DNA from: a virus
Reading direction: 5' to 3' (one strand)
Length of the DNA stretch: 64,000 nt
IMG/VR virus record: IMGVR_UViG_3300027749_000062
Location: 40,242-104,241 of that record
In this document: positions 1 through 64,000 of the stretch, piece after piece
Position numbering within the stretch: the first letter of the stretch is position 1
Layout of the letters: each line of letters opens with the position of its first letter
Made by a program: the position numbers and the translations under genes
The notes under the pieces: generated by a model
What the model was told of the DNA's origin: nothing
Seen by the model: only the letters and a program-made list of their open reading frames with translations
The model's database searches: none

Positions 1-672
1 ATTAAGTGTAAGTGTAGTAATTTCTTTTGTGCTACTGAAGCTAACCACCATTCCATCACTAGGTGAAGCAGGCATTGTAATGGTTCCGGTAAGCAATGTA
101 CCGGCCGGGTTGATTATCAGCGTGTTGTAGGTGCTGAAAGTATATGAGAACCCCGTAGTCGGGACTAGGTAGTCGTAGTTTTGCACTACGCCTTTACCAG
201 TGGATTTAATTGTGCCCGCGAACGTGGCGTTTTGGCTTGTGTCAATAGTGACCGCTGTGTTTCCATTAGTAGCAATAGTAACTGGACCACCAGACGAGGC
301 CACAGATACGTTAGATGTGCCGTTAGAAATGGATGTTGTTGACAGAGTAGTCCAAGTAGGTGATGCACTCGATCCTGCTGAAGTCAGAACTTGTCCGTTT
401 GTTCCAAAAGATGGTGTAGAACCTAAACCTATTGCTTGACTTGAATTAAGTGTGAGCGCAGTAGTTCCTGCACTTTTTAATGTGAGTGATGTAGCTGCTG
501 CCGAAGTGATAGTGTTTGATGTAATTGAACCATTAAATGTTACATTTTGATTAGAATCGATAAGAACTGCATTAGCTGAACTTGTACCAGTTTGTATTTG
601 CAGATTGCCAGATAAATCTGACCTTACTGTAAATGCTGTTGTGAGTAAAGTTCCAGTTGATAGTGTGCTCAT
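1..672 (-). CDS. Tail fibre-like protein (partial, runs off window start)
   Basis: Not in ORF track; read by hand from ATG at 672: MSTLSTGTLLTTAFTVRSDLSGNLQIQTG...GTNGQVLTSAGSSASPTW..., open to position 1; GQVLTS..G..PTW is a common fibre motif. Confidence 0.75.
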   Translation of the reverse strand, partial: MSTLSTGTLLTTAFTVRSDLSGNLQIQTGTSSANAVLIDSNQNVTFNGSITSNTITSAAATSLTLKSAGTTALTLNSSQAIGLGSTPSFGTNGQVLTSAGSSASPTWTTLSTTSISNGTSNVSVASSGGPVTIATNGNTAVTIDTSQNATFAGTIKSTGKGVVQNYDYLVPTTGFSYTFSTYNTLIINPAGTLLTGTITMPASPSDGMVVSFSSTKEITTLTLN

Positions 673-681
673 TTTTTTATT

Positions 682-2925
682 TTATAAAATTATCCATCGT
701 TGTCCACTCGCAACATTAACATAGTAACTACTAGCTATGGTTAATGGGCCAACGGAAAGTCCATTTGTATTTGCTGCAATCGTTGCATTACTGGTTATAT
801 ATGTACTGTTGAGAAGAATTAATGGAGCAGGACCAGTATTTGCCACAGCGAAAGCTGCATTAGCTTGCGTGAAAGCACCGTTAGCATATATGCTGGCACT
901 ATTAGCCTGTGCATATGCGGAGTTAGCATATGTACCAGTTGTATTTTGACTACCATATGCAGAATTCGCTTGAGTGAATGCAGCTGTAATGCTGGTGTTT
1001 TGGGTTAAATTGATTGCATTTGATGAAGTAAAAGCCGCATTGGCTTGTACGAAAGAACCATTGGCATATATTGAAGCACCATTAGCTTGTGCATATGCGG
1101 AGTTAGCATATGAACCAGACGTTATGGCATTAGCATTTGCATTATTGGCCGCCAAATATGCTGAGTTGGCATATGTACCAGTTACATTTTGACCACTATA
1201 TGATGCATTAGCTTGTACGAAAGCACCATTGGCATATATCTGCGCTGAGTTTGCGGTATAGTATGCTGAGTTGGCATAAGTTGCGCTTACATTTTGAGAA
1301 TTGAAAGCCGCATTTGCTTGTACAAAAGCACCGTTAGCATATATCTGTGCTGAGTTTGCAGTATAGTATGCTGAGTTGGCATATGTACCGGTCACATTTT
1401 GTGATGTATATGCAGCATTCGCTTGTACAAAAGCACCGTTAGCATATACACCAGCTGAATTGGCGGCTACAAATGCAGAGTTGGCGTAAATACCAGTTGT
1501 GTTCTGTGAACCATAAGCTGAATTCGCTTGAGTGAATGCAGATGAAATACTTGTATTATGTGTGCTGAATACCGAATTAGCAAATATGTATACTGCGTTA
1601 GCCTGTACAAAAGCACCATTAGCATAAACACCAGATGTTATTGCGTTGGCGTTTGCATTATTAGCCGCCAGATAAGCTGAATTAGCATAGATACCAGTTG
1701 TTATAGAATTAGCATTGGCACCATTAGCTGCTAGATAAGCTGAGTTAGCATAGGTACCAGTTACATTCTGTGAACCATAAGCCGCATTAGCTTGTACGAA
1801 AGCACCATTTGCATATATCTGCGCTGAGTTTGCAGTATAATACGATGAATTGGCATAGGTACCAGTTGTTATTGCATTGGCATTGGCGTTGTTAGCTGCC
1901 AGATAAGCTGAATTGGCATATGTACCGGTTACATTCTGAGAAGCATATGATGAGTTTGCTTGTGTAAATGCTGATGAAATACTGGTATTCTGTGTGCTGA
2001 ATACCGAATTAGCAAATATGTATACCGCATTTGCTTGAGTAAATGCGGAATTAGCATAGGCACCAGATGTTATAGCATTTGCGTTGGCATTATTTGCGGC
2101 TAGATACGCTGAATTGGCATAGGTACCAGATGTTATCGCATTCGCATTGGCGTTGTTAGCCGCTAAGTAAGCTGAATTGGCATATGTACCGGTTACATTC
2201 TGAGAAGCATAAGCCGCATTAGCTTGTACAAAGGCACCATTAGCATATAGACTTGCGCTATTGGCTTGTGCATATGCTGAATTGGCGTAAGTGCCAGTTA
2301 CATTCTGACTACCATAAGCCGCATTAGCTTGTACGAAGGCACCATTGGCATATAACTGAGCTGAATTAGCCGTATAATATGCTGAGTTAGCATAAGTGCC
2401 TGTAGTTATTGCATTAGCATTAGCATTGTTAGCTGCTAGGTATGCTGAGTTGGCGTATGTACCTGTTACGTTTTGAGAACCATAAGCCGCATTAGCTTGT
2501 ACGAAAGCACCATTTGCATATATCTGCGCTGAGTTTGCAGTAAAATAAGCAGAATTGGCGTATGTACCTGTTACGTTTTGAGAACCATAAGCCGCATTGG
2601 CTTGTACAAAAGCTCCGTTAGCATATATTTGTGCAGAGTTAGCTGTATAGTATGCTGAGTTAGCGTATGATGCTGTCGCTGCAGGTGATGTTGTTTGTGT
2701 TGTTCCATCGACAAAGGTTATACCATTGCCTGTACCTGTAATTACATGATTTCCAGTATACACATTACCAACAACACCCAAACCACCAATCGATATGACA
2801 AGCGCACCAGTTAAATTTGATGTAGAATTATTTGCTCCAGAAATAGAAACATTTGAGCCTACCGTTATAAAGGTATCTACTGATGTATTTCCGTATATTC
2901 TTGTTCCACTTAGAAGTTTTGCCAT
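682..2925 (-). CDS. Ala/Asn heptad-repeat fibre protein
   Basis: 747 aa, mostly AN(S/G/A)Axxx heptads between short beta-rich termini. Confidence 0.7.
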   Translation of the reverse strand: MAKLLSGTRIYGNTSVDTFITVGSNVSISGANNSTSNLTGALVISIGGLGVVGNVYTGNHVITGTGNGITFVDGTTQTTSPAATASYANSAYYTANSAQIYANGAFVQANAAYGSQNVTGTYANSAYFTANSAQIYANGAFVQANAAYGSQNVTGTYANSAYLAANNANANAITTGTYANSAYYTANSAQLYANGAFVQANAAYGSQNVTGTYANSAYAQANSASLYANGAFVQANAAYASQNVTGTYANSAYLAANNANANAITSGTYANSAYLAANNANANAITSGAYANSAFTQANAVYIFANSVFSTQNTSISSAFTQANSSYASQNVTGTYANSAYLAANNANANAITTGTYANSSYYTANSAQIYANGAFVQANAAYGSQNVTGTYANSAYLAANGANANSITTGIYANSAYLAANNANANAITSGVYANGAFVQANAVYIFANSVFSTHNTSISSAFTQANSAYGSQNTTGIYANSAFVAANSAGVYANGAFVQANAAYTSQNVTGTYANSAYYTANSAQIYANGAFVQANAAFNSQNVSATYANSAYYTANSAQIYANGAFVQANASYSGQNVTGTYANSAYLAANNANANAITSGSYANSAYAQANGASIYANGSFVQANAAFTSSNAINLTQNTSITAAFTQANSAYGSQNTTGTYANSAYAQANSASIYANGAFTQANAAFAVANTGPAPLILLNSTYITSNATIAANTNGLSVGPLTIASSYYVNVASGQRWIIL

Positions 2926-5900
2926 AGTATGTTATTTATTCTAGGTTAAAAAGGTGTGATAGTGTAAGTGTATTCATCAAAGTAACCACTGACCATATAC
3001 GTTCCAGTGTTGGTTCTGCGTTCGGCAAAATCTGGAGTCACTATCACTCCAGTAGCACCTATTCCCTGATAAGGAGTTAAATATCCTGCTTCAAATTGAG
3101 CACCCCAACCATAAAATCCTGTTGCACCGTCACCTACATAAGTAGGGTTTACAAGGCTGGCATTAGTGGTACTTTTTGTTATACCAATACTACCTGTTAA
3201 TGTTCCGGCTCCTGCTAATGCGGTATTGGTGATATTACCAGTTACACTTACTCTATACCATCCATTTCCTTTTGGTTCGGAAGTTGAAGTAATATATGTT
3301 CCGCTACCGGATGTTGCTATATTATTAATAACTCCGGTAGATGGATTTACATTTATGCCGATTCTATCAGGTTGTTGATATCCTGTTGCAAAATATAAAG
3401 TTAAGTAGGTCGATGCAGAATATGATTTTACATGTACCGACCATGTATAAGTAGCAACTCTTTCTAATACAGTCATTGGATCTGTGAGTATTGTATGTCT
3501 ACCTAACGGTGCTGAGTTCAATAGTAAATCTGCGGTTAGCGTACTATTAGGTGCTGCTATTGCATTTCCGGTTACTACTACTTGACCCGAGGCAGTGTTC
3601 CACCCGGTTGCGTTATCAAATTCTTGAGAAGAAATGGCTAAATTCTTAATAGGTGATTGTGTAACTTCATCAAATAGTGCCGCATATACTCCTGCGGGTC
3701 CTACTTTAACAGAACTATAGGCTACTTCATCAAATGCCACACTTGATTGAAGTATTCCAGTGGGAAACAGTTTAGTTATAGTTGTTGCCATTATCCAAAT
3801 ACCGTGTCTAAACTACCTGTAGCTGAGTTATAATATTGATAGACTACACTTACATTGCTATTGACAAATCCAACTCTATTACCAACATAAATACTGTCTG
3901 CAACGCCGACACCACCAAACACTTGTAATGCACCTGTAGTATTTGATATAGATGTGGTTGTATTTGTTATTATTAAATTACCAGTAATTGTTACATTACC
4001 GGTAATTGTACCACCAGTATTTGCATTGACTGTATTGTTTGCTCTTGTATAAGCCGCATTAGCTTGTACAAAAGCACCATTGGCATATAATGATGACGAG
4101 TTTGCAACATTAAATCCGGCGTTTGATTGTACAAAAGCACCGTTAGCATATAGTTGTGCTGAGTTTGCAGTAAAGTAAGCAGAATTGGCATATGTGCCGG
4201 TTACATTCTGACTACCGTAAGCAGCATTCGCCTGAACAAATCCACCGTTAGCATAAAGTTGTGCCGAGTTAGCCGTATAGTAAGCTGAGTTGGCATATGA
4301 ACCAGTCGTGTTCTGACTTATGTAAGCTGCATTTGCCTGTGTATATGCATTTGTGATATAAGTGAATACATTATATCCACTAACATATATTGTGTTGGCT
4401 ATGACATTTGCTTTTACAGTATTAGCTATTAGATTTGCACGTTGATAAGAAGGATCTGTAATTATAATATTGTTATTGGGTGATACTTCTGGTGTATAAC
4501 CTTCAAATATATTCCATTCTTTTGTATCCGAATCTCGGAAAAAACCTGTGTGTGCGTTTGTTCCATTATTATAATGTGCAGCAAAACCAATATCTAATGC
4601 ATCTGAGTAATAATTTCCTAAACCCAATAATATCAAAGTATCTTTTACAGTAAAAGATTCAGTATTGGTTGTTATAGTAGTACCTAATACAGTCAAGTTA
4701 CCTTGAATTGTTGCATCTTGGACAATGGTTAAATTGCCTGTAATTGTTCCGCCTGCCAAAGGTAAAGCATTATTAGCTTTCAAGAATGCAGAGTTTGCAT
4801 ATGACCCAGCTGAATTAGCAAAACTAAGTGCAGTATTGGCATATGTACCTGTCACATTCTGGCTACTATAAGAAGCATTGGCTTGTACAAAAGCACCATT
4901 TGCATATAACTGTGCTGAATTGGCCGTATAATATGCCGAGTTAGCATATGTGCCTGTAGTTATTGCATTTGCATTGGCGCCGTTAGCTGCTAGATAAGCC
5001 GAGTTTGCATAAGAACCAGATGTTATGGCATTCGCATTTGCATTATTAGCCGCCAGATAAGCTGAGTTAGCATAAGTTCCTGTTACATTTTGACTAGTGT
5101 ATGATGCATTTGCCTGTACGAATGCACCATTAGCATATAACTGTGCTGAATTGGCGGTGTAATATGCTGAGTTTGCATAAGAACCAGATGTTATTGCATT
5201 CGCATTTGCGTTATTAGCCGCTAAGTAAGCTGAATTAGCATAAGTTCCTGTTACATTTTGACTAGTGTATGATGCGTTAGCTTGAGTAAATGCACCATTC
5301 GCATATACACCAGCAGAATTTGCAGAAAGAAATGCTGAGTTAGCATATGCACCTGAGGTTATTGCATTTGCATTAGAATTGTTTGATGATAAAAATGCAG
5401 AATTGGCATATGAACCGAATGTTATTGCATTAGCATTCGCACCATTGGCCGCCAAATAAGCTGAGTTAGCATAGGTACCAGTTACGTTTTGGGAAGCATA
5501 AGCTGAATTTGCCTGTACAAAAGCACCATTGGCATATAACTGAGATGAATTGGCTGTATAATATGCTGCATTAGCATATGTACCTGTTACGTTTTGTGAA
5601 CTATAGGCCGCATTGGCTTGTACGAGAGCACCATTCGCATATACGCCAGCAGAATTTGCTGTTGTAAAAGATGCATTAGAATATGCATAAGGTGCAGCCG
5701 CAGTAACTTGATATGTTGTATCGGGAAATATTACACTAACTGAAGTATTAACAGAATTTGCATATATGATATTAACACCACCAATATTTCCACTCGAACC
5801 GGTTGTGGTAAAATAAGCAGCTGTTACATTATTTGCAACTGTTAAATTATTGGATACAGTTAAGTTGCCTGCTGTAATTATTGTGCTTGTATTTTGTAAT

Positions 5901-7230
5901 GCCGTATTTGCAACTCCAAAAGATGCATTGGCCTTAACAAAAGCACCATTCGCATATACACCAGCAGAATTTGCTGTTGAGAATGCTGAGTTAGCGTAAA
6001 TACCAGTAGTATTTTGAGAACTAAATGCTGAGTTAGCGTAAATACCAGTAGTATTTTGAGAACTAAATGCTGAGTTAGCGTAGGCACCAGTTGTTATTGC
6101 ATTGGCATTCGCACCATTAGCCGCCAAGTAAGCTGAATTGGCATATGTACCGGTTACATTCTGAGAAGCATATGCTGAATTTGCTTGCAAGAAAGCTGCG
6201 TTTGCCGCGCTACCAGCTGAAGTTGAATTTGCTGTTGCGAAGGCAGCATTAGCCTGAGCAAATGCACCATTAGCATATACACCAGCAGAATTTGCAGTAT
6301 AGTATGCTGAGTTAGCATATGTACCAGATGTTATTGCGTTAGCATTTGCACCATTGGCTGCTGTATATGCGGAGTTAGCATATGTGCCAGTCACATTTTG
6401 TGAAGCATATGATGAGTTTGCTTGTGCAAACGCTGATGTAATACTGGTGTTCTGTGTTAAATTAATTCCATTCGATGAAGAATAGACCGAATTTGCTTGA
6501 GTGAATGCACCATTGGCATATGTACCAGATGTTATTGCGTTGGCGTTTGCATTATTGGCTGCTAAGTAAGCTGAATTAGCATAAGTTCCAGTTACATTTT
6601 GACTAGTATATGCAGAATTGGCTTGTACAAAAGCACCATTCGCATATAAACTCGCTCCATTTGCTTGTGTAAAAGCGGAGTTAGCATAGATGCCGGTGGT
6701 ATTTTGACTATTATAAGCCGAATTGGATTGTACAAAAGCACCATTAGCATATAATGCTGCCGAATTGGCGGTATAATATGCTGAGTTGGCATATGTGCCT
6801 GTTACATTTTGACCAGTGTAAGATGCATTTGCCTGAGCAAAAGCACCATTAGCGTATATCTGTGCTGAGTTTGCGGTATAGTATGCTGAGTTAGCATAGG
6901 TTCCAGTTACGTTTTGTGTATTAAAAGCTGCATTCGCTTGAGCAAAAGAACCATTAGCGTATGTTTGTGCCGAATTGGCTGTATAGTACGCACCATTAGC
7001 ATAGGTACCTGTAGTGTTTTGGCTAATGTAGGCCGCGTTTGCCTGAATGAAAGCGCCATTAGCATATAGTGCCGCAGAATTTGCTTGAGAATGACTAGAA
7101 TTTCCATGAATATATGCTGCATTTGCTTGTAAGAAAGCTGCATTCGCTGATAAGAACGCAGAATTGGCATATGATCCAGTAGAGTTTTGACTACTATAAG
7201 ATGAGTTGGCCTGAAGATATGCGGTATTTG
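800..7230 (-). repeat. Dispersed 21-nt-unit (heptad) coding repeats, higher-order 105-nt unit, in two fibre genes
   Basis: Copies 105 nt apart at 2451 and 2556; exact 42-bp tandem at 5982-6023/6024-6065; interval includes the non-repeat gene 2946-3791. Confidence 0.9.
2946..3791 (-). CDS. Virion protein with carbohydrate-binding/spike-like beta-sandwich
   Basis: Motifs SQEFDN..W, AP..T.TAD, GNGWYRVSVT, WGAQ.E.G..TPY typical of phage spike/fibre domains. Confidence 0.6.
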   Translation of the reverse strand: MATTITKLFPTGILQSSVAFDEVAYSSVKVGPAGVYAALFDEVTQSPIKNLAISSQEFDNATGWNTASGQVVVTGNAIAAPNSTLTADLLLNSAPLGRHTILTDPMTVLERVATYTWSVHVKSYSASTYLTLYFATGYQQPDRIGINVNPSTGVINNIATSGSGTYITSTSEPKGNGWYRVSVTGNITNTALAGAGTLTGSIGITKSTTNASLVNPTYVGDGATGFYGWGAQFEAGYLTPYQGIGATGVIVTPDFAERRTNTGTYMVSGYFDEYTYTITPF

Positions 7231-7297
7231 CATAGTCACCTGCAACCCGTACATCTTTATTCTCTTGATTACCTAAAATGGTATAAATTGTCTTCAT
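3791..7297 (-). CDS. Long Ala/Asn heptad-repeat fibre protein
   Basis: 1168 aa; heptad blocks interrupted by GGTITGNL and DIGF fibre knob motifs. Confidence 0.7.
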   Translation of the reverse strand: MKTIYTILGNQENKDVRVAGDYANTAYLQANSSYSSQNSTGSYANSAFLSANAAFLQANAAYIHGNSSHSQANSAALYANGAFIQANAAYISQNTTGTYANGAYYTANSAQTYANGSFAQANAAFNTQNVTGTYANSAYYTANSAQIYANGAFAQANASYTGQNVTGTYANSAYYTANSAALYANGAFVQSNSAYNSQNTTGIYANSAFTQANGASLYANGAFVQANSAYTSQNVTGTYANSAYLAANNANANAITSGTYANGAFTQANSVYSSSNGINLTQNTSITSAFAQANSSYASQNVTGTYANSAYTAANGANANAITSGTYANSAYYTANSAGVYANGAFAQANAAFATANSTSAGSAANAAFLQANSAYASQNVTGTYANSAYLAANGANANAITTGAYANSAFSSQNTTGIYANSAFSSQNTTGIYANSAFSTANSAGVYANGAFVKANASFGVANTALQNTSTIITAGNLTVSNNLTVANNVTAAYFTTTGSSGNIGGVNIIYANSVNTSVSVIFPDTTYQVTAAAPYAYSNASFTTANSAGVYANGALVQANAAYSSQNVTGTYANAAYYTANSSQLYANGAFVQANSAYASQNVTGTYANSAYLAANGANANAITFGSYANSAFLSSNNSNANAITSGAYANSAFLSANSAGVYANGAFTQANASYTSQNVTGTYANSAYLAANNANANAITSGSYANSAYYTANSAQLYANGAFVQANASYTSQNVTGTYANSAYLAANNANANAITSGSYANSAYLAANGANANAITTGTYANSAYYTANSAQLYANGAFVQANASYSSQNVTGTYANTALSFANSAGSYANSAFLKANNALPLAGGTITGNLTIVQDATIQGNLTVLGTTITTNTESFTVKDTLILLGLGNYYSDALDIGFAAHYNNGTNAHTGFFRDSDTKEWNIFEGYTPEVSPNNNIIITDPSYQRANLIANTVKANVIANTIYVSGYNVFTYITNAYTQANAAYISQNTTGSYANSAYYTANSAQLYANGGFVQANAAYGSQNVTGTYANSAYFTANSAQLYANGAFVQSNAGFNVANSSSLYANGAFVQANAAYTRANNTVNANTGGTITGNVTITGNLIITNTTTSISNTTGALQVFGGVGVADSIYVGNRVGFVNSNVSVVYQYYNSATGSLDTVFG

Positions 7298-7298
7298 G

Positions 7299-7625
7299 TT
7301 ATGTTATTTCTAATAGACTAACTATCACATCAACTGAAGAAGCTGTATTTGTATTTACTGAAAGATAATCACCAGATTCCAATACTACTTTTTGGCCGCC
7401 GCCTATTGGAATTAAAGAACTTCCTGGATCAATCTGAGCACTTTTTACCATATAAAAATTTGAACCACTAATGTTTAAAATAACATTTGCAGATATTGAA
7501 GTATTTAATAGATTTGCAACTGACATACCAATAATTGTGGCTTGAGTTCCGGCGCCAGCTGTATACACTACTGTCGGAGATGTACCGACTGCGGCCGATC
7601 CATAATTTTTAAAACTATTTGCCAT
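7299..7625 (-). CDS. Small beta-rich virion protein
   Basis: 108 aa MANSFKN...SLLEIT, RBS AGGA, late promoter-like motif upstream. Confidence 0.6.
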   Translation of the reverse strand: MANSFKNYGSAAVGTSPTVVYTAGAGTQATIIGMSVANLLNTSISANVILNISGSNFYMVKSAQIDPGSSLIPIGGGQKVVLESGDYLSVNTNTASSVDVIVSLLEIT

Positions 7626-7651
7626 TTTTATTTCCTAATAACTTATATTTA

Positions 7652-8029
7652 TTAACCTAATGCAATCGCATAAGCCAATGCATCTGAATCAGCTGTATTT
7701 GCTTTAGAGAAAGCTGCATTTGCATAAATTCCAGTTGTATTTTGACTAGCATATGAAGAATTTGCGGCAATAAAAGCAGCATTTATTCCAGCAGTCGCAG
7801 AATTTGCAGCTGCAAAAGCTAGGTTTGATTGATTATATGCTGTAGAAACTTGCGATAAAGCAGTATTTGCAGTAGATAAAGCTGAATTAGCTACATCGTA
7901 AATTTGCTGAATCTGTTGAGATTGACTTGATGCACCTAAAAATTGTGCAGTGGATTGTACAGATGCGGGTGCTCCTGGTCCAACCCTTACACTAATTTGT
8001 GATATAGGATTTACTACTACTGTTGCCAT
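7652..8029 (-). CDS. Short fibre-associated protein
   Basis: Same AN-heptads; ends ALAYAIALG. Confidence 0.55.
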   Translation of the reverse strand: MATVVVNPISQISVRVGPGAPASVQSTAQFLGASSQSQQIQQIYDVANSALSTANTALSQVSTAYNQSNLAFAAANSATAGINAAFIAANSSYASQNTTGIYANAAFSKANTADSDALAYAIALG

Positions 8030-8394
8030 TATGCATCTGTACCATAAGAATTGGTTACACCAGTAACTCCTGGAGATACATAAATTTGTCCTTCTAACAC
8101 CCTAGAAACTTGATTTGTTGCACTTGTTGTGATAACATCATACACATACTTGCCATACGGAATGTTTGCGGTTACTGGCGCAGTTAAAGAAAGTGTTATA
8201 ATTCCGTTGTTTGCACTGGTAATTGTTGTTGTAATATTGAACGCAACATTGGCGGTGGTATAAGACTTTTTAGCTCTTGATGATACAGTAAATCCTGTAA
8301 GATTATAAGGGCTTCCGTAATCGTCAGCTAATGTTAGTTGTGATGTAAAAGTGGAACCTTGTTCCAAATATTGGTCTGAATATCCTGCGGCCAT
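8029..8394 (-). CDS. Fibre attachment/baseplate adaptor-like protein (BppU N-terminal-like)
   Basis: EQGSTF...NLTGF...G.I.LSLT...T...G.YVYDV...RVLEG.I.VSPGVT pattern. Confidence 0.6.
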   Translation of the reverse strand: MAAGYSDQYLEQGSTFTSQLTLADDYGSPYNLTGFTVSSRAKKSYTTANVAFNITTTITSANNGIITLSLTAPVTANIPYGKYVYDVITTSATNQVSRVLEGQIYVSPGVTGVTNSYGTDA

Positions 8395-8440
8395 TTGTTG
8401 TACCTTTTATTTTCTGCACTCAACATATTTATGATATTTT

Positions 8441-11095
8441 TTACGGTAGTTTTGCCTTCAGTTCCTCTACTTGGTCACTCAGTTCTTTGATGGCCTCAAT
8501 CAATAATGGCACCAGACGTTCATAATTAATTGTCAAATATTGACTATCTATAGGTGCAGGATGAACAATTTCAGGTAAAACTGATTGTACTTGTTGTGCA
8601 GATACACCAACTTCGCGCCTTACTTTATAACCCAAATCTTGTGCCGTTTGATTAGCTTCATAATAGAAACCATTGAGTGACTTAACTTTATCTAAAGCAC
8701 CTATGATGTTTCCTAAATTCGTTTTTAGTTTATCATCAGAATAATATGCAGTAATAGTTCCAATTGCACGAATTTCACCAGCCGTTGTTGAAGCAGCCGT
8801 ACCAATACCAATTGAATTAAATTGAGAATTCTGTGTTGTGCTAGTAAATGTTGCAGCAGAACCTGTGGTATTTTGATTCAATGTTGGGAATGTACAATTG
8901 CTCAAATTACCTGATGATGGAGTACCAAGTATTGGAGTTACTAAAGTGGGACTTGTTGCAAAAACTAATGCACCAGAACCAGTTTCATCAGTAACAGCTG
9001 CCAGTAAATTGGCAGAATTGGAAGTTGCTAAGAAATTAGCAACATTTGTGGCAAGACCTGAAATACCAGTAGAAACTGGCAAACCAGTACAGTTTGTCAA
9101 TGTACCTGAATTTGGTGTGCCAAGTACAGGTGTTACTAAAGTTGGAGTATTTGAAAGTACAACTGAACCTGTTCCGGTAGAAGATGCAACTCCTGTACCA
9201 CCAGATGAAACTGGAACAGGTTGTGAAGAAGTTATTTGTCCTGCAGCAATATTTGCATTTAGTGTTCCATAATTTGCATACACTATAGCACCAACTGAGT
9301 TACTTGTTGGATTTGTTGCTAGACCTTGGAATAGATAATAATTACTTCCTGCAACTCTTACTAAACCTGCATATTTTGTACCTGCACTTACATATTGGCC
9401 ATAAAAACCAATGTCAACTGTATCCGATAAATTGTTCGCAGCTAATTCAATCAATGAATCAACTGTTTGGAAGGTTGAAACATTAATATATGAAGAAGTT
9501 CCATTGACAAATAAATTACCTGTGACACCTAAATCACCAGACAATGTACCACCAGTTCTTGGTAATGCATTATTTGCCGTTGTGAAAGCTGAATTTGCAT
9601 AAGAACCTGATGTTACTGCTTTAGTGTCTGCTGTAGCTGCATTTGTTGTTGCTGTATTTGCTTGTGTATACGCAGCGTTTGCCTGAATAAATGCAGGTTG
9701 TGCAGATAAAGCCGCCGTATTAGCAGCACTAAATGCTGAGTTAGCATAAGCACCAGATGTTATTGCATTAGCGTTGGCATTATTTGCCGCCAAATATGCA
9801 GAGTTAGCATAAGTGCCTGTCGTATTTTGAGATTGATATGCTGAATTTGCTTGTGTAAACGCAGGTTGTGCAGATAAAGCCGCCGTATTAGCAGCACTAA
9901 AAGCGGCATTTGCTTGGATAAAAGCACCAGTTAAAACTTTATTTGTTGGTACTGTTGTTGTGCTTGTTGATGTTGTACTATCAGAAATCATATTTGCAGT
10001 CATGATTTGTGAGTACTGTGTACCATTGTTTACATCTAAAATATCAAAATATTTACCTGTTTCATACCAACGTATAGTCGCATTGGCATTTGGAATACCA
10101 GTTGGTTGATTATTTGCAGTACCTCTATTAACACTAAAATAACTTATAACAGGTGTATTTGTGTTTGCATTTATTACAAAATTATTTGTTGTATAAACAA
10201 CTGTTCCATTAAGTACAAAAGAACCGCCAACAGTTACTGAACCTGATGTTGTCAATGATTGAAAAGCACCAACAGCATTTGTTGCTGAAAGTGATGATCC
10301 AGTCAATGTCATATTATTGATTGTTTGAGCACCAGACTGTAGATTATTAGCAAACAAATACGAAGAATTGGCAAAACTAAATGCCGAATTGGAATATATT
10401 CCGGTAGTATTTTGGGAACCATAAGCTGAATTAGCTTGTGTAAATGCTCCTAAGATGTATGCAATAATATCATAACCATTAACAACTGCGCTTGTTGCTG
10501 CAATAATGGAACCTCCAAAATTACCATTTGAAGTTACTGTTAATTGGCCAGCATTAATTCTATTATTTGAAGTTAAAAATGATGTATAAGTGTTTCCTGT
10601 TATACTTACGTTTCCTGTAATTCCTGCACCTGCACCTACAGTCAATGAATTTTGTAATGTTGCTGCACCTAATACATTGATTGTGTTAGAAATGGTTGTT
10701 GTACCAGAAACACTTAATGTTCCACCTAAGGTTGAATTATTTGATACTGATAAACTAGTACCTGTATTTGTGGCGTAGATAGTTCCATTAGAAGTAATCG
10801 AACCACTTGCAACTAAACTCTGTGATGTATTTGTGAAATATACTTGTTTACCTACAGTTAAGTTGTTGTCGATGGTTGCAGAAGAAGATGTACCTGTAAC
10901 TTGTAATAATCCGGAAATTGTAGCATTATTTCCAACAGATAGAGATGTGCCTGTTCCATTTAAAATCAAAGAACCAGAATCTTTTGTCCAATCATACTTA
11001 CCGATTGAATTGATTTCATTTGAATCGGCGTTTGTTGCAACAATCCAATCACCAAATGTGTTGGCGAAACCTAAAATATTGACTGTATTTGCCAT
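8441..11095 (-). CDS. Tail fibre with C-terminal intramolecular chaperone (peptidase S74)
   Basis: YYSDDKLKTN...GVSAQQVQSVLPE...YERLVPLLIEAIKEL at C-terminus. Confidence 0.88.
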   Translation of the reverse strand: MANTVNILGFANTFGDWIVATNADSNEINSIGKYDWTKDSGSLILNGTGTSLSVGNNATISGLLQVTGTSSSATIDNNLTVGKQVYFTNTSQSLVASGSITSNGTIYATNTGTSLSVSNNSTLGGTLSVSGTTTISNTINVLGAATLQNSLTVGAGAGITGNVSITGNTYTSFLTSNNRINAGQLTVTSNGNFGGSIIAATSAVVNGYDIIAYILGAFTQANSAYGSQNTTGIYSNSAFSFANSSYLFANNLQSGAQTINNMTLTGSSLSATNAVGAFQSLTTSGSVTVGGSFVLNGTVVYTTNNFVINANTNTPVISYFSVNRGTANNQPTGIPNANATIRWYETGKYFDILDVNNGTQYSQIMTANMISDSTTSTSTTTVPTNKVLTGAFIQANAAFSAANTAALSAQPAFTQANSAYQSQNTTGTYANSAYLAANNANANAITSGAYANSAFSAANTAALSAQPAFIQANAAYTQANTATTNAATADTKAVTSGSYANSAFTTANNALPRTGGTLSGDLGVTGNLFVNGTSSYINVSTFQTVDSLIELAANNLSDTVDIGFYGQYVSAGTKYAGLVRVAGSNYYLFQGLATNPTSNSVGAIVYANYGTLNANIAAGQITSSQPVPVSSGGTGVASSTGTGSVVLSNTPTLVTPVLGTPNSGTLTNCTGLPVSTGISGLATNVANFLATSNSANLLAAVTDETGSGALVFATSPTLVTPILGTPSSGNLSNCTFPTLNQNTTGSAATFTSTTQNSQFNSIGIGTAASTTAGEIRAIGTITAYYSDDKLKTNLGNIIGALDKVKSLNGFYYEANQTAQDLGYKVRREVGVSAQQVQSVLPEIVHPAPIDSQYLTINYERLVPLLIEAIKELSDQVEELKAKLP

Positions 11096-11096
11096 C

Positions 11097-11318
11097 TTAA
11101 CCTTTTATTAGTAATTGTTGCAACAACGATTTAATCTCGGACATGTCCGATTTGATGCAATCTATTTCTGATTTTACTTTATTTATTTCTTCTTTTTGAA
11201 TCTTTACCAACCTAAGTTTATTATAATACTCATTTTTTTCTGTACTATCTGTAGGCAAAAGAGCTCTACTGTTTATATCACGAACAAAATTTGTTCCAGT
11301 AACTCTTACTAGTTCCAT
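11097..11318 (-). CDS. Small coiled-coil protein conserved in T4-like phages
   Basis: 73 aa, VRD..S.A motif and C-terminal EIKSLLQQLL; follows DUF4815 gene. Confidence 0.55.
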   Translation of the reverse strand: MELVRVTGTNFVRDINSRALLPTDSTEKNEYYNKLRLVKIQKEEINKVKSEIDCIKSDMSEIKSLLQQLLIKG

Positions 11319-11319
11319 T

Positions 11320-13512
11320 TTAGATTCCTGTTCCTGCTGGCAATGCTAATGCACGAATATCAGTTAAGAAAGGAACATTTGTATTATCACTTGTCGCTAA
11401 AACAATTTTGATTGCAAATTGAATAAATGATGTATACTTTTGACCTGTTGTTGCACTTACATAACTGATGCTGTTGTTTGCTTGGTTACTTGCATAAATG
11501 CCAGGCGCAGCTTCATATTCATACAAATCGGTTCTAGATGTGGAAAATGTATTTGGATTCTGCATAGTTGTCATCAACTGCCAGTTACCTGATTCAAACG
11601 GAGCTGTATCTAATGAATTCAAAATTTTGTAATAAACATAGATAGCTGTACCTAATGGTTTATATGCAGTATAAAATACTCTTAAATCACCTGAATCATT
11701 TCCTGGTGCAAGTACAACTTTCTTAGTGAAATATTTTGCATATGAATTACCACCTTTTGATGATGTTTCACCTGTTACTGTAACAACAGCATTTGCATTT
11801 CCTCCGCGAGTAGCTGGATTGGAAATTGTAATTGTTGGTGATGTTAGATAACCAGAACCTGGTGTAATTGCATATACAGAAGTAATTGCACCGTTGGCAT
11901 TTGCAGTAAATCCTAATGTTGCAACATTTGAACCAACATCTGGACTTGAAATTGATATTGTTGTTGCATTGACGTTATAACCATAACCTGGATTGGTAAT
12001 AGATATAACATTATTACCAATTCCCATGTTATTGATGAGATAAGAAATCGCATACATCGTAACACCATCGTCCGAAATGATTGGGGTCACGTTAGGATCA
12101 CTTGTGGCCATTGTTGCATACAATGAGAAGGAATTATTTGAATACTTTAATAGGGTTCTTTCTCCATTTCCATCATTTAAGTAAATGTCATCAGGTAAAG
12201 GACTTCCTAATCTTCCAGGAGTAATTGAATTTGTACCTGTTGGTACATTTCCAGTCTTTAATGTTGCTGTATATGAATAATTGATACTTGTTCCTGTTGG
12301 TGCAAGGTCAGTTGTGGTGATATTCATTGCATCATAAACTCTACTTGGAGAATAATTACCAAATATCTGTGAGGCACTATTCGCATCTATCTTATTCAAA
12401 ATATCTTGGTTGCCCATTTTTCTAAATGGCAAACCTTTGGGTACAGTAAACTGAACCGAAGCTGTGGTTGTAGAGAACACACATTTATCAATAACAAACA
12501 TCAAATCTTTTGTTTGGTCTGCTGACCATGTTATACCATTTTGAGATTCAAACAAAGCACCAACATAAGGAGCTGCACCAATTTTTGTTGGATTACTTGG
12601 ATTTGCATCTGATACATTAGCTTTTGCAGTAGAGGGTACAGCTATTTGATTTTGTTGACCATAATAAAGTACATAATCTTTAGAAGCTGAATTAACAATA
12701 AAAGCGTACAATACACCAGATTGAATATAAACCGGTGCATCAAAAACAAATTCTGTATAAGCACTTGGATCCAAATAATGTGGTGTGCTGGATGTGTTTA
12801 CTTGGTTTGGAAGTAACATAACCGTAGAGTAATCTAATGTAGAACCATCAGGATAACCATTAATTGTAGGTACAACACTAATTTTTACTGGAATATTTGT
12901 TGAAGGTTTTGAATAGAAAAATAATTTGATTGAGTATAAGAAAATGCCATTGGGGTAATTATCTTTTGAAACAATAAATGTTTGTGCAACCGGATCACTA
13001 TTACCTGTTTGTACGGTAGTAGAACGAGTCGTTGTAACTGAACTAATTAATTGATTGGCTCTTTGATTTACTTGAGTAAATACAGATTTAGAAGAATCTA
13101 TTGAAGGTGCAAAATCTAATTTTTGTGAGGATGTTGAAAGACCTGAGGCGACAAATGTTCCTTCGGCAAATGTTGTTGCGGTTGTTAAATCTGTGGCCAC
13201 AGTTCTATTATCTACGCGAAATACTCTACTTCCGGTTTGAAATGTAGTGGAAGGAACATTGAAAATACCAACAAAATTACCAGCTTCATCTGTCGAAGGT
13301 TTAGCTAATGAGTTTCCAGTTTGCACCGCCGAGCTAATTTTAGTTAAATTGCCTGAAATGGAATAACGAGAACTAATATCTCCACCCATTTCTGTATTTG
13401 TACCCAACGATAAATTTACAGGAGTACTAAGTGTAACAAGTTTTGTTACCGGATCATATGCTGTAATGGTTGCAGAATAAGTGTAAAGACTTGAGCGATA
13501 AAGTGTTGTCAT
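11320..13512 (-). CDS. DUF4815/VrlC-like baseplate-associated protein, C-terminal part
   Basis: G.F.VP...F.TG.R.FR, DPVAQTF, LFESQNG.TW...Q..DL.F, ends D.RALAL; own RBS (GGAAAAA). Confidence 0.8.
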   Translation of the reverse strand: MTTLYRSSLYTYSATITAYDPVTKLVTLSTPVNLSLGTNTEMGGDISSRYSISGNLTKISSAVQTGNSLAKPSTDEAGNFVGIFNVPSTTFQTGSRVFRVDNRTVATDLTTATTFAEGTFVASGLSTSSQKLDFAPSIDSSKSVFTQVNQRANQLISSVTTTRSTTVQTGNSDPVAQTFIVSKDNYPNGIFLYSIKLFFYSKPSTNIPVKISVVPTINGYPDGSTLDYSTVMLLPNQVNTSSTPHYLDPSAYTEFVFDAPVYIQSGVLYAFIVNSASKDYVLYYGQQNQIAVPSTAKANVSDANPSNPTKIGAAPYVGALFESQNGITWSADQTKDLMFVIDKCVFSTTTASVQFTVPKGLPFRKMGNQDILNKIDANSASQIFGNYSPSRVYDAMNITTTDLAPTGTSINYSYTATLKTGNVPTGTNSITPGRLGSPLPDDIYLNDGNGERTLLKYSNNSFSLYATMATSDPNVTPIISDDGVTMYAISYLINNMGIGNNVISITNPGYGYNVNATTISISSPDVGSNVATLGFTANANGAITSVYAITPGSGYLTSPTITISNPATRGGNANAVVTVTGETSSKGGNSYAKYFTKKVVLAPGNDSGDLRVFYTAYKPLGTAIYVYYKILNSLDTAPFESGNWQLMTTMQNPNTFSTSRTDLYEYEAAPGIYASNQANNSISYVSATTGQKYTSFIQFAIKIVLATSDNTNVPFLTDIRALALPAGTGI

Positions 13513-13531
13513 TTATTTTTCCAAAATTTTA

Positions 13532-16500
13532 TTAATTATTTATTGTCTTGGGAAATGATTTATCACCAAAAACTCTACTAATTGTATATAAGAAAGCAAA
13601 TAGTGCCCACATTCCGTAACCTGTTACTATACCAGCTTGCTTGTCTTTTCTTGGTAATAAGTTGACTATTTTACTAATTGGTTTACCAATATTCATAATA
13701 ATTTTACCAGCGAGATTATCTTTATCTCTCTTACCCATTATATATGCCATATGTTCAGCCCAAGGTGTTGCAATTCTATGAGCCCATTTTGTTGCAAGTT
13801 TTGCTTGGACTTCAGAACGCTTCTTATCATCTTTAATCCAGAACATACATTGTGGACCTTCACCGGACATCCAATCAACAACAACTGTAGCCCAACGAAT
13901 ATAACCATGATAGGCCGCAGGGTCATTCAATTTTAACAATTCACCAAATTCTTGGTCCGCCTTGTAAATTGATTCATCCATTAGTCCCAATTGGTATAGT
14001 TTGGTACAGATAATTTTACCTCCACCACCGCCACCTCCAGAAGGTTTTGGTGGAGGTGGAACATATGTTGCAGATACATCGAGACTGTAAACATATTTTG
14101 ATGTAATGTTAATTGTTGAACCAACATAGTAACTAGAAGTATTTGAAGCAGTAGCTGGATCCAATCTTAATTGAGTTGCACCAACAAACCACTCTGCGCC
14201 AGCTGGCATTCTAACCGAAGTTCCTGCATTAGTATATGTAATCGGTGGATTAATTGTAGTATACACTATCGTGTTTGATGCATTCTTAATTGTTGCACCA
14301 AAAGCTGATGTTGTTGTACCTGAACTTGTTGCGGTCCATCCAAGTTTTACCGTTGTTGGTGCATTTGATACTGTATAAGTAAAAGTTGTTGTTGATGCTG
14401 GTGTGTTCGTTAAAGAAGTTCCAATGCTTGTACCATTCGCATAAACTGTTGCTGAACCTGATGCACCAACCTCTATCGTGTAAATTCCGTTAGCTGTGAG
14501 TGTGACGGGTGAGGTAAAATTGAAATTGGTACTATTAGTTCCATCACCCCAAACTCCATAGTTATTCAATAGTGATGAATAACCTTGTACTATTGGTGTT
14601 CCAAATATTTGTGTTGTTGTATTACCATTTAATGTATTTGACCAACCACCACCAACACCACTAATTGAACCACTTTGGCTTATGTTTATTACTGAATTAG
14701 AGGCTACTGTTCCTGATGCAGAAGAAGACAAGTAATTTCCACTAGAGTCAAATGTTGCATTCCTTAAAGTTGTAGATCCTAATAAATTAGGAACACCAAG
14801 AATATCTGAAACATATAAACGAACTTTTGTCGTATCTGTATAATAATAAACAGTTGTTACACGAGCAATTGGATAGAACACACTGGCAATATAAAAACCA
14901 ATAATATCATCATTATTAAATGTGCCAGAAACACCTGTCAATTCAATTGTATTTGGAGCAGTCATGTATCGTGATACATCTACACCATCAAAGAATGTCG
15001 ATACATTTGAATTGACCAACAAACCAGATGCACGAATAATAACTTGTTGCGGTCTAATGTAAGGCAATACTGTAATATTAGTCAAGTATCCATTATTAAT
15101 TCCAAATGTGGAAGAAGTAGGATTATATGCACCTGAAGTAACATTTTGAATTTGACTTGCATATGTTTGCGTTGTTGTGCTTACAGTAGTTGTCCTAGAT
15201 GTACTAGTAGTGGATACGCTTGAGCTAGAACTACTACTTGATGATAATGTTCCTGGAATAGTTTGATAATCACCTGAATTTAACAAGTTAACACCAGTTG
15301 TGGCTTGATATATTTGAAAATTAGGATTAGTAACTAAAATCGCTGGTGCTTGATTGTTATCTACCCAATTGTCCATTGGTGGGTTCATTTGTAATAACCC
15401 CTGTTGGACTGAAACATTGAATGGATTTACAGAAACTGTACTACTTGCAAGTGGTTGAACAGCAACATTTTCTGTTGTGTATGGTAAAGTAAACAGATTT
15501 GTTTGAGCACCATTGATGCTATTAATTCTATAACTATTTGTATTTGCTATCGTTCCTAAACTCGCAAGCACAACAGGATTTTGGAGTTGAAAATTATCAA
15601 CCAATTGCAATGCAGTTAGTTGATTTTTACGAACATTGATGTTTGCAGCATAGTCTGGATTTTGTGTGTCTGCTGTTCCAAATGATGAAAAATCATCAAC
15701 CAATATACCATTCTTAAAACGATTTAAACCATTAGCATCAGGAATTTGTAAAGAACTAGCTTTTTGTTCCAAAATACTTAATGATGTATAATATTCTAAA
15801 TTATTAACACGGGTTTCTAAATCTGTAATATCTTCTTTAGCCCAACGCTTGTGAATAATTTTATTGATAGACAAGTTTGATGGAACACCAGGTGTACCCT
15901 CACCAGGAACAAAAGCTGTATATGGGTCGTGAAATAAATTTGCAATTATCATAGAACCAGATGGTTCATTTGGCAATAATGGATTAACAGAAGGTGTACC
16001 TTGAATTATATTAAAACTCTTATCTTTTGTTAATACTAATTTGTCGTTTCTACCCAAATAGTATTGATAGAAACCTGTAAAGTTTGATAAATTATTGGGT
16101 ATCAACATACCAATATCATTCGTAGAAGTTTGTGTACCTGAATATTCCCAAACATATGCAGTCTGACCATTAACTCGGCAAGGCCTAAAATCAATACAAT
16201 CTCTTAATGCATATTGTACACCATCTTTAGCTGTGTATGAACCAATTTGTGCATAAGCTTCTGCTGAACTCGATACACCACCATAAGTTGAGCCTGATGT
16301 ATTATATGATTGGATACTGAAATAACCATCACCAGAAGATGCTTGTGTGTGAGAATAGTAATCTACAGCAACAAGAATATTTCCTGAAGGAATCGGCGCA
16401 CCTGGAATCAATGAAACCGATGCATGGTCATAGAAACTATCTCTTTGGCCATTGTCTAATGTGAAATAAGAAGTAATATCTGTATAATTTGACAATGAAC

Positions 16501-18844
16501 CTGATGGATTTGTACCAGCAACACCTGAATCAAATACACCTACAATTCTTTTAACATCATTTACATACAATGACATTTTTCCAGTTGCTGTAATGTCTGT
16601 TTTACTAATTGTAATTTGACCTTTTGTTAAATCCTGATAAGAATTTGTTCCAGAAACTGATGCAAGTGTACCAACAGTTACGGTGTTACCCGTAACTAAA
16701 GATTTTGATTTTAAAACATAACTTGAAGAATCACCACTGCTTGCTTGGACTTGTGCAATAATTGTAACATTTTTATTTGTACCAACACCAGAACCAACTG
16801 TAAATGTTGCTTGAGTTTTATCAGAAGAAATTGAAATTGTATTACCTGATGTAGTAAAATCTAAAACATTACCTGTTGAATTATCAACAACCATGAATAA
16901 TTGCGGCGCAGATGAACTATCTAAAGTACCTGTACCTTCAAATCTTAATGGATTACTTGCATTGCCTGATGTTGCTTGTAGTGTTAATGTATTACCAGTA
17001 AATGTTTTTGAACGATATACTCTTTGTGTAAAATAAGAAGTGGTGGTTAATTGTGCAACATATGGATAACCAATTTGAAATATTAATTCGGGTGAAACTT
17101 GTGAATATAATATTGTATCTGAATTTGCAAGACCATTAACTTTACCACTTGCTGCATTTATATTCACATTTGCGGTTAGCGCATAAGAACCAGAACCGGC
17201 AGTTTTAACAATAGATTCAACATCATAATTTTCATATATCAATGAGAAAGTTGATGTTGCTGTTGGTGTTACTGTGAATGGAGAATCCACATTTACTACT
17301 TTGGAAGCACCATTGTAACTTGTAATATTTCTCAAATCAATAATACCGCCAGTATTCATACTTACTGTTACATTGAAGTAAGAATTTGAAGTGGCTGAGA
17401 ATGAACCGTTTGTATCATTAATTGTGAAGGTTGTTGCAGTGCCTGATGTAACATTTCCGGATAATGTGTTTGCAGCAAAATCTGAAATATATGCATTGAA
17501 AATATATGTTTTAGTATTTGTTCCAGTACCTGAATTATATTTCAAGTTACGCATGAAAGCAGAACCAATCAATGTTGATGAATAAGTTGTAGTATTTGTT
17601 GAAACAATGTTAGCTGCAGGAACACAATGCAAATCAACTTGAGGCAATGTAGAAATATCAAATACACCATTAGAGGTGTCTACAACAAAATAATTTCCGT
17701 AATCCACATAAACTGGATTATTACTGATATTTGCAACAGACTGAGCTCTTGTGTTTGTTAATTTAATATCAGATTGGTTCTCTACTCGATAACCATGAAC
17801 ATATGCAACACCTTTACTAATACTTAAATCATAGGTTGTATTTGATGTAGAATTTGCAGATGGTGTTAGTTTGAAATCATTAACAATATAATCACCATTT
17901 GTTTCATAATCACGTTTTGCAAAGTAATCATCGATGGTTGAGTAAACAGTGCCATCAACTTGTTTTAAAATATTACCATTTTCAATCCGAACCAATTCAA
18001 TAAAATTATCATCATTACCTAAAGTCAAAGGCAACGTAATCAATGTTAGTGTGATAACATATCTGTCTGCACCCGGTGCTTGATAGTTGGATGCACCAAT
18101 AGCAGGATCCAACAAAGAAGAATCATTGATGTAATCGTAAATTGTTTCTGTAATTTGTAAACCAATGCGGTATGATGGTAAATTATCATACTTGTCTAAA
18201 ATGATTGTCTGTGGATTAACAGTAACAAAGTTACCTATTGAATATTGGATGCCAGTACTATTTGAAATGGAATATCCATTAACAACATAAAATACACCAT
18301 TCGCAATAGAAGCAACCGATGAAAGACCAGTTGAAGATATGGTTGTTGATACTGAATTAACTACTGTAGTGGTCGATGTAGCGACAGAAGCATAGTATGT
18401 TGAACCTGTGCTTGTTGAAATAACACTACCATCGGTAAATTGAGCACCTGAGAGATATGTTACAATCAATGTTGGTGGGTCACCAACGGTGGAACCACTA
18501 GTTGTAGTTTCAGCCGTAGCAATAACTCTAGCAAGAATTGTTCCTGTTGAATCTTGAATAATTTGGCCTGCGAAATTCCCAGCAGTTACTGTAATACCAT
18601 TGTAAGTATTGTTCAGTTTAATATAATAACATTGTTGATTAAGTGTGACTTGTCCACCCGAAACTGGTGTATTTGTAGAATATATCGCAGAAGCAAATTC
18701 AGAAATTTGATTCTGTAAAATTGTTTGAGACTGTGTTAATTCACGAGCTTGAACCGCAGAACCTGGCTTAAACAGTATGCGGTGAAAGTTTTTTGATGGG
18801 TCAAAATCGTCAAAATATGGACCAACATTGAAATTTAAAGACAT
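13532..18844 (-). CDS. DUF4815/VrlC-like baseplate-associated protein, N-terminal part, with extra C-terminal helical domain
   Basis: Starts FNVGPYFDDFD...ILFKPG.AVQARELTQ.Q; APGADR; LETRVNNLEYYTSLS; RFKNGILVDDF. Confidence 0.85.
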   Translation of the reverse strand: MSLNFNVGPYFDDFDPSKNFHRILFKPGSAVQARELTQSQTILQNQISEFASAIYSTNTPVSGGQVTLNQQCYYIKLNNTYNGITVTAGNFAGQIIQDSTGTILARVIATAETTTSGSTVGDPPTLIVTYLSGAQFTDGSVISTSTGSTYYASVATSTTTVVNSVSTTISSTGLSSVASIANGVFYVVNGYSISNSTGIQYSIGNFVTVNPQTIILDKYDNLPSYRIGLQITETIYDYINDSSLLDPAIGASNYQAPGADRYVITLTLITLPLTLGNDDNFIELVRIENGNILKQVDGTVYSTIDDYFAKRDYETNGDYIVNDFKLTPSANSTSNTTYDLSISKGVAYVHGYRVENQSDIKLTNTRAQSVANISNNPVYVDYGNYFVVDTSNGVFDISTLPQVDLHCVPAANIVSTNTTTYSSTLIGSAFMRNLKYNSGTGTNTKTYIFNAYISDFAANTLSGNVTSGTATTFTINDTNGSFSATSNSYFNVTVSMNTGGIIDLRNITSYNGASKVVNVDSPFTVTPTATSTFSLIYENYDVESIVKTAGSGSYALTANVNINAASGKVNGLANSDTILYSQVSPELIFQIGYPYVAQLTTTSYFTQRVYRSKTFTGNTLTLQATSGNASNPLRFEGTGTLDSSSAPQLFMVVDNSTGNVLDFTTSGNTISISSDKTQATFTVGSGVGTNKNVTIIAQVQASSGDSSSYVLKSKSLVTGNTVTVGTLASVSGTNSYQDLTKGQITISKTDITATGKMSLYVNDVKRIVGVFDSGVAGTNPSGSLSNYTDITSYFTLDNGQRDSFYDHASVSLIPGAPIPSGNILVAVDYYSHTQASSGDGYFSIQSYNTSGSTYGGVSSSAEAYAQIGSYTAKDGVQYALRDCIDFRPCRVNGQTAYVWEYSGTQTSTNDIGMLIPNNLSNFTGFYQYYLGRNDKLVLTKDKSFNIIQGTPSVNPLLPNEPSGSMIIANLFHDPYTAFVPGEGTPGVPSNLSINKIIHKRWAKEDITDLETRVNNLEYYTSLSILEQKASSLQIPDANGLNRFKNGILVDDFSSFGTADTQNPDYAANINVRKNQLTALQLVDNFQLQNPVVLASLGTIANTNSYRINSINGAQTNLFTLPYTTENVAVQPLASSTVSVNPFNVSVQQGLLQMNPPMDNWVDNNQAPAILVTNPNFQIYQATTGVNLLNSGDYQTIPGTLSSSSSSSSSVSTTSTSRTTTVSTTTQTYASQIQNVTSGAYNPTSSTFGINNGYLTNITVLPYIRPQQVIIRASGLLVNSNVSTFFDGVDVSRYMTAPNTIELTGVSGTFNNDDIIGFYIASVFYPIARVTTVYYYTDTTKVRLYVSDILGVPNLLGSTTLRNATFDSSGNYLSSSASGTVASNSVINISQSGSISGVGGGWSNTLNGNTTTQIFGTPIVQGYSSLLNNYGVWGDGTNSTNFNFTSPVTLTANGIYTIEVGASGSATVYANGTSIGTSLTNTPASTTTFTYTVSNAPTTVKLGWTATSSGTTTSAFGATIKNASNTIVYTTINPPITYTNAGTSVRMPAGAEWFVGATQLRLDPATASNTSSYYVGSTINITSKYVYSLDVSATYVPPPPKPSGGGGGGGKIICTKLYQLGLMDESIYKADQEFGELLKLNDPAAYHGYIRWATVVVDWMSGEGPQCMFWIKDDKKRSEVQAKLATKWAHRIATPWAEHMAYIMGKRDKDNLAGKIIMNIGKPISKIVNLLPRKDKQAGIVTGYGMWALFAFLYTISRVFGDKSFPKTINN

Positions 18845-18853
18845 TTTTTTCCT

Positions 18854-20278
18854 TTAGTATCCTAGTACAAATTTAAATTGCTCGATGCCATCAACGCTTC
18901 TTTGAACACCAACACGATTCTCAATATATGTTATATATCCTGAAAATGGAATGAGTGAAGGTGAAGTTACAGAGAAAACCACCCTCGATGCACCTGAAGA
19001 TAAACCAATAATTGATTGGCCAACTGTATATGTTCCATTTATATTTATCAACTGTAATATATTCGTTGATGTGTTGAAATTTAAGACTGTTCCGTAGTAA
19101 ATAACATTTCCATTATTATCGAATTGTTGTACAATTTCATCGGCCGTGTAGACATTTCCTGCACCAGCTGAAACTAGAAATTGGGTTGAAGTGTTATATA
19201 TTGCACCATTTGCGAGTGCTGGACCAGAGGAACCATATACTTGTGGATTAATAAGAAGTCCAACTTGGCGATAATTTACACCGGTTGTAGGCAAAACACC
19301 ATTTTCAGAACCATTGAATTCAACTGAATACATTACATGATTGCAACCCAACTCAGATATTGGATCGTATGCATGGCCGCCGACTGGTGAAATAGGAGCT
19401 ACGGCTGTTGCACCAGAACCTAATGAAGAAATATAACTTAGATTCGCTGAGGTGTATGCCTTGATTGATACATTTGCATATGTATAATTGTTTCCTGCAA
19501 AACCTGTTTTGACAACAATATCATTAATTACACCATTGGTTATCTGTGAACTTGTTATATTTGCAACGGTTCCTGTACCATCACCTGTTACGGTAACCAC
19601 AATATATGTGTTAACTGCATCATATCCTGATCCTCCGTTTGTTACATTTATTACCTCAATGTCTCCGCAACCTGCGTTAGTCAGATATGGTTGAGGTGTG
19701 TTTGCACCAACAGGGATAGGCATCCAATCAGTATCCAAGAAACTTTTCTTGAGACCTGCATCAATTGTATACATGTATTTCCATTTATACAGGTCATTAC
19801 CTTGATAGATATTATTTGTTCCGTATGAACCTGGTTGAAAATATGGCTCAGAAGTTGACAGTCCGCCATTATTATTCGCAAGACATTTGAAAACTTGGTC
19901 GTAACGGTTCTTTACATAAAAATTATAAAGTGGAAATCCATTGGCATCTTTTGCATTCATGTTTACTGAATCGGAATATGCAAAGAAATTGGTGTTATTT
20001 GCCCAATTAATCCTTTGAATAACAGGTGAAATGTTACTGGAGTTAATTAGTTTTGCTCCAAACATATTTTTAAACACTCTTTTCAGATATGTCTGGTCTT
20101 CTGTCGGTTGTGTTGGTGTTTCACTTGAATTCACTATTGGCCATGAATCCTCTTGGCCAATAAAAGCATATATGGAATTAATGGTAGCACCATTGAGTTT
20201 GACTGTCGGATTGTAATAATCCGTCTCAACTCTGATTACTTTTGCTTGATTTGTGAGTATGTTTAGATTTGATGCCAT
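18854..20278 (-). CDS. gp8: Baseplate wedge subunit gp8
   Basis: FYV....QVFKCL.N, WKYMYTI, ISP.GGH..D...ELG, YIENR..VQR...EQFK.VL. Confidence 0.9.
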   Translation of the reverse strand: MASNLNILTNQAKVIRVETDYYNPTVKLNGATINSIYAFIGQEDSWPIVNSSETPTQPTEDQTYLKRVFKNMFGAKLINSSNISPVIQRINWANNTNFFAYSDSVNMNAKDANGFPLYNFYVKNRYDQVFKCLANNNGGLSTSEPYFQPGSYGTNNIYQGNDLYKWKYMYTIDAGLKKSFLDTDWMPIPVGANTPQPYLTNAGCGDIEVINVTNGGSGYDAVNTYIVVTVTGDGTGTVANITSSQITNGVINDIVVKTGFAGNNYTYANVSIKAYTSANLSYISSLGSGATAVAPISPVGGHAYDPISELGCNHVMYSVEFNGSENGVLPTTGVNYRQVGLLINPQVYGSSGPALANGAIYNTSTQFLVSAGAGNVYTADEIVQQFDNNGNVIYYGTVLNFNTSTNILQLININGTYTVGQSIIGLSSGASRVVFSVTSPSLIPFSGYITYIENRVGVQRSVDGIEQFKFVLGY

Positions 20279-20288
20279 GATTTATTTA

Positions 20289-21947
20289 TTAAGCGTGGGT
20301 GACAGAACAGAAAGTATTTTGCACGGTACCATCTATTGACATATATCTAAGAAATACAGTTGATGTTCCTGGAATATTATATGTTGTTGCATTTAAGGTT
20401 GAATTTAATGCTGATACTCCTGTAGTTAATGTTTGGTTTGTTCCAGCAGTGTTTGTTATCCATGCAACAACTTCTTTACCTGCCAGTAAATTTGATAGTG
20501 TAACAACTAAACCTGTGGACGTTTGAGCCCTAACAACAGAAGTATTTGCATGGTCAATTGTTATTGCGGTTTGAGCACCAGGATATACTATTGGAGTATA
20601 AACAAAACCTTTTTGCGGTTCAACACGGCCTGTAAAAGTTACAGAATCTGCATTAAATAACGCGATTCTTTGAATTGTATTTGAACCAACTGGTGTATTA
20701 TAAAATTCAATACGAGTTCCTCTTGCAGAATCGGTAAAATTTTCAGATGCAACAAAGTCAATTTTTGTTGGACTGGATCCAGGAAATTGTGTTCCTGTGA
20801 AACCATTTCCAACAATTCTCATCATAATGTCATTGTTTGAAGTTGCTGCAGGTGCCGCAGATGAACCGCGACCCATACGGCCGATTAAAACAGGATAGGT
20901 ATTTTGACCAAAACTATCTAATACTAAGCGTGTTGTTGTGTTTGCTTTACCGGTAATCTGCAACATATAATTTGTATTTGATGCTTGATAAGCCGTATTA
21001 GCTCCAGTTATCTGTATAAAAGCGGTATTTGGATCAAAAGTTGTGTTGTTGAAATCTATTAGTGTTCCGTTAGTTACTAGATTGCCTGTTATATTAATAT
21101 CTTTAGTGATGTTTGTTGTACGATTGATAACCAAATTTGCAGTTGCTATTGATTGGCCAATAATCATATCAACAGTTGTTAATGCTGAATATATTGTATT
21201 ATTTGCAAGTGCTAAACTACCAATATTACCGGTATTAGCAACAACTGCACCTGTAATAGTTAAAGAACCTGAAAAAGTGCCTGTTGTATTTGCAAGTGCA
21301 TTATTTGCTTTAGCAAATGCAGACTGTGAGTATGCATTAGAAGCAGCTGCGGTGTTCTGAGAAGTTCCATCTGAGAAGAAAATTTGATTTCCATTGACCA
21401 TCTTGAAACCGGTAGAAGTCATCTTAGCAATAACATTGGATGATGTGCCACCAGAAACCATAAATCTAGTTTCTGTATTTGATGTTGTAGTACCAATAAT
21501 CAAATTACCACCAAGTAATCCTGCTGAACTTCCGCCTTGAACATAAAGATAACCATCTAATGGAGCAACAGCAGTACCGATGTTATTGAATTCGGAACCT
21601 GGTTGATATGCAGGATTTGCCAAACCTAAATCTAAGAAATATGTAGAATCTGTACCATTGTTTGCAGTAATAACATGGTCAGCTGTGCCGCCGCCATTCA
21701 GGTTAACAAAGTTGGTTTGTACATATGATTCACCGGCCAATGAAAACTGTGCAATCGTATTAGGTAAAAGGGTGGTATTGTTACCTACAACCAATGCAGT
21801 ATTCGCATAAAGACCAGCTGCTAATGTTCCGGCAGAAAACTGGAATGTTTGTGCAGAGGGTATATCAATACCAACAAACAAAGTGTTTGCTGTGTTTGCA
21901 TTGATTGTTGAAAATTTAGGTAATTCTGAGATTTTAATTGTTGACAT
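20289..21947 (-). CDS. Fibre/baseplate-associated structural protein
   Basis: KISELP N-terminus, fibre-type beta repeats, short AN-heptad run; between gp7 and gp8. Confidence 0.55.
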   Translation of the reverse strand: MSTIKISELPKFSTINANTANTLFVGIDIPSAQTFQFSAGTLAAGLYANTALVVGNNTTLLPNTIAQFSLAGESYVQTNFVNLNGGGTADHVITANNGTDSTYFLDLGLANPAYQPGSEFNNIGTAVAPLDGYLYVQGGSSAGLLGGNLIIGTTTSNTETRFMVSGGTSSNVIAKMTSTGFKMVNGNQIFFSDGTSQNTAAASNAYSQSAFAKANNALANTTGTFSGSLTITGAVVANTGNIGSLALANNTIYSALTTVDMIIGQSIATANLVINRTTNITKDINITGNLVTNGTLIDFNNTTFDPNTAFIQITGANTAYQASNTNYMLQITGKANTTTRLVLDSFGQNTYPVLIGRMGRGSSAAPAATSNNDIMMRIVGNGFTGTQFPGSSPTKIDFVASENFTDSARGTRIEFYNTPVGSNTIQRIALFNADSVTFTGRVEPQKGFVYTPIVYPGAQTAITIDHANTSVVRAQTSTGLVVTLSNLLAGKEVVAWITNTAGTNQTLTTGVSALNSTLNATTYNIPGTSTVFLRYMSIDGTVQNTFCSVTHA

Positions 21948-21950
21948 TTT

Positions 21951-24900
21951 TTATCCTATTAGAAGCCAAGCGCCTGTTTCTGAAGTTAATATATCACCGG
22001 TTTCTGTTCCTAGTTGAGCAAGATACTGTGTTCCGACTGGTCCAATAATTTGAACATTGTTGTATAGAGAAGTAATACTTCTACCAACAGAAATATATCC
22101 GTTTGCACCACTTGTCAATGGACCACTTAAAGTAACAGAAGTATACGGAGAACTGAAAGATGTTACTGTCTGAGCTACTCCATTAACTGTAATCGTATCA
22201 CCAACACGAATAATATCTAATATAGGATACGCCGTATTACTATAGGTACCATTGTTGACAATGTTATAACTATATGTCAATGATGTTATATTTATTATCT
22301 GGTTATTACCATTGGATGCAGAAGTACCTACAGCCACATTTGCAAAGTATGTCCAAACATTGTCTTGTAGTGTTACTGTATTCGCTGCATAGTTTATTTT
22401 AGAAACTAAACCATGAACGGAATCATTGATTCCTGTTCCATAAACAAATACGATTTCTGTGGTATTTGCAGTAAGAAAACTAGCAATATTTGCACCATAC
22501 AAATTATTGAAAGTAACCATGTTATTACTTGGAGTTGTTGCATTACCTGCCGAAATAGATACTGTTGCAGCATTTCCTGCATAGAAACCTAGTGTGTGGC
22601 CTGTATCTAATGCATCATTGACAATGAAGTTCATATTGTTGCTTGAACGCATTGCAATTCGACCAATAACTCTTGTGCCTGATGGATGTAATAGATTCAA
22701 TAACACATCACGATACTTTTCAATCTCTTTAGATAGTGTTATTTGATAGGTGTAGTTATTATAATCCACACTTTGCAATACATCAAAGGCGCTTGGTTGA
22801 CCTGAAGTGTCCAAATATTGGCCATTTCCAATTACCAAACCATTCAAGAAAGTTGCATTCGCTTTTGCAAAACCATCACCATATGTAATTATACCATTTG
22901 CAGAATCAAATCGTGTATTCTCTACAGAATTATCAAATGTGGTATTATGTATGGATGTATAACCAGAAACAAGAGAATAAGCAGCACTCCTAACATCAAT
23001 TTTCAATGGCAGATTTTTATTAGGTATTGCATTATAGTTATATACTCTCAACTGGTATATACTGTTATTTGCAGGAATATAATTTTGTAATGCGTTGATT
23101 GAGTCCACAGAAGCAATATATGTGGCAGTATTTACATTTGCACCTTGATAAATTATATCACCATTCACTGGTATACTCAATGTCGAAACATTGGAAACAA
23201 TTAAGTCTTGGACTTTTAATGATACTCTTGGTGCGCTAATATAATCTTGACCGTTTTCTGTGATATTGAATGATGTAATTGCACCTACACGATTTAATGT
23301 TTGTGAAAAAGTTGCACCTGTACCTAAAGTTCCAGGTATCGATAATTGTGCCGTTCCTAAATAATATGAATTTGCATTTCCATTAATTTTAGAATTTGCA
23401 GTAAGTATCATTGATGTTGCATTGACAATAGATTGAACCGTACCAATTACAATATTTGTATTTGTTACCAGTAAAGCACCATTACTGAATTGTGCAGTAA
23501 AGTTTGTTCCGTTACCTGTAACTGTTGAACTTGTTGTTCTTATTGTTACATTACCATTGGCTGTACGTTTAACAACAGCAACAGGTAATGAATTCATGTA
23601 ACCCATGCCACCTAAAGAAATCATATTGGTTAAGTTACTTACATAGTCCGCAGATACAATTGAACCAGAACTATTGACAGTTACATTAGCAAAAGCACCA
23701 TAACCAGATCCACCAATAATTGCAATTTGGTCATTGTTAGCATAACCTGAACCCGGTTTAACTATTTGAATTGGTGAAAGAATACCTAAGTTAGCTAGAT
23801 TTGTTTGAGAATAGACATCCGTCGTATATTCTGATATAGCTTGTATGGATGGTGGAGAACTTAAACCACCGCCTTGATTTTGTACAATAAGTGATGCAAT
23901 TGGATACGTTGTAAAACCAGTAAATGAAAACGCATTTGCTAAAGTTGTATTTGCATTTGCACTTAAATTATTTGCAAACTGATAAGATTGTTGTGTCCAA
24001 AGTCCTGTTGATACATTATATGTGTTTGCGCCTGAACTGCCTGCAATATTTCCAATGCAATGGTATCTCTTTAACTGTATACTATCGGTTGGAATAAAAG
24101 TTACATTTGCAATTCCTGCAGGATTTAAAGTACCAACTGTTGCAATAGGTGATGATGGACTTGAACCTGATAGATTTGTAAATTGTATAAAAGTATTTGC
24201 ACCACCAATTTGCAGGTTTGCTGTAGATGTGGTATAACCATATCCCTCATTCGAAACAACAATACGCTGAATTGAACCTGATGTAACTTGGCCAACATAT
24301 GCGGTTGCACCAACTGGTCCAGCCACATTTGAATTTAACCCACCATAAAAAACAATTGGATCACCTGTACTATAAGATAGACCTCTATTGTTTGGATCAA
24401 TAACAACCTGACTAATTTGGCCAACAATGAGTGCTGTCAGAGATTCTGAACCAGCTGTTCCTTCTGGTACTATTGCACCATTGAGGAAATATAATGTTTG
24501 ATTATTTGAATCAACAACAGTAACTGTTTCACCTGATTGGAATAATCTTTCAACATTTGAAATGAATACTTCTGTTTTAAGACCATCAAATATTGCAGTT
24601 TCAACTGTTGCAATAGATTTTGAAATGTTGCCAAATACTCTAAGGTTTTGAATTGACAGGAAGTTTTTATCACTGGTCGCCAATTTCAAACTTCTAGGAA
24701 CATACCACTTACCAGCAGAAGCTTTTAGTAAAGCATCTTTAGTATAAAAAAATTCTACATCAGAATTGTAGAGTATTCTAAACAAAAACTTATAAGAAGC
24801 AGGCGTACCTTTACTTTCATACAGTTGTTTTGCTATTTTGATTGCTTTTCTTTTATCTGCCAATATTTCTTGTGGGAAATAAGACATAAAATCATTTACA

Positions 24901-25109
24901 TAATACTGTAAGAACTGCTCTGTGGTTGTGTCTACATCCATGTAATTCAAAAGATTCTTAGAGAAATCTAATGTATTATTTTGTTCTTCTAACCATTCAT
25001 AGTATGCCTGTATGAATAAGACAAAATTGGCGTAGTTTGGGTCCTCACTAATGAATTTAGGAAGCTGAAAAGGAACCAGTAACGATGTTTTATTGGTACT
25101 TTGTAACAT
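21951..25109 (-). CDS. gp7: Baseplate wedge initiator gp7-like
   Basis: QLP.FI...F..F..AYYEWLE, LY.SKGT..SY.FLFRILY, LLHPSG; follows gp6. Confidence 0.8.
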   Translation of the reverse strand: MLQSTNKTSLLVPFQLPKFISEDPNYANFVLFIQAYYEWLEEQNNTLDFSKNLLNYMDVDTTTEQFLQYYVNDFMSYFPQEILADKRKAIKIAKQLYESKGTPASYKFLFRILYNSDVEFFYTKDALLKASAGKWYVPRSLKLATSDKNFLSIQNLRVFGNISKSIATVETAIFDGLKTEVFISNVERLFQSGETVTVVDSNNQTLYFLNGAIVPEGTAGSESLTALIVGQISQVVIDPNNRGLSYSTGDPIVFYGGLNSNVAGPVGATAYVGQVTSGSIQRIVVSNEGYGYTTSTANLQIGGANTFIQFTNLSGSSPSSPIATVGTLNPAGIANVTFIPTDSIQLKRYHCIGNIAGSSGANTYNVSTGLWTQQSYQFANNLSANANTTLANAFSFTGFTTYPIASLIVQNQGGGLSSPPSIQAISEYTTDVYSQTNLANLGILSPIQIVKPGSGYANNDQIAIIGGSGYGAFANVTVNSSGSIVSADYVSNLTNMISLGGMGYMNSLPVAVVKRTANGNVTIRTTSSTVTGNGTNFTAQFSNGALLVTNTNIVIGTVQSIVNATSMILTANSKINGNANSYYLGTAQLSIPGTLGTGATFSQTLNRVGAITSFNITENGQDYISAPRVSLKVQDLIVSNVSTLSIPVNGDIIYQGANVNTATYIASVDSINALQNYIPANNSIYQLRVYNYNAIPNKNLPLKIDVRSAAYSLVSGYTSIHNTTFDNSVENTRFDSANGIITYGDGFAKANATFLNGLVIGNGQYLDTSGQPSAFDVLQSVDYNNYTYQITLSKEIEKYRDVLLNLLHPSGTRVIGRIAMRSSNNMNFIVNDALDTGHTLGFYAGNAATVSISAGNATTPSNNMVTFNNLYGANIASFLTANTTEIVFVYGTGINDSVHGLVSKINYAANTVTLQDNVWTYFANVAVGTSASNGNNQIINITSLTYSYNIVNNGTYSNTAYPILDIIRVGDTITVNGVAQTVTSFSSPYTSVTLSGPLTSGANGYISVGRSITSLYNNVQIIGPVGTQYLAQLGTETGDILTSETGAWLLIG

Positions 25110-25113
25110 TTAA

Positions 25114-27189
25114 TTAACTTTTCTTAGCTGTAACAGAAACACTCACCGCAGCTGAGTCATATGGATCAATTGTAATTATTCTATTCAACGAAGAAGATAT
25201 GATTGTCGTTGTTGGTTGACATGATATGGTTAATTGGCCCAAATCATTATCGACTGATACAGGATTAAAATTACTTAATATAACAATACCATTTGTGTAA
25301 TCGATTGTGCCTACATTAGCAGAAACAACAACTTTACCTTTAACTGTATCGTTAATGTAACTTCTTATTGTTCCATATTGACCTTGTAACTGTGCCACTA
25401 CAGATGCGCCTGTACCTGTAGTGTCTCCAACAGCAGCAATAATTGTAGCTAGTGCGGAAGTGTATCCAACGCCTGCATTTGTTACGGTGACTGAATACAA
25501 CTTGTTGTTAACAATTTTGGCAGTAGCTGTTGCGCCTGTTCCATCACCTGTAATTACCACAGTTGGTGTATCAGTATAATTATAACCTGGATTTAATACT
25601 GAAATTGAATCTATACCAACGGTAGATGTGGGAACTTCTTCAAAATAAACACCACTCAATGTTGTTGCAGTATTGCTTGGATTTGTAATAGTTACACTTG
25701 GATAACTAACTAAAGAAGAACCATATAACCCGCGTTTTAATTTGCTATTATAATAGAGATTATATGTCGTTGAAGTACCTAATGTAGGATAAAATTTCTT
25801 TTGGACATTTATAGTAAAATCAGAAGAAACTACAGATTTATTGTATGAGTTTATTGTGGTTAAAACATCATATGAACTGAATGTGGAATTAAAAGTGTTT
25901 AGATTATTTGCCGCATAATTGTAAATAGCATTTTGTATTCCTGTTTGCATTGTTCCAGGAGTCAAAGTAGTCTGAGCCGTGTTATAAAGTACATTTGCAG
26001 AAACTTGAATATAGGTATAATCTGGATCAATAATCGTAGGTTCAACCGTCATCATACTAATTGGTTTAAGAACCTGAGTTTTAATCAATTCTTTTTGTGT
26101 CGTTGTTAAATCGTAGGCACCTTTTGGTTTTAATGAGATAAACACTTGACCATAAACTGGCGGAATATTTTCTTCGCCACCCCAAACAGAAACTGCATCG
26201 AAAGAAATGCCTAAAGAGTTTTGTTGAACTGCTGTGATATAATCATTCTTACTTACTGCACGGCCTTGTGCTGCAAAAGCTTTTGGTGCTTGGAATTTAA
26301 TAGAAGCAATCGCCTCTTTTTCTATGCCTTGAGTTGCAGCCATTATTGGATTAACAGTTATAGTGGCATAAGAACCAATATTGTCCATTAACACAAAGTT
26401 ATTGGCTAATCCACCAGCAGTTCCCAATGTTGTTAGATAATTAACTCTTACGATATTTCCATCAGACAATTGTTTACCTAAAACGCCGTCACCAAAATAA
26501 ATTTGATAATTTCCATTTACTGCTTCTTGAACAAAATATACCTTACTTGTTGGATTTAATTCCAAATAACTTGTTTCACTATTATAAACATCATAGTAGG
26601 TATTTGTACTAGACTCTTGAACCAATACTTCTATTGTAGATAAATCAATATTGGTATCTGGAATTTCATATATGTAATTTGGATTGTTTGTAGAGTTTAC
26701 GATAAAACTGTATGATGAAAGGCTTCCTTGTTTCAATTCAATCATTGGAAATTTTGCAAAATTGTTAACCACACTTGCTGTTGTAGCTGTTGTTGTAACA
26801 TAATTAAAATTTGTTCCATTAACAGGTTCTGAAAGAAACTTTGTATATTTTGGGATTGTGAGACTTGTAGTTGTCACTCCACTAAAAACAAGATTAATTT
26901 CTGCAATAGGTCCAACTGCCGATTTTGGAACATAATTCATTAATTTTGCATGAGAAACAACCGAAGAACGCTGCAATGCCGAATCTAAAAACATTTCATT
27001 TGCAACCATGTTTAGATAGAAAGCATTATATTGTGTGTTGTATGCAAGAACATCCAATAGTGTAGAAAGAGCTGAACCTGTAAAGTTGTAATCTTTAAAT
27101 GTGTCTTGAGATTGCAAATAGGTAATGAAATTTCTCTTGATATCCGAGAAATCTAGATTAGCTACTTGTATGTTTGTATTTGATGCCAT
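25114..27189 (-). CDS. gp6: Baseplate wedge subunit gp6
   Basis: LDF..IK, F.DYNF.GS.LS.LLDVLAYNT.YNAFY.NM..NEMFLDSA, AQ.RAV...DY, WGGEEN.PP.YG.V. Confidence 0.95.
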   Translation of the reverse strand: MASNTNIQVANLDFSDIKRNFITYLQSQDTFKDYNFTGSALSTLLDVLAYNTQYNAFYLNMVANEMFLDSALQRSSVVSHAKLMNYVPKSAVGPIAEINLVFSGVTTTSLTIPKYTKFLSEPVNGTNFNYVTTTATTASVVNNFAKFPMIELKQGSLSSYSFIVNSTNNPNYIYEIPDTNIDLSTIEVLVQESSTNTYYDVYNSETSYLELNPTSKVYFVQEAVNGNYQIYFGDGVLGKQLSDGNIVRVNYLTTLGTAGGLANNFVLMDNIGSYATITVNPIMAATQGIEKEAIASIKFQAPKAFAAQGRAVSKNDYITAVQQNSLGISFDAVSVWGGEENIPPVYGQVFISLKPKGAYDLTTTQKELIKTQVLKPISMMTVEPTIIDPDYTYIQVSANVLYNTAQTTLTPGTMQTGIQNAIYNYAANNLNTFNSTFSSYDVLTTINSYNKSVVSSDFTINVQKKFYPTLGTSTTYNLYYNSKLKRGLYGSSLVSYPSVTITNPSNTATTLSGVYFEEVPTSTVGIDSISVLNPGYNYTDTPTVVITGDGTGATATAKIVNNKLYSVTVTNAGVGYTSALATIIAAVGDTTGTGASVVAQLQGQYGTIRSYINDTVKGKVVVSANVGTIDYTNGIVILSNFNPVSVDNDLGQLTISCQPTTTIISSSLNRIITIDPYDSAAVSVSVTAKKS

Positions 27190-27581
27190 TATCTGGACCT
27201 TTGAAGAATTAGGTTAACTGCTGTTGGTACTGAGTTATTTCCAACATAAAAACTTAAATAAACTAAAAATGAATTTCCATCTTCATTAAGTGTAATTTCC
27301 AACTCATCAATAGCAACCCTTGGCTCATAATTTTTAATAGTATTTCTTATTTCTGTATCTAAAATTGAGGCGGTAACTTCTGTCGCTGGTTCAAATAGTA
27401 ATCGATTTAAATTGGAACCAACATCAGGCTGAAAAGGCCTCTCATAAAAATTAGTCAACAAAAGATTTCTAACCGAGGCTATTACGGCATTCTCATCATA
27501 ACGGAGAGCAATATCATTTGTACCTGGCACACGCTTGAATGTGAGGTCTATGTCTGAGTATATTTTTTTTAATGTTGCCAT
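27189..27581 (-). CDS. gp25: Baseplate wedge subunit gp25
   Basis: YSDIDL.F, SVRNLLLT...ERPFQP..GS, YEPRV. Confidence 0.93.
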   Translation of the reverse strand: MATLKKIYSDIDLTFKRVPGTNDIALRYDENAVIASVRNLLLTNFYERPFQPDVGSNLNRLLFEPATEVTASILDTEIRNTIKNYEPRVAIDELEITLNEDGNSFLVYLSFYVGNNSVPTAVNLILQRSR

Positions 27582-27600
27582 CTTCTATTTATTACTCTTA

Positions 27601-28443
27601 TTAAGAGACATTTGCGGTTTGTGTCTGAGAGAGTAATCTAGTTTTCAACTTGTTTGTTCCAATATAAGTGTTTACTAATAGAGTTTCAGTTGCACCCAAT
27701 TCACTTAATGGAGCAACTACAGAATAATCAGCTATAACAGCCGCTGAATTTGTAAAGAATGCATTATCTTGTGTAGTATAAGTTGTCATCAAAGAAGTGA
27801 TGGATCCTATAGTGCTACTTATTGCTTGTGTTTGCGCCAAAGTTAAATTAGAAGTATTTGGTGTACCCATCGTAATACTATTTGAAAGTGTAATTTGTTG
27901 TGAGGACAATGTGTTACTAAGTGTACTTAATGTATTACCTAAAGTTATACTAGTAAAATTACCCATAATAGGTGAATTATTTTGCACGCCATCAGATTGA
28001 TATGTGATATAGGACAATATTTTACCATATCCTATTGCCATTCTGTAATGAACTGTAGTCACATCACTTCCCGGATCAACAACATTGGATTGTCTATTAG
28101 TAACATACAAGTAATTGTTTACTGTACCTACTGCACCAACGGCTGTATTGCCTAAATCACGCAAAGCTTGTGTGACTGTAGAAGATATAGTGGATTGAAC
28201 ATTGATAGCCAATGTTGCAGCATTTATTGAATTGAGTGCAGATGTTATCGTTATAGTTAATGGTGCCACAGGATTGACAAAATAACCACCAGTATTGGAT
28301 GTGGAAATGTCTTCGGTTTGCCATGCATTCAATAATTGTGGCATAAATGCCAAATTGTTTGCAACGGCACTACTGTCGGTTGTAACTGTCGCGTTGGTTG
28401 TTGGGTCTGTTGAATTGAACCCTAATCTTCCATAAATACTCAT
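27601..28443 (-). CDS. Hypothetical virion protein
   Basis: 280 aa Thr/Ser/Asn-rich ORF between gp5 and gp25. Confidence 0.5.
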   Translation of the reverse strand: MSIYGRLGFNSTDPTTNATVTTDSSAVANNLAFMPQLLNAWQTEDISTSNTGGYFVNPVAPLTITITSALNSINAATLAINVQSTISSTVTQALRDLGNTAVGAVGTVNNYLYVTNRQSNVVDPGSDVTTVHYRMAIGYGKILSYITYQSDGVQNNSPIMGNFTSITLGNTLSTLSNTLSSQQITLSNSITMGTPNTSNLTLAQTQAISSTIGSITSLMTTYTTQDNAFFTNSAAVIADYSVVAPLSELGATETLLVNTYIGTNKLKTRLLSQTQTANVS

Positions 28444-28452
28444 AATATATCC

Positions 28453-29307
28453 TTAAGCTGTAATTTCTGGTCTTGTTGGTGGACTTGTTGGTCCATTCGG
28501 TGCAATATGAGATTGTAAATTTCGTAAAATTCCATTGATAATATCTTTCGCAAAGAAAGAAGTTGATATTGCAGATGATGATAATGGCGCAGACATTGAA
28601 ACTAAAGAATTGATTGGACCCAAACTAGAAATTTGGCCAGGAAATGGCACACCTGTTCCAACGGAAATACCACCTCCAGGTGTTGCAAAACCACCAAATG
28701 AAGCGGACATACCAGATATACAATCCACTCGACCTGAAGAAAAAATATAGTTGCCTGTTATTGAACCCTCAGACCTTATATCTCCAAGAACATTCACATA
28801 TTCACCTGGAACAAGATTTATACCACCACCTAGTGCGCCACCAGCTTTAATATCCATATCGCCTTGTGAAACAAAACTGGTCAAACCTTCCACTACTGTA
28901 GTATAATTACCTTTAACATGTAATTCATAATTACCATCAATTTGTTCATTAACATTGCCTTGCGTATAAATGTTCGCATCACCTAAAACGGTAATGTTCA
29001 TGTTTCCATTAATGAGTATGTTTTTATCTTTGATTGTTATTTCATATCCATCACCATAGACCTTATGCACCTCATCACCATTAGGATGCATTTCAATAAA
29101 TGTACCTGTACGGTGTTGCAACCTAACTCTCTCCCTTGTTGGAGTGTCATCCATTTCAAATGCATGGCCACTAGGAGTTTGTGTTGCATTATTAAAAGGA
29201 TAAATTGGTTGATAATCCGCCACCTTTGTCAACGGGTTAATACTTGTATTTGCCGCTGATTCGGGTTCTGTCCATGCGTTAAAATAATCTGGTTTTTTAA
29301 TTGTCAT
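28453..29307 (-). CDS. gp5: gp5 C-terminal part (beta-helix spike)
   Basis: YP.N....T.SGH..E.DDTP..ER....HR.GT..E..P.G, then V.G(N/D) repeats; start moved to ATG at 29307. Confidence 0.85.
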   Translation of the reverse strand: MTIKKPDYFNAWTEPESAANTSINPLTKVADYQPIYPFNNATQTPSGHAFEMDDTPTRERVRLQHRTGTFIEMHPNGDEVHKVYGDGYEITIKDKNILINGNMNITVLGDANIYTQGNVNEQIDGNYELHVKGNYTTVVEGLTSFVSQGDMDIKAGGALGGGINLVPGEYVNVLGDIRSEGSITGNYIFSSGRVDCISGMSASFGGFATPGGGISVGTGVPFPGQISSLGPINSLVSMSAPLSSSAISTSFFAKDIINGILRNLQSHIAPNGPTSPPTRPEITA

Positions 29308-29320
29308 TATAAACTTCCAA

Positions 29321-30208
29321 TTATGGTTTACCTTTAGTAACTGAATCACCTGAGAACCATTTACCTGCGGCCTCTTTACCAGATTCTATTCCAGCATTAA
29401 TTGATGCACTAAGATTGTCTATATTTGCATTTAGTGGATCAGTTACATATGTTGTTATAGTTGTTGGTTGTGGTGCTTCATTTTCATTCAAGTAAGCTGC
29501 TGTGAGACTAGCTTCTGTTCCGGCCAAACCATTGGCAAACGCCGCACCAACAGAAGCTATTCCTGATTTAAAATTTAATACGCAATCTTCTAATATTTTT
29601 TTCACTTGGTCAGGTAATGAGTTTATCCAAGCTGTAATTTCATTTAATTGTTGTAATATATAATAAACCATGGCAACATCGGCTACAACTTGAGCTGCAA
29701 TTTTTAAATATTGATTAATTTGTCTCACTTTATCTTTAAAATAAGCGAAATTTATTGAAAAAGTTCCAGTCACATCAGCATTAAGTCCGGCTAAAATTGC
29801 ATTGATTGCAGTTCTGAATAATTGATTTAATCTTGTTATTGCTGTGCGAATTGCAGCAGACGCAGCATTTTTACCATTTTTAATTGCACCCAATAATATT
29901 CCCACATTTGGAACTAAAGCAGTCAAAGATAAATTTGCATTTAATCTAAATTTAAAATCACAAACGTGTGCAACTTGACTGTTAGTAATATAAACACCGG
30001 TGTTAATCAATGCACCTCTAGCAATACCGGGGGAAGTTTGAACACCTTTGGTTGAAAACGAACCACCCCATGACCATTGTGCAGGTCTTCCATAATCTGA
30101 TACATAAAGGCCATTTGATGCATTTGGATTAGGATTCATCTCCAGTGTTGGTCCAGTTGCTGGTTTATAATTAACATAATCCAATGAGAGTTCAGCTTGA
30201 ATGGCCAT
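29321..30208 (-). CDS. Helical protein between the gp5 N- and C-terminal genes (probable gp5 middle part)
   Basis: Position; P..ARG linker-like motif then amphipathic helices; own RBS AAGGA. Confidence 0.5.
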   Translation of the reverse strand: MAIQAELSLDYVNYKPATGPTLEMNPNPNASNGLYVSDYGRPAQWSWGGSFSTKGVQTSPGIARGALINTGVYITNSQVAHVCDFKFRLNANLSLTALVPNVGILLGAIKNGKNAASAAIRTAITRLNQLFRTAINAILAGLNADVTGTFSINFAYFKDKVRQINQYLKIAAQVVADVAMVYYILQQLNEITAWINSLPDQVKKILEDCVLNFKSGIASVGAAFANGLAGTEASLTAAYLNENEAPQPTTITTYVTDPLNANIDNLSASINAGIESGKEAAGKWFSGDSVTKGKP

Positions 30209-30219
30209 AATTTATCCTT

Positions 30220-30549
30220 TTAAGTTGAATAACCAGCTTTTTGTTCTGGTGTTATTCCAGGCAATACACCCATCATCACAGGAAATTGGCCACTCTCTCC
30301 ATCCAAAAAGAAACCAACAACCCAATCATTGAGTTCAGGTGCACCAAATGTTTTTGAAGTATTTATGGCGTTCATTGGTGTAGCCCAAGGTAAATCCGCA
30401 TCAGGAATCAGAGTAACATTATCTGTGTGCCATCCAAATATTCTAACTTTACATCTTCCTAAACCCAATGGATCAGCTCTATTTTTAACAACACCCATCC
30501 ACCAAACAAATCCATTCAAACCTGCAAAATTAGTGGTCGCCTTTGACAT
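30220..30549 (-). CDS. gp5: gp5 N-terminal OB-fold domain as stand-alone ORF
   Basis: F.WW.GVV..R.DP..LGRC.VRI.G.H, DLPWA, WV.GFF.DG...Q.P..MG. Confidence 0.92.
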   Translation of the reverse strand: MSKATTNFAGLNGFVWWMGVVKNRADPLGLGRCKVRIFGWHTDNVTLIPDADLPWATPMNAINTSKTFGAPELNDWVVGFFLDGESGQFPVMMGVLPGITPEQKAGYST

Positions 30550-31904
30550 TATATAACTCCTTTAACCGCATTACTCCAACCAACAGAACCATTATTAGGA
30601 TCAGCATATAGATTAGGAACACTCTCTTTACATATTTCCAAAATAGTTCTATATTTAAATTGATCCAAAATGTGTCTCACCGCAGTAACCAAATAATTTC
30701 CTGAATAGAAATCATCTAAGCCTTTAGCTTGTCTAACTGGATCTTTTGAAAGTAAATTAAATTTAATAACAGATCCAACAGTCAATGCTGGATCACCCCA
30801 AACTGAAATTTTCATTCTATTATAATTTGCCAAAGGTATTTGTGCAGTTCTATTCGGTATGTAGGTCTCTGCAAAAATATCACGCGCAACTGAACCTGGT
30901 TTATTTTTTATGACAGCATAATCGTTTTGATTTGAATTTGCAAAAATCATTTTAAAAGATGCTTCTGGTGTTTGATATAAAGTATCACCGTTGCGATTTT
31001 TGTAATTGTTAGTTATTGGCCAATTGTTTAATTTTTCAACTTTGTTATTATAATCTGCGTAACTGAAATCTGTTACTTTATATCTTCTTAATAAAGGATC
31101 AACCGACAATAAACGATTTGCAAACATACCTTGATTTACACCAGCTAATGTATCAAAAGAATCCATTATTTCATATGAAAGTGCATTGTATAAATTGTAT
31201 GGCATATCGACAACATTTAAATTCCTAGGAGAATAATTATATTCTCTCATTGGACTTTGTTCATACAAATTTTGTAAAGACCTAAAATTATATCCAAATT
31301 TATTCTCATAAAATAACATATCAGCACCAACCATAGTAATAGATCCAAAAGCTCCTGGTCTTGCATATGTAGCCAACCAATTGATAGCATCAAAAGGTTT
31401 TAAAAATGGAACTATGAAATCATAAACACCATATGTATTATCTATTTGCCCCATTCTATTATCTGGCACCTGTAGATATGTCTTTAATATATCTTTTATG
31501 TTTGTCGTTATATCTGAATTTTTATAAGACTTACTTATTTTATATTGTTCAGAAAGAAACAATTCTTCAGAACAAAAGTAGATTGAATATGTTTCTGTAT
31601 TTCCTTCATTCAAAGATTCTCTTTTACTTATTGTAAAAATGCGAAAACTCTTTTTAATGATGTTTGTGGTATCATCAGCTTGACCAAAATGTAAATGAAT
31701 GAATTCATTACCAGACATACTTAAACTATTTGCTAAGTCTATGGAATCTTTAATCATTACATAACCGGAAGCCGTGTTATTAAACAGATCCTCATTATAA
31801 GATATTTCTATAAAATTAAAAGACAAATCAATATCACTAGTGGCTGAATGAACAACTATACTAATTAATTGAAAATTACCTGGATATCTTAAATTGTTTG
31901 CCAT
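30549..31904 (-). CDS. Baseplate hub protein (gp27-like)
   Basis: I.Y.EDLF, P..AINWL, FYEN..G..F.SL, GD..L.VG..I, SG.YLV..VRH; between gp53 and gp5. Confidence 0.7.
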   Translation of the reverse strand: MANNLRYPGNFQLISIVVHSATSDIDLSFNFIEISYNEDLFNNTASGYVMIKDSIDLANSLSMSGNEFIHLHFGQADDTTNIIKKSFRIFTISKRESLNEGNTETYSIYFCSEELFLSEQYKISKSYKNSDITTNIKDILKTYLQVPDNRMGQIDNTYGVYDFIVPFLKPFDAINWLATYARPGAFGSITMVGADMLFYENKFGYNFRSLQNLYEQSPMREYNYSPRNLNVVDMPYNLYNALSYEIMDSFDTLAGVNQGMFANRLLSVDPLLRRYKVTDFSYADYNNKVEKLNNWPITNNYKNRNGDTLYQTPEASFKMIFANSNQNDYAVIKNKPGSVARDIFAETYIPNRTAQIPLANYNRMKISVWGDPALTVGSVIKFNLLSKDPVRQAKGLDDFYSGNYLVTAVRHILDQFKYRTILEICKESVPNLYADPNNGSVGWSNAVKGVI

Positions 31905-31905
31905 G

Positions 31906-32565
31906 TCACATTTTCATCAAATTATAAAACTGCATTTCAAATTCAGAAACATATTTTGCGTTAACCAAGTAAATTGACCTACGAGATTCGTTTAGATTCA
32001 ATTCATAATCATAAATTGTTTCTGTATACTTACTAACTATTTGTGTTACTTGAGCACCAGTTGTAAAAGTTCTTACAATTGTATCTTCTTGTATAGTCAG
32101 ATATTCATCAAGACTAACATGATAATTTAATATGTTTGCCTTGTTTGTACTGTTGTCTATTGTTTTAACAGATTTAACATAGTATTTTATCTGGCCTTGA
32201 GTATAAGATAAAATTTGAGCAGATGTTACTGAACTTTCTGGAATGTTATAAAATGTTGCACAATCTGGAGTATACTTATTTTTAATATAAGTGGTGAATA
32301 AATTAGAATTCATTGGCCAATCCCATTGTGGGTCAATGATTTGATTAGCGAACAGAACAATCCAGTAACGATATGGATCTTCGTAGTACTTACTTGCAAT
32401 TATTTCAGGTGAATCACTATCTTTCACATTATATGAATAGAACAACAAAGGATTCTTCAACAAGCTAGGTACAATTTCAGACCTGACCATAAGATTGGTC
32501 AACAATATCTTATTTCCGCTGTAATCGATACTTGATATTTTAGGTAGAGTTTCAAAATATTTCAT
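31906..32565 (-). CDS. gp53: Baseplate wedge subunit gp53
   Basis: YF...P, D.PE.IA..YY.D...YWIVL..N.I.DP..DWP, YE..LNE.RR.I. Confidence 0.92.
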   Translation of the reverse strand: MKYFETLPKISSIDYSGNKILLTNLMVRSEIVPSLLKNPLLFYSYNVKDSDSPEIIASKYYEDPYRYWIVLFANQIIDPQWDWPMNSNLFTTYIKNKYTPDCATFYNIPESSVTSAQILSYTQGQIKYYVKSVKTIDNSTNKANILNYHVSLDEYLTIQEDTIVRTFTTGAQVTQIVSKYTETIYDYELNLNESRRSIYLVNAKYVSEFEMQFYNLMKM

Positions 32566-33674
32566 TATCTTAATCCTGCCTCTCCACCTTGAAATCCATC
32601 TCTCAGTCTTTTCCTATCTAAAATCTCAACTTCTTGGAAAGTTAGTGTTAGATGTGTTTGAACTGGCGCACCAGCACCTTGGCCCGATTCGTCTCCACTA
32701 TGTGCAGCAAAACCATTAGGTGCATAATCGACAGATATATCATCTAATACACAATCTGTATATTTTGGTAAATTTATATTTTCAACACCATTCTTCATAA
32801 ATTTAACTTGAAAAAGAGCGGGTGGAGTTAAAAACATAGCTTCTTTCGCTGTAGCTACACCAACACCAACTGTAGGAGCCGCAAAAAATTTGAACAAATA
32901 TATAATTTTCCTAACTACTTCTGCTTCTGGACCTGACACAGGTGTAAATAAAAAATCCAAAGAAAAAGTTCTAAACTGAGAACCTCGGTAAATCATCTGT
33001 AGTTGAGGATTCGATGTGTATCCTTGTGTTTGCAGTAAGGCTTCAGTTATTCCTCCACTGCCACCCAATAATCCTACTATTTTATCAACAGAAAATTTAA
33101 TAGTTGAGGGATCGTTTGATATAGAGTCTAGTACAGTTCCTGAAGAACTTGCAGCATTACCCGCTATCGAAGCTGCAGACCTTATTCCACCTAATATTGG
33201 ACCAAGGTCATCTCTTATACTAATTGAACCATAATCTGGATTATAATTATCTTTTAAAGAATCTGGCATATACAAATTAATAAATGCTTTAACTTGTGTC
33301 CTGTTGGATTGTATATCCATTGCTTCACTTGCAGATTTAAGAAAAGATTTAAGACTAGAAAAAGGTCCTTCTTCTGTGGTATTTATTTCTAAATTTGGGT
33401 TTTCTTGCAATTTAGTGGACGCATTGTTAGCTGAACTTAGGGCGGTTTTAACCTCTGTTACTAATTTATCTAATTTTTGTGGTACAATGTCGTAGACAGT
33501 AAATGCAACATAATGAGGATAATTGACACTTCTAAGTTTAAGTGGATATTGAACAGTTTCAAAAGCATTGGGGTCTGTATCCAACACAGCCAATGGACCA
33601 ATTGATCCTGTTGATAGACCATTTGTCTTGAGAGCAGTAGCTTGTTCAACGGTCAATACTTCAATAGCCGCCAT
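32565..33674 (-). CDS. gp48: Baseplate tail-tube cap gp48
   Basis: YP..L, I.LYMP, NP....Y.G..FR.F...F.F.P, C.L..I.VDYAPNG, L.L.F.E.E. Confidence 0.85.
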   Translation of the reverse strand: MAAIEVLTVEQATALKTNGLSTGSIGPLAVLDTDPNAFETVQYPLKLRSVNYPHYVAFTVYDIVPQKLDKLVTEVKTALSSANNASTKLQENPNLEINTTEEGPFSSLKSFLKSASEAMDIQSNRTQVKAFINLYMPDSLKDNYNPDYGSISIRDDLGPILGGIRSAASIAGNAASSSGTVLDSISNDPSTIKFSVDKIVGLLGGSGGITEALLQTQGYTSNPQLQMIYRGSQFRTFSLDFLFTPVSGPEAEVVRKIIYLFKFFAAPTVGVGVATAKEAMFLTPPALFQVKFMKNGVENINLPKYTDCVLDDISVDYAPNGFAAHSGDESGQGAGAPVQTHLTLTFQEVEILDRKRLRDGFQGGEAGLR

Positions 33675-33707
33675 TTATTTTTCCTAAAAAGATTATACAT
33701 ACTATTT

Positions 33708-34142
33708 ATGGCATACTCAGGCAAATTTATTCCCAAATATCCACAGAAATATGTGGGTGATTACACTAATATTATTTATCGCTCTTCCTGGGAGTGTAAG
33801 GTGATGTATTGGCTAGATTCAAACCCAAATATCGTTTCATGGGCGTCAGAAGAACTTATAATCCCTTATATATCACCCGTGGATGGCAAAAAACATAGAT
33901 ATTTCCCAGATTTTATAGTTAAATCTAAGACAAAAGATAATAAATTGAAGACAACCATCATTGAAGTTAAACCAAAAAAGCAATCTGTAGAACCTGAAAA
34001 AAAGAAAAAAGTAACAAAGCAATATATCCAAGAAGTTACCACATGGGGTATCAATCAGGCTAAATGGAAAGCTGCAACAGAATATGCATTGGACCGAGGT
34101 TGGGAGTTCATGGTGATAACGGAAGACCATTTAGGTCTCTAA
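33708..34142 (+). CDS. gp4: Head completion nuclease gp4
   Basis: MAYSGKF.P..P.KY.GD...I.YRS.WE, HRYFPDF, IE(V)KP, NQAKW.AA; start moved to 33708. Confidence 0.93.
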   Translation: MAYSGKFIPKYPQKYVGDYTNIIYRSSWECKVMYWLDSNPNIVSWASEELIIPYISPVDGKKHRYFPDFIVKSKTKDNKLKTTIIEVKPKKQSVEPEKKKKVTKQYIQEVTTWGINQAKWKAATEYALDRGWEFMVITEDHLGL

Positions 34143-34153
34143 CTAAATAGTAC

Positions 34154-34777
34154 ATGGAATCTAAATTAACAACATTAGCAGAAGAAAAGAAACAGGCAGG
34201 CCTTAAAACCATGTCGAAGGATTCTATTGCTTGGTTAAAAGAAAAGATTGTTGAAATCAAAAGACCAGATAAAATATCTGCCGCCATTAGAGGTGAGACA
34301 TTTAGAAAAGCTAATCAGTTTAAGATAGGAATGATGTATTGTTTTTTTTATGATCCAAAAACAAAAGATGATTTACCGTATTGGGATAAATTTCCAGTAG
34401 TTTTGGTATTAGAAAGGTACAATGATGGTTTTCTAGGATTGAACTTGCATTATCTACCAATAAAATACAGAATGGCATTTCTGTCTAAACTGATGAGGTT
34501 TGCTCAGTTGACAGCAGAAGATGATATTAAGCGTATGCGTATATCCTATGAGATCCTAAACTCAGCCAAGAGATACGCAGAGTTCAGACCAATGTTGAAA
34601 AGATACTTATTTGGTCGCCTTAGGTCAAAATTACTAATGATTCAACCAAATGAATGGGATGTTGCATCAATGTTACCTCTACAGCAATTTAAAGGTGCTA
34701 GAACTTCCACAGTATGGAAAGATTCTATGCAACATTACAAAGACCATATGGCACACTTTAACCAGGAAGAAGAATAA
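34154..34777 (+). CDS. gp2: DNA end protector gp2
   Basis: YDPK.K..LPY.D.FP, GFLGLNLHYL. Confidence 0.93.
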   Translation: MESKLTTLAEEKKQAGLKTMSKDSIAWLKEKIVEIKRPDKISAAIRGETFRKANQFKIGMMYCFFYDPKTKDDLPYWDKFPVVLVLERYNDGFLGLNLHYLPIKYRMAFLSKLMRFAQLTAEDDIKRMRISYEILNSAKRYAEFRPMLKRYLFGRLRSKLLMIQPNEWDVASMLPLQQFKGARTSTVWKDSMQHYKDHMAHFNQEEE

Positions 34778-34778
34778 A

Positions 34779-35354
34779 ATGGGTACAATAAGTCAGTTTA
34801 CAGCTAAAATTGGAGAAATTGCAAGGCCTAAACTTTTTGATGTTACTATTTCTCCGCCTGGAAAATTTCTTGGCGCAGCTGGAGGACCTGGATTTTTGGA
34901 AAATAAAGGTCTCAAAGATTTAAAATCTGTTGCAACAAATTTTAATTTTAAATGTGAATCCACAAATATACCAGGAAGAACATTTGCTACGACAGAACAA
35001 AAATTTGGATCAAATCCAACAGAAAAACATGCATATCATACAACATATAACGATATTGATATGACTATTATTGTTACGGAATCCGGCGAAAAAAATAGAG
35101 GATTACGAGAAAAAAGATTCTTCGATGCATGGATGAATTATATTAATCCATTAGAAACATATGATTTTATTTACAAACAAGATTATGTTGGGCAAATAAC
35201 AATCAATCAGTACAATAGTTCAGGTGATGAGATTTTTGCTTGTACATTACTCGATGCTTTTCCAATTTCTGTCAATCAACTAGATTTGGATTGGTCAAGT
35301 GATGGTTATCACAAATTAAATGTAACTTTTGCCTATACTCGTTGGATAGCTTAA
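34779..35354 (+). CDS. Tail tube-like protein (gp19/gp54 family)
   Basis: ARP.LF.V, C....IPG, FD.W, L.DAFP, L.V.F.Y..W; start moved to 34779. Confidence 0.8.
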   Translation: MGTISQFTAKIGEIARPKLFDVTISPPGKFLGAAGGPGFLENKGLKDLKSVATNFNFKCESTNIPGRTFATTEQKFGSNPTEKHAYHTTYNDIDMTIIVTESGEKNRGLREKRFFDAWMNYINPLETYDFIYKQDYVGQITINQYNSSGDEIFACTLLDAFPISVNQLDLDWSSDGYHKLNVTFAYTRWIA

Positions 35355-35388
35355 CTTATATAATTACTTAATGAAAAGGAAATAGACT

Positions 35389-36114
35389 ATGGCTTTACCA
35401 AAAATAGATTCACCAATCTTTGAATTGACTTTACCACTCAGCAAGAAATTAGTACGCTTCCGTCCTTTCTTAGTGAAAGAACAAAGAAATCTAATGATGG
35501 CTATGGAGGCAGATGAAAGAGAAACAATTGAAAAGAACATCAAGCAAGTTCTTCATAATTGTACCTTGACAGAGAATATTGATATTGATAATCTACCTAT
35601 TATCGATATTGAATACTACTTTATTCAACTGCGAGCCAGATCCGTTGGTGAAGTTGTACAAAACAAATACCGTTGTGAGAACAAAGTAGAAGATAAATCT
35701 TGTGGCAACTTGATGGAAGTTAACATAAACCTATTAGACATTAAGATTACTGAATCACAAGAAAACAATTCTGAGGTTCAACTTACAGATAATATTATGA
35801 TTAAATTGGGTTATCCAAAGTTTTCTGCACTTGATTCTGTGAAAGATTCAAAAAGTTCTACAGATATAGCTTTTGAAATGATTGTGAATAGTGTTGAACA
35901 TATTTTTGATGGTGAACAATTCTATTATGCAAATGAAACAAGTAAAGAAGAATTGATTGAATTTATTGAATCTTTGAATCAAGAACAATTCTCCAGAATC
36001 GAAGATTTCTTTGATAATCTTCCTGTATTGAATAAGCGAATTGAAATGGATTGTAAGAAGTGTGGTTTTCATCATACTATTGAGGTGGAGGGCCTCGAAA
36101 ATTTTTTCGGGTAG
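35389..36114 (+). CDS. gp26: Baseplate hub assembly protein gp26
   Basis: MALPK, FRPFLVKE, DIEY.F..LRA.SVGE, C..CG, EGL..FF. Confidence 0.92.
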   Translation: MALPKIDSPIFELTLPLSKKLVRFRPFLVKEQRNLMMAMEADERETIEKNIKQVLHNCTLTENIDIDNLPIIDIEYYFIQLRARSVGEVVQNKYRCENKVEDKSCGNLMEVNINLLDIKITESQENNSEVQLTDNIMIKLGYPKFSALDSVKDSKSSTDIAFEMIVNSVEHIFDGEQFYYANETSKEELIEFIESLNQEQFSRIEDFFDNLPVLNKRIEMDCKKCGFHHTIEVEGLENFFG

Positions 36115-36302
36115 TGATGCGGCATGATACTTTGAGAAATTACTATACAACTAATTTCGCATTGATGCAGCATCACAAATATAGCCTGACTGAATTAGAA
36201 ACCATGTTACCTTGGGAAAGAGATGTTTATATTAGTTTGCTTACACAACATATTCAAGAAGAAAATGAAAAGATAAAACAACAAAACGCAACTAAGAGAT
36301 AA
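36114..36302 (+). CDS. gp51: Baseplate hub assembly catalyst gp51
   Basis: NYY.TNFALMQHHKYSL.ELE.M.PWER..Y. Confidence 0.9.
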   Translation: MMRHDTLRNYYTTNFALMQHHKYSLTELETMLPWERDVYISLLTQHIQEENEKIKQQNATKR

Positions 36303-36304
36303 AA

Positions 36305-38785
36305 ATGGAACAAAAAGTTTTCGACAGTATGCTCAAGTCCGGTGAATTTGAGCAAATGTTTAATGAAAATAAAATCAACGAATTGTTGAGTGTTGGAAAC
36401 TTGTCTAAAAAACAAATAGACAAATTGGTCGAGCTTGGTAAAAAATTATCTAAGAGTGAGTTAAAGAAAAGGCAATTAGAATTATCTAAACAGCCTGGAT
36501 ATAAAGAACATATATTGGTTCCGTTAATTCAAAAAATTCTTGCTGAACAAGGTCGTTCCCGTGATCCTGAGACTGGTCGATATGTAAGAAAGGCGGAACA
36601 ACCACCTGAAGAACAGAAACAAGAGGAAGAAGATCCTGAAGATTCAGGAGATGAACAAGACACAGCAGAAGAACCTGAAGATAATAAAGAAACGAAAACA
36701 GGTGGATTGGGTAATAGATTCAAGAAAATAGCCAAAAAGTTTATTCCTCAGAAAATGAAGAATATGTTTTTAGGACCCAAATCAAATACATCACAAACAA
36801 TAAATTCAAAAGTCAACACAGAATTATATACTAAAGTTGGTTCTTCTAAAAGACCTAAACTGCGTAAAGGTGACGGTGCAGGTACTGTAGGTGCTAAAAT
36901 TTACTCCATTTTAAGAAATGATATAGAAGAAAAGAAATTAACCAAAGAGTTAAAAAACAATTTTCGTGAGAGTAAAGTGGATAATGAAAAGAGAAGACAT
37001 GATGAGATAATGGAAGCTTTAGGTCACAGTAGTGGAGGTAAAACTGAGAAAACTGGTAAAAGTGATGAAGAAGTCGCTTCTAGTGGTGCCGGAGAATTGA
37101 TAACTATGTTAGGTTTAGGTGCAGCTGCGGCTGGCGCCATTGGTGCAGTTGGTGTGGCATCAATGAAAACAAGTTCATCACCAGCATCATCAGCTGCAGC
37201 TGCACAAATATCTACAAAAAAAAGACAATATTCAGAAGATTTACAATCACCTCCAGTTCCTTTAGGAGGTGATAAAACATCAACAGCGTCAACGTCTCCT
37301 TCAGCGGCCGGGCCAGAAGAAATAATTGGCCAACACAATCGTCTATCTAAAAATGTAGAATCAACAACACCAGCAGAACCAGCACCAGCGGAACCAGCAC
37401 CAGCGGAACAAGCACCAGCGGAACAAGCACCAGCAGAACAAGCACCAGCAGAACAAGCACCAGCAGAACAAGCACCAGCAGTATCAGCAACCCAATCTTC
37501 GGTGTCCAAAACATTTGTGGGACCTGGATTTAGTACTTCTGAAGGCACTCGATGGTCATATGTACTAGCTGGCGCGGATCCCTCTACATACACATTTTCC
37601 GCAAATACTGGCCAAAAGAAAAGCGACCTTGATTGGGGACCTAATTCAATTGGAAAAAATGGTGCAGCTGCAACGGCCATGGCCAAAGAAAAAAATAATG
37701 CAAGTAAATTGCCTGATTTGGTGGCCGTATTTGATATGCAATCCAAAAATCAAAAATTGGTTTCTCAAGCAGATATAGAAAGAGAGAAAGGCCGATACAT
37801 TCGAATAAAACCTGCAGCTGCAGCATCGGCAAAATCTAATGTTGCAACTGCACCAACAACGGCCGCAGCTGTTGTAGGTACGGCCGCTGCTGCAAAACCT
37901 GTGCCCGTTGCTAACGCTACAGCTACACCATTACCAGCTGAAGCTGCAGCTGAAGCTGCTGCAGCTGTTCCTGCAAAAGATACTTCGAGTGAAATGATTA
38001 TAGAAAATCAAGCTTCCACAACTGCAGCCAAAAAACCTACAGCAAAAAAAGAACCAAAAGCAAAACCTAAAACGCGACAACATTATACAGGAGATATGTT
38101 TGCTAAAGATATAAACGGTCATTTTGTTAATATGACAGAAGAAGTATATGGATTATATAAAGAATATTTTGATAAAACCGGAAAAGAAATTCCATTTACC
38201 AGTAATATTCGCACTGAAGCGGAGCAACAAGACGAGCGCAACAAAGGTAGATACAATGATAAAAAAGGCCGCTGGGAAACTTCAGCAGGTCGCCCTATCG
38301 CTGATTATAGTGAACACTTTATGGGTGCTGCTATTGATGTAAGTACCAAGTTAACTCCGGATATGAGGAAATTTCTTAAAGAAAATGGATGGTATCAACC
38401 ACTTCCCGTAGATGATGATGTGCATTGGGTAAAGAATCCAAATTTCAAGCCTGAGGAAAAAAAACCAGTTTTGGTAACACCAGCATTACCAGCATTACCA
38501 GCATCAGCACCAAAAAAGATTAGTTATAACACTTTAGACATAACACCAACCTTATTAGCATCAAATGATTCTGATAATTCTAGCACTCTAAGTTCAAATG
38601 ATGTTATGACTGGTTTACGATTAAATCAAATTTCTTCCTTAAATATGGATCAGAAAAAAAGAAATACGATGCAACCTATCGTTCTTGTAAATAACACTAC
38701 AACTATAATAGGTTCAACTAAAAAAGAAACCACTTCAATACCAACAGATCCTGATTACAATGCATATTCTCCCTATGCAGCATAA
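36305..38785 (+). CDS. Tape-measure-like virion protein with M15-type peptidase domain
   Basis: Follows gp51; long helical/low-complexity; S..R...EQ, SEH..G.AIDV and D.VHW Zn-peptidase motifs. Confidence 0.65.
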   Translation: MEQKVFDSMLKSGEFEQMFNENKINELLSVGNLSKKQIDKLVELGKKLSKSELKKRQLELSKQPGYKEHILVPLIQKILAEQGRSRDPETGRYVRKAEQPPEEQKQEEEDPEDSGDEQDTAEEPEDNKETKTGGLGNRFKKIAKKFIPQKMKNMFLGPKSNTSQTINSKVNTELYTKVGSSKRPKLRKGDGAGTVGAKIYSILRNDIEEKKLTKELKNNFRESKVDNEKRRHDEIMEALGHSSGGKTEKTGKSDEEVASSGAGELITMLGLGAAAAGAIGAVGVASMKTSSSPASSAAAAQISTKKRQYSEDLQSPPVPLGGDKTSTASTSPSAAGPEEIIGQHNRLSKNVESTTPAEPAPAEPAPAEQAPAEQAPAEQAPAEQAPAEQAPAVSATQSSVSKTFVGPGFSTSEGTRWSYVLAGADPSTYTFSANTGQKKSDLDWGPNSIGKNGAAATAMAKEKNNASKLPDLVAVFDMQSKNQKLVSQADIEREKGRYIRIKPAAAASAKSNVATAPTTAAAVVGTAAAAKPVPVANATATPLPAEAAAEAAAAVPAKDTSSEMIIENQASTTAAKKPTAKKEPKAKPKTRQHYTGDMFAKDINGHFVNMTEEVYGLYKEYFDKTGKEIPFTSNIRTEAEQQDERNKGRYNDKKGRWETSAGRPIADYSEHFMGAAIDVSTKLTPDMRKFLKENGWYQPLPVDDDVHWVKNPNFKPEEKKPVLVTPALPALPASAPKKISYNTLDITPTLLASNDSDNSSTLSSNDVMTGLRLNQISSLNMDQKKRNTMQPIVLVNNTTTIIGSTKKETTSIPTDPDYNAYSPYAA
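37370..37480 (+). repeat. 15-bp tandem repeat x7 (PAE(P/Q)A)
   Basis: CCAGC(A/G)GAAC(C/A)AGCA units read directly. Confidence 0.95.
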
Positions 38786-38800
38786 CAAAAGAGAATAAAA

Positions 38801-40804
38801 ATGGACTACAGTAAAGCAAAAAAAATAAGAAGCCAGAGCCTCAAAGATTTAATCATAGACAGAACCTTAAATGGGGAGGGCTTTGGTAAATCTATTTCCA
38901 GTTCCATAAAAGATAAAACTAAAGCTAAACTAACAGGCCTCAAAGAGAAATTTGATCCAATGAATATCTCCCGTGCAGTTGGAGGAAGATTAGGTGCATA
39001 TGCATATGGTAAACTTGCAGGTAGAAGTGATAAAGATATGGCTTACTTTGCAGGTGTAAAAAACAAAAAATCATCAGCTGACGCATCAGCTCTTACACCA
39101 GTTAAGAATGATCCTCTAGTTTCAAAAGTATCCGACGGTGAAAATAGACCAATCAGAAAAGGTGAAGGTCTTTCCACTATTATGGCTCGTATTTTCAATT
39201 TGTTAAAAAGACAAATTTTAGAAGAAAAGAAAGAGAGAGAAATTGCTGCGGATTTTGAAGAAGAACAGGAAGATGAGAGAGAATTAAGACATAAAGAATT
39301 ACTTGATGCTCTAAAAAATTTAGGTGGTGGAACTGCAACTGCTGAAAAAAAAGGTAAAGGTTTTCTTGAAAGGATGATTGAAATAGTCAAAAAAATATTG
39401 GCCGCAGTATTTTTAAAACTTAAACCATTACTGACTGTTTTGAAATCAATAATAAAAGCAATTGCTTTAAATAAAGATTTATCAACCTTACGAAGTATTG
39501 CATCATTAGCTATGGCGTTTCCGGGTGTTGCCTTGGTCGCAGGTGGGGCTGCTGCTGCAGTTGTAATATCCAGAGATGTTGAACAACGCCAAGAAGCTAT
39601 GAGAGCTGATCCTTATAATCCTAAATTTAAAGATGAACCTTATGCAATGATTCAAAGGGGTGAAGCTTCCAACAACAGTGAAGCTGGAGCATTAAACGCA
39701 CAAAAAATAGGAAAACAAAAACCTAGAGATATAGTCGAATCAATAATGACCAATCCTGATTTTACTGATGTGGTAAAAAAGCAAGAGTTATCTGTTCAAA
39801 ATTTACAACAAGTAACGGACTGGTTAGCAAAAACTCAAGGTAATCAGAGAGCTAAATTTCAAGGTGAAGTTACAAATAAAGCTGGAAAATTAGTTACTCT
39901 TTCAGGTGGTACAGATGAAAATTTAGTTGTTCCGGCCACTAATCCAAAAAGTGCAAAATATGTTGCTCCAGCGCAGGCGGCACCACAAGTTATTGATGTA
40001 AAAGGTGCTGGTGAAAATATTATACCTGCAGATAATGTTGGACTAGACGGCCGACCATTAACTCCAGCTCCAGCACCAGCAGCTGCTCCAGCACCAGCAG
40101 CTGCTCCAGCACCAGCAGCTGCTCCAGCGCCAGCAGTTGCTCCAGCGCCAGCAGTTGCTCCAGCGCCAGCAGTTGCTCCAGCGCCAGCAGCACCAGCAGT
40201 GCAAGCGGCCGATGTAAAATCAGCAGTAAAAGTAGAAGAATCAGCACCAAAACCGGAAGCTGCAACTGCTGTACCTGCTAGTAAACCTTACAGAGAAATT
40301 GCAAAAAATATAAGAGTAGATTCTACAATATCCGATGAAACAATTTCTAACATGAAAGAATCACCTGGAAATTTCAATTTTCTTGATTCGGATGAAATGT
40401 GGACAAGAAATAAAAACGGAAATCTCGGTATTATAAAAATTCCAAAACAAGATATAATAAAAAGTAGCAATTTTTCTAAAGAAGAAATGGAAAGGCAAAC
40501 AAAAGAAACAAAAGAAAGAATAATAGATGGTGCAAAAAATATGAAGTTGGATTCTGATAAAAAATCTTCACTAGAAACAAGTGACAACATGTTTGCTCAA
40601 ATGTTTCAAAGAGCTCAAAAAGTTTATGAAGATTTAATGTTAGCTAGTGATAGTACAAAATTTAAACCTACTATAATAGATGCAAGTAAGAGTGTTGCAA
40701 CTTCTGGTGGCGGTAATTCTGGCACCATTTTTTCAGCTCCTGTTCGTACAGATGATGATACTCTAAAACTTATACTGAAAAAAAATACTCACTCATTTGC
40801 ATAA
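38801..40804 (+). CDS. Second tape-measure-like virion protein
   Basis: KEKFDP.NI motif; shares RKG(D/E)G...RH.E...AL segment with the previous gene. Confidence 0.6.
   Translation: MDYSKAKKIRSQSLKDLIIDRTLNGEGFGKSISSSIKDKTKAKLTGLKEKFDPMNISRAVGGRLGAYAYGKLAGRSDKDMAYFAGVKNKKSSADASALTPVKNDPLVSKVSDGENRPIRKGEGLSTIMARIFNLLKRQILEEKKEREIAADFEEEQEDERELRHKELLDALKNLGGGTATAEKKGKGFLERMIEIVKKILAAVFLKLKPLLTVLKSIIKAIALNKDLSTLRSIASLAMAFPGVALVAGGAAAAVVISRDVEQRQEAMRADPYNPKFKDEPYAMIQRGEASNNSEAGALNAQKIGKQKPRDIVESIMTNPDFTDVVKKQELSVQNLQQVTDWLAKTQGNQRAKFQGEVTNKAGKLVTLSGGTDENLVVPATNPKSAKYVAPAQAAPQVIDVKGAGENIIPADNVGLDGRPLTPAPAPAAAPAPAAAPAPAAAPAPAVAPAPAVAPAPAVAPAPAAPAVQAADVKSAVKVEESAPKPEAATAVPASKPYREIAKNIRVDSTISDETISNMKESPGNFNFLDSDEMWTRNKNGNLGIIKIPKQDIIKSSNFSKEEMERQTKETKERIIDGAKNMKLDSDKKSSLETSDNMFAQMFQRAQKVYEDLMLASDSTKFKPTIIDASKSVATSGGGNSGTIFSAPVRTDDDTLKLILKKNTHSFA
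40064..40199 (+). repeat. 18-bp tandem repeat, about 6 units (PA(A/V)APA)
   Basis: CCAGCAG(C/T)TGCTCCAGC(A/G) units. Confidence 0.92.
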
Positions 40805-40806
40805 TA

Positions 40807-40830
40807 AAAAACCCCGCACTAGGCGGGGTA
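40807..40830. terminator. Intrinsic terminator between convergent genes
   Basis: AAAAACCCCGC-ACTAG-GCGGGGT hairpin; U-tract on minus strand after gp32. Confidence 0.8.
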
Positions 40831-40854
40831 TCAAGTTCCATGAAAGATAGAAGT

Positions 40855-41742
40855 TTAGTCTTCTTCAGCCAACTTTGAGAAGTAAGCCATATCGTCATCA
40901 TCACCAGATAATGACAATTCAGGTTCAGCAGCCTTAGGTTTAAATGCCTCAGGTGTTGCCTTCATTTGTTCAACAGTAGTCTTAGGTTTAATAGTCTCAC
41001 CCAAACCAAGAACACGAGTCAAACGAGTCAATAGTTCTTCATATGTCTTGAATTCTTTATCGGCAGTCATCTCTTTCAAAGAGTGTTCTGATTTCCAGAT
41101 TTTTTCAAGCTTTGCATCATCCGTAGACAATGGTGCAGGAGATTCAAATTCAGACTTGTCATAGTTTTGGTATCCCTCAACTTTACGAATCTTCAACTTG
41201 AAGTTAGCACCAGCCCACAGGTCGAACGGATTGATTGCCTTTTCATCAGCAAACTGTGGGTTCATTGCTTCAGTAATCTTATCAAAGATTTTTTTACCAA
41301 AACGGAACAATTTGATTTGTCCTTCGTTCTCAGGATGTTTTGGATCCGAAACGATATAAACATTTGCAATGTAGTTCAGTTTACGTTTCTGTTTGCGTAC
41401 AATCTCTTTATTGGCTTCGATACCAGAATTCCACAATGAAGAATTGTGTTCACACACAGGACATTGTTGGTTCTTGGTTGTCAAGCAGTTGTCAATAAGC
41501 CAACCACCAGGACCTTGAAATCCGTGTGAGAATAGTTTGACCCACGGAAGTGCGTCATCACCATCTACAGCCGGAGCTGGAAGAAAACGGAGAACAGCCA
41601 TGCCGTTGCCGGCTTTGTCTACTTCAGGTTTCCAATAATTGTCTTTGTTGTCAGAACCCTCTGAGGTGTTTAAAGCTTCGATAGCTTTAGAGAGTTTGTC
41701 AAGATTGCCCGAAGAGCGTTTAAGATTTGCGAAATCTACCAT
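40855..41742 (-). CDS. gp32: Single-stranded DNA-binding protein gp32
   Basis: DKAGNG.AV.RFLPAP, HGFQGPGGW.I.NC.TT...CPVC, GKKIFDKI, NYDKSEF, acidic tail. Confidence 0.97.
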   Translation of the reverse strand: MVDFANLKRSSGNLDKLSKAIEALNTSEGSDNKDNYWKPEVDKAGNGMAVLRFLPAPAVDGDDALPWVKLFSHGFQGPGGWLIDNCLTTKNQQCPVCEHNSSLWNSGIEANKEIVRKQKRKLNYIANVYIVSDPKHPENEGQIKLFRFGKKIFDKITEAMNPQFADEKAINPFDLWAGANFKLKIRKVEGYQNYDKSEFESPAPLSTDDAKLEKIWKSEHSLKEMTADKEFKTYEELLTRLTRVLGLGETIKPKTTVEQMKATPEAFKPKAAEPELSLSGDDDDMAYFSKLAEED

Positions 41743-41811
41743 GATTTTTCCTTTATATAACGGAGTGTAAAAAATAAAAACGGATTATCCACTTTATGCA
41801 TAATAAAACTT

Positions 41812-41840
41812 ACTATAACACAGGCCGAAGCCTGTGTCAA
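41812..41840 (-). promoter_or_regulatory. Sigma70 promoter for gp32 with overlapping C(UUCG)G hairpin
   Basis: TTGACA-N17-TATAGT; ACACAGGC-TTCG-GCCTGTGT spans the spacer. Confidence 0.8.
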
Positions 41841-41861
41841 TACTTATAACGGTATATTTGA

Positions 41862-42290
41862 TTACATATTTCTTTTGATATTGGTTTTTAAACCTTGAAT
41901 GGAGGTTTTATTTGCCATACCAGATTTTGTAACAGCTGCTGGTTTTCTGTTTGCTAGTTTGTCGTAACCTTGTGTGTGGTTGTCTCTTGGGAAATGCATC
42001 TTACCTGCGCCAGATTCTAAATCTTTTGCAAATTTATCTCCGTGGACTTTTTTAGCACGAGCAACAACTTTATCGGAATCTCCTGAGCCTTCAGGATCAG
42101 TAGCGTTTCTCATTGCACTAACATATGCGGCTTTAGGAAGTGCTTCTACAACTTGGCGAATTTCTTCGTAAACAGCAATAAGTTGCTGAATATTATCTTC
42201 GTCATACTGATAGGATTCAGTAACCAATTGTTCCCAATCTTCCTTGATAAGACCAGCGCGTTCTAACCAGATTTGATGTTGTATAGACAT
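41862..42290 (-). CDS. Hypothetical late protein
   Basis: RBS AAGGGG, TATAAATA upstream; acidic N-half, basic C-half. Confidence 0.55.
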   Translation of the reverse strand: MSIQHQIWLERAGLIKEDWEQLVTESYQYDEDNIQQLIAVYEEIRQVVEALPKAAYVSAMRNATDPEGSGDSDKVVARAKKVHGDKFAKDLESGAGKMHFPRDNHTQGYDKLANRKPAAVTKSGMANKTSIQGLKTNIKRNM

Positions 42291-42326
42291 TTTTTCCCCT
42301 TTATTAAGTAATTTGACCAACTCGGT

Positions 42327-42334
42327 ATATTTAT
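42327..42334 (-). promoter_or_regulatory. T4-type late promoter
   Basis: TATAAATA; variant (A/C)ATAAATA also precedes genes near 2935, 7648, 8428, 20285, 27590, 33705, and CTAAATA on + at 34143. Confidence 0.7.
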
Positions 42335-42352
42335 ATACCGCCAGTTTTATAT

Positions 42353-42844
42353 TTAGTCATCCAATAAAGTGTCTAATGAAGCAATAGTAGATGCAGCATC
42401 CGTGTGATGGATTGCTGTACCGCGTGCCTCAACCCAGTCAATGATAACAGAAAATGTGTCATCAATGATAATGGATTCTGGTGACGCAAAGGTATACTTC
42501 AAGCTTTTACCTGGTACAAAATTGCGTGGATAGTTGATACCATGAGAAATCAACCATTTTGTTTTCTGGTCTGAAATATCCTCATGCGAATCTTGCCTTG
42601 CTGTAGAAGAAAGAATCTCTACAGGAATATCTAATGTGTTCAAGTGATCCAATAACATCCTTGCATCTGGCATCATATCAAGGCTTGCAAATTGTTTAGT
42701 CTCAATAAAGGTGTTGAAGTAAGGACCAAAATTACGGTTCCTGTCAGCTTGTTCAGGTGTAATATGAAACATTTCTTTGTATCTCTTGGCAAAATCAGCA
42801 ATCACGCCGTCCATGTCCAAATAGATTTTTGTAAACTTACTCAT
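42353..42844 (-). CDS. HAD-family 5'(3')-deoxyribonucleotidase-like protein
   Basis: IYLDMDGVIADF, ILSS, K..W, IIDD. Confidence 0.85.
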   Translation of the reverse strand: MSKFTKIYLDMDGVIADFAKRYKEMFHITPEQADRNRNFGPYFNTFIETKQFASLDMMPDARMLLDHLNTLDIPVEILSSTARQDSHEDISDQKTKWLISHGINYPRNFVPGKSLKYTFASPESIIIDDTFSVIIDWVEARGTAIHHTDAASTIASLDTLLDD

Positions 42845-43442
42845 TTGTAATTGCCTCTTTTAAAATATTCTTAAACTTAACTTTATCGTATGTAATAAAT
42901 GGTGCATACTTTTCACACTTCAATTTCCAGGACGGCCAGATAATGTCATCACTAATCTTTTTGTCCCACATGGAAAAGAAGTTCATCATATCATTCAGTA
43001 TCACCAATGTTTCAATCGATATTGAATTCTGCATTGCACCAACTAGTAAGTCAGGATACTCACCAGGCCTTACCTTCATCAATTCATCAGGACTATTTAC
43101 CTGTTCTAAGATGCGTACTATATCAGATTCAAAATTATATGTCAAGCTCTGAGAAATCTTTTGCCACTTCTTATATACATCTTCACCATTTGGTCCAGTC
43201 ATTTCACCAACCCAAGTTGAGTCGCCGTATACAAAATTGGCCACATAGAAGTTCCTGAGTTCATCCAACGAGTATTTGCGTGATAACTTGTAGAAGCTAT
43301 ATTTATCTTTGCGCTTCAGGAAGGTATCTTTGCTCACATTAGTTTTTCCATGATACTTAAAGAAATCATAGGAAGACGAGGTGAAATGTAACTTCAAAGC
43401 ATTATATAACGCAAAGGCTGCAAAGCCTGTACCTTCATTCAT
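42837..43442 (-). CDS. gp59: Helicase loader gp59
   Basis: Y.ALKLHFT...YD.FKY.GK, F.KRKDKY.F.KL, IS.ETL.IL. Confidence 0.9.
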   Translation of the reverse strand: MNEGTGFAAFALYNALKLHFTSSSYDFFKYHGKTNVSKDTFLKRKDKYSFYKLSRKYSLDELRNFYVANFVYGDSTWVGEMTGPNGEDVYKKWQKISQSLTYNFESDIVRILEQVNSPDELMKVRPGEYPDLLVGAMQNSISIETLVILNDMMNFFSMWDKKISDDIIWPSWKLKCEKYAPFITYDKVKFKNILKEAITNE

Positions 43443-43660
43443 AGTGGCAGTTTTGCGGCCTTCTTGATTAGATTTACTGACTGTGCTTCTTCACGAATAC
43501 GAGCCTTTAGAAATGAAGAAACCAATGTTGCTGCAACTTCTACCTCGATGCCTGTTTCATCACAATATTGGATAATGACATCCATACAAGGCTGACCTTG
43601 CTCATCAGCCATCTCCAATATTTTAGTAGAGAAATCGGATATTTCTTCTCTAGTTGCCAT
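43439..43660 (-). CDS. gp33: Late transcription coactivator gp33
   Basis: F...I, D.I..YC...IE.E..A.L....LK..I..EA...N, LPL; adjacent to gp59. Confidence 0.85.
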   Translation of the reverse strand: MATREEISDFSTKILEMADEQGQPCMDVIIQYCDETGIEVEVAATLVSSFLKARIREEAQSVNLIKKAAKLPL

Positions 43661-43875
43661 TATCGTTTACCTAGTGCAAATGTGATGCAGGTTGCAGTAG
43701 GTAATTGTTCATAAGCACACTTCACGGAAAGTGGATCAACGCCTTTTGAGATTGCTGATTCCATATTCTTTGCAAAGTTATTGCGTTCATTTAATTGGTA
43801 AATGGTTACAGCTGCAATAGTAGAACCAATTAAAATGGTCACACAAACAATATATGTCATTAATTCTTTATTCAT
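43660..43875 (-). CDS. Small membrane protein
   Basis: One N-terminal TM helix, KG.DP..V.CA; start at 43875 after AGGAG. Confidence 0.6.
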   Translation of the reverse strand: MNKELMTYIVCVTILIGSTIAAVTIYQLNERNNFAKNMESAISKGVDPLSVKCAYEQLPTATCITFALGKR

Positions 43876-44419
43876 AAAAACTCCTATTTCTGTCAATATT
43901 ATCCACACGGCTTCTATAGAAAATGTGATGACCTATTTTCTTCACTTTTTCCAATTTCCATTGTGGATTTACATAGTCGGCATGATAGTATGTTGCACCT
44001 TGTGTAACATCTTCCTTGAGGTCACGATTTAGAATCATATCCACGGCCAACTCACGAACTTCATTATACAACGAACTATCTCTAATTGTCAAGCGTTTAT
44101 CGGTAATGTTTTTATCACATAACCATGAAAACTGACAGGTTCCTCCCGTCTTCTGATGAACAACTCCGCAAATATCTTTACTGTAACCGGATTGAACACG
44201 ATTAATGGTAACAAAAGCAATAGCTTGTTTACCACTCAATGGTTCATGTCCAGCTTCAAAGTAAATGTTCTCTGCAAGGCATGTAACCTGCCTTTTTGTT
44301 GCCTCAGTGAGATCCCGATAATTAACTTTTAGAGGAATTCTATAATTAATGTTTATCGTAGCGAGGCAAAGAACTATTGCGGAAACTACTATGCTGAAAA
44401 GTATTGCTTTACTTCGCAT
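43868..44419 (-). CDS. SleB-like cell wall hydrolase (Hydrolase_2)
   Basis: CLA.NIYFEA..E, V..NRV, ICGVV.Q, QFSW, GA.YYHADYV.P.W, IG.HIFY; N-terminal signal anchor. Confidence 0.93.
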   Translation of the reverse strand: MRSKAILFSIVVSAIVLCLATININYRIPLKVNYRDLTEATKRQVTCLAENIYFEAGHEPLSGKQAIAFVTINRVQSGYSKDICGVVHQKTGGTCQFSWLCDKNITDKRLTIRDSSLYNEVRELAVDMILNRDLKEDVTQGATYYHADYVNPQWKLEKVKKIGHHIFYRSRVDNIDRNRSFYE

Positions 44420-44432
44420 GGGTTTCCTTTCG

Positions 44433-44479
44433 AAAAAATGATAGGTTATTGGACGGGACTACCGTCAGAGATAACCTAT
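44433..44479 (-). terminator. Long hairpin plus U-tract between OMP and hydrolase genes
   Basis: ATAGGTTAT..GACGG-TAGTC-CCGTC..ATAACCTAT-CA-TTTTTT. Confidence 0.55.
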
Positions 44480-44494
44480 TAAACTCTTTTTAGT

Positions 44495-44938
44495 TTAGAA
44501 ACTAAATTTAACGCCAGCAGTAATACGGCTACCGTTTTCTGCAACAACCCGGTCTTGACCAGCTTGGTAACTGTAATCAAGTCCTGCTGTAACTGACTTG
44601 GTAATTGGCATACGAGCACCAATACCAGCAGAAGCGGCATAACCATCATAAGCTGAACCTGATTGGCTATCGATAAAAAGAAGACCAAATTTAGCATCAA
44701 TTGATACAGGTCCCATTTTTGATACCTCTACACTATTAACCAAACTGTAAGAGTCAGCGGATGTAGAACGATTGAATCCTGCGGTTAGGTTATAACCATG
44801 TACGGTTTCACCAACTGATACACCCCAAACATTTTGTGTTGAGCTAAGATTGGTGCCATCATTGATACCAACTTCTAAAGCCTGTGCGCTTGCAAATACA
44901 CCCATAAGGGATGCGATAAGTACGAGTTTTTTAATCAA
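44495..44938 (-). CDS. Small outer-membrane beta-barrel protein (OmpA-TM/Ail/Lom-like)
   Basis: Signal peptide ending AQA, alternating beta strands, C-terminal G.K.xF; TTG start after AGGAG. Confidence 0.8.
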   Translation of the reverse strand: MIKKLVLIASLMGVFASAQALEVGINDGTNLSSTQNVWGVSVGETVHGYNLTAGFNRSTSADSYSLVNSVEVSKMGPVSIDAKFGLLFIDSQSGSAYDGYAASAGIGARMPITKSVTAGLDYSYQAGQDRVVAENGSRITAGVKFSF

Positions 44939-44962
44939 AATTTTCTCCTATTGTTGAACAAA

Positions 44963-45272
44963 TTGCCGACTGATTGGATAATAAGGACAGTCGGCGAAAC
45001 CTCAGCTTAGCTTAAGCAGCTAGGCGATATGCGGAGTCGTTTGCATTTACGTTTTTTGCTTGATTAACGGTCATCGCCTACCGTGCTGTCCACTCTGTTA
45101 CTTGTTGCCCTGTCGAAACTATGCACCCCCATCAAAAACGCACCAAAGGACTTGAACCTTATTTCTAGAATAGTACCATACAACCAGAGCGACTGGCAGA
45201 TGCGTTTTTGGTGGAGGTGGGGGGATTCGCACCCCCGTCCAGAACACTTTTCTCTTTGCTTCATACAGCAAT
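44963..45272 (-). ncRNA. ssrA: Circularly permuted (two-piece) tmRNA, tag ANDSAYRLAA
   Basis: Acceptor piece ends GGGGG-TGCGAAT-CCCCC-CACCTCC-A-CCA at 45209; coding piece starts GGGGGTG...TTCGAC at 45130; G3.U70 pair; tag frame 45044-45012; outer ends approximate. Confidence 0.95.
45138..45205 (-). ncRNA. tRNA-like element inside the tmRNA intervening segment
   Basis: 7-bp stem ACGCATC/GGTGCGT, D-like arm CCAG/CTGG, T arm AAGG-TTCAAGT-CCTT; anticodon arm poorly paired; no CCA. Confidence 0.5.
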
Positions 45273-45277
45273 AAAAT

Positions 45278-45368
45278 ACACACTTAGGGAGATTCTCACT
45301 CCCGTACCCACAAAGTGGGAACTTAGTCTAATTGCACAGCTGAGCCATGTCCCAGTTCATAAGTGTGT
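45278..45368 (-). ncRNA. tRNA-like structured RNA upstream of tmRNA
   Basis: 9-bp stem ACACACTTA/TAAGTGTGT, arms CTGGG/CTCAG and CCCAC/GTGGG, T-like arm GGGAG-TGAGAAT-CTCCC. Confidence 0.55.
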
Positions 45369-45377
45369 TAATTATAT

Positions 45378-45406
45378 ATTGTATCACAGGATTAGAGACT
45401 TGTCAA
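45378..45406 (-). promoter_or_regulatory. Sigma70 promoter for the RNA locus
   Basis: TTGACA-N17-TACAAT; predicted +1 near 45371. Confidence 0.85.
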
Positions 45407-45418
45407 GCCTCTCATAAT

Positions 45419-45691
45419 TTAAGTGTTTTCGAATATATTTACAAAAACTGTTCCGTCTTCCAGTGCTTCTATTTCATGCCATTCGTTTGCTGCAAGATTA
45501 ATTGGTTTTGAAAACTTATTGATAATTTTTTCACGACCTTCTTTGCGTAGGATGCAACTACCTGCATTGCATATTGTAGCGTGAGCGAATGTGTGTTCAT
45601 GTTTTGGTAATCCTTCATTCATGTTGGCGTGGTAAACATTGAAAGATGCGCCGGCATAATCAAATTGATGAATAGGATTAACAACAATCAT
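45419..45691 (-). CDS. Cupin-fold protein
   Basis: LP.H.H...H.T....G and WHEIEALEDGT.F.N motifs. Confidence 0.8.
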   Translation of the reverse strand: MIVVNPIHQFDYAGASFNVYHANMNEGLPKHEHTFAHATICNAGSCILRKEGREKIINKFSKPINLAANEWHEIEALEDGTVFVNIFENT

Positions 45692-45909
45692 AAATCTTCT
45701 AGACCTTGTATTACTGGACCTGTAGTAACAGGAGTTCTTTTAATTCTATTTTCAGAAGTATTAAAATACCACCAATCGGCCATAACATCATCTTCACATT
45801 CCAACCAATATGTTGGTTCTGCTGGTGTCCAAGATTTTGTATCACATACATCTGCAATTCGATAACCATTTTCTACAAGTTCGTTTGGACATACTAATGC
45901 ATATTTCAT
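45688..45909 (-). CDS. Small acidic fibre-associated protein
   Basis: K.AL..PNE...G.RIA.V....W..C.DDV.AD.W; follows Gly-rich gene. Confidence 0.5.
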   Translation of the reverse strand: MKYALVCPNELVENGYRIADVCDTKSWTPAEPTYWLECEDDVMADWWYFNTSENRIKRTPVTTGPVIQGLEDL

Positions 45910-45922
45910 TTAAATGCTCCTT

Positions 45923-46546
45923 TTAATACTCAATAATTACATAACCAGCTGTACCGGAATTATTAGGATAGTAACCTGTTCCAGCTTGACCAAGACCTCT
46001 ATCATCAACACTCAAATTAGTTAAAGAATAACCAGGAGTTGTAAAGCCTGTTGCTGTACCATTCGCAGCTGCGGCCGGTTGTGAAGGTGAAGTTCCGCCT
46101 GCAGCACCAGCACCGCCGCCGGTACATTGAATTGTGCTGATTGATTGTGTTCCAGAAGATATTGAAGAAGTAGTTCCAGCATTTCCAGGACTACCAGGAT
46201 TTCTACCGCTTTGGACGCCGAGGCCTCCGGCACCAGCTGTTCCAACAACTATAGTTAATGTTAAACCTGGTGTTAGTCCAGTAATCCATTGAATTCCCTG
46301 TGCTCCGTATCCACCATAACCTCCAATAACATCAATGTATCCACAACCTGAAGGATATCGTCCATTGCCACCGGCGCCGCCACCTCCACTAACTACCCTA
46401 GCTTTTAATGATGTAATTCCAGTGGGTATAGTAAATGTGCCGTTAGCACTAAAATATTGTGCTCGAGGTCCCACATAAGAAGAAGCAGTATTTTGTGTAC
46501 TATTATCTCCAAATGTTATTAAACCATTTCCTAATGATGTTGCCAT
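45923..46546 (-). CDS. Glycine-rich fibre tip/adhesin-like protein
   Basis: GTFTIP.G.T.LK..V..GGGG.GG, GLTPG....I.VG..G, ends G.VIIEY. Confidence 0.7.
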   Translation of the reverse strand: MATSLGNGLITFGDNSTQNTASSYVGPRAQYFSANGTFTIPTGITSLKARVVSGGGGAGGNGRYPSGCGYIDVIGGYGGYGAQGIQWITGLTPGLTLTIVVGTAGAGGLGVQSGRNPGSPGNAGTTSSISSGTQSISTIQCTGGGAGAAGGTSPSQPAAAANGTATGFTTPGYSLTNLSVDDRGLGQAGTGYYPNNSGTAGYVIIEY

Positions 46547-46574
46547 TGTTTTCCCCTTTTTTTTCTTACCACCT

Positions 46575-46582
46575 ATTTATAA
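46575..46582 (-). promoter_or_regulatory. T4-type late promoter
   Basis: TATAAATA overlapping exonuclease stop, upstream of Gly-rich gene (coordinates +/-1). Confidence 0.7.
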
Positions 46583-47239
46583 GGTTGTTTTATAGAATTC
46601 AATCGCTTTTACTAATCCCTCAATGTGGTCTTCTGTCTTTTCAACAAACACCAATGGTTCAGAACCATCTACGGCCATCAAGGTTACAATCTGGTCGACA
46701 GGTGTACCAATCATTTCTTCTAACATCAATGCATATGCAGTTTCTTGCCAAAAGTAAGACATAATCTTATCTCTTGTTTTGATTCGGCTACTGGTTTTAA
46801 AGTCAATAATGGACAGTTTATTATCCCAATGTGCAATCAAATCAACACGCCCAGCAACACCAAGTTTCTTGGAAAACAATGTACACTCTTGATACCAAAT
46901 ATCAGATACATTCGCATCTATGATTGGTTTAAGACTCTTGAACATTTCCAATGCATCAGGCATGGCTTTCTTTGAATACTCTGAGTTATTGTTTAGATAT
47001 GCTTCACAGAGGCTATGCACATTCGTACCACGGCCAGATGCTTTACGCGAGATTTTATTAGCTTCTTCTTCACCAACACGTTTACGCCACGCAAGTATGT
47101 CAGCTTTACTCATCGCACCTAAAACGGTGGTAATGGAAGGCAATCTTGTACCATCAGCCAACTGATAGTATCTTTTACCATCAGGAAAAGTAGTAGATTG
47201 TAAATCTTGTAAAGATTCAGGTGGGCAGTAGTTAAACAT
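46577..47239 (-). CDS. PD-(D/E)XK exonuclease (Cas4-like, conserved in T4-like phages)
   Basis: PSITTVL, W..RVG.EEA, RGT..H, AGRVD, IIDFKTS, Q..AYA. Confidence 0.9.
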   Translation of the reverse strand: MFNYCPPESLQDLQSTTFPDGKRYYQLADGTRLPSITTVLGAMSKADILAWRKRVGEEEANKISRKASGRGTNVHSLCEAYLNNNSEYSKKAMPDALEMFKSLKPIIDANVSDIWYQECTLFSKKLGVAGRVDLIAHWDNKLSIIDFKTSSRIKTRDKIMSYFWQETAYALMLEEMIGTPVDQIVTLMAVDGSEPLVFVEKTEDHIEGLVKAIEFYKTTL

Positions 47240-48003
47240 TATATTCCTAATTTATCGCAGGCAACAATCCATGATTTAACCAAACTGCTGCGAACAATGT
47301 CTTCTGGTGTAAATCCAATTTCAGTAAACTCATTCATATGTCTTGCAACATTCAAAAACTCTGCAAGGCCTGATATATCATTCCTACTCTTAATTAAGTC
47401 ATTCTGTTTCAAGTCACCAACAAAGATAATCTTAGAACGGTGACCAACACGGGAAATAACCGAGCTCAATTCGTGAAATGTCATCGACTGACATTCATCT
47501 ACAATAATGATAGAGTTGTCAATAGAGATGCCACGAATAGCTGTAGTGGAAATAAATCTAGCGTAACCTTGTTCCTTCAATCTATCCCACGCATCGGAAC
47601 GACCAAAAAGTGTCTCACATATTTCTTTGTAAGGCACTTCATAAATCTCCATCTTTTCATCTAGTGTACCTGGAACAAAACCTTGGTCTCTTACCTGTAC
47701 AGCAGAACGAACAACCACAATATGTGTAAATGGATTGTCTTTGTTTAGAACTTCTTCAATTGCACGATACAATGCTAAAAATGTTTTACCGACACCTGGT
47801 GATCCTAATAGGCCAATAAAGTAATCACCTGTTTTATATGCGTCAAAGAACTTTTGTTGATTTTGTGTTAGTGCTTCAAATGTTTTTAAATGGTCTAATT
47901 TTATTTTTAAAGAGTTTGAAACGGGTAGGTGTCTGTGTATTACCTCATCACCTTCAATCGAATCATCACGTTTTTGTATTGCTGTTTTTCTATTGCTTGC
48001 CAT
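47239..48003 (-). CDS. phoH: PhoH-like ATPase
   Basis: G.PG.GKTFLA, G..PG...EK, RG, IIVDE.Q, I.R.G, GD..Q.D, DIVRS. Confidence 0.95.
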   Translation of the reverse strand: MASNRKTAIQKRDDSIEGDEVIHRHLPVSNSLKIKLDHLKTFEALTQNQQKFFDAYKTGDYFIGLLGSPGVGKTFLALYRAIEEVLNKDNPFTHIVVVRSAVQVRDQGFVPGTLDEKMEIYEVPYKEICETLFGRSDAWDRLKEQGYARFISTTAIRGISIDNSIIIVDECQSMTFHELSSVISRVGHRSKIIFVGDLKQNDLIKSRNDISGLAEFLNVARHMNEFTEIGFTPEDIVRSSLVKSWIVACDKLGI

Positions 48004-48029
48004 GAAACATCCTTGTTGTTGTTGCGGGA

Positions 48030-48185
48030 TTATTTGGAGGTTTTTGTTTTTGCAAATTCCTTCTTTAGTAAAGCAGCTACTTTGGTTTGTGAGACTTTCT
48101 TGGCTGGTGCTTGATGTTTTTGTGGCTGTTTGTAATAGCCAGTACCAAGAAGTGCAGGAATGCGATAAGGACGATTAATTACCAT
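48030..48185 (-). CDS. Small basic protein (51 aa)
   Basis: Hand-read MVINRPYRIPALLGTGYYKQ...KTKTSK; ATG overlaps upstream stop. Confidence 0.45.
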   Translation of the reverse strand: MVINRPYRIPALLGTGYYKQPQKHQAPAKKVSQTKVAALLKKEFAKTKTSK

Positions 48186-48457
48186 TCTCTAGGCAACTTT
48201 GTTTTATGACCTGACATTGTGTTTCCTGGAATGGATTCTTTCATGCGTTGAATGACACCACGCTCAAAGGCCATATGAGCTTGACCGATACCGGGAACAG
48301 ACATACGAGCACCATCTGACATAATTGGAAGATTGTGTGCTGTGTGATAGCGTTCAAGGTGTGGATTGTTTTGAGTAAACGAATCTAATTCCGCAATTCT
48401 CATACGGTGTTCTTCTACTTCGTTTGTATCTTTATTTAAGAAATCATAGCTGGGCAT
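48179..48457 (-). CDS. FmdB-like protein lacking the Zn-ribbon cysteines
   Basis: MP.Y.F N-terminus, NPHL; usual position upstream of phoH. Confidence 0.65.
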   Translation of the reverse strand: MPSYDFLNKDTNEVEEHRMRIAELDSFTQNNPHLERYHTAHNLPIMSDGARMSVPGIGQAHMAFERGVIQRMKESIPGNTMSGHKTKLPREW

Positions 48458-48469
48458 TATACCATCCTA

Positions 48470-48529
48470 GAACATTACGAGAGTTAATCTTACCACGCCA
48501 TGAGGCTAGGTGCGTCTTATTATTTATAT
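48470..48529 (-). repeat. 60-bp direct repeat (copy of 49138-49197), orphan gene 3' end
   Basis: 58/60 identical; 48484-48529 equals 49152-49197 exactly. Confidence 0.95.
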
Positions 48530-48545
48530 TCAAGTCCTGTTAGTC

Positions 48546-49115
48546 TTATGTTAATTTCTCTACATAGCTAAGCCAACCTGTTGTGATATACTTATGTTGT
48601 GTCGGTGATTTGATTCCTCTGTGTGTATGTGTCCAATCGGCCGGCCATATTAATGTCAATCCTTTTTTAGGTTTAGTAATTAATTTTTGATGATAAAATT
48701 CAGTTCCACCTTCATCGGTAACATCATTCAAATATGTCATAAAAGCCAAATGTCTATCAGAATTTGGCATAGTTCTTTCTGAGTGCCAAACAGCATATGA
48801 ACTTCCGGGTTTGTAATGTTGTATGTTTATTGTTTCTATGAGAGAGATGGGATTGTACCAATTACAAACTTGATATTTTTCAATATACTTGTTCAAACAT
48901 TTTTGTAATTCTACTGTATATCTAAAAAAAACTTCGCCGCAAGAATTAAGAGATACCTCAGTAGTATCTTTAACCTCTTTGTTAATTATATTATGTCCAA
49001 AAACTCCAATGTGTTTAATTGGACTAATGTTATATGCTTCTATTATTTCATCACACAAATTCAAATCGTCAATATATGTTTGATGTATAAAAGACTCATA
49101 AGGTATATTTGACAT
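48546..49115 (-). CDS. 2OG-Fe(II) oxygenase
   Basis: IQ.Y.PG..Y..WHSE, R.LAFMTYLNDV..GG.TEF, IWPA.WTH.HRG, KYI.TGW. Confidence 0.93.
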   Translation of the reverse strand: MSNIPYESFIHQTYIDDLNLCDEIIEAYNISPIKHIGVFGHNIINKEVKDTTEVSLNSCGEVFFRYTVELQKCLNKYIEKYQVCNWYNPISLIETINIQHYKPGSSYAVWHSERTMPNSDRHLAFMTYLNDVTDEGGTEFYHQKLITKPKKGLTLIWPADWTHTHRGIKSPTQHKYITTGWLSYVEKLT

Positions 49116-49666
49116 TATATTGTTTGAAACCAATTCGGAACATTACGGGAATTAATCTTACCACGCCATGAGGCTAGGTGCGTCTTATTATTTATATAGT
49201 AATTGTGATATGATGCCATAGAATCACCTGGAATTTTTACTTCATCAGGCATTGCAGGTGTGGGACCTGTAAAATCACCTTTTGGTATATTATTTGGTAT
49301 CATTTTAAGGTCGGGTATCAATCTAGCACAAGCATGGATTTTGCCATAACGATATGTGAATTCTTTAAGGAGTTCGCACCACAAAGTATACAACCACACA
49401 TAGTTTTTATCTGATTGTCGAGACCAGATTGCGGATGGATGATTCTGCATAGTAGGTTTCATAAGACGAGTTTCACGCTCATCAGGCAATCGCCATGCTT
49501 TGATTGACCTATTGTTTGCTGTTAATCTACGATATTCTTCGCCGTCAAGTACACGGTGAGATGTAGATAACAACTGAGCATATTCAATAACCATTTTGCA
49601 AACATGTTTATCAACGTGCATTTCTGCACAAATTTTTGGATCGTTGTCGAGGTAAAAGATATTCAT
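49115..49666 (-). CDS. Pyrimidine-dimer glycosylase/DenV-like protein
   Basis: MNIFYLD, H.DKHV.KM..EYAQLLST, NHPS..W, RYGK.H, PAMPD. Confidence 0.75.
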   Translation of the reverse strand: MNIFYLDNDPKICAEMHVDKHVCKMVIEYAQLLSTSHRVLDGEEYRRLTANNRSIKAWRLPDERETRLMKPTMQNHPSAIWSRQSDKNYVWLYTLWCELLKEFTYRYGKIHACARLIPDLKMIPNNIPKGDFTGPTPAMPDEVKIPGDSMASYHNYYINNKTHLASWRGKINSRNVPNWFQTI

Positions 49667-49938
49667 AATATCATTCTTAATAGTCCGATAGAGTCGATGG
49701 TGACCAATAGGAAATAATTAGCAAGCATACCAAAGGAACGCCGAGTATAAGCGCACCCAGCGTATATAAGACAACCTGTAATCCAGATTGGGTACATGAT
49801 AAGAAGGGGAGGATTAGGCACGGTGAGGGCCATAGTGATAGCACAACCAACAGATAAAGCCCAAGCAAGGATCTCAAAATAAAAACGTACTCTATTGCTT
49901 TCGTAATCATTACTAATCCATTTTAAAATATTACTCAT
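49663..49938 (-). CDS. Small three-helix membrane protein
   Basis: Hydrophobic segments; start at 49938. Confidence 0.65.
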   Translation of the reverse strand: MSNILKWISNDYESNRVRFYFEILAWALSVGCAITMALTVPNPPLLIMYPIWITGCLIYAGCAYTRRSFGMLANYFLLVTIDSIGLLRMIL

Positions 49939-50203
49939 CAAATACTGTAGACCATTTTTTAAGTTTGTGAATTTTGTTTTCTTGTGCTTCAAGCACCTTG
50001 ACAGGATTAATAATTTTCAAATCATAACAAATGTAAACCATAGCCATCAGGTCACCAATTTCTTCTTCTAGGTGTTCACGATTAGTTTTATTTGTGTTTG
50101 GCTTGATGTTATCGAGGCCAAACCTAAAACACTTACTAATCGCTTGTATCACCTCTGCACATTCTTCTTGTGCAATTAACAATACTTCGCGGTTATTATC
50201 CAT
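49931..50203 (-). CDS. MazG-like nucleotide pyrophosphohydrolase
   Basis: EECAEVIQAISK..RFG, LEEEIGDL. Confidence 0.85.
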   Translation of the reverse strand: MDNNREVLLIAQEECAEVIQAISKCFRFGLDNIKPNTNKTNREHLEEEIGDLMAMVYICYDLKIINPVKVLEAQENKIHKLKKWSTVFDE

Positions 50204-50517
50204 TATTCAAGACCAGCAGTAGTATTACCCATAGTTACTTTCGGTGGGCGGCCTGGACCACGGCGTTCTTCTTGCGGTTGCATTCTTTGAATTCGTGTTG
50301 CAATGTCTTCAGGTGTTACTGTCTGCAATGCAAATTGTTGGAACATTGTATAAGAATCTGTAACCTTCATAGAGTTTTTACCACCAACTGCCGCAGCATC
50401 AGGGAAAAACAGATTACAACCACCTTCACGCAGCGGTGCAATTTCTAGAATTGAATCTAGATTGATAATTACTTTGGTGTTTTTTTCAACAGAAAATACT
50501 TCGATAAATGTGCTCAT
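50203..50517 (-). CDS. Hypothetical protein with AT-hook-like motif
   Basis: RRGPGRPPK near C-terminus. Confidence 0.55.
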   Translation of the reverse strand: MSTFIEVFSVEKNTKVIINLDSILEIAPLREGGCNLFFPDAAAVGGKNSMKVTDSYTMFQQFALQTVTPEDIATRIQRMQPQEERRGPGRPPKVTMGNTTAGLE

Positions 50518-50548
50518 AATATTCTTTCAAGTTAGTTGTGGGTTGTAT

Positions 50549-50728
50549 TTATTCGTCTTTGCCCTTAGCATTTACACCCATCTGTTGTCGTTCGGATGTT
50601 GAAGCAATGTATTGAGCTTGAATCATATTTTGTTTAAATGCGTTGCGTTGTTCTTTATTCACAAATGGCAATAGCGCAATCATAGTTTTGTTTCTTTTAG
50701 ATAGTTTAAAAGTGGAAGGGGTTTTCAT
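50549..50728 (-). CDS. Hypothetical protein (59 aa)
   Basis: Hand-read MKTPSTFKLSKRNKTM...; RBS AGGA. Confidence 0.55.
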   Translation of the reverse strand: MKTPSTFKLSKRNKTMIALLPFVNKEQRNAFKQNMIQAQYIASTSERQQMGVNAKGKDE

Positions 50729-50963
50729 ATAATCCTAAAAAGTGGTTAGCAAGATACAGTATAACACAAAGACAAACGATTGTCAAGGTCTTATATCCTA
50801 AGGATACCATTTCATCATGGTAATAATCAACTTCTAATTCCAAGAAATCTCTTTGGCCTAGAAGCATAGGTTGACATTCATCTTCACCACCCATCATTAG
50901 GATAGTTTTTTTGGCTTCACGCAACCTATTCTTCGCCTCAAAATAATTAAATATCGATTTCAT
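50706..50963 (-). CDS. Hypothetical membrane protein
   Basis: C-terminal TM helix. Confidence 0.55.
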   Translation of the reverse strand: MKSIFNYFEAKNRLREAKKTILMMGGEDECQPMLLGQRDFLELEVDYYHDEMVSLGYKTLTIVCLCVILYLANHFLGLYENPFHF

Positions 50964-51234
50964 TAACTAGACCATTACTATGTTTGTTTGTGTGTGCATC
51001 AACATCTTGAAACAGGCGTTTTTCTTGTTGTGTTGGTTCTTTAAATACTTTGCGTGGATTACCACACATTACACAATTTGGATTGCCACAATTCATTGCA
51101 TGTTTCTTGGCAAACTTATGTGGTTCTTTAACCTGAACACCAAATGCTTTGGCAATTTTAGCCTGTTTGTTTACAGCATTCTCATCTTTGAGTAGGCGTT
51201 TGCTGTGTTTGAATTTGTCATCCTTGTGGCTCAT
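50947..51234 (-). CDS. Basic protein with CG.P.C.MCGNPR motif
   Basis: Probable Zn-binding motif. Confidence 0.6.
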   Translation of the reverse strand: MSHKDDKFKHSKRLLKDENAVNKQAKIAKAFGVQVKEPHKFAKKHAMNCGNPNCVMCGNPRKVFKEPTQQEKRLFQDVDAHTNKHSNGLVNEIDI

Positions 51235-51360
51235 TTTTCACCGCCTTTTGATAGTTATATAATTTTATATAGTACGCAAAACGAATTGGTTCATGTATAG
51301 GATTAGGCAGTTTATCACCAAACATTTCAACCAATTCACGACCAATCATGTTATAGTCCA

Positions 51361-52038
51361 TCAATCCCAAAGACCTCTGTAGTAACGGCCAAATAGAAGC
51401 ATAGCATTGTCAATACGATCCGAATGTGCCTTGTAACCTTCAGCATCAAAATGACTGGTATCTTTATCCGTTTTCTTCATTTCAAACATACCATTGTCTA
51501 ATTTAATCCATTCACTGTCATGTACACCGGTATGGTATTGAGCATCCCAATCACAATCAGGATGTTCCTGTTCAAAACCCCAAATGATTTCATCAAGTAC
51601 CCAATCCCAGCGCTTGAAATGGTTTTCATCGGTGTCCCACTCATTTTCTTTAGGTGGTGCTTCAGTGGAACGGAGATTCAAACCTTCAGGTACATCTTCA
51701 TCACGAACATATGGTGCACCGTGTTTTTTATCTCTTAGTTGTTTCAACATTGGCAAAATAATCAAAGCCAATGTTCCATCCATGTTCCAAGTATCCCAAC
51801 TATCAATCTTTACCTTGACAGTTTGTTTTCTTTTTGAATGTACCCAGTGGCAAAACTTAGACAGAAGTGATTCCTCACCTTTGCTGTTTTTACTTAAGCG
51901 TTTACCAAATTCGTGTACCCAATCTGGTTTATCTTTAAAGCCATGTTCATCTTTTACTGGTTTGACCCAAAAGCAAAGCATATCTGCAATTTGATATGGG
52001 CCAATCCAATCGATATAAGGACCAATTTTAATTTTCAT
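51361..52038 (-). CDS. Conserved phage hypothetical protein
   Basis: ID.WDTW.MD.TLA.II.PML, WDWVLDE.I, LFG.YY..LWD. Confidence 0.65.
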   Translation of the reverse strand: MKIKIGPYIDWIGPYQIADMLCFWVKPVKDEHGFKDKPDWVHEFGKRLSKNSKGEESLLSKFCHWVHSKRKQTVKVKIDSWDTWNMDGTLALIILPMLKQLRDKKHGAPYVRDEDVPEGLNLRSTEAPPKENEWDTDENHFKRWDWVLDEIIWGFEQEHPDCDWDAQYHTGVHDSEWIKLDNGMFEMKKTDKDTSHFDAEGYKAHSDRIDNAMLLFGRYYRGLWD

Positions 52039-52053
52039 ATTATTCCCTTTATG

Positions 52054-52551
52054 TTATTTGATAAACCAGTTTTTCTCACAATCACTTTTTGAAAGATTCA
52101 TATATTGCATACAATCAAGAATATAAGATTTAGGAGCTTCATTCAAAATATATTCAATCTCTTTAGTTTTGGCTACAGGTTTTTTAGTTGCAATTTCAAC
52201 TTCTTTTTCGAGTTCATCCAAATCGGGAGCCTTGATTACTTTGGTTTTATAAGCACTTACATCTAAATTGAAAGAATTTTCTACATTTTTGCTTTCATAT
52301 TTGATTTCACTCTGTTCTTCGGCAAATTTAGGATTTTGTATAACAGTTGAAATACAAGTGGAACCAAATATATCTGGTTGATTCTTCTCTTTCTTAAATT
52401 TATCTAATATAGATTTTTTATCTCTTTCAAGAATCCTTGCACAGGATGAAGGTGTTCTATAATAAGATGTATATTCAGATTGCATAAACTGACAATTTCC
52501 GCCAGAAGAAATGAAACACATCCAAAAAACTGGCATGTAAATAAAATACAT
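52054..52551 (-). CDS. Cys-containing putative exported protein
   Basis: Hydrophobic N-terminus; resembles 59164-59385. Confidence 0.5.
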   Translation of the reverse strand: MYFIYMPVFWMCFISSGGNCQFMQSEYTSYYRTPSSCARILERDKKSILDKFKKEKNQPDIFGSTCISTVIQNPKFAEEQSEIKYESKNVENSFNLDVSAYKTKVIKAPDLDELEKEVEIATKKPVAKTKEIEYILNEAPKSYILDCMQYMNLSKSDCEKNWFIK

Positions 52552-52553
52552 TT

Positions 52554-52886
52554 TTATTGGATGTAAGGTTCGCAGTTAACAGACACAGGCACCAAAATCT
52601 TACCTGCTTCTGCGCGGACAGAAACATAAGTCACGCGAGGACGCAATTTAGAAAGAACACATTCACGGGAATGCATCGCTAGTTCGTTAGAATCCATTGC
52701 TTCTGGACCTTTATAGTTCTGCAACTTGTAGGTATCTGTTTCAACAGGCTTAGGCATATTGACAATGACAGTAGGTGCAGCTGCTTCTTTTGCGGGCACA
52801 TTTACTTCCCATGCTGTTTTATGTGCTGTAGAACAACCGGTAACAAGAACAACAGCAGCAACAGCTGCAAACAATTTAACTTTCAT
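52554..52886 (-). CDS. Lipoprotein
   Basis: MKVKLFAAVAAVVLVTG-C lipobox. Confidence 0.75.
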   Translation of the reverse strand: MKVKLFAAVAAVVLVTGCSTAHKTAWEVNVPAKEAAAPTVIVNMPKPVETDTYKLQNYKGPEAMDSNELAMHSRECVLSKLRPRVTYVSVRAEAGKILVPVSVNCEPYIQ

Positions 52887-52900
52887 AATATACTCACTTT

Positions 52901-53119
52901 TCACAAAAAACGACCAGTATGGTCACTAACAAACTTTCGCACCATTGCATCATATGGTTTACCAAGATACATTGCTTCCCAAATCAAACGCAATTCTTCA
53001 TCTGGTTCACTGAAATGGCCATCAGAATCACTTACCGTATAACCTTTACGCTCAATATACTCAATTATATCATCAATTTCAAAATCATCCAATTCAACAT
53101 CAACATTAATATAAGGCAT
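52901..53119 (-). CDS. Hypothetical protein
   Basis: 72 aa acidic ORF, RBS GGAG. Confidence 0.55.
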   Translation of the reverse strand: MPYINVDVELDDFEIDDIIEYIERKGYTVSDSDGHFSEPDEELRLIWEAMYLGKPYDAMVRKFVSDHTGRFL

Positions 53120-53121
53120 GA

Positions 53122-53379
53122 TTATGCTCCGAATGTAATCGACTTAACAGATTCAATACTGAATGCACGCCAGCCTTTAATGTCCAAATCAAACACAGCA
53201 ACCGATGTTTCAGATTTAGAACGCTGTGTAGTTTCAGTTGATTCAGGCAGGTCTTTGACAGGCAACCATTCAGGCATAAGTGTACAACGCATATTGCGGT
53301 CAGTACCATCTTTTTTAACGAAAGCCACTGTCACAACTTGGTCATTTAGCAATTCTTCAAACCATTTACGATTCATCAT
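53122..53379 (-). CDS. WYL_2/Sm-like SH3-fold protein
   Basis: V.F.KKDGT.R.M.CTL, VFD....WR.F. Confidence 0.8.
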   Translation of the reverse strand: MMNRKWFEELLNDQVVTVAFVKKDGTDRNMRCTLMPEWLPVKDLPESTETTQRSKSETSVAVFDLDIKGWRAFSIESVKSITFGA

Positions 53380-53390
53380 ATATCCTCTAT

Positions 53391-53621
53391 TTACAATTTA
53401 CTCTTAATACTATTGATTAGGTCATTTGCCTGGGCAAAATTCCCGTCCTCGGGACCATCATAACACAAAATCTTACGGTTGTCAAGCTCTTCGCTGTACA
53501 TTTTCAAAAGTTCGGTTGCATATTCCTTGTCCGGCATAGGGGCCAACAACCACCACGCAAGTAGTGTCATTTCATCCAAACTCAATAGGTAATGTAGGTT
53601 TTTGCGGTCTCTTTTTTTCAT
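53391..53621 (-). CDS. Hypothetical protein
   Basis: Start at 53621 overlapping upstream stop. Confidence 0.5.
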   Translation of the reverse strand: MKKRDRKNLHYLLSLDEMTLLAWWLLAPMPDKEYATELLKMYSEELDNRKILCYDGPEDGNFAQANDLINSIKSKL

Positions 53622-53854
53622 TTGCGGAATCCATGTTTTCGTAGTAGATAATTGCCAATTAAAAGAAAAAACGTCCATGCAGCGAACCAATAATGGCCTT
53701 TTGTAAGGGAATCTAATGTACCCATTATCAAGATTCCTATTACACACCAAGTAATCTCTACATTGTTTTCTTCATACCATTGCATGAAAGATTTTGAATT
53801 GGTCATATCATCTTCAATTTTATCGGCAATCTGACGTTTTCTCCAACCATTCAT
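53618..53854 (-). CDS. Small membrane protein
   Basis: Two TM segments. Confidence 0.5.
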   Translation of the reverse strand: MNGWRKRQIADKIEDDMTNSKSFMQWYEENNVEITWCVIGILIMGTLDSLTKGHYWFAAWTFFLLIGNYLLRKHGFRK

Positions 53855-54204
53855 ACAGTCTCCAATTCTTCTGTTACAATATGCGTTACGATAGGTTCCT
53901 CACGGACAACAGGTGTCACAGTAGTAGGTCGACCAATATATCGTCCTTCTGCATTAAACTCATTACAATTCTTTAATTGATATGCGGTGACATTGCGACC
54001 TGTCTTGAATACTTTAATCACGCCACCATCACGACGGATATTGTATATATTAGTCGGCAACCGATACAGGACTGCTTCTTGGTCTGTGCCTTTGAAGCAC
54101 GCCTTAATATCATCTGGTGATACAGGCAGACCTGACAATAGAACAACGGTAATTTTTTCGTGGCGATTTTGTTTGCCAGTGCGTACTTTAAGTTTTGTAG
54201 CCAT
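53851..54204 (-). CDS. Hypothetical protein, possible winged helix
   Basis: Basic; helix-helix-hairpin pattern. Confidence 0.5.
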   Translation of the reverse strand: MATKLKVRTGKQNRHEKITVVLLSGLPVSPDDIKACFKGTDQEAVLYRLPTNIYNIRRDGGVIKVFKTGRNVTAYQLKNCNEFNAEGRYIGRPTTVTPVVREEPIVTHIVTEELETV

Positions 54205-54219
54205 AATATATTCTTTCAA

Positions 54220-55389
54220 TTAAAAGGGAATTTCTTCATCAGATGCCGGTGCAATTGGTTTTGCAGGCGCCGATACTGGTTCAGGTTCAGGTGCATGGAC
54301 TTTTGCATCGACTTTGCTATACAGGTCAAGGAATGCAGTCTTAGTTTCTTCATCGAAACGATTAACACACAAGGTGATAGCCTTCATACGGTCATTGAAA
54401 ATCGTATATGCTCGTGCAATGTGAACCAAACGGCGAGTAGAAATGATTTCATCAGTACCGCCTTCTTTGAATGTCTTACGAACTGTATCAGCCCATGACA
54501 CCAAGCAGGTAACAAAATCTTCTTCAGCAATCAAAGGCTTCAGAATCTTTGTCTCAGTCTTAACATCAGGATAATCCTGTTCGACTGTAATAGGGAAGCG
54601 TTCAAGGAATGCATCATCAAGAATTTGTGACAGATACTTACCTTCATCTGAACCACGACCTTTGGTGTTCGCAGTAGCAATGATGTTGAAACCGGTTTTA
54701 GGATGTACCAACTCACCAGATTTTTTGTTGTAGTAAGGTTTGCCTTCAAGAATACCTTGCAAGCACATTAGTTTGTTTGAACCACGGTCAACTTCATCGA
54801 TTAGAAGGACTGCACCACGTTTCATAGCAATAATGACAGGACCATCACGGTTGACGACATTGCCGTTGACAAGAGTAGGACCACCCAACAGGTCTGATTC
54901 ATCAGTTTCAATAGAAATGTTAACACGGATGCACTCACGCTGGAGCTCAGCGCATACTTGTTCAACCATAAGTGTTTTGCCGTTGCCAGAATGACCAGTA
55001 ACAAACACGGGATAAAACATAGAAGACTTAACAATATTGCGAAGGTCTTTAAAGAAACCAAAAGGGACATAATCAGGATACTTTACAGGAATAGAGGTGT
55101 CAGATTCATCAACCAGTTTAGGTTGGCGAAATGAAAGGACTTGACCAACTGCCATATCAACAGTTTCAAGCTCAGGTTCTTTTGCTTTCATAGATACAAG
55201 ACCTGGAATAAAGGGAACAATATACTGACCACGACCTGCACGGTGTTCAGCTTTAGTAACTAACCAAAAGGGATAGGTGCAACCAGATTCTTCTACAACA
55301 TCAGAAATTTGGTCACGGGAAATAATTGCACCAACACCATACTTTTGTGTAGCTGCTGCAATAAACTCTTTTTGATTCTTATTCATCAT
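54220..55389 (-). CDS. CobS/MoxR-like AAA+ ATPase
   Basis: TG.SGNGKT, RVNI..ETDE.DL.GG, LLIDEVD, TANTKG.G, AFLERF, ISTRRL. Confidence 0.92.
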   Translation of the reverse strand: MMNKNQKEFIAAATQKYGVGAIISRDQISDVVEESGCTYPFWLVTKAEHRAGRGQYIVPFIPGLVSMKAKEPELETVDMAVGQVLSFRQPKLVDESDTSIPVKYPDYVPFGFFKDLRNIVKSSMFYPVFVTGHSGNGKTLMVEQVCAELQRECIRVNISIETDESDLLGGPTLVNGNVVNRDGPVIIAMKRGAVLLIDEVDRGSNKLMCLQGILEGKPYYNKKSGELVHPKTGFNIIATANTKGRGSDEGKYLSQILDDAFLERFPITVEQDYPDVKTETKILKPLIAEEDFVTCLVSWADTVRKTFKEGGTDEIISTRRLVHIARAYTIFNDRMKAITLCVNRFDEETKTAFLDLYSKVDAKVHAPEPEPVSAPAKPIAPASDEEIPF

Positions 55390-55528
55390 TTTCTCCATCT
55401 ACTGTCAGACCCAATGTAGCCTGCACTTGTTTAATATCAACTTCCAACATCAATGCAATTTCATCAGTATCATAACCATTATTAGCCATGTCTTGAATCT
55501 CTGCATAAACATCTTTCATCCTTGCCAT
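55379..55528 (-). CDS. Small acidic protein (49 aa)
   Basis: Hand-read MARMKDVYAEIQDM...; RBS GGAG after promoter. Confidence 0.5.
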   Translation of the reverse strand: MARMKDVYAEIQDMANNGYDTDEIALMLEVDIKQVQATLGLTVDGENDE

Positions 55529-55550
55529 ACAATCTCCAGTTAAAAATTAC

Positions 55551-55579
55551 ATTATACACCACTTTGTGGTATTTGTCAA
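55551..55579 (-). promoter_or_regulatory. Sigma70 early promoter
   Basis: TTGACA-N17-TATAAT. Confidence 0.9.
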
Positions 55580-55593
55580 GCACTTTTTTGGTT

Positions 55594-56139
55594 TCAGCCC
55601 TTGACAATATCGAAACTCAGTATAGGATGGCGGTGTCCCTGATTGAACATAGGTGCTCTAGTGGTTTCTTTCCATGTCCAGATTTCCTTAAAACCTTCCT
55701 TCAATGTAGGAGGTTCATATCCTTGGATCATATTATCAATTACATCCACAGGAATAACTTTACCAACCCGTAGTTTAAGTCTTTCATTTAGTTCCAATCG
55801 GTCAGGTGTAGGAAATACCACAGCGATAGCATAGTAATCGGGCAACATAGCAAACTTTTTACTCCGACTTTTTACAGTAGTGGAGGTTTGATCCCAAATA
55901 ATATCTTGGTTGTTTTCGCGAGCATAGATAACTTCACAAGTCATCAACTCTACGGCCGCTGGCATGAAAGTGGAGAAAACATCAGTATAATCTCGACCTA
56001 GTTCTTCAGCCCACCTATCAATGTGTTTGTCTGTAGAAATATAACTACAGGGATTAGGAGAATTAGACCATTTTTGTTGTTTAGCCCAAGTGGATTTACC
56101 TGAACCTGGAACACCAACTAACATATACAAATAATTCAT
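55594..56139 (-). CDS. P-loop kinase (AAA_33, polynucleotide kinase-like)
   Basis: LVG.PGSGKSTW, ISTD, IIWDQT, R. Confidence 0.85.
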   Translation of the reverse strand: MNYLYMLVGVPGSGKSTWAKQQKWSNSPNPCSYISTDKHIDRWAEELGRDYTDVFSTFMPAAVELMTCEVIYARENNQDIIWDQTSTTVKSRSKKFAMLPDYYAIAVVFPTPDRLELNERLKLRVGKVIPVDVIDNMIQGYEPPTLKEGFKEIWTWKETTRAPMFNQGHRHPILSFDIVKG

Positions 56140-56269
56140 AATTACCTCGGACAACTTGTTCTAACTAACTTAAATGTTGCATCATTGTTTAACCGTATCA
56201 GACCACAATGAGCACAATAAACGAAACCCACAATTTTGCGAGTGAAGCTGTGGGTGTATTGCTTCTCAC

Positions 56270-56569
56270 TCATTCTTCAACTCCAAAATGTTCTTTTATA
56301 TCCCATGCAGCATCCATGAGATTGAACCCAACCGGATGTTTTGTCCCAATCTTGCGACCTTTGTATTCAACTATCTCAATACATTCCCTAACAATCAACT
56401 CGGCGAACTTTTCACTGAAGCCATGCGGAATGATACCAATCCCTGCTTGTTTTGATTTTTGTGCAAATTCATCACGCTTTGCGGTTGATAATGTATCTGT
56501 TACAGGTTCCATTTCCGACAGGTATTCATTGGCAGCCTGTTCGGAAAGTTCTTTAATTCGTTCGTTCAT
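56270..56569 (-). CDS. MNERIKEL-type small phage protein
   Basis: MNERIKEL, EKFAELIVREC, IKEHFGVEE. Confidence 0.65.
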   Translation of the reverse strand: MNERIKELSEQAANEYLSEMEPVTDTLSTAKRDEFAQKSKQAGIGIIPHGFSEKFAELIVRECIEIVEYKGRKIGTKHPVGFNLMDAAWDIKEHFGVEE

Positions 56570-56678
56570 TTGATTTTTCTCCAGAAAGTTGTAAAGTCTG
56601 GACGAATAACATACTCCCATCCTTCGGGTATATGTTCAGGAAAGTAATGTGTTTTACCATTGCTGTGTTTGTATAGTT

Positions 56679-56891
56679 TCATATCTTCACTTTTTTTACC
56701 TCGACAAAGGTCCTGTTCTTCAGGTTCATTGTCAAACCATTTTTGAAAAATGCTACCTCATCACTATTCTGCCGGATGTAACCTACAGCCTTCACGGTCT
56801 TACCTTTGGGTTTATCTTCAAACAGATACAAATGATTACAGGCCGCACCGGCCATTTTCCAATTAGTTGTTTCTTTCAGTATGTGATACAT
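56679..56891 (-). CDS. Hypothetical protein
   Basis: 70 aa in tightly packed run. Confidence 0.55.
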   Translation of the reverse strand: MYHILKETTNWKMAGAACNHLYLFEDKPKGKTVKAVGYIRQNSDEVAFFKNGLTMNLKNRTFVEVKKVKI

Positions 56892-57201
56892 AACTCATAA
56901 TCCCTTCAACAATAGCATTGTAAACATCACGAACGGACATATAGTATTCGTAATTCAAATCACCGGGTTGAACATTCTCATATTGATTAAATGACCGAAG
57001 ATCCAAAATATCACAGGCCAAATCTATTGGTAATTTATAAACCTTAATGAAAGTTTCACGGTCAGTATGTTTAGTGAAACCAGCCCTACTGGAGATAAAT
57101 TCATACGACCTTTTGGTCATAAATCCAATATCTTGGGTTGCACAGACAATCAGGTTACTTGCAATAAGCACCTGGTCAATATCTGAAATTGGTTTTCTCA
57201 T
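56863..57201 (-). CDS. Hypothetical protein
   Basis: 112 aa in tightly packed run. Confidence 0.55.
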   Translation of the reverse strand: MRKPISDIDQVLIASNLIVCATQDIGFMTKRSYEFISSRAGFTKHTDRETFIKVYKLPIDLACDILDLRSFNQYENVQPGDLNYEYYMSVRDVYNAIVEGIMSYVSHTERNN

Positions 57202-57446
57202 ATCAGGTCTAATTGAATTTGAAATGATTGCTCTTTCATTTCATGGTCGAATGTTCGTATTGTAGTACCAACACCATCACAATTCTCATCCTTCATGATA
57301 TGCAACACATTGAGCAATGCTGTAGTTTGTGTGCTGAATGGGCCACACACAAGGTCTTGGATTGTTGTAATATAACCAACACCATTGACGATAGCACGAA
57401 CCCGTTGCTTGTTTTTGAAACCGGGAACCATTTGTTTAGTACGCAT
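57198..57446 (-). CDS. Hypothetical protein
   Basis: Start at 57446 after promoter and AGGA. Confidence 0.55.
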   Translation of the reverse strand: MRTKQMVPGFKNKQRVRAIVNGVGYITTIQDLVCGPFSTQTTALLNVLHIMKDENCDGVGTTIRTFDHEMKEQSFQIQLDLI

Positions 57447-57476
57447 AAAAATCCTATTTACTGAGTCAATAGTGGT

Positions 57477-57504
57477 ATTATACACTATTCGGTATAAATG
57501 TCAA
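57477..57504 (-). promoter_or_regulatory. Sigma70 early promoter
   Basis: TTGACA-N16-TATAAT. Confidence 0.85.
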
Positions 57505-57519
57505 TGGTATCTGTTGTTT

Positions 57520-57696
57520 TTAGGCAACAGTCCTAGGATATGTTTTCATCCACTCCACTAGAATGTCTCGAGCTTCATACCGGCTGAGTCCATATTCATA
57601 TTGGATCAATTTGGCACCCTCAAACATATTGACGGCACCAGATTCTCGGACAGCGTCCAGGAAATCGAACATTTCATCTTTAGATTCGTTAGTCAT
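57520..57696 (-). CDS. Small conserved phage protein
   Basis: FLD..RESG..NMF...L..W motif. Confidence 0.65.
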   Translation of the reverse strand: MTNESKDEMFDFLDAVRESGAVNMFEGAKLIQYEYGLSRYEARDILVEWMKTYPRTVA

Positions 57697-57705
57697 AATT
57701 ACCAA

Positions 57706-58182
57706 TCAATATGCATAGCCGTCTAATGCTGCGGTTGTAAGTTTACTAAAAAGAATGTGATTGTCTTTACAAATATCCTTAATCGAGGAAATGATTTTTA
57801 AACGCATCATAGCATCTTCATTTTTCTTTTCAAGTTTATTCATTTTAATTTTTGGTTTAATTTGTTTTTCATAATGTTGAGCGTTACCTTTTCGGCAAGT
57901 CCATTCTAGATTGCTTAAATTACAATTCAATTTGTTGCCGTCTTTGTGGTTAACAATAGTAAAATCATTTTGAGGTTTTTCTAAAAGATTCTCGGCTACT
58001 AACCTATGCACTTGAAAACTGTATGCTTTTCCATTTTTAGAAAGACTTACTTTTTTATAACCATTTGTTGTGGATGGTTTCAATACAATAGTTTTTCCTT
58101 TTTTGTTTGAAACAATATCACCAGTGTTTGATATGGTGTAACCAGGAAACCCAATAATGTTTTTGACAGTCATGACAATCAT
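57706..58182 (-). CDS. Free-standing NUMOD4-HNH homing endonuclease
   Basis: I.G.PGY.ISN.G, VHRLVA, VNHKDGNKLN...NLEW.....N..H. Confidence 0.9.
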   Translation of the reverse strand: MIVMTVKNIIGFPGYTISNTGDIVSNKKGKTIVLKPSTTNGYKKVSLSKNGKAYSFQVHRLVAENLLEKPQNDFTIVNHKDGNKLNCNLSNLEWTCRKGNAQHYEKQIKPKIKMNKLEKKNEDAMMRLKIISSIKDICKDNHILFSKLTTAALDGYAY

Positions 58183-58197
58183 CCTATAAAATATAAA

Positions 58198-59064
58198 TTA
58201 ACCGCAGATAGCGTATTCTGCCAACTCTTTCCACTTACCATTCGGATTAGATTTCCGAATCTTAATCACTTGCATAAGAGTACGCAAGGACAATTCTTTG
58301 ATTTTCTCACACAGAGTATCAATCAGCTCCATTGCATCGGACTTGTGAGTCATAGCAAAATCTTCCATGAAGTCTGGTTGAGTCAACAGGAAATGCATAC
58401 GCTCGACCTTCTGCTTAGCAGTCATAGTCAGGTCAACAGCAAGCGACCGAGTGATGATTGCTTGGTCCATAGAACCTGAGGACAGGTTAGAGATAAACAC
58501 CACGCGGCCTTTGAATTCAAAGACATTAGGCAGGTCTTCATCTTTAATATCTGCACGCCAAGAAATGATACGGCGAGAGTAAGAATCGAGAGCAGCTTTG
58601 AGCAGATTCAACGACACAGGATCTTTGAGCACAGAGTCACAATCATCAAACACGATAACCGAATTGCGGTTCTCATACAGGACGCGATACAGACCTTTAG
58701 GTGTAGAGTAACCTTTGATAACACGATATGAATTCTTGGGGATATTGTCGCCAACATCGAGCTCATCGAGCACAGATACATCATTGAAACCGGCATCACG
58801 CAAAGCGGCCGACACAGTATGAGATTTACCGAGACCACCAGGACCAGTAACAACAACGGACGCTTGGTCGCCGTTAGCGAGCATAGTGACCATATCTTTC
58901 ACAAAACCGAAACGCTGGTTGATTGTGAATTTAGATTCAACGACAGGTTCTGCCGCATCGGTACGCTTGAGCATACGCTCTAAAGCACGGCGATTGGAAC
59001 GCTTGACGGTTTTGCCGTCAATAATAGCTGCAAACTTGTCGCCGATAGTGAAAATGTTAGACAT
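58198..59064 (-). CDS. AAA-type P-loop ATPase
   Basis: GPGGLGKS, IVFDDCD, LLKAALD, F.GRVVFISN, SR. Confidence 0.85.
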   Translation of the reverse strand: MSNIFTIGDKFAAIIDGKTVKRSNRRALERMLKRTDAAEPVVESKFTINQRFGFVKDMVTMLANGDQASVVVTGPGGLGKSHTVSAALRDAGFNDVSVLDELDVGDNIPKNSYRVIKGYSTPKGLYRVLYENRNSVIVFDDCDSVLKDPVSLNLLKAALDSYSRRIISWRADIKDEDLPNVFEFKGRVVFISNLSSGSMDQAIITRSLAVDLTMTAKQKVERMHFLLTQPDFMEDFAMTHKSDAMELIDTLCEKIKELSLRTLMQVIKIRKSNPNGKWKELAEYAICG

Positions 59065-59096
59065 AAAATCTCCAGTTGTGTATCAATTAAGAGTCT

Positions 59097-59124
59097 ATTA
59101 TATCAGGACTGGCAGAAATGTCAA
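59097..59124 (-). promoter_or_regulatory. Sigma70 early promoter
   Basis: TTGACA-N16-TATAAT with TGn extension. Confidence 0.88.
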
Positions 59125-59163
59125 GCAACCACAGTTGTGATTTTTGTTGTTTTTATACAACAG

Positions 59164-59385
59164 TTAGACTTGTCCTTTTAGGCCGTCCACTTTTGCATTG
59201 ATACAGGTGCCTTCCAATGTCTCAATAGGAAATCCTGATTTCTCGGCAATTTGAATCATCACTTTCTTTTGTGTATCGATGGATGCTCTGCATTGTTCTT
59301 CACTCTTATAATGTGTTTGCGCCTGCATAAAATTGCAGCTTCCGTTTAGGCACATGAATAGTACCGGTATAAAAATTTCAATCAT
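59164..59385 (-). CDS. Small four-Cys putative exported protein
   Basis: Hydrophobic N-terminus, C..C..C..C. Confidence 0.55.
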   Translation of the reverse strand: MIEIFIPVLFMCLNGSCNFMQAQTHYKSEEQCRASIDTQKKVMIQIAEKSGFPIETLEGTCINAKVDGLKGQV

Positions 59386-59777
59386 TTTGTTTCCTCTGCT
59401 AATTTCCTATAACCTGACCAACTTGGATGTATTTTGTCGGGCTGAAGTTTTTCAATTGGTAATACAATATCGCCGTGGTCTTTTGCTACGATTTGAACCA
59501 TCTTTTGAACATCAGGTTTGATTGCAGGCAGTATCCAAAACACTCGTTCAGCACTGACCTTAGTCCTTAGTTGTTGTAGTTCCCACATCGTCCTAACACC
59601 CTCATGGTCATTTGAACCTAGGCTGATAATGACTGTTTTCGCATTCAGTTTTTTATCTGCATTCTGTTTGTTCCATTGCCAGCTATTGATACCGCCTTTG
59701 GCATAGGCGACACACTCAGGCTTGAATTGGTGTGTGCCAACTGCAATACTATCACCGAGAATCAAACAATCAATCAT
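59382..59777 (-). CDS. SGNH/GDSL hydrolase
   Basis: GDSIA, G, SLGSND, D.IHP. Confidence 0.88.
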   Translation of the reverse strand: MIDCLILGDSIAVGTHQFKPECVAYAKGGINSWQWNKQNADKKLNAKTVIISLGSNDHEGVRTMWELQQLRTKVSAERVFWILPAIKPDVQKMVQIVAKDHGDIVLPIEKLQPDKIHPSWSGYRKLAEETK

Positions 59778-60118
59778 TTACTCACCCTTAATTCTGCATC
59801 CATATTAACCCAGCAGGCATGCCGATATGTGTATACAAAATCACATAATCCTTCATAAGAACCCCAACCATTCTCTGGATCAAATTGCTTGAAGAATTCT
59901 GGATCAGACATTAGAATGTTCCATCCTTCATCCAAGTAATCAACAATAGTCCGAGCATGGGTAAACCCATGTTCTTCGGGCTGCCATAGAATGTCATAGA
60001 GGGTGAGATTGTTTTCATCAACCATAACCTGACTAGCCATTATAGCCAAATTGTGAGTAATGTTACGACTATAAACAGAGGTAGGTTGCATAACCATTAA
60101 ATCAACATCAAGGCTCAT
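59774..60118 (-). CDS. Conserved phage hypothetical protein
   Basis: MSLDV.L, NITHNL..MA, P.NGWGSY. Confidence 0.65.
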   Translation of the reverse strand: MSLDVDLMVMQPTSVYSRNITHNLAIMASQVMVDENNLTLYDILWQPEEHGFTHARTIVDYLDEGWNILMSDPEFFKQFDPENGWGSYEGLCDFVYTYRHACWVNMDAELRVSK

Positions 60119-60321
60119 TCTTCGACCTCCTCATACCACATTCTCACAGGCATATAACCTAGTGAACTGTTTAACCAATAATCAACTTCCGACTGAGGCA
60201 TTCCCTCTGAAACCAACCATTTGTAGAATTCATTTCCGACTAATGCTTCATCAGGCATTGGTTTCGGGAAACCCCATTTCCAACCACTTGGTGGGTCACA
60301 TATAGTTACAGTTTTTTTCAT
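60115..60321 (-). CDS. Hypothetical protein
   Basis: DPPSGW.WGFPK motif; RBS AAGGA. Confidence 0.6.
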   Translation of the reverse strand: MKKTVTICDPPSGWKWGFPKPMPDEALVGNEFYKWLVSEGMPQSEVDYWLNSSLGYMPVRMWYEEVEE

Positions 60322-60345
60322 ATATGGTCCTTCAAAATAGGTTAC

Positions 60346-60373
60346 ATTATAACAGATTGGTGGGGATTGTCAA
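60346..60373 (-). promoter_or_regulatory. Sigma70 early promoter
   Basis: TTGACA-N16-TATAAT with TGn extension. Confidence 0.88.
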
Positions 60374-60502
60374 GCAATATTAGTTGTTAAGGTGTGTAAA
60401 TAAAGTTCCGGTACACACCATAGCGGCGTATCAGAATCGTAATTAAAACGCCTATGGTCAGTTCCAATGCGAACAAAATCGCTAGTATGGCACCTAAAAC
60501 TA

Positions 60503-60724
60503 TCATTCTTTGGTTTTAGTAATTTGGACTTTGAACAGAATACCACAAAGCATACTAATACCCCAGGCCTGTACCCATTCAATATTGTTAACACCATCAA
60601 CGGCACCAACCAGTGCATTATTCCACAACCACATTACCGGCCAACTCAGTAGAAAACTGAGAAATACAGCAAGCAGAACCATAGCCACAAAGGCACCAAT
60701 AGCAGTAGAGATATTCATTTTCAT
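60503..60724 (-). CDS. Small membrane protein
   Basis: M.LWN, I.W.QAWG...L..ILFK. Confidence 0.65.
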   Translation of the reverse strand: MKMNISTAIGAFVAMVLLAVFLSFLLSWPVMWLWNNALVGAVDGVNNIEWVQAWGISMLCGILFKVQITKTKE

Positions 60725-60869
60725 TTTCTAGTCACTTTCACAATCCAGGTTCTAAAATCACGGCGAGATATATTGGCTATAGGTATACCAGCCGTCTTAC
60801 AGAAATGATACGCTTCAAGATAAAATCCAAATTCTTTCATGCCTGTTCTCCAAATATAAAATTAACCTC

Positions 60870-61379
60870 TTACTTGTTATCAATCACGATAAACTCGGTG
60901 ATACCATACTTTTTGGTCAAGAATGCTTTTGCAGCATCGACCGTAGGACGGGCCGCTTCCGATTTACCACCGAACCAGGCCATATACTTTTGACGGTCTG
61001 CACGGAACACGATAGTACCATCTGCATAGGTTTCCTTAGTAGATGCTTTCGCTACTTTGACTTTTGCTACCTTGACAGCCTTAGGTGCTTTTGGTGCTTT
61101 GACCGATTTTGCTACCTCGACAGTCTCAATATTGGCGACCAATTCAACGGTCACAGGTTGTTTGGCCAGGACCTTGACAGGACCACGCCACGGTAGGAAA
61201 CCGAGAGCACCAGTCTTACCTTTGGCCTGCATCACATCTTCCATGAGATACTCGCAGCGTGACCATTCCTGAGATTCGGCATCGAACCAGCGATACGGAG
61301 TACCGAGTTTCTCACCACGGTCGACCACATACAGGCCAGAGTGAACAGGATTAACACCAGAATTAAATACTTTTTCCAT
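60870..61379 (-). CDS. Hypothetical protein with Lys/Ala-rich linker
   Basis: KAPKAPKAVKVAK; RBS GAGGT. Confidence 0.6.
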   Translation of the reverse strand: MEKVFNSGVNPVHSGLYVVDRGEKLGTPYRWFDAESQEWSRCEYLMEDVMQAKGKTGALGFLPWRGPVKVLAKQPVTVELVANIETVEVAKSVKAPKAPKAVKVAKVKVAKASTKETYADGTIVFRADRQKYMAWFGGKSEAARPTVDAAKAFLTKKYGITEFIVIDNK

Positions 61380-61407
61380 AATTACCTCTATCAACAAATC
61401 AAACTAT

Positions 61408-61436
61408 ATTATAACAGAATCCGACGGATATGTCAA
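61408..61436 (-). promoter_or_regulatory. Sigma70 early promoter
   Basis: TTGACA-N17-TATAAT with TGn extension. Confidence 0.9.
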
Positions 61437-61460
61437 GCGCACTGTTGTTTTTATACAACA

Positions 61461-61700
61461 TTAATATTCATATGCCGAGAAAGTAACAGCATTCTGCTTC
61501 AGGCAGGTAGACTGGCGGCAGTTACGGTTTCGATTAGGAAACGCATCAGCAGGAGTATTACGGGGACCACGGTATCGCAGTTTGTAATATTTACCAGTGA
61601 TTTTAGATATTTCCCGAAATACAGGAAGATATTTAATTGGGATATTAGAATATTCTGCCTGTGCCGAGTAATTAGCGAAAGAATTAAAAGATATTTTCAT
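61461..61700 (-). CDS. Hypothetical basic protein
   Basis: RYRGPR motif. Confidence 0.55.
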   Translation of the reverse strand: MKISFNSFANYSAQAEYSNIPIKYLPVFREISKITGKYYKLRYRGPRNTPADAFPNRNRNCRQSTCLKQNAVTFSAYEY

Positions 61701-61732
61701 GATAATATAATAATTAAATAATTAAATAATAA

Positions 61733-62482
61733 TTATGCCGATTTGAGCATAATTGAAGGGTATTTTACGAAACCAGAGATATCTTTTTTCGCTTTACCTT
61801 TTGCATAGAGACCGACCACAGAGTTTGCAGGGTCCAGAAAACGCAGGTCCGACTCATCGCCGTTAAATACAGGCATAAATTTATAGGTCTCAGGCATTGC
61901 TGAACCTTTTTTGATGCCGAATACTACAGCAATATTATAACCTTGGGTCATCGCCGACATTACATCAGCATCATTACCGTCAGCAGCAGAAAATGTCAGG
62001 TGATAATTAGCAATATTATTCACTTTACGACCTAGCACCTTGGTGTAGTCATAGAATTGGACATTAGGAAATGCCGCGAATATGTTAATATATGTCACAC
62101 CGTCTACCTCGACAGTATATTTTTCCCATGATATATCAGAGGTACCATTGAGGCGGAACACAGGAACCAGACCTTGTTTCGCTGCCTGCTTGATTGCTAA
62201 TTTAATATCAGCGACCAACCACTCAAAGAAACCAGCCCGCTCTTCGTAAAAAAATACCGTTTTACGGATCCGTGCCTTTTGAATTACATTGGTATTTTCA
62301 CCTTTTTTGAACATACCACCGCGACCGGCAGTATTCAAGCAGGCAGCAATACAACCTGCCGTTGCTTTGGGGCAAGTATTATGTCCTGATAATGTAGCAG
62401 GAGCAAGGTGCAGAATATAGGTCATATAACCTTGAGTCATACCCTTGAGCGTTTTAGGATTACCGACTGATAATAATTTCAT
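61733..62482 (-). CDS. GP88-family protein (Cys motif, radical-SAM-like pattern)
   Basis: CP.A..GC...CL..AGRG, RLNGTSD..W, QFYDYTK, YHLTFS, GD..DLRF.D, GL.AKG.A. Confidence 0.75.
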   Translation of the reverse strand: MKLLSVGNPKTLKGMTQGYMTYILHLAPATLSGHNTCPKATAGCIAACLNTAGRGGMFKKGENTNVIQKARIRKTVFFYEERAGFFEWLVADIKLAIKQAAKQGLVPVFRLNGTSDISWEKYTVEVDGVTYINIFAAFPNVQFYDYTKVLGRKVNNIANYHLTFSAADGNDADVMSAMTQGYNIAVVFGIKKGSAMPETYKFMPVFNGDESDLRFLDPANSVVGLYAKGKAKKDISGFVKYPSIMLKSA

Positions 62483-62485
62483 AAT

Positions 62486-62695
62486 TTACTCCACAGAAAC
62501 AATAATATCCATAACCGATTGTAGAAGCATTGACATTTCATAGTCGCCGTTATTATCGTCCTCGCATTCTGCCACCAATTCATATTCGTTTAGAGCATCA
62601 TAAATCAATTCTATTTGCTCCTGAGAAAATAATTGGTGCAACATTGCTTGCTGTTCTGCTTTTGTCATTTTATTGCTTTCAGTATCGTTTAACAT
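62486..62695 (-). CDS. Hypothetical acidic protein
   Basis: Start at 62695 (MLND) or 62668. Confidence 0.55.
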   Translation of the reverse strand: MLNDTESNKMTKAEQQAMLHQLFSQEQIELIYDALNEYELVAECEDDNNGDYEMSMLLQSVMDIIVSVE

Positions 62696-62702
62696 GAGTG
62701 CC

Positions 62703-62730
62703 ATTATACACGAATTGGTCAAAATGTCAA
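62703..62730 (-). promoter_or_regulatory. Sigma70 early promoter
   Basis: TTGACA-N16-TATAAT. Confidence 0.85.
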
Positions 62731-62748
62731 GCAACCATTGTTGCGATT

Positions 62749-63012
62749 TTATACTACACCTACAGTAAGGTTCATAGTATTAAAAGAAATATTAACCAGA
62801 AGCATATTATGTTTCAATAATGCTGCTTCGATTTTATTCACAATATTATACTTGAATTCTTTTTCTTCAACGGATAGATTATGATTCGCTTCATGGAGAT
62901 GGGTATAACCATTATTATCAAAAGTAAACGGTACCAAATATACCTCTTTTGATCCACCTGCGGTCGTGCCATTCAGCAGTCTCCGAGAATTAAATAATAT
63001 CTTATTTGCCAT
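62749..63012 (-). CDS. Hypothetical protein
   Basis: RBS GAGGTAGATATT-ATG. Confidence 0.55.
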   Translation of the reverse strand: MANKILFNSRRLLNGTTAGGSKEVYLVPFTFDNNGYTHLHEANHNLSVEEKEFKYNIVNKIEAALLKHNMLLVNISFNTMNLTVGVV

Positions 63013-63022
63013 AATATCTACC

Positions 63023-63214
63023 TCAATTGTTTTCCGCTTGTTCCAGCATTTCACCGAGTTTAATCAGTAAATCATGCATAGGTTCATTGGTAAGATATAC
63101 ATTATCAATTTGCGGATTAAACAATCGAGTAAATTCCCGCAATTTCCAATCGACCATATCTACAGCAGAACATAATTCATTATATTTTGCGTTTATTTGA
63201 TCCATGTTTTTCAT
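63023..63214 (-). CDS. Hypothetical protein
   Basis: Same RBS GAGGTAGATATT-ATG. Confidence 0.55.
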   Translation of the reverse strand: MKNMDQINAKYNELCSAVDMVDWKLREFTRLFNPQIDNVYLTNEPMHDLLIKLGEMLEQAENN

Positions 63215-63249
63215 AATATCTACCTCGACACCTTTACAGTCCGTTAATA

Positions 63250-63423
63250 TCAATACTCCGCCAGCATTTCATACTCCGACACCACAGTATCAAAAGCATC
63301 CTGCTCTGTCCCAGTTAAGCCCGCATATTCCAGTTCCATTGTTTCAATAGTATCCATAAACGATTCGCATTTATTAGAGTAACCGAAGCGAGAAATCACT
63401 GCCATTGCTTGTCCGAATGTCAT
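63250..63423 (-). CDS. Hypothetical acidic protein
   Basis: RBS AGGA. Confidence 0.5.
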   Translation of the reverse strand: MTFGQAMAVISRFGYSNKCESFMDTIETMELEYAGLTGTEQDAFDTVVSEYEMLAEY

Positions 63424-63445
63424 AATATGTCCTATCAAATAATAA

Positions 63446-63718
63446 TTAAACTAATTCTTCCTGCTTAATATAGCGAATCGCTTCCGCCATAGAATCTACA
63501 GTATCAGTCAACCAACCAGTTTTACCGTCACCAATATCAATTTCCGAATGATTCACGGTAAAAGTATCAAATTCTGTATTATGAATAAAAGTACCGATTA
63601 GTTTAGAATCAGCAAATAAACTGTAATAATAAAACTCCGGGGTAGTATCAGCAGAAAATTTGCTAGATTCACCAATAATATAATAATTCATTTTATAATC
63701 GCTCTTATCGTTTAACAT
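63446..63718 (-). CDS. Hypothetical protein
   Basis: 90 aa, starts MLND at predicted +1. Confidence 0.55.
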   Translation of the reverse strand: MLNDKSDYKMNYYIIGESSKFSADTTPEFYYYSLFADSKLIGTFIHNTEFDTFTVNHSEIDIGDGKTGWLTDTVDSMAEAIRYIKQEELV

Positions 63719-63725
63719 GAGTGCA

Positions 63726-63753
63726 ATTATACACTAATCCGAGAAAATGTCAA
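63726..63753 (-). promoter_or_regulatory. Sigma70 early promoter
   Basis: TTGACA-N16-TATAAT. Confidence 0.85.
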
Positions 63754-63974
63754 GCACTATTCGGAAAGACATTAGAGACCGGTACAGTATTGCTTGTCAA
63801 GTGATAATAGTTGCGATTTGATATTTTAGTGCAAATAAGTGCATTTTTGTGTCATTAAAACAACAGCCCGCAGTATATGTCGCATCCACGATAGTTTGCA
63901 GCAGTATATGTCGCAATTAAGACAGAATAGCGAAGTTTAGTCTGTGTCCGCAATTTTTCTACGAATAATCCAGC

Positions 63975-64000
63975 ATTATATCAGAAAATCCGAAGGTTGT
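63975..64000 (-). promoter_or_regulatory. Probable sigma70 promoter truncated by window edge
   Basis: ...ACA-N17-TATAAT with TGn extension. Confidence 0.55.

Follow-up and report, generated by a model that had tools for sequence, protein, structure and literature searches.

An exchangeable C-terminal cassette at the hinge of a split vrlC baseplate gene in a freshwater T4-like phage

The Peptidase_S74 intramolecular chaperone (endosialidase and T5 pb1 type) is an exchangeable C-terminal domain of fibre and baseplate proteins and is absent from the mature tail spike or fibre protein. Hint domains comprise inteins, bacterial intein-like (BIL) domains and the Hedgehog Hog, which consists of Hint and a sterol-recognition tail. 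Tail-anchored membrane proteins carry a single hydrophobic helix at their extreme C-terminus and are inserted post-translationally. T4-like phages also offer genes in pieces: nrdA of Aeromonas phage Aeh1 is reportedly split by the homing-endonuclease gene mobE. Here we describe a locus that resembles each of these systems in part. It affects vrlC, a large baseplate gene that replaces gp7 of T4 in phages whose baseplates are double-layered.

The analysed DNA (the window) is a stretch of 64,000 nucleotides of the IMG/VR virus record IMGVR_UViG_3300027749_000062, and all features of the split gene and its neighbours given below lie on the minus strand. The phage is a freshwater T4-like one and its giant baseplate gene vrlC is in two pieces, divided at a flexible hinge. 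ORF1 (13532-18844, 1770 aa) encodes the N-terminal two thirds of the VrlC/DUF4815 protein, which continues in ORF2 (VrlC-C, 11320-13512, 730 aa). Profile phrog_358 is colinear over both: residues 3-1334 of ORF1 correspond to profile positions 5-1273 (2.1e-228) and residues 59-388 of ORF2 to positions 1308-1612 (1.2e-85). Pfam DUF4815 matches ORF1 at 1.8e-57, so that the original prediction of a split DUF4815 baseplate gene is borne out. The VrlC-N body (14066-18844) covers the first ~1590 aa of ORF1, is rich in beta structure, belongs to the baseplate proteins of DUF4815/phrog_358 and has the C-terminal end ITSKYVYSLDVSAT. In BLASTP, it aligns with VrlC of P-RSM4 up to residue 1529, and ORF2 aligns with residues 1654-1884 and 2370-2486 of the same protein. 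Two neighbours serve as synteny markers, a gp8-like baseplate wedge gene upstream (18854-20278; phrog_438, 8.8e-70) and a gene for a small virion structural protein downstream (11097-11318; phrog_473, 2.5e-15); the order is the same in the T4-like cyanophages P-RSM4 and S-T4. By colinear profile match and synteny, ORF1 and ORF2 together belong to the VrlC/DUF4815/phrog_358 family. Within the window, Peptidase_S74 forms the end of a tail-fibre gene (8441-11095).

ORF1 passes via a PPPPKPSGGGGGGG linker into a helical module of about 160 aa. Read directly, the order is SAT, the hinge linker YVPPPPKPSGGGGGGG (14018-14065), K-IICTKLY, about 160 aa more and the tandem stops TAA TAA (13529-13534). 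We call this C-terminal domain module A (13535-14017; K plus 160 aa, the first of which are IICTKLY); the codon of its invariant Cys is at 14006-14008. The stop and a 19-nt spacer fill positions 13513-13534, and the ATG of ORF2 (13512-13510) follows 19 nt beyond the ORF1 stop in a different frame. Both SATITAYDP and DPVAQTF are within ORF2. The reading confirms the abrupt switch, the length, the stop and the resumption of the family sequence that had been described for this site.

The stop and restart are genuine and not an assembly error, because independent metagenome contigs carry the same stop. Bridging contigs from four other freshwater runs, which span 13506-13661 or 13300-13956, differ by substitutions only and contain no indels. 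The same structure is present in three other IMG/VR contigs (module 96-99% identical), and ~45 split relatives keep long intact ORFs on both sides of the split. Module A is moreover under purifying selection. The probability that we are dealing with a sequencing or assembly error, or with a pseudogene of a dead phage, is therefore practically nil; we found no point in support of this reading, and the bridging contigs refute it.

The original prediction foresaw that the same site in relatives might hold nothing, Hint or module A. All three occur among the 78 relatives that we catalogued, and so do Peptidase_S74 and other tails. The gene is unsplit in 33 relatives, where the upstream part runs on into the ORF2 stretch without a break; the hinge is otherwise occupied by module A (8), its short form (3), another module termed B (12), Hint (10), Peptidase_S74 (3, namely L057, L058 and L070) or short and other tails (9). 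A linker of the form Y-x-PPPP-x-S-G(n) is present in relatives of every hinge state, the split as well as the basal unsplit ones. The tail of L057, which served as a positive control, matches Peptidase_S74 with 26.1 bits at a Pfam gathering score of 22, and the first half of its sister L060 ends at the cut point predicted for this S74 domain. Given this end and the self-cutting domains, the mature first half should therefore end just past the hinge in the S74, Hint and short-tail states. The ten Hint domains start at GGGG/CFT, possess the C1 and TxxH motifs and are followed by a helical hydrophobic tail of ~90 aa; inteins or BIL domains account for 12 of their 13 PDB profile matches. Module B is a second undescribed module beginning with Cys, and the short tails are of the Trp/Asp kind. 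In hhalign comparisons, neither module B nor the Hint tail has a demonstrable relationship to module A (E 0.03-0.06), so their interchangeability need not imply one shared function. No relationship between the Hint tail and module B was found either.

Comparison with these relatives also delimits what is exchanged. In blastn, homology to L018, which carries module B, stops at 14018 and restarts at 13522, and for relatives of the B and the Hint type the homology breaks off at 14018 and 14022. Such breakpoints define the true unit, a cassette (~13523-14017) that lies at a hot spot, comprises the module, the stops and ~10 nt of the spacer and has the hinge linker as its left boundary. A different join had been suggested earlier, namely that removal of 598 nt between two copies of an 8-mer encoding SAT gives a clean fusion. 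Both copies exist (13469-13476 and 14067-14074, 598 nt apart) and each is in frame within its own ORF. The repeat is at chance level, as had been allowed for: the surrounding 1 kb contains 15 direct repeats of at least 8 nt, this one included, and the window has 7 copies of it where 2.4 are expected. The natural join is not there, however. The unsplit relative L020 retains both SAT segments and lacks ~13502-14010 of the window, and with the cassette boundaries at 14018 and 13522 we reject the excision from SAT to SAT.

In a tree of ORF2 homologues, unsplit genes form the basal lineages and all split forms fall into a single clade (SH-aLRT 96). The tree requires a minimum of 16 changes of hinge state; counted label by label on well-supported branches, gains or losses number at least three for module A, at least four for module B and at least two for Hint. 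Unsplit L020 is nested within the window's own module A clade. The identity of module A is discordant with that of its flanks: it is 42% in L059, as opposed to 71% in ORF2, and 96% in L016 and L017, as opposed to 81-87% in the flanks. The split itself, with the ORF2 start MTT... common to split forms, looks older than the module swaps.

The hot-spot behaviour, the many gains and losses and the discordant identities raise the question whether the cassette is a passenger, either selfish or neutral, that spreads by recombination at the polyGly codons, which are repetitive, and at the start of ORF2, which is conserved. It would split such genes as tolerate this and bring no benefit to the phage. 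It would be in line with this that contigs from other organisms share the polyGly junction stretch only (loose ends at 14001 and 14035). We nevertheless regard a passenger as very unlikely. Neither the cassette nor the DNA next to it encodes a nuclease, a recombinase or any other mobility function, the dN/dS of module A (0.02-0.07) and the 712 clusters of its family speak for a selected protein function, and the apparent age of the split relative to the swaps does not fit. A homing-endonuclease insert was likewise rejected: no nuclease family was matched in Pfam, PHROGs or NCBIfam, and module A is the sole ORF of note. The likeness to genes in pieces is that an essential gene, intact in close relatives, is interrupted and two polypeptides would make one functional protein. 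Unlike in nrdA of Aeh1, the insert in vrlC contains no nuclease and is fused in translation to the upstream half as a domain, and its slot is open to a choice of at least five modules.

Module A constitutes a new family of helical domains, autonomous and strongly conserved. A phmmer search (E<=1e-3) collected 712 clusters at 50% identity, all with the module at the C-terminus, and no model in Pfam, NCBIfam or PHROG matches it. Its carriers include proteins of two cultured phages, gp028 of Synechococcus phage SynMITS9220M01 and gp49 of Puniceispirillum phage HMO-2011, and extend beyond phages to Sneathiella isolates and several MAGs. Its partner domains include Gly_rich_2, DUF4815, Hint, PA14, Ig and Flg_new. 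Across unrelated host proteins the module keeps 50-60% identity. We rejected a polymorphic toxin cassette in view of this conservation, of the identity of the next gene (VrlC-C) and of the small gene downstream, which accompanies some copies of module A and not all. In 88 diverse representatives the invariant residues are the Cys, D20, G37, Y38, W41, G103 and G110. Conservation of the Cys, on which the original prediction depended, is complete (88/88), and three conserved residues, K-I-I, precede it inside the module. The AF2 model is confident (pLDDT 92.6, pTM 0.85) and consists of six helices, with the Cys at the N-terminus of helix 1; structure searches including Foldseek and VIA-align returned no PDB match. 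In agreement with expectation, the inserted domain is a separate helical module with a hydrophobic end (Kyte-Doolittle 19-residue maximum 1.45) and is not a Hint.

The last statement has several grounds. Module A gives no Hint-type Pfam match at E<=0.1, its fold is not beta-rich, it contains neither TxxH nor a terminal HN, and its nucleophile is not the first residue at the junction. Nor does it match the S74 HMM or contain the Ser-Asp-x-Arg-x-Lys cleavage motif; unlike Peptidase_S74, it is all-helical and has a hydrophobic end. The proposed likeness to CFI-box-CTERM domains did not hold up, as neither module A, module B nor the small downstream genes match NCBIfam models of this kind at E<=1. 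No autoproteolytic fold matches the model structurally. For NEL (IpaH/SspH) E3-ligase domains, Foldseek gave no match, and the best VIA-align scores (SspH1 Z 5.6, SlrP 5.2, IpaH 4.3, IpaH1880 4.1) are far below the level that is meaningful for helical bundles with this tool.

Could module A still be a non-Hint self-processing domain, whose invariant Cys attacks the upstream backbone and releases or transfers a polyGly C-terminus in the manner of Hint or Hedgehog proteins? Its site in relatives is held by Hint, which likewise starts with Cys after a Gly run, and by self-cleaving S74. The Cys sits where activated thiols typically do, at the start of helix 1, a flexible linker rich in Gly, Pro or Cys nearly always precedes the module, and L060 and the short-tail relatives possess a functional first half that ends at the hinge. 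On the other hand, no His, Thr or Asn partner of the Cys is conserved in the 88 representatives (H88 is E in many members), the conserved K-I-I sets the Cys apart from the linker junction, and the all-helical fold is unlike any known autoproteolytic domain. Several proteins also have a complete Hint (...VHN) immediately ahead of module A, which would be redundant if module A cut itself; module A there takes the position of the adduct-recognition tail of Hedgehog. In gp49 of Puniceispirillum phage HMO-2011, finally, the module follows a non-Gly linker. By analogy, only the position common with Hint and S74 suggests self-cleavage, and we consider it unlikely. A broader version, in which module A and perhaps module B form a new class of Cys-dependent, non-Hint processing domains that act, possibly at the membrane, in hundreds of phage lineages and cut or transfer the polyGly end of baseplate and fibre proteins, seems to us quite improbable.

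The end of the module deserves separate attention. In most members of the family, the last helix (~19 residues) is hydrophobic and preceded by basic residues, and most proteins end 1-4 residues past it, much as tail-anchored proteins do; by its sequence, it is a candidate tail anchor. The Kyte-Doolittle maximum reaches 1.6 or more in 93 of 150 family representatives. In the window, the corresponding helix (AGIVTGYGMWALFAFLYTI, 13580-13636; residues 129-149 of the model) is borderline, its 1.45 being below the usual 1.6, and short-form relatives lack it, both of which differ from tail-anchored proteins. The compactness of the model (pTM 0.85) suggests that this helix may pack into the bundle instead of spanning a membrane.

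A bundle that hides a hydrophobic helix might also be meant for the host membrane. Module A would then stay on the virion and at infection insert this helix into that membrane, where it could be an anchor, assist a channel or bring about exclusion. Such a role would suit a conserved bundle whose terminal helix is hydrophobic and which is found on baseplate and fibre proteins and, in HMO-2011, on the portal-adjacent gp49, and the long flexible linker would give it membrane reach. However, close relatives replace module A by self-removing domains, short tails or nothing, the short-form members have no hydrophobic helix, and similarity to known pore-forming or fusion domains is missing (Bcl-2 entries in Foldseek have E>1 and TM-scores below 0.2). 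We hold this role to be rather unlikely.

The explanation we prefer, to which as a whole we give somewhat less than an even chance, is a hinge slot with interchangeable end-cassettes in which module A serves as an accessory pro-domain. The comparisons show that one clade of T4-like phages from fresh water has vrlC split at its Pro/Gly hinge, about two thirds along, and translates the two halves as separate genes. At the 3´ end of the upstream half arose the slot, which is filled by module A, its short form, module B, Hint with a helical tail, Peptidase_S74 or a short Trp/Asp tail. Cassettes are exchanged between the polyGly codons and a point ~10 nt ahead of the ORF2 start; they can also be lost, and the halves can re-fuse. 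Judging from homology, the two halves of VrlC probably still form one baseplate protein non-covalently. As for module A itself, we tentatively propose, as a fair possibility short of a probability, that it is active inside infected cells and does not belong to the core of the mature baseplate. Its task would be to hold or organise newly made protein of fibre or baseplate type, probably at the inner membrane, and the flexible linker would make it removable or dispensable. Several observations stand against a pro-domain: the strong conservation of module A is equally compatible with a virion function at infection, the hydrophobic helix is borderline in the window and absent from short-form relatives, and in the compact model it may be packed into the bundle.

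Taken together, module A defines a large phage domain family of 712 clusters with an invariant Cys and no Pfam or NCBIfam model; its fold, predicted with confidence, has no solved relative. At the vrlC hinge, nature itself has set up an experiment: at this one site, close relatives carry Hint, S74, either of two undescribed modules or a short tail, or have the gene in one piece, and this provides matched controls for the role of C-terminal end-modules in virion assembly. If module A were only a passenger, it would represent a new kind of nuclease-free gene-splitting element. If its Cys-dependent processing were true, a previously unknown chemistry of virion maturation would be at work. If module A is self-processing or tethers the baseplate to a membrane for its assembly, this would be a new step in tailed-phage morphogenesis and possibly a tool for protein engineering.

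The gene for the baseplate protein VrlC is interrupted in the window. Its first part is ORF1 (13532-18844, minus strand, 1770 aa); ORF2 (11320-13512, minus strand, 730 aa) begins 19 nt further on, in another reading frame. The two parts are colinear with PHROG 358 (profile length 2056): residues 3-1334 of ORF1 correspond to profile positions 5-1273, residues 59-388 of ORF2 to positions 1308-1612. ORF1 also matches DUF4815 (Pfam, 1.8e-57). A gp8-like wedge gene precedes vrlC and a gene for a 73-aa phrog_473 virion protein follows it; cyanophages P-RSM4 and S-T4 share this gene order, with a single unbroken vrlC of 2488 and 2459 codons, respectively. In phages whose baseplate is double-layered, VrlC is a component of it that stands in place of T4 gp7, and the literature treats VrlC only as baseplate protein or gp7 substitute (PMC7029224, PMC4621102). 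The window comes from a T4-like phage, on an IMG/VR contig of 104 kb. Its sequence is found in freshwater and lake metagenomes, and none of the runs listed as containing it is an RNA run. Two genes downstream of vrlC, a tail-fibre gene (8441-11095, minus strand) closes with an S74-type intramolecular chaperone tail of its own, so that this phage employs a known self-cleaving end-module for a further structural protein.

ORF1 departs from the family after ...ITSKYVYSLDVSAT and continues with YVPPPPKPSGGGGGGG, a lysine and 160 residues from IICTKLY (Cys codon at 14006-14008) before it terminates with TAA TAA. ORF2 starts with MTTLYRSSLYTYSATITAYD. We call the lysine and the 160-residue domain module A; the cassette (approximately 13523-14017) comprises the module, stops and spacer. 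The stop and restart seen in the original prediction are genuine, since the identical arrangement is present in three further IMG/VR contigs, whose modules are 96-99% identical. An assembly error can be dismissed as well: contigs from four other freshwater runs span the junction and differ by substitutions alone, without any indel. Joining of ORF1 and ORF2 by readthrough or frameshift was rejected because of the tandem stops and because spacer length and frame relation differ among relatives.

To see what occupies this site elsewhere, 80 loci encoding ORF2 homologues were fetched and the 78 informative ones classified by the state of the hinge, a Pro/Gly linker (Y-x-PPPP-x-S-G(n)) common to nearly all of them. 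The three states originally envisaged (nothing, Hint, module A) were all found. The gene is unbroken in 33 loci, while module A occupies the hinge in eight loci besides the window and a short A-like form lacking the last helix in three. Module B, a different Cys-first module of about 120 aa that always starts with CC-V-[IV]-A-T-A-L after the Gly run, is present in 12 loci; a Hint domain with a helical tail of about 90 aa in ten; a Peptidase_S74 chaperone (26.1 bits, gathering score 22) in three; short Trp/Asp-rich or other tails in nine. The Hint domains start as G(n)|CFT and have the TxxH block, the terminal HN being absent; inteins or bacterial intein-like domains make up 12 of their 13 matches in a PDB profile search (best E 0.004). 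The gene for VrlC was split at a hinge that existed beforehand, and the end of its first half is a slot for exchangeable cassettes.

Some of these states deserve separate description. In the S74 loci (L057, L058 and L070) the chaperone that terminates the first VrlC half comes after ...SSWF|SDRRLK. A stalk homologous to theirs is present in the sister L060, with a stop at ...NSIHF, the expected S74 cut point; the ORFs end near locus positions 3946 and 3908, respectively, and L060 is a natural "pre-cleaved" allele. The short tails behind the hinge in L025, L043, L045, L046 and L049 have a Trp/Asp-rich motif in common (for example GGWWSWSDWF, DVDWWQPW, YPWDDFNSW), possibly as a remnant, possibly as a functional tail of minimal size.

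In a tree of ORF2 homologues, basal lineages are unbroken and every split form falls within one clade (SH-aLRT 96). The tree requires at least 16 state changes and, counted per label on well-supported branches, at least three gains or losses of A, four of B and two of Hint, all of them rough figures because they come from a quick LG+G4 search with long branches in some rows. The split of the gene looks older than the swaps of the cassette, as the ORF2 start (MTT...) is common to all split forms. Phages can do without the cassette, which has been swapped and lost repeatedly. That it is a passenger is a reading we consider unlikely; dN/dS of module A against the close relatives with the same stop and restart is 0.02-0.07.

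The boundaries of exchange can be read from blastn comparisons. Homology to a B-type relative stops at window position 14018 and returns at 13522, and for a Hint-type relative the corresponding positions are 14022 and 13494. Identity is discordant in L059 (42% in the module versus 71% in ORF2) and in L016 and L017 (96% in the module versus 81-87% in the flanks). The original prediction placed the boundaries at two copies of an 8-mer encoding SAT (13469-13476 and 14067-14074), removal of the intervening 598 nt giving a fusion. Both copies exist, each in frame within its own ORF. This kilobase contains 15 direct repeats of 8 nt or longer, this one included, and the 8-mer occurs seven times in the window; it is at the chance level, and natural fusions and swaps have other boundaries. 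Such an excision is therefore rejected. The unbroken vrlC of L020 retains both "SAT" segments and is joined elsewhere (...SATYVPPPQLPSGGAGG-LTLSNG-YRASLYTYSAT...). Because this locus is nested within the window's own A clade, is without approximately 13502-14010 and keeps both segments, the cassette was lost there secondarily and in frame. Contigs of other organisms from the same lakes match window 14001-14042, that is the polyGly/K-IIC stretch only, and diverge on both sides, consistent with a polyGly/K-IIC junction common to different genes.

Module A is an autonomous, selected domain and represents a new family. An exhaustive phmmer search yielded 712 clusters at E<=1e-3, of which 248 reach <=1e-10; the module is C-terminal in every case, and the proteins that carry it range from about 150 to 1860 aa. 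What precedes the module is in most cases a run of Gly, often as G(n)-C-K-IICT; runs of Pro, stretches of C-N repeats and Hint domains ending in VHN also occur in this position. Partner domains include Gly_rich_2 (21 of 88), Hint types (about six), DUF4815 (three), Flg_new, PA14, CHB_HEX_C_1 and Ig-like domains. We found no model of it in Pfam, NCBIfam or PHROGs, no source that names it and no paper on it. The suggested kinship with CFI-box-CTERM domains is not supported, the NCBIfam search being without match and the literature search for the term empty.

Among cultured phages, the module is found in gp028 of Synechococcus phage SynMITS9220M01 and, as a short form, in gp49 of Puniceispirillum phage HMO-2011. 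The former (L001:6669-8519) is a glycine-rich protein linked to the module via about 35 consecutive Pro and then eight Arg, an extreme case of a rigid, charged linker; the Pro run is longer still in an Acidimicrobiales MAG (L104). The latter (L115:4063-6351) is a 762-aa Gln/Pro-rich podovirus protein whose gene is located between portal-like and coat genes, so the family is not limited to fibre and baseplate proteins. Short forms were also found in Sneathiella isolates, with only weak phage-like matches around them, and in Saccharibacteria, Acidimicrobiales and other MAGs. In a subgroup of Bacteroidota MAGs (L095, L096, P0006, P0025, P0028, P0031, P0053 and others) long Cys-Asn repeats (CNCNCNC, CACDCDC) precede the module in place of polyGly and could be metal-binding or otherwise unusual linkers. 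A gene overlapping the stop of the module-A gene (L008:6456-7298, L011:6458-7279) encodes a product of 273-280 aa without match in Pfam or NCBIfam, whose N-terminal portion is helical and contains a Cys (...C-L-I-Y-N...VVEYY...) and which also has a second, short A-like module (RVICTWL...); this N-terminal portion stands alone in L012, L013 and SynMITS9220M01 gp029.

The AlphaFold2 model of module A (46 sequences; pLDDT 92.6, pTM 0.85) has six helices with the Cys at the N-terminus of helix 1. Foldseek gave no match to this fold in PDB (best E 1.6), and the top rows of a wide VIA-align search, NEL ligase domains with Z of 5.6 and 5.2, are below noise for helical bundles. Matches in BFVD were uncharacterised family members only, those in ESM Atlas viral hypothetical clusters only. 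Prediction of a three-copy homotrimer scored 0.01, which carries no weight either way. Invariant among 88 full-length representatives are the Cys, D20, G37, Y38, W41, G103 and G110, and no His is conserved among them. Such a Cys, the Gly linker ahead of it and the site it has in common with other states speak for the original idea that module A cleaves itself. We nevertheless consider self-cleavage unlikely: partner residues are absent, a conserved K-I-I stands ahead of the Cys, the fold is helical, and in some proteins a full Hint lies immediately ahead of the module.

Module B cannot be tied to module A by homology (hhalign E 0.1 and 0.03, probability below 2%, not significant), and the motif order is identical in both. 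Its AF2 model (pLDDT 44.5) is too poor for use. A search for short stand-alone relatives of module B found none, and the Hint tail showed no similarity to either module. Proteins other than VrlC, Gly_rich_2 proteins among them, terminate in module B (CC-VVATAL...) as well (P0213, P0215); the two modules have the same range of partner proteins, although homology is not demonstrable.

The last helix of module A is hydrophobic. Its Kyte-Doolittle 19-residue maximum is 1.45 in the window and at least 1.6 in 93 of 150 representatives, and most of these 93 terminate 1-4 residues after the helix. That the module is kept on the virion as a membrane-active element is a reading to which we give even less weight than to self-cleavage. 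What we tentatively favour, as a fair possibility short of a firm expectation, is a role in the assembly phase within the infected cell, probably tethering, for which the terminal hydrophobic helix is the candidate; removal of the module would be possible. Homology and natural re-fusion suggest that the VrlC halves come together again without a covalent bond, their ends lying side by side. Judged by position, the mature first half would stop just past the hinge in the S74, Hint and short-tail states, and the simplest reading is therefore that modules A and B, too, are accessory, non-core end-domains of this baseplate protein.

Follow-up and report, generated by a model that had tools for sequence, protein, structure and literature searches.

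Comparative sequence analysis identifies a 91-nt element upstream of a phage tmRNA gene as a member of a real, conserved family of tRNA-shaped RNAs from freshwater T4-like phages, a family apparently without earlier description. The element lies in the window, the 64,000-nt stretch of viral DNA analyzed here, and had been put forward as a candidate undescribed structured, tRNA-shaped RNA; this proposal held up, in that the pairing covaries among relatives and no Rfam family matches even at E ≤ 10. Judged from the arrangement of genes in related phages, the element is accessory and dispensable for maturation of the tmRNA, and it is probably an independent small RNA. Our preferred account, to which we give roughly even chances, is that the element is the gene for a self-standing, non-decoding, tRNA-shaped small RNA, which would be cut out by tRNA-processing enzymes and would be accessory to tmRNA, and which belongs to an undescribed RNA family of freshwater T4-like phages.

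Organization of the promoter, element and tmRNA

The source record (IMGVR_UViG_3300027749_000062, from IMG/VR) is 104 kb long, with an estimated completeness of ~62%, and this genome holds one copy of the element. A sigma-70-type promoter, whose 17-nt spacer carries an extended −10 TG at −15/−14, precedes the element on the minus strand (Table 1). The predicted +1 falls at about 45372-45370, such that the element begins 2–4 nt downstream, in agreement with the original prediction of a 91-nt element starting ~3 nt after +1; likewise, the 3′ end of the element, said to lie a few nucleotides from the tmRNA acceptor piece, is separated from it by 7 nt. The −35 box, 17-nt spacer and −10 box are kept immediately 5′ of all element copies in the group of relatives to which the window belongs (clade A, below). 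Since the element sits between a consensus promoter and the tmRNA, co-transcription of the two is the natural reading.

The tmRNA was called by ARAGORN as a circularly permuted, two-piece molecule, and Rfam model RF04321 spans 45270-45012 with 137.2 bits (RF01850, 99 bits). The second tRNA-like fold, in the tmRNA intervening segment, is weakly matched at 45191-45139 by the mascRNA-menRNA model (20.9 bits, E = 0.19, compared to a gathering score of 42.5). When contigs of four lake metatranscriptomes were compared with positions 44850-45500, parts of both tmRNA pieces were covered, many by sequences from relatives, and 45290-45420 was uncovered.

Table 1. Features of the promoter, element and tmRNA, in window coordinates and listed 5′ to 3′ along the minus strand.
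Feature	Position	Strand	Evidence or detail
Sigma-70-type promoter, TTGACA / 17-nt spacer / TACAAT	45406-45378	minus	11/12 consensus positions
−35 box, TTGACA	45406-45401	minus	
−10 box, TACAAT	45383-45378	minus	
tRNA-shaped RNA element, 91 nt, five helices round a four-way junction	45368-45278	minus	covariance models R1/R2, covariation
P1 5′ strand, ACACACUUA, acceptor-like stem, 9 bp	45368-45360	minus	covariation
Invariant UG, in the place of tRNA nucleotides 8 and 9, 5′ of P2	45359-45358	minus	
P2 5′ strand, AACU, D-stem-like, 4 bp	45357-45354	minus	covariation
Conserved internal loop, GGGA and CAAUUAGACUA, linking P2 to P2b	45353-45350 and 45334-45324	minus	
P2b hairpin, CAUGGC-UCA-GCUGUG, D-loop position, 6 bp including 2 G.U	45349-45335	minus	covariation
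P2 3′ strand, AGUU	45323-45320	minus	covariation
P3 hairpin, CCCAC-UUU-GUGGG, 5 bp, anticodon-arm position	45319-45307	minus	covariation
Invariant UAC, 5′ of P4	45306-45304	minus	
P4 T-like arm, GGGAG-UGAGAAU-CUCCC, 5 bp/7-nt loop, abutting the P1 3′ strand	45303-45287	minus	covariation
P1 3′ strand, UAAGUGUGU	45286-45278	minus	covariation
U-rich linker, AUUUUAU, 7 nt, element to tmRNA; candidate cleavage/trimming site	45277-45271	minus	
tmRNA acceptor piece (3′ half of the tRNA-like domain), CCA end at 45209	45270-45209	minus	RF04321, RF01850, ARAGORN
tmRNA intervening segment, containing a second tRNA-like fold	45208-45131	minus	weak mascRNA-menRNA match
tmRNA coding piece, tag ANDSAYRLAA, closing hairpin ~44997-44967	45130-44962	minus	ARAGORN, Rfam

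The fold is conserved and covaries among freshwater phages

Pattern scans of IMG/VR and JGI metagenomes located the element in ~25 uncultured freshwater phage contigs, which hold 14 distinct versions. These comprise clade A (window, L185-L193 and L204), clade B (L110 and L205), clade C (L194-L198 and L202) and the more divergent L316. A covariance model, proposed with the original prediction as a check, was built, and pairing proved to be conserved across the 14 versions; the window copy scores 118.9 bits with covariance models R1/R2. Further patterns (two in IMG/VR, one in JGI metagenomes and two in GTDB) yielded L316 as the sole new member and no bacterial copy. Two pattern scans of the 185,579 species genomes in GTDB gave no copy of the element, models R1/R2 gave no further members across ~2.5 Mb of loci, and a distant-mode DNA search of the INPHARED cultured-phage records matched the tmRNA part and not the element.

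The helices are ordered P1, UG, P2 (leading through the internal loop to P2b), P3, UAC and P4, with no linker back to P1. RNAalifold recovered the terminal stem and the hairpins, and P2 was found by reading the alignment; it is this helix (AACU/AGUU) that makes the fold a four-way cloverleaf junction. Folded alone, the window copy gives −29.9 kcal/mol (z = −2.05), modestly better than shuffles. The 9-bp terminal stem (ACACACUUA/UAAGUGUGU) and the 5-bp/7-nt T-like arm abutting its 3′ strand are present as originally described, while two of the other arms needed reassignment. The hairpin taken for a 5-bp D-like arm exists, but it has 6 bp including 2 G.U (P2b), and the D-like stem is instead the covarying 4-bp P2; the 5-bp hairpin taken for a variable-like arm also exists, but occupies the anticodon-arm position (P3). 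Similarly, the statement that the element lacks an anticodon arm and CCA was right with respect to the 7-nt anticodon loop and the CCA, but not with respect to the arm, since P3 stands at that position.

Among 14 sequences and 30 pairs, 98.8% of the 420 pair cells are standard pairs, in an alignment that was fitted to the covariance model, which favors the structure. Eight pairs show changes on both sides, with at least one in each of the five helices, in a family that is small (14 distinct sequences) and shallow, such that several of these compensatory changes may share few branches. The observed pairing, compensation and covariation score were never reached in 500 shuffles, and sliding the partner columns by 1–3 as a control reduced pairing to 25–46%.

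The changes are distributed over the fold as follows. P1 is 9–10 bp across the family, with a tenth pair that forms in other members and is A.A in the window; 97% of P1 cells are paired, and three P1 pairs are changed on both sides (C-G to U-A). All P2 cells are paired, and clade A and L316 have A-U at the second P2 pair (A45356-U45321; alignment columns 17 and 52) where clades B and C have U-A, a swap found in 4 sequences. In P2b, two pairs are changed on both sides and two by wobble, with a loop that varies in both sequence and length. All P3 cells are likewise paired, with A-U replaced by U-A in L316 and by G.U in clade C, and the P3 loop, which has no conserved position, measures 3 nt in clade A and L316, as against 5–7 nt in clades B and C. 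The P4 stem is invariant save for one G-C to C-G swap in L316; its loop occurs as UGAGAAU, UGCAAAU and GGYRGAU, and by our reading of the alignment loop positions 1 and 5 covary as U..A or G..G, as might be expected if a T-loop-type pair formed within the loop. Of 20 junction positions, 17 are invariant, compared to 3 of 16 hairpin-loop positions, and the element with its adjoining acceptor piece is 85–87% identical between clades, compared to 65–67% for the neighboring PhoH-like gene. The pattern of substitution thus indicates a fold that is under purifying selection.

One rival helix, UGGGA:UCCCA, was rejected; 94% of its cells are paired, with zero compensation, and it is broken in clade C and L316. 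This pairing can form in clades A and B.

We considered that the element might be a decaying tRNA pseudogene, the now functionless remnant of a tRNA that once lay 5′ of the tmRNA. True tRNAs are found directly 5′ of the same tmRNA type in some relatives, the loop at the anticodon position, 5–7 nt long in clades B and C, has shrunk to 3 nt in clade A, and the T-loop consensus is gone. If the element were decaying, however, we would not expect compensatory changes to maintain pairing in every helix, the extra hairpin at the D-loop position to covary as well, the junction to be invariant, or the element to be conserved above the adjacent protein genes; nor would a relic persist in three clades and in a tRNA array. 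We therefore hold a pseudogene to be scarcely probable.

It is also very unlikely that the conserved unit is DNA, that is, a mobile or recombination cassette (MITE-like or PeSL-like) whose stems are inverted repeats and which is carried without any RNA function. Against such a cassette, G.U-type changes (U.G to C-G, A-U to G.U) preserve pairing at the RNA level only, and on this strand only; moreover, all five helices covary round an invariant junction, and the element is better conserved than the neighboring genes. What a cassette would explain is the form of the insertion, a discrete ~95-bp block that is present or absent as a unit and has terminal inverted repeats of 9–10 bp, as well as the joint movement of the clade-A promoter and element into different flanks and the gathering of a small ORF, a second module (module 2) and an HNH-like gene at the same site. 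PeSL cassettes of T4-type phages, though, occur as many dispersed copies per genome at the borders of gene modules, whereas the element is present as a single copy in the window genome and in each of three complete relatives.

The element is tRNA-like but matches no known RNA family

In its modeled secondary structure, the element is tRNA-like in two dimensions, yet it is no member of the tRNA family. It shares with canonical tRNA (RF00005) a four-way junction with identical arm order, a 2-nt linker (UG) followed by a 4-bp D-like stem, and a 5-bp/7-nt T-like arm stacked straight on the terminal stem. The linkers, at 2 nt (UG), 0, 3 nt (UAC) and 0, are cloverleaf-compatible, and each of the helices that form the cloverleaf junction (P1–P4) is supported by covariation. 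The likeness extends to model searches: in a search of 918 kb, R1 matched a true tRNA-Glu over its full length with the cloverleaf in register (23.8 bits, E = 0.019), and, with filters off, three tRNA-rich loci (35.6 kb) gave 33 weak R1 matches, ~10 of which coincided exactly with annotated tRNAs. On the tmRNA T arm, R1 gave only 13–14 bits.

The differences from canonical tRNA are equally clear-cut. The element has no 7-nt anticodon loop with U33, anticodon and purine 37, its acceptor-like stem is 9–10 bp (7 bp in tRNA), and its "D loop" is ~30 nt and encloses a hairpin of its own. The conserved GG/UUC (T-psi-C) elbow nucleotides are missing, and the tRNA set of elbow and core nucleotides (U8-A14, G18G19, T54-psi55-C56, A58) is not kept, with a T-like loop that differs by clade; position 14, after the D-like stem, is G or C in the element and A in tRNA; and there is neither a discriminator nor an encoded CCA, the stem being followed by AUUUUAU. 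The stack of the acceptor-like and T stems is 14–15 bp, compared to 12 bp in tRNA, and thus recognition by RNase P or RNase Z is uncertain.

With cmscan, Rfam gave nothing on 45278-45368, at the gathering score or at E ≤ 10, and this includes tRNA, tRNA-Sec and YrlA, for which an Infernal comparison had been suggested from the start; across 23 related loci, no Rfam family other than tRNA and tmRNA was found. ARAGORN under default settings found the tmRNA and not the element, and a 90-nt "tRNA-His" called under relaxed settings was dismissed as noise, since an equal setting gives 64 calls in 104 kb.

Several individual identities were examined and rejected. A tRNA-Sec combines an 8/5 or 9/4 acceptor/T arrangement with a 6-bp D stem capped by 4 nt, an extended variable arm and an anticodon loop that carries UCA. 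The element has a 9/5 geometry and a 6-bp hairpin, but the anticodon loop and the Rfam match are absent; furthermore, the 6-bp hairpin is not a tRNA-Sec D stem, because the covarying AACU/AGUU helix puts it inside the D-loop position. The tRNA-like domain of a tmRNA was set aside on the grounds that P1 has A3-U and not the alanine identity pair G3.U70, that CCA is absent, and that Rfam tmRNA models start at 45270 or take unpaired flank. YrlA, a Y-RNA-like RNA bound by Ro/Rsr, resembles the element in being non-coding and having a tRNA-like domain, and occurs in bacteria and some phages, but there is no Rfam match and no long Ro-binding stem, and neither the window genome nor the three complete relatives has a Ro/TROVE gene. 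A coding function was also rejected: an AUG in P1 opens a 10-codon frame in the window, which in L110 and L316 is shifted by indels.

Ribozymes and aptamers typically show a compact multi-helix junction with a near-invariant core and variable loops, and the element has this appearance. It might be a new self-cleaving ribozyme with a part in trimming the precursor, or an aptamer of the riboswitch kind that governs read-through into the tmRNA, with its likeness to tRNA coincidental; the U tract that follows the terminal stem could be a weak terminator, and the alternative UGGGA:UCCCA pairing could form in clades A and B. We nevertheless consider catalysis or ligand sensing highly improbable. The alternative pairing is not conserved and the U tract is missing in L192, and no known family matches at E ≤ 10 (for the ribozymes and riboswitches of Rfam 15, within 44700-45700). 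Moreover, the element model picks true tRNAs in register, and the L316 copy fills a tRNA slot with ordinary inter-tRNA spacing.

The element usually adjoins a tmRNA but is dispensable for it

Thirteen of the 14 versions lie 5′ of a permuted tmRNA, from which they are separated by a short U-rich linker, an inserted gene or a second module. Three complete relatives (160–203 kb, with 25–28 tRNAs elsewhere) each have one copy of the element, just 5′ of their only tmRNA. In 13 of the 14 versions, the element is followed by a similar U-rich linker of 7–8 nt, with only 2–3 nt in L192. An unrelated second module lies between element and tmRNA in L185, and L189 has acquired an HNH-like ORF (179 aa) at this place; the idea that the tmRNA had been lost in L187/L189 was abandoned, since it is present beyond this insertion. 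L316 (93 bits) departs from the arrangement altogether: its element lies within a 21-tRNA array, in the same orientation and 7–8 U-rich nt 5′ of the next tRNA, on a 15-kb fragment that represents ~9% of a genome and on which tmRNA is absent.

We also asked what precedes tmRNAs of this type more generally, in a survey that covered at least ~180 occurrences (one set of 102 contigs and another of at least 120) and gave 145 distinct upstream contexts among the matches listed. In most of these 145 contexts, again among the matches listed, a sigma-70-like −10 box ends 8–9 nt 5′ of the tmRNA and there is no leader; in others, the upstream sequence is a T4-late-like TAAATAA or a small ORF. True tRNAs stand directly 5′ of the tmRNA in L219, L243 and L293, and different structured leaders, closed by terminal stems, are found in L208, L225, L283, L133 and as module 2 of L185/L293. 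Finally, L236 is a clean empty site, which has the upstream gene end and the tmRNA in common with clade C and from which exactly the element is missing. Thus, the 5′ flank of phage tmRNA genes appears as a hot spot for structured RNA modules, small ORFs and a homing-endonuclease-like gene. Synteny by way of the upstream 90-aa gene was tried and given up, as 80 homologous loci have neither tmRNA nor element; this gene is therefore a movable small gene and uninformative for synteny.

These contexts bear directly on whether the element is simply a cis-acting leader of the tmRNA, a folded module that would protect the 5′ end of the transcript and recruit tRNA-processing enzymes ("punctuation") to set the 5′ end of the acceptor piece, and that would be functionless once excised. 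The position of 13 of the 14 versions, directly 5′ of a permuted tmRNA by a short linker or with an insert between, is what a leader would predict. In addition, the element begins 2–4 nt past the predicted +1, such that the transcript would open with a closed stem; a tRNA-like fold is found in the intervening segment of the window as well; and no sigma-70 promoter was found adjoining the clade-C element, where a boundary against upstream RNA could help. Most related tmRNA genes, however, begin 8–9 nt after their own promoter and have no need of a leader, the empty site of L236 is exact, and the L316 element precedes a tRNA and not a tmRNA. An unrelated module (L185) or an HNH-like gene (L189) can separate element and tmRNA, and simple punctuation or 5′ protection would call for neither a junction invariant at 17 of 20 nucleotides nor conservation of the internal loop. 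We consider a mere leader possible, but rather unlikely.

The leaderless tmRNAs, the empty site of L236 and the placement of L316 also mean that processing punctuation for the tmRNA cannot be the essential role of the element, and the dedicated "tRNA-mimic/tmRNA operon" of the original prediction did not survive the same three observations; as an interpretation, that prediction is supported only in part. Since most related tmRNA genes lack the element, L236 is an empty site and the L316 copy lies in a tRNA array, the element appears to be unneeded for tmRNA maturation. Its accessory status and its placement in a tRNA slot, together with selection on the fold, are better fitted by a small RNA with a role of its own than by a tmRNA leader, with autonomy from the tmRNA resting on one locus, L316. 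What the family has in common is its placement in tRNA-type transcription units, mostly 5′ of a single permuted tmRNA and once in a tRNA slot.

Proposed maturation and role of a free RNA

If the element is a small RNA in its own right, its maturation might proceed as follows. Transcription from the sigma-70 promoter at 45406-45378 would yield a precursor of ~400 nt that contains the element, acceptor piece, intervening segment and coding piece. Host RNase E or RNase Z could then cut in or at the U-rich linker, 3′ exonucleases could trim back to the stem of the element, and RNase P might act on the 5′ side of the element where a leader exists. The expected products are a stable RNA of ~91–95 nt and a tmRNA acceptor piece with a normal 5′ end, as in the leaderless relatives. 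No genes for a CCA-adding enzyme or SmpB were found in the phages, and thus the host enzymes would have to act.

As for function, we can only guess that the free RNA might mimic tRNA towards a tRNA-binding factor of the host or phage. A bolder form of this idea, which we regard as unlikely on present evidence, is that the family represents a new class of phage-made tRNA mimics, excised from tRNA/tmRNA precursors and occupying or misleading a tRNA-recognizing factor during infection. With neither anticodon nor acceptor end, such a mimic would have no part in decoding. The factor might be a host defense nuclease that targets tRNA, an enzyme of tRNA modification or processing, or part of the ribosome-rescue machinery.

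Comparison with other phage and cellular RNAs

By analogy, the nearest counterpart of the element would be species 1 RNA of T4 (rnaC), an annotated small stable RNA of 139 nt at the end of the T4 tRNA cluster, with a predicted fold in which a terminal stem closes a multi-branch loop, two arms branch off, and the T arm lies against the 3′ strand. We know of no function assigned to rnaC in the T4 literature and, to our knowledge, tRNA mimicry has long been suspected for species 1 RNA but never shown. Like rnaC and rnaD (species 1 and 2, both encoded at the end of that cluster), the element, as predicted from its sequence, is a non-decoding small RNA of a T4-type phage in a tRNA-type transcription unit. 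No homology to rnaC or rnaD was detectable (R2 on rnaC gave 7.6 bits, E = 2.2); rnaC has a canonical GUUCGAAUC T loop and 139 nt, whereas the element has a non-canonical loop and 91 nt, and, unlike rnaC and rnaD, it is tied to a permuted tmRNA in most genomes.

The mascRNA/MEN-beta system also offers a parallel, with a tRNA-like fold that has a reduced anticodon arm and no encoded CCA and lies in a longer precursor beside a functional RNA. Excision by tRNA-processing enzymes, as in mascRNA and "tRNA punctuation," follows the same logic that is proposed for the element. This system is, however, eukaryotic and unrelated in sequence, and the weak mascRNA match of the window falls in the tmRNA intervening segment, not in the element.

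The genomic setting itself has precedents. Two-piece permuted tmRNAs behind early promoters are documented in aquatic T4-like phages (Melnitz and pelagimyophages; PMC9004378), and one intact tRNA-Ala inside a tmRNA intervening segment was noted as a unique case in the tmRNA database paper (PMC11915505). The tmRNA of the window, with its early-type promoter, is of this known kind; neither paper (PMC9004378, PMC11915505) describes a structured or tRNA-like leader, and the element differs from the tRNA-Ala case in being a distinct RNA that lies 5′ of the tmRNA. More generally, we found nothing on a structured leader in the literature on phage tmRNA.

Phages with large sets of tRNAs and a tmRNA of their own devote much to the control of host translation. 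It has long been known that T4 makes, beside true tRNAs, tRNA-cluster RNAs of unknown purpose. The family described here adds a second, unrelated conserved family that has the shape of tRNA without its decoding parts and that stands before tmRNA and in a tRNA array, which suggests that tRNA mimics without a decoding role are a tool that phages use recurrently, and no oddity of T4. If the mimic class proves to be real, it would provide a handle on the 50-year-old question of what T4 species 1 and 2 RNAs do. The family should be easy to test, because it combines a compact size (91 nt) and a covariation-supported fold with natural presence/absence variants.

Structured RNAs and genes around the phage tmRNA gene

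Structured RNA modules seem to gather at the 5′ flank of the phage tmRNA gene. We found a second such module, which is unrelated to the element (the 91-nt tRNA-shaped RNA directly 5′ of the permuted tmRNA in the window), on two of the related phage contigs collected for comparison (L185 and L293; see table for this and other features). This module 2 combines a terminal stem (CACUAUA/UAUAGUG) with several hairpins and is followed by a U tract, and a comparison with Rfam gave no match. In L185, module 2 has the element on one side and the tmRNA on the other; in L293, a tRNA array takes the place of the element. Within the tRNA array of L316, a folded segment is flanked by a tRNA and the element; no relatives of this segment were found among the loci collected.

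Features found near the element and the tmRNA gene
Feature	Location	Strand	Remarks
Module 2, structured RNA, ~95 nt	L185:3531-3632; L293:2212-2305		Unrelated to element
Folded non-tRNA segment, ~60 nt	L316:7804-7928		Possible promoter
Two small genes, 90 aa and 73 aa	Window 45419-45909	Minus	Upstream of promoter
179-aa ORF, HNH-type homing endonuclease-like	L189:3955-4494	Minus	Likeness judged by eye
Second tRNA-like fold	Window 45131-45208	Minus	tmRNA intervening segment; GGUUCAAGUCC T arm

The tRNA-like fold in the intervening segment of the tmRNA was matched only weakly by the mascRNA-menRNA model (45191-45139; 20.9 bits, E = 0.19, gathering score 42.5), and the fold lacks conservation among relatives that carry the element, L110 for example.

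Protein-coding genes also occur in this region. The two small genes upstream of the promoter turned up again in 80 or more viral contigs, where no tmRNA accompanies them, and they look like a movable pair. In L189, insertion of the 179-aa ORF, immediately beyond the initial bases of the tmRNA (UUGCUGUAU), separates the element from the tmRNA. A small conserved ORF of ~45 codons (MINSDIILL...YDWNNFEEDSK...) is present in another group of relatives (L131, L139, L144, L148, L108 and others), where it sits between the promoter and the tmRNA, ~120 nt upstream of the latter.

In many relatives (L236, L220, L221, L246, L290 and others), the sigma-70 promoter is replaced by (A)TAAATAA, 6-8 nt ahead of the tmRNA start. 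Because this sequence resembles the T4-type late promoter motif, the timing of tmRNA expression may differ among phages, late in some and early in others.

We also note that L208, L225, L283 and L133, whose tmRNA is of the same phage type, carry further leaders of ~100-125 nt directly upstream of it, each closed by a terminal stem and showing no kinship to one another.
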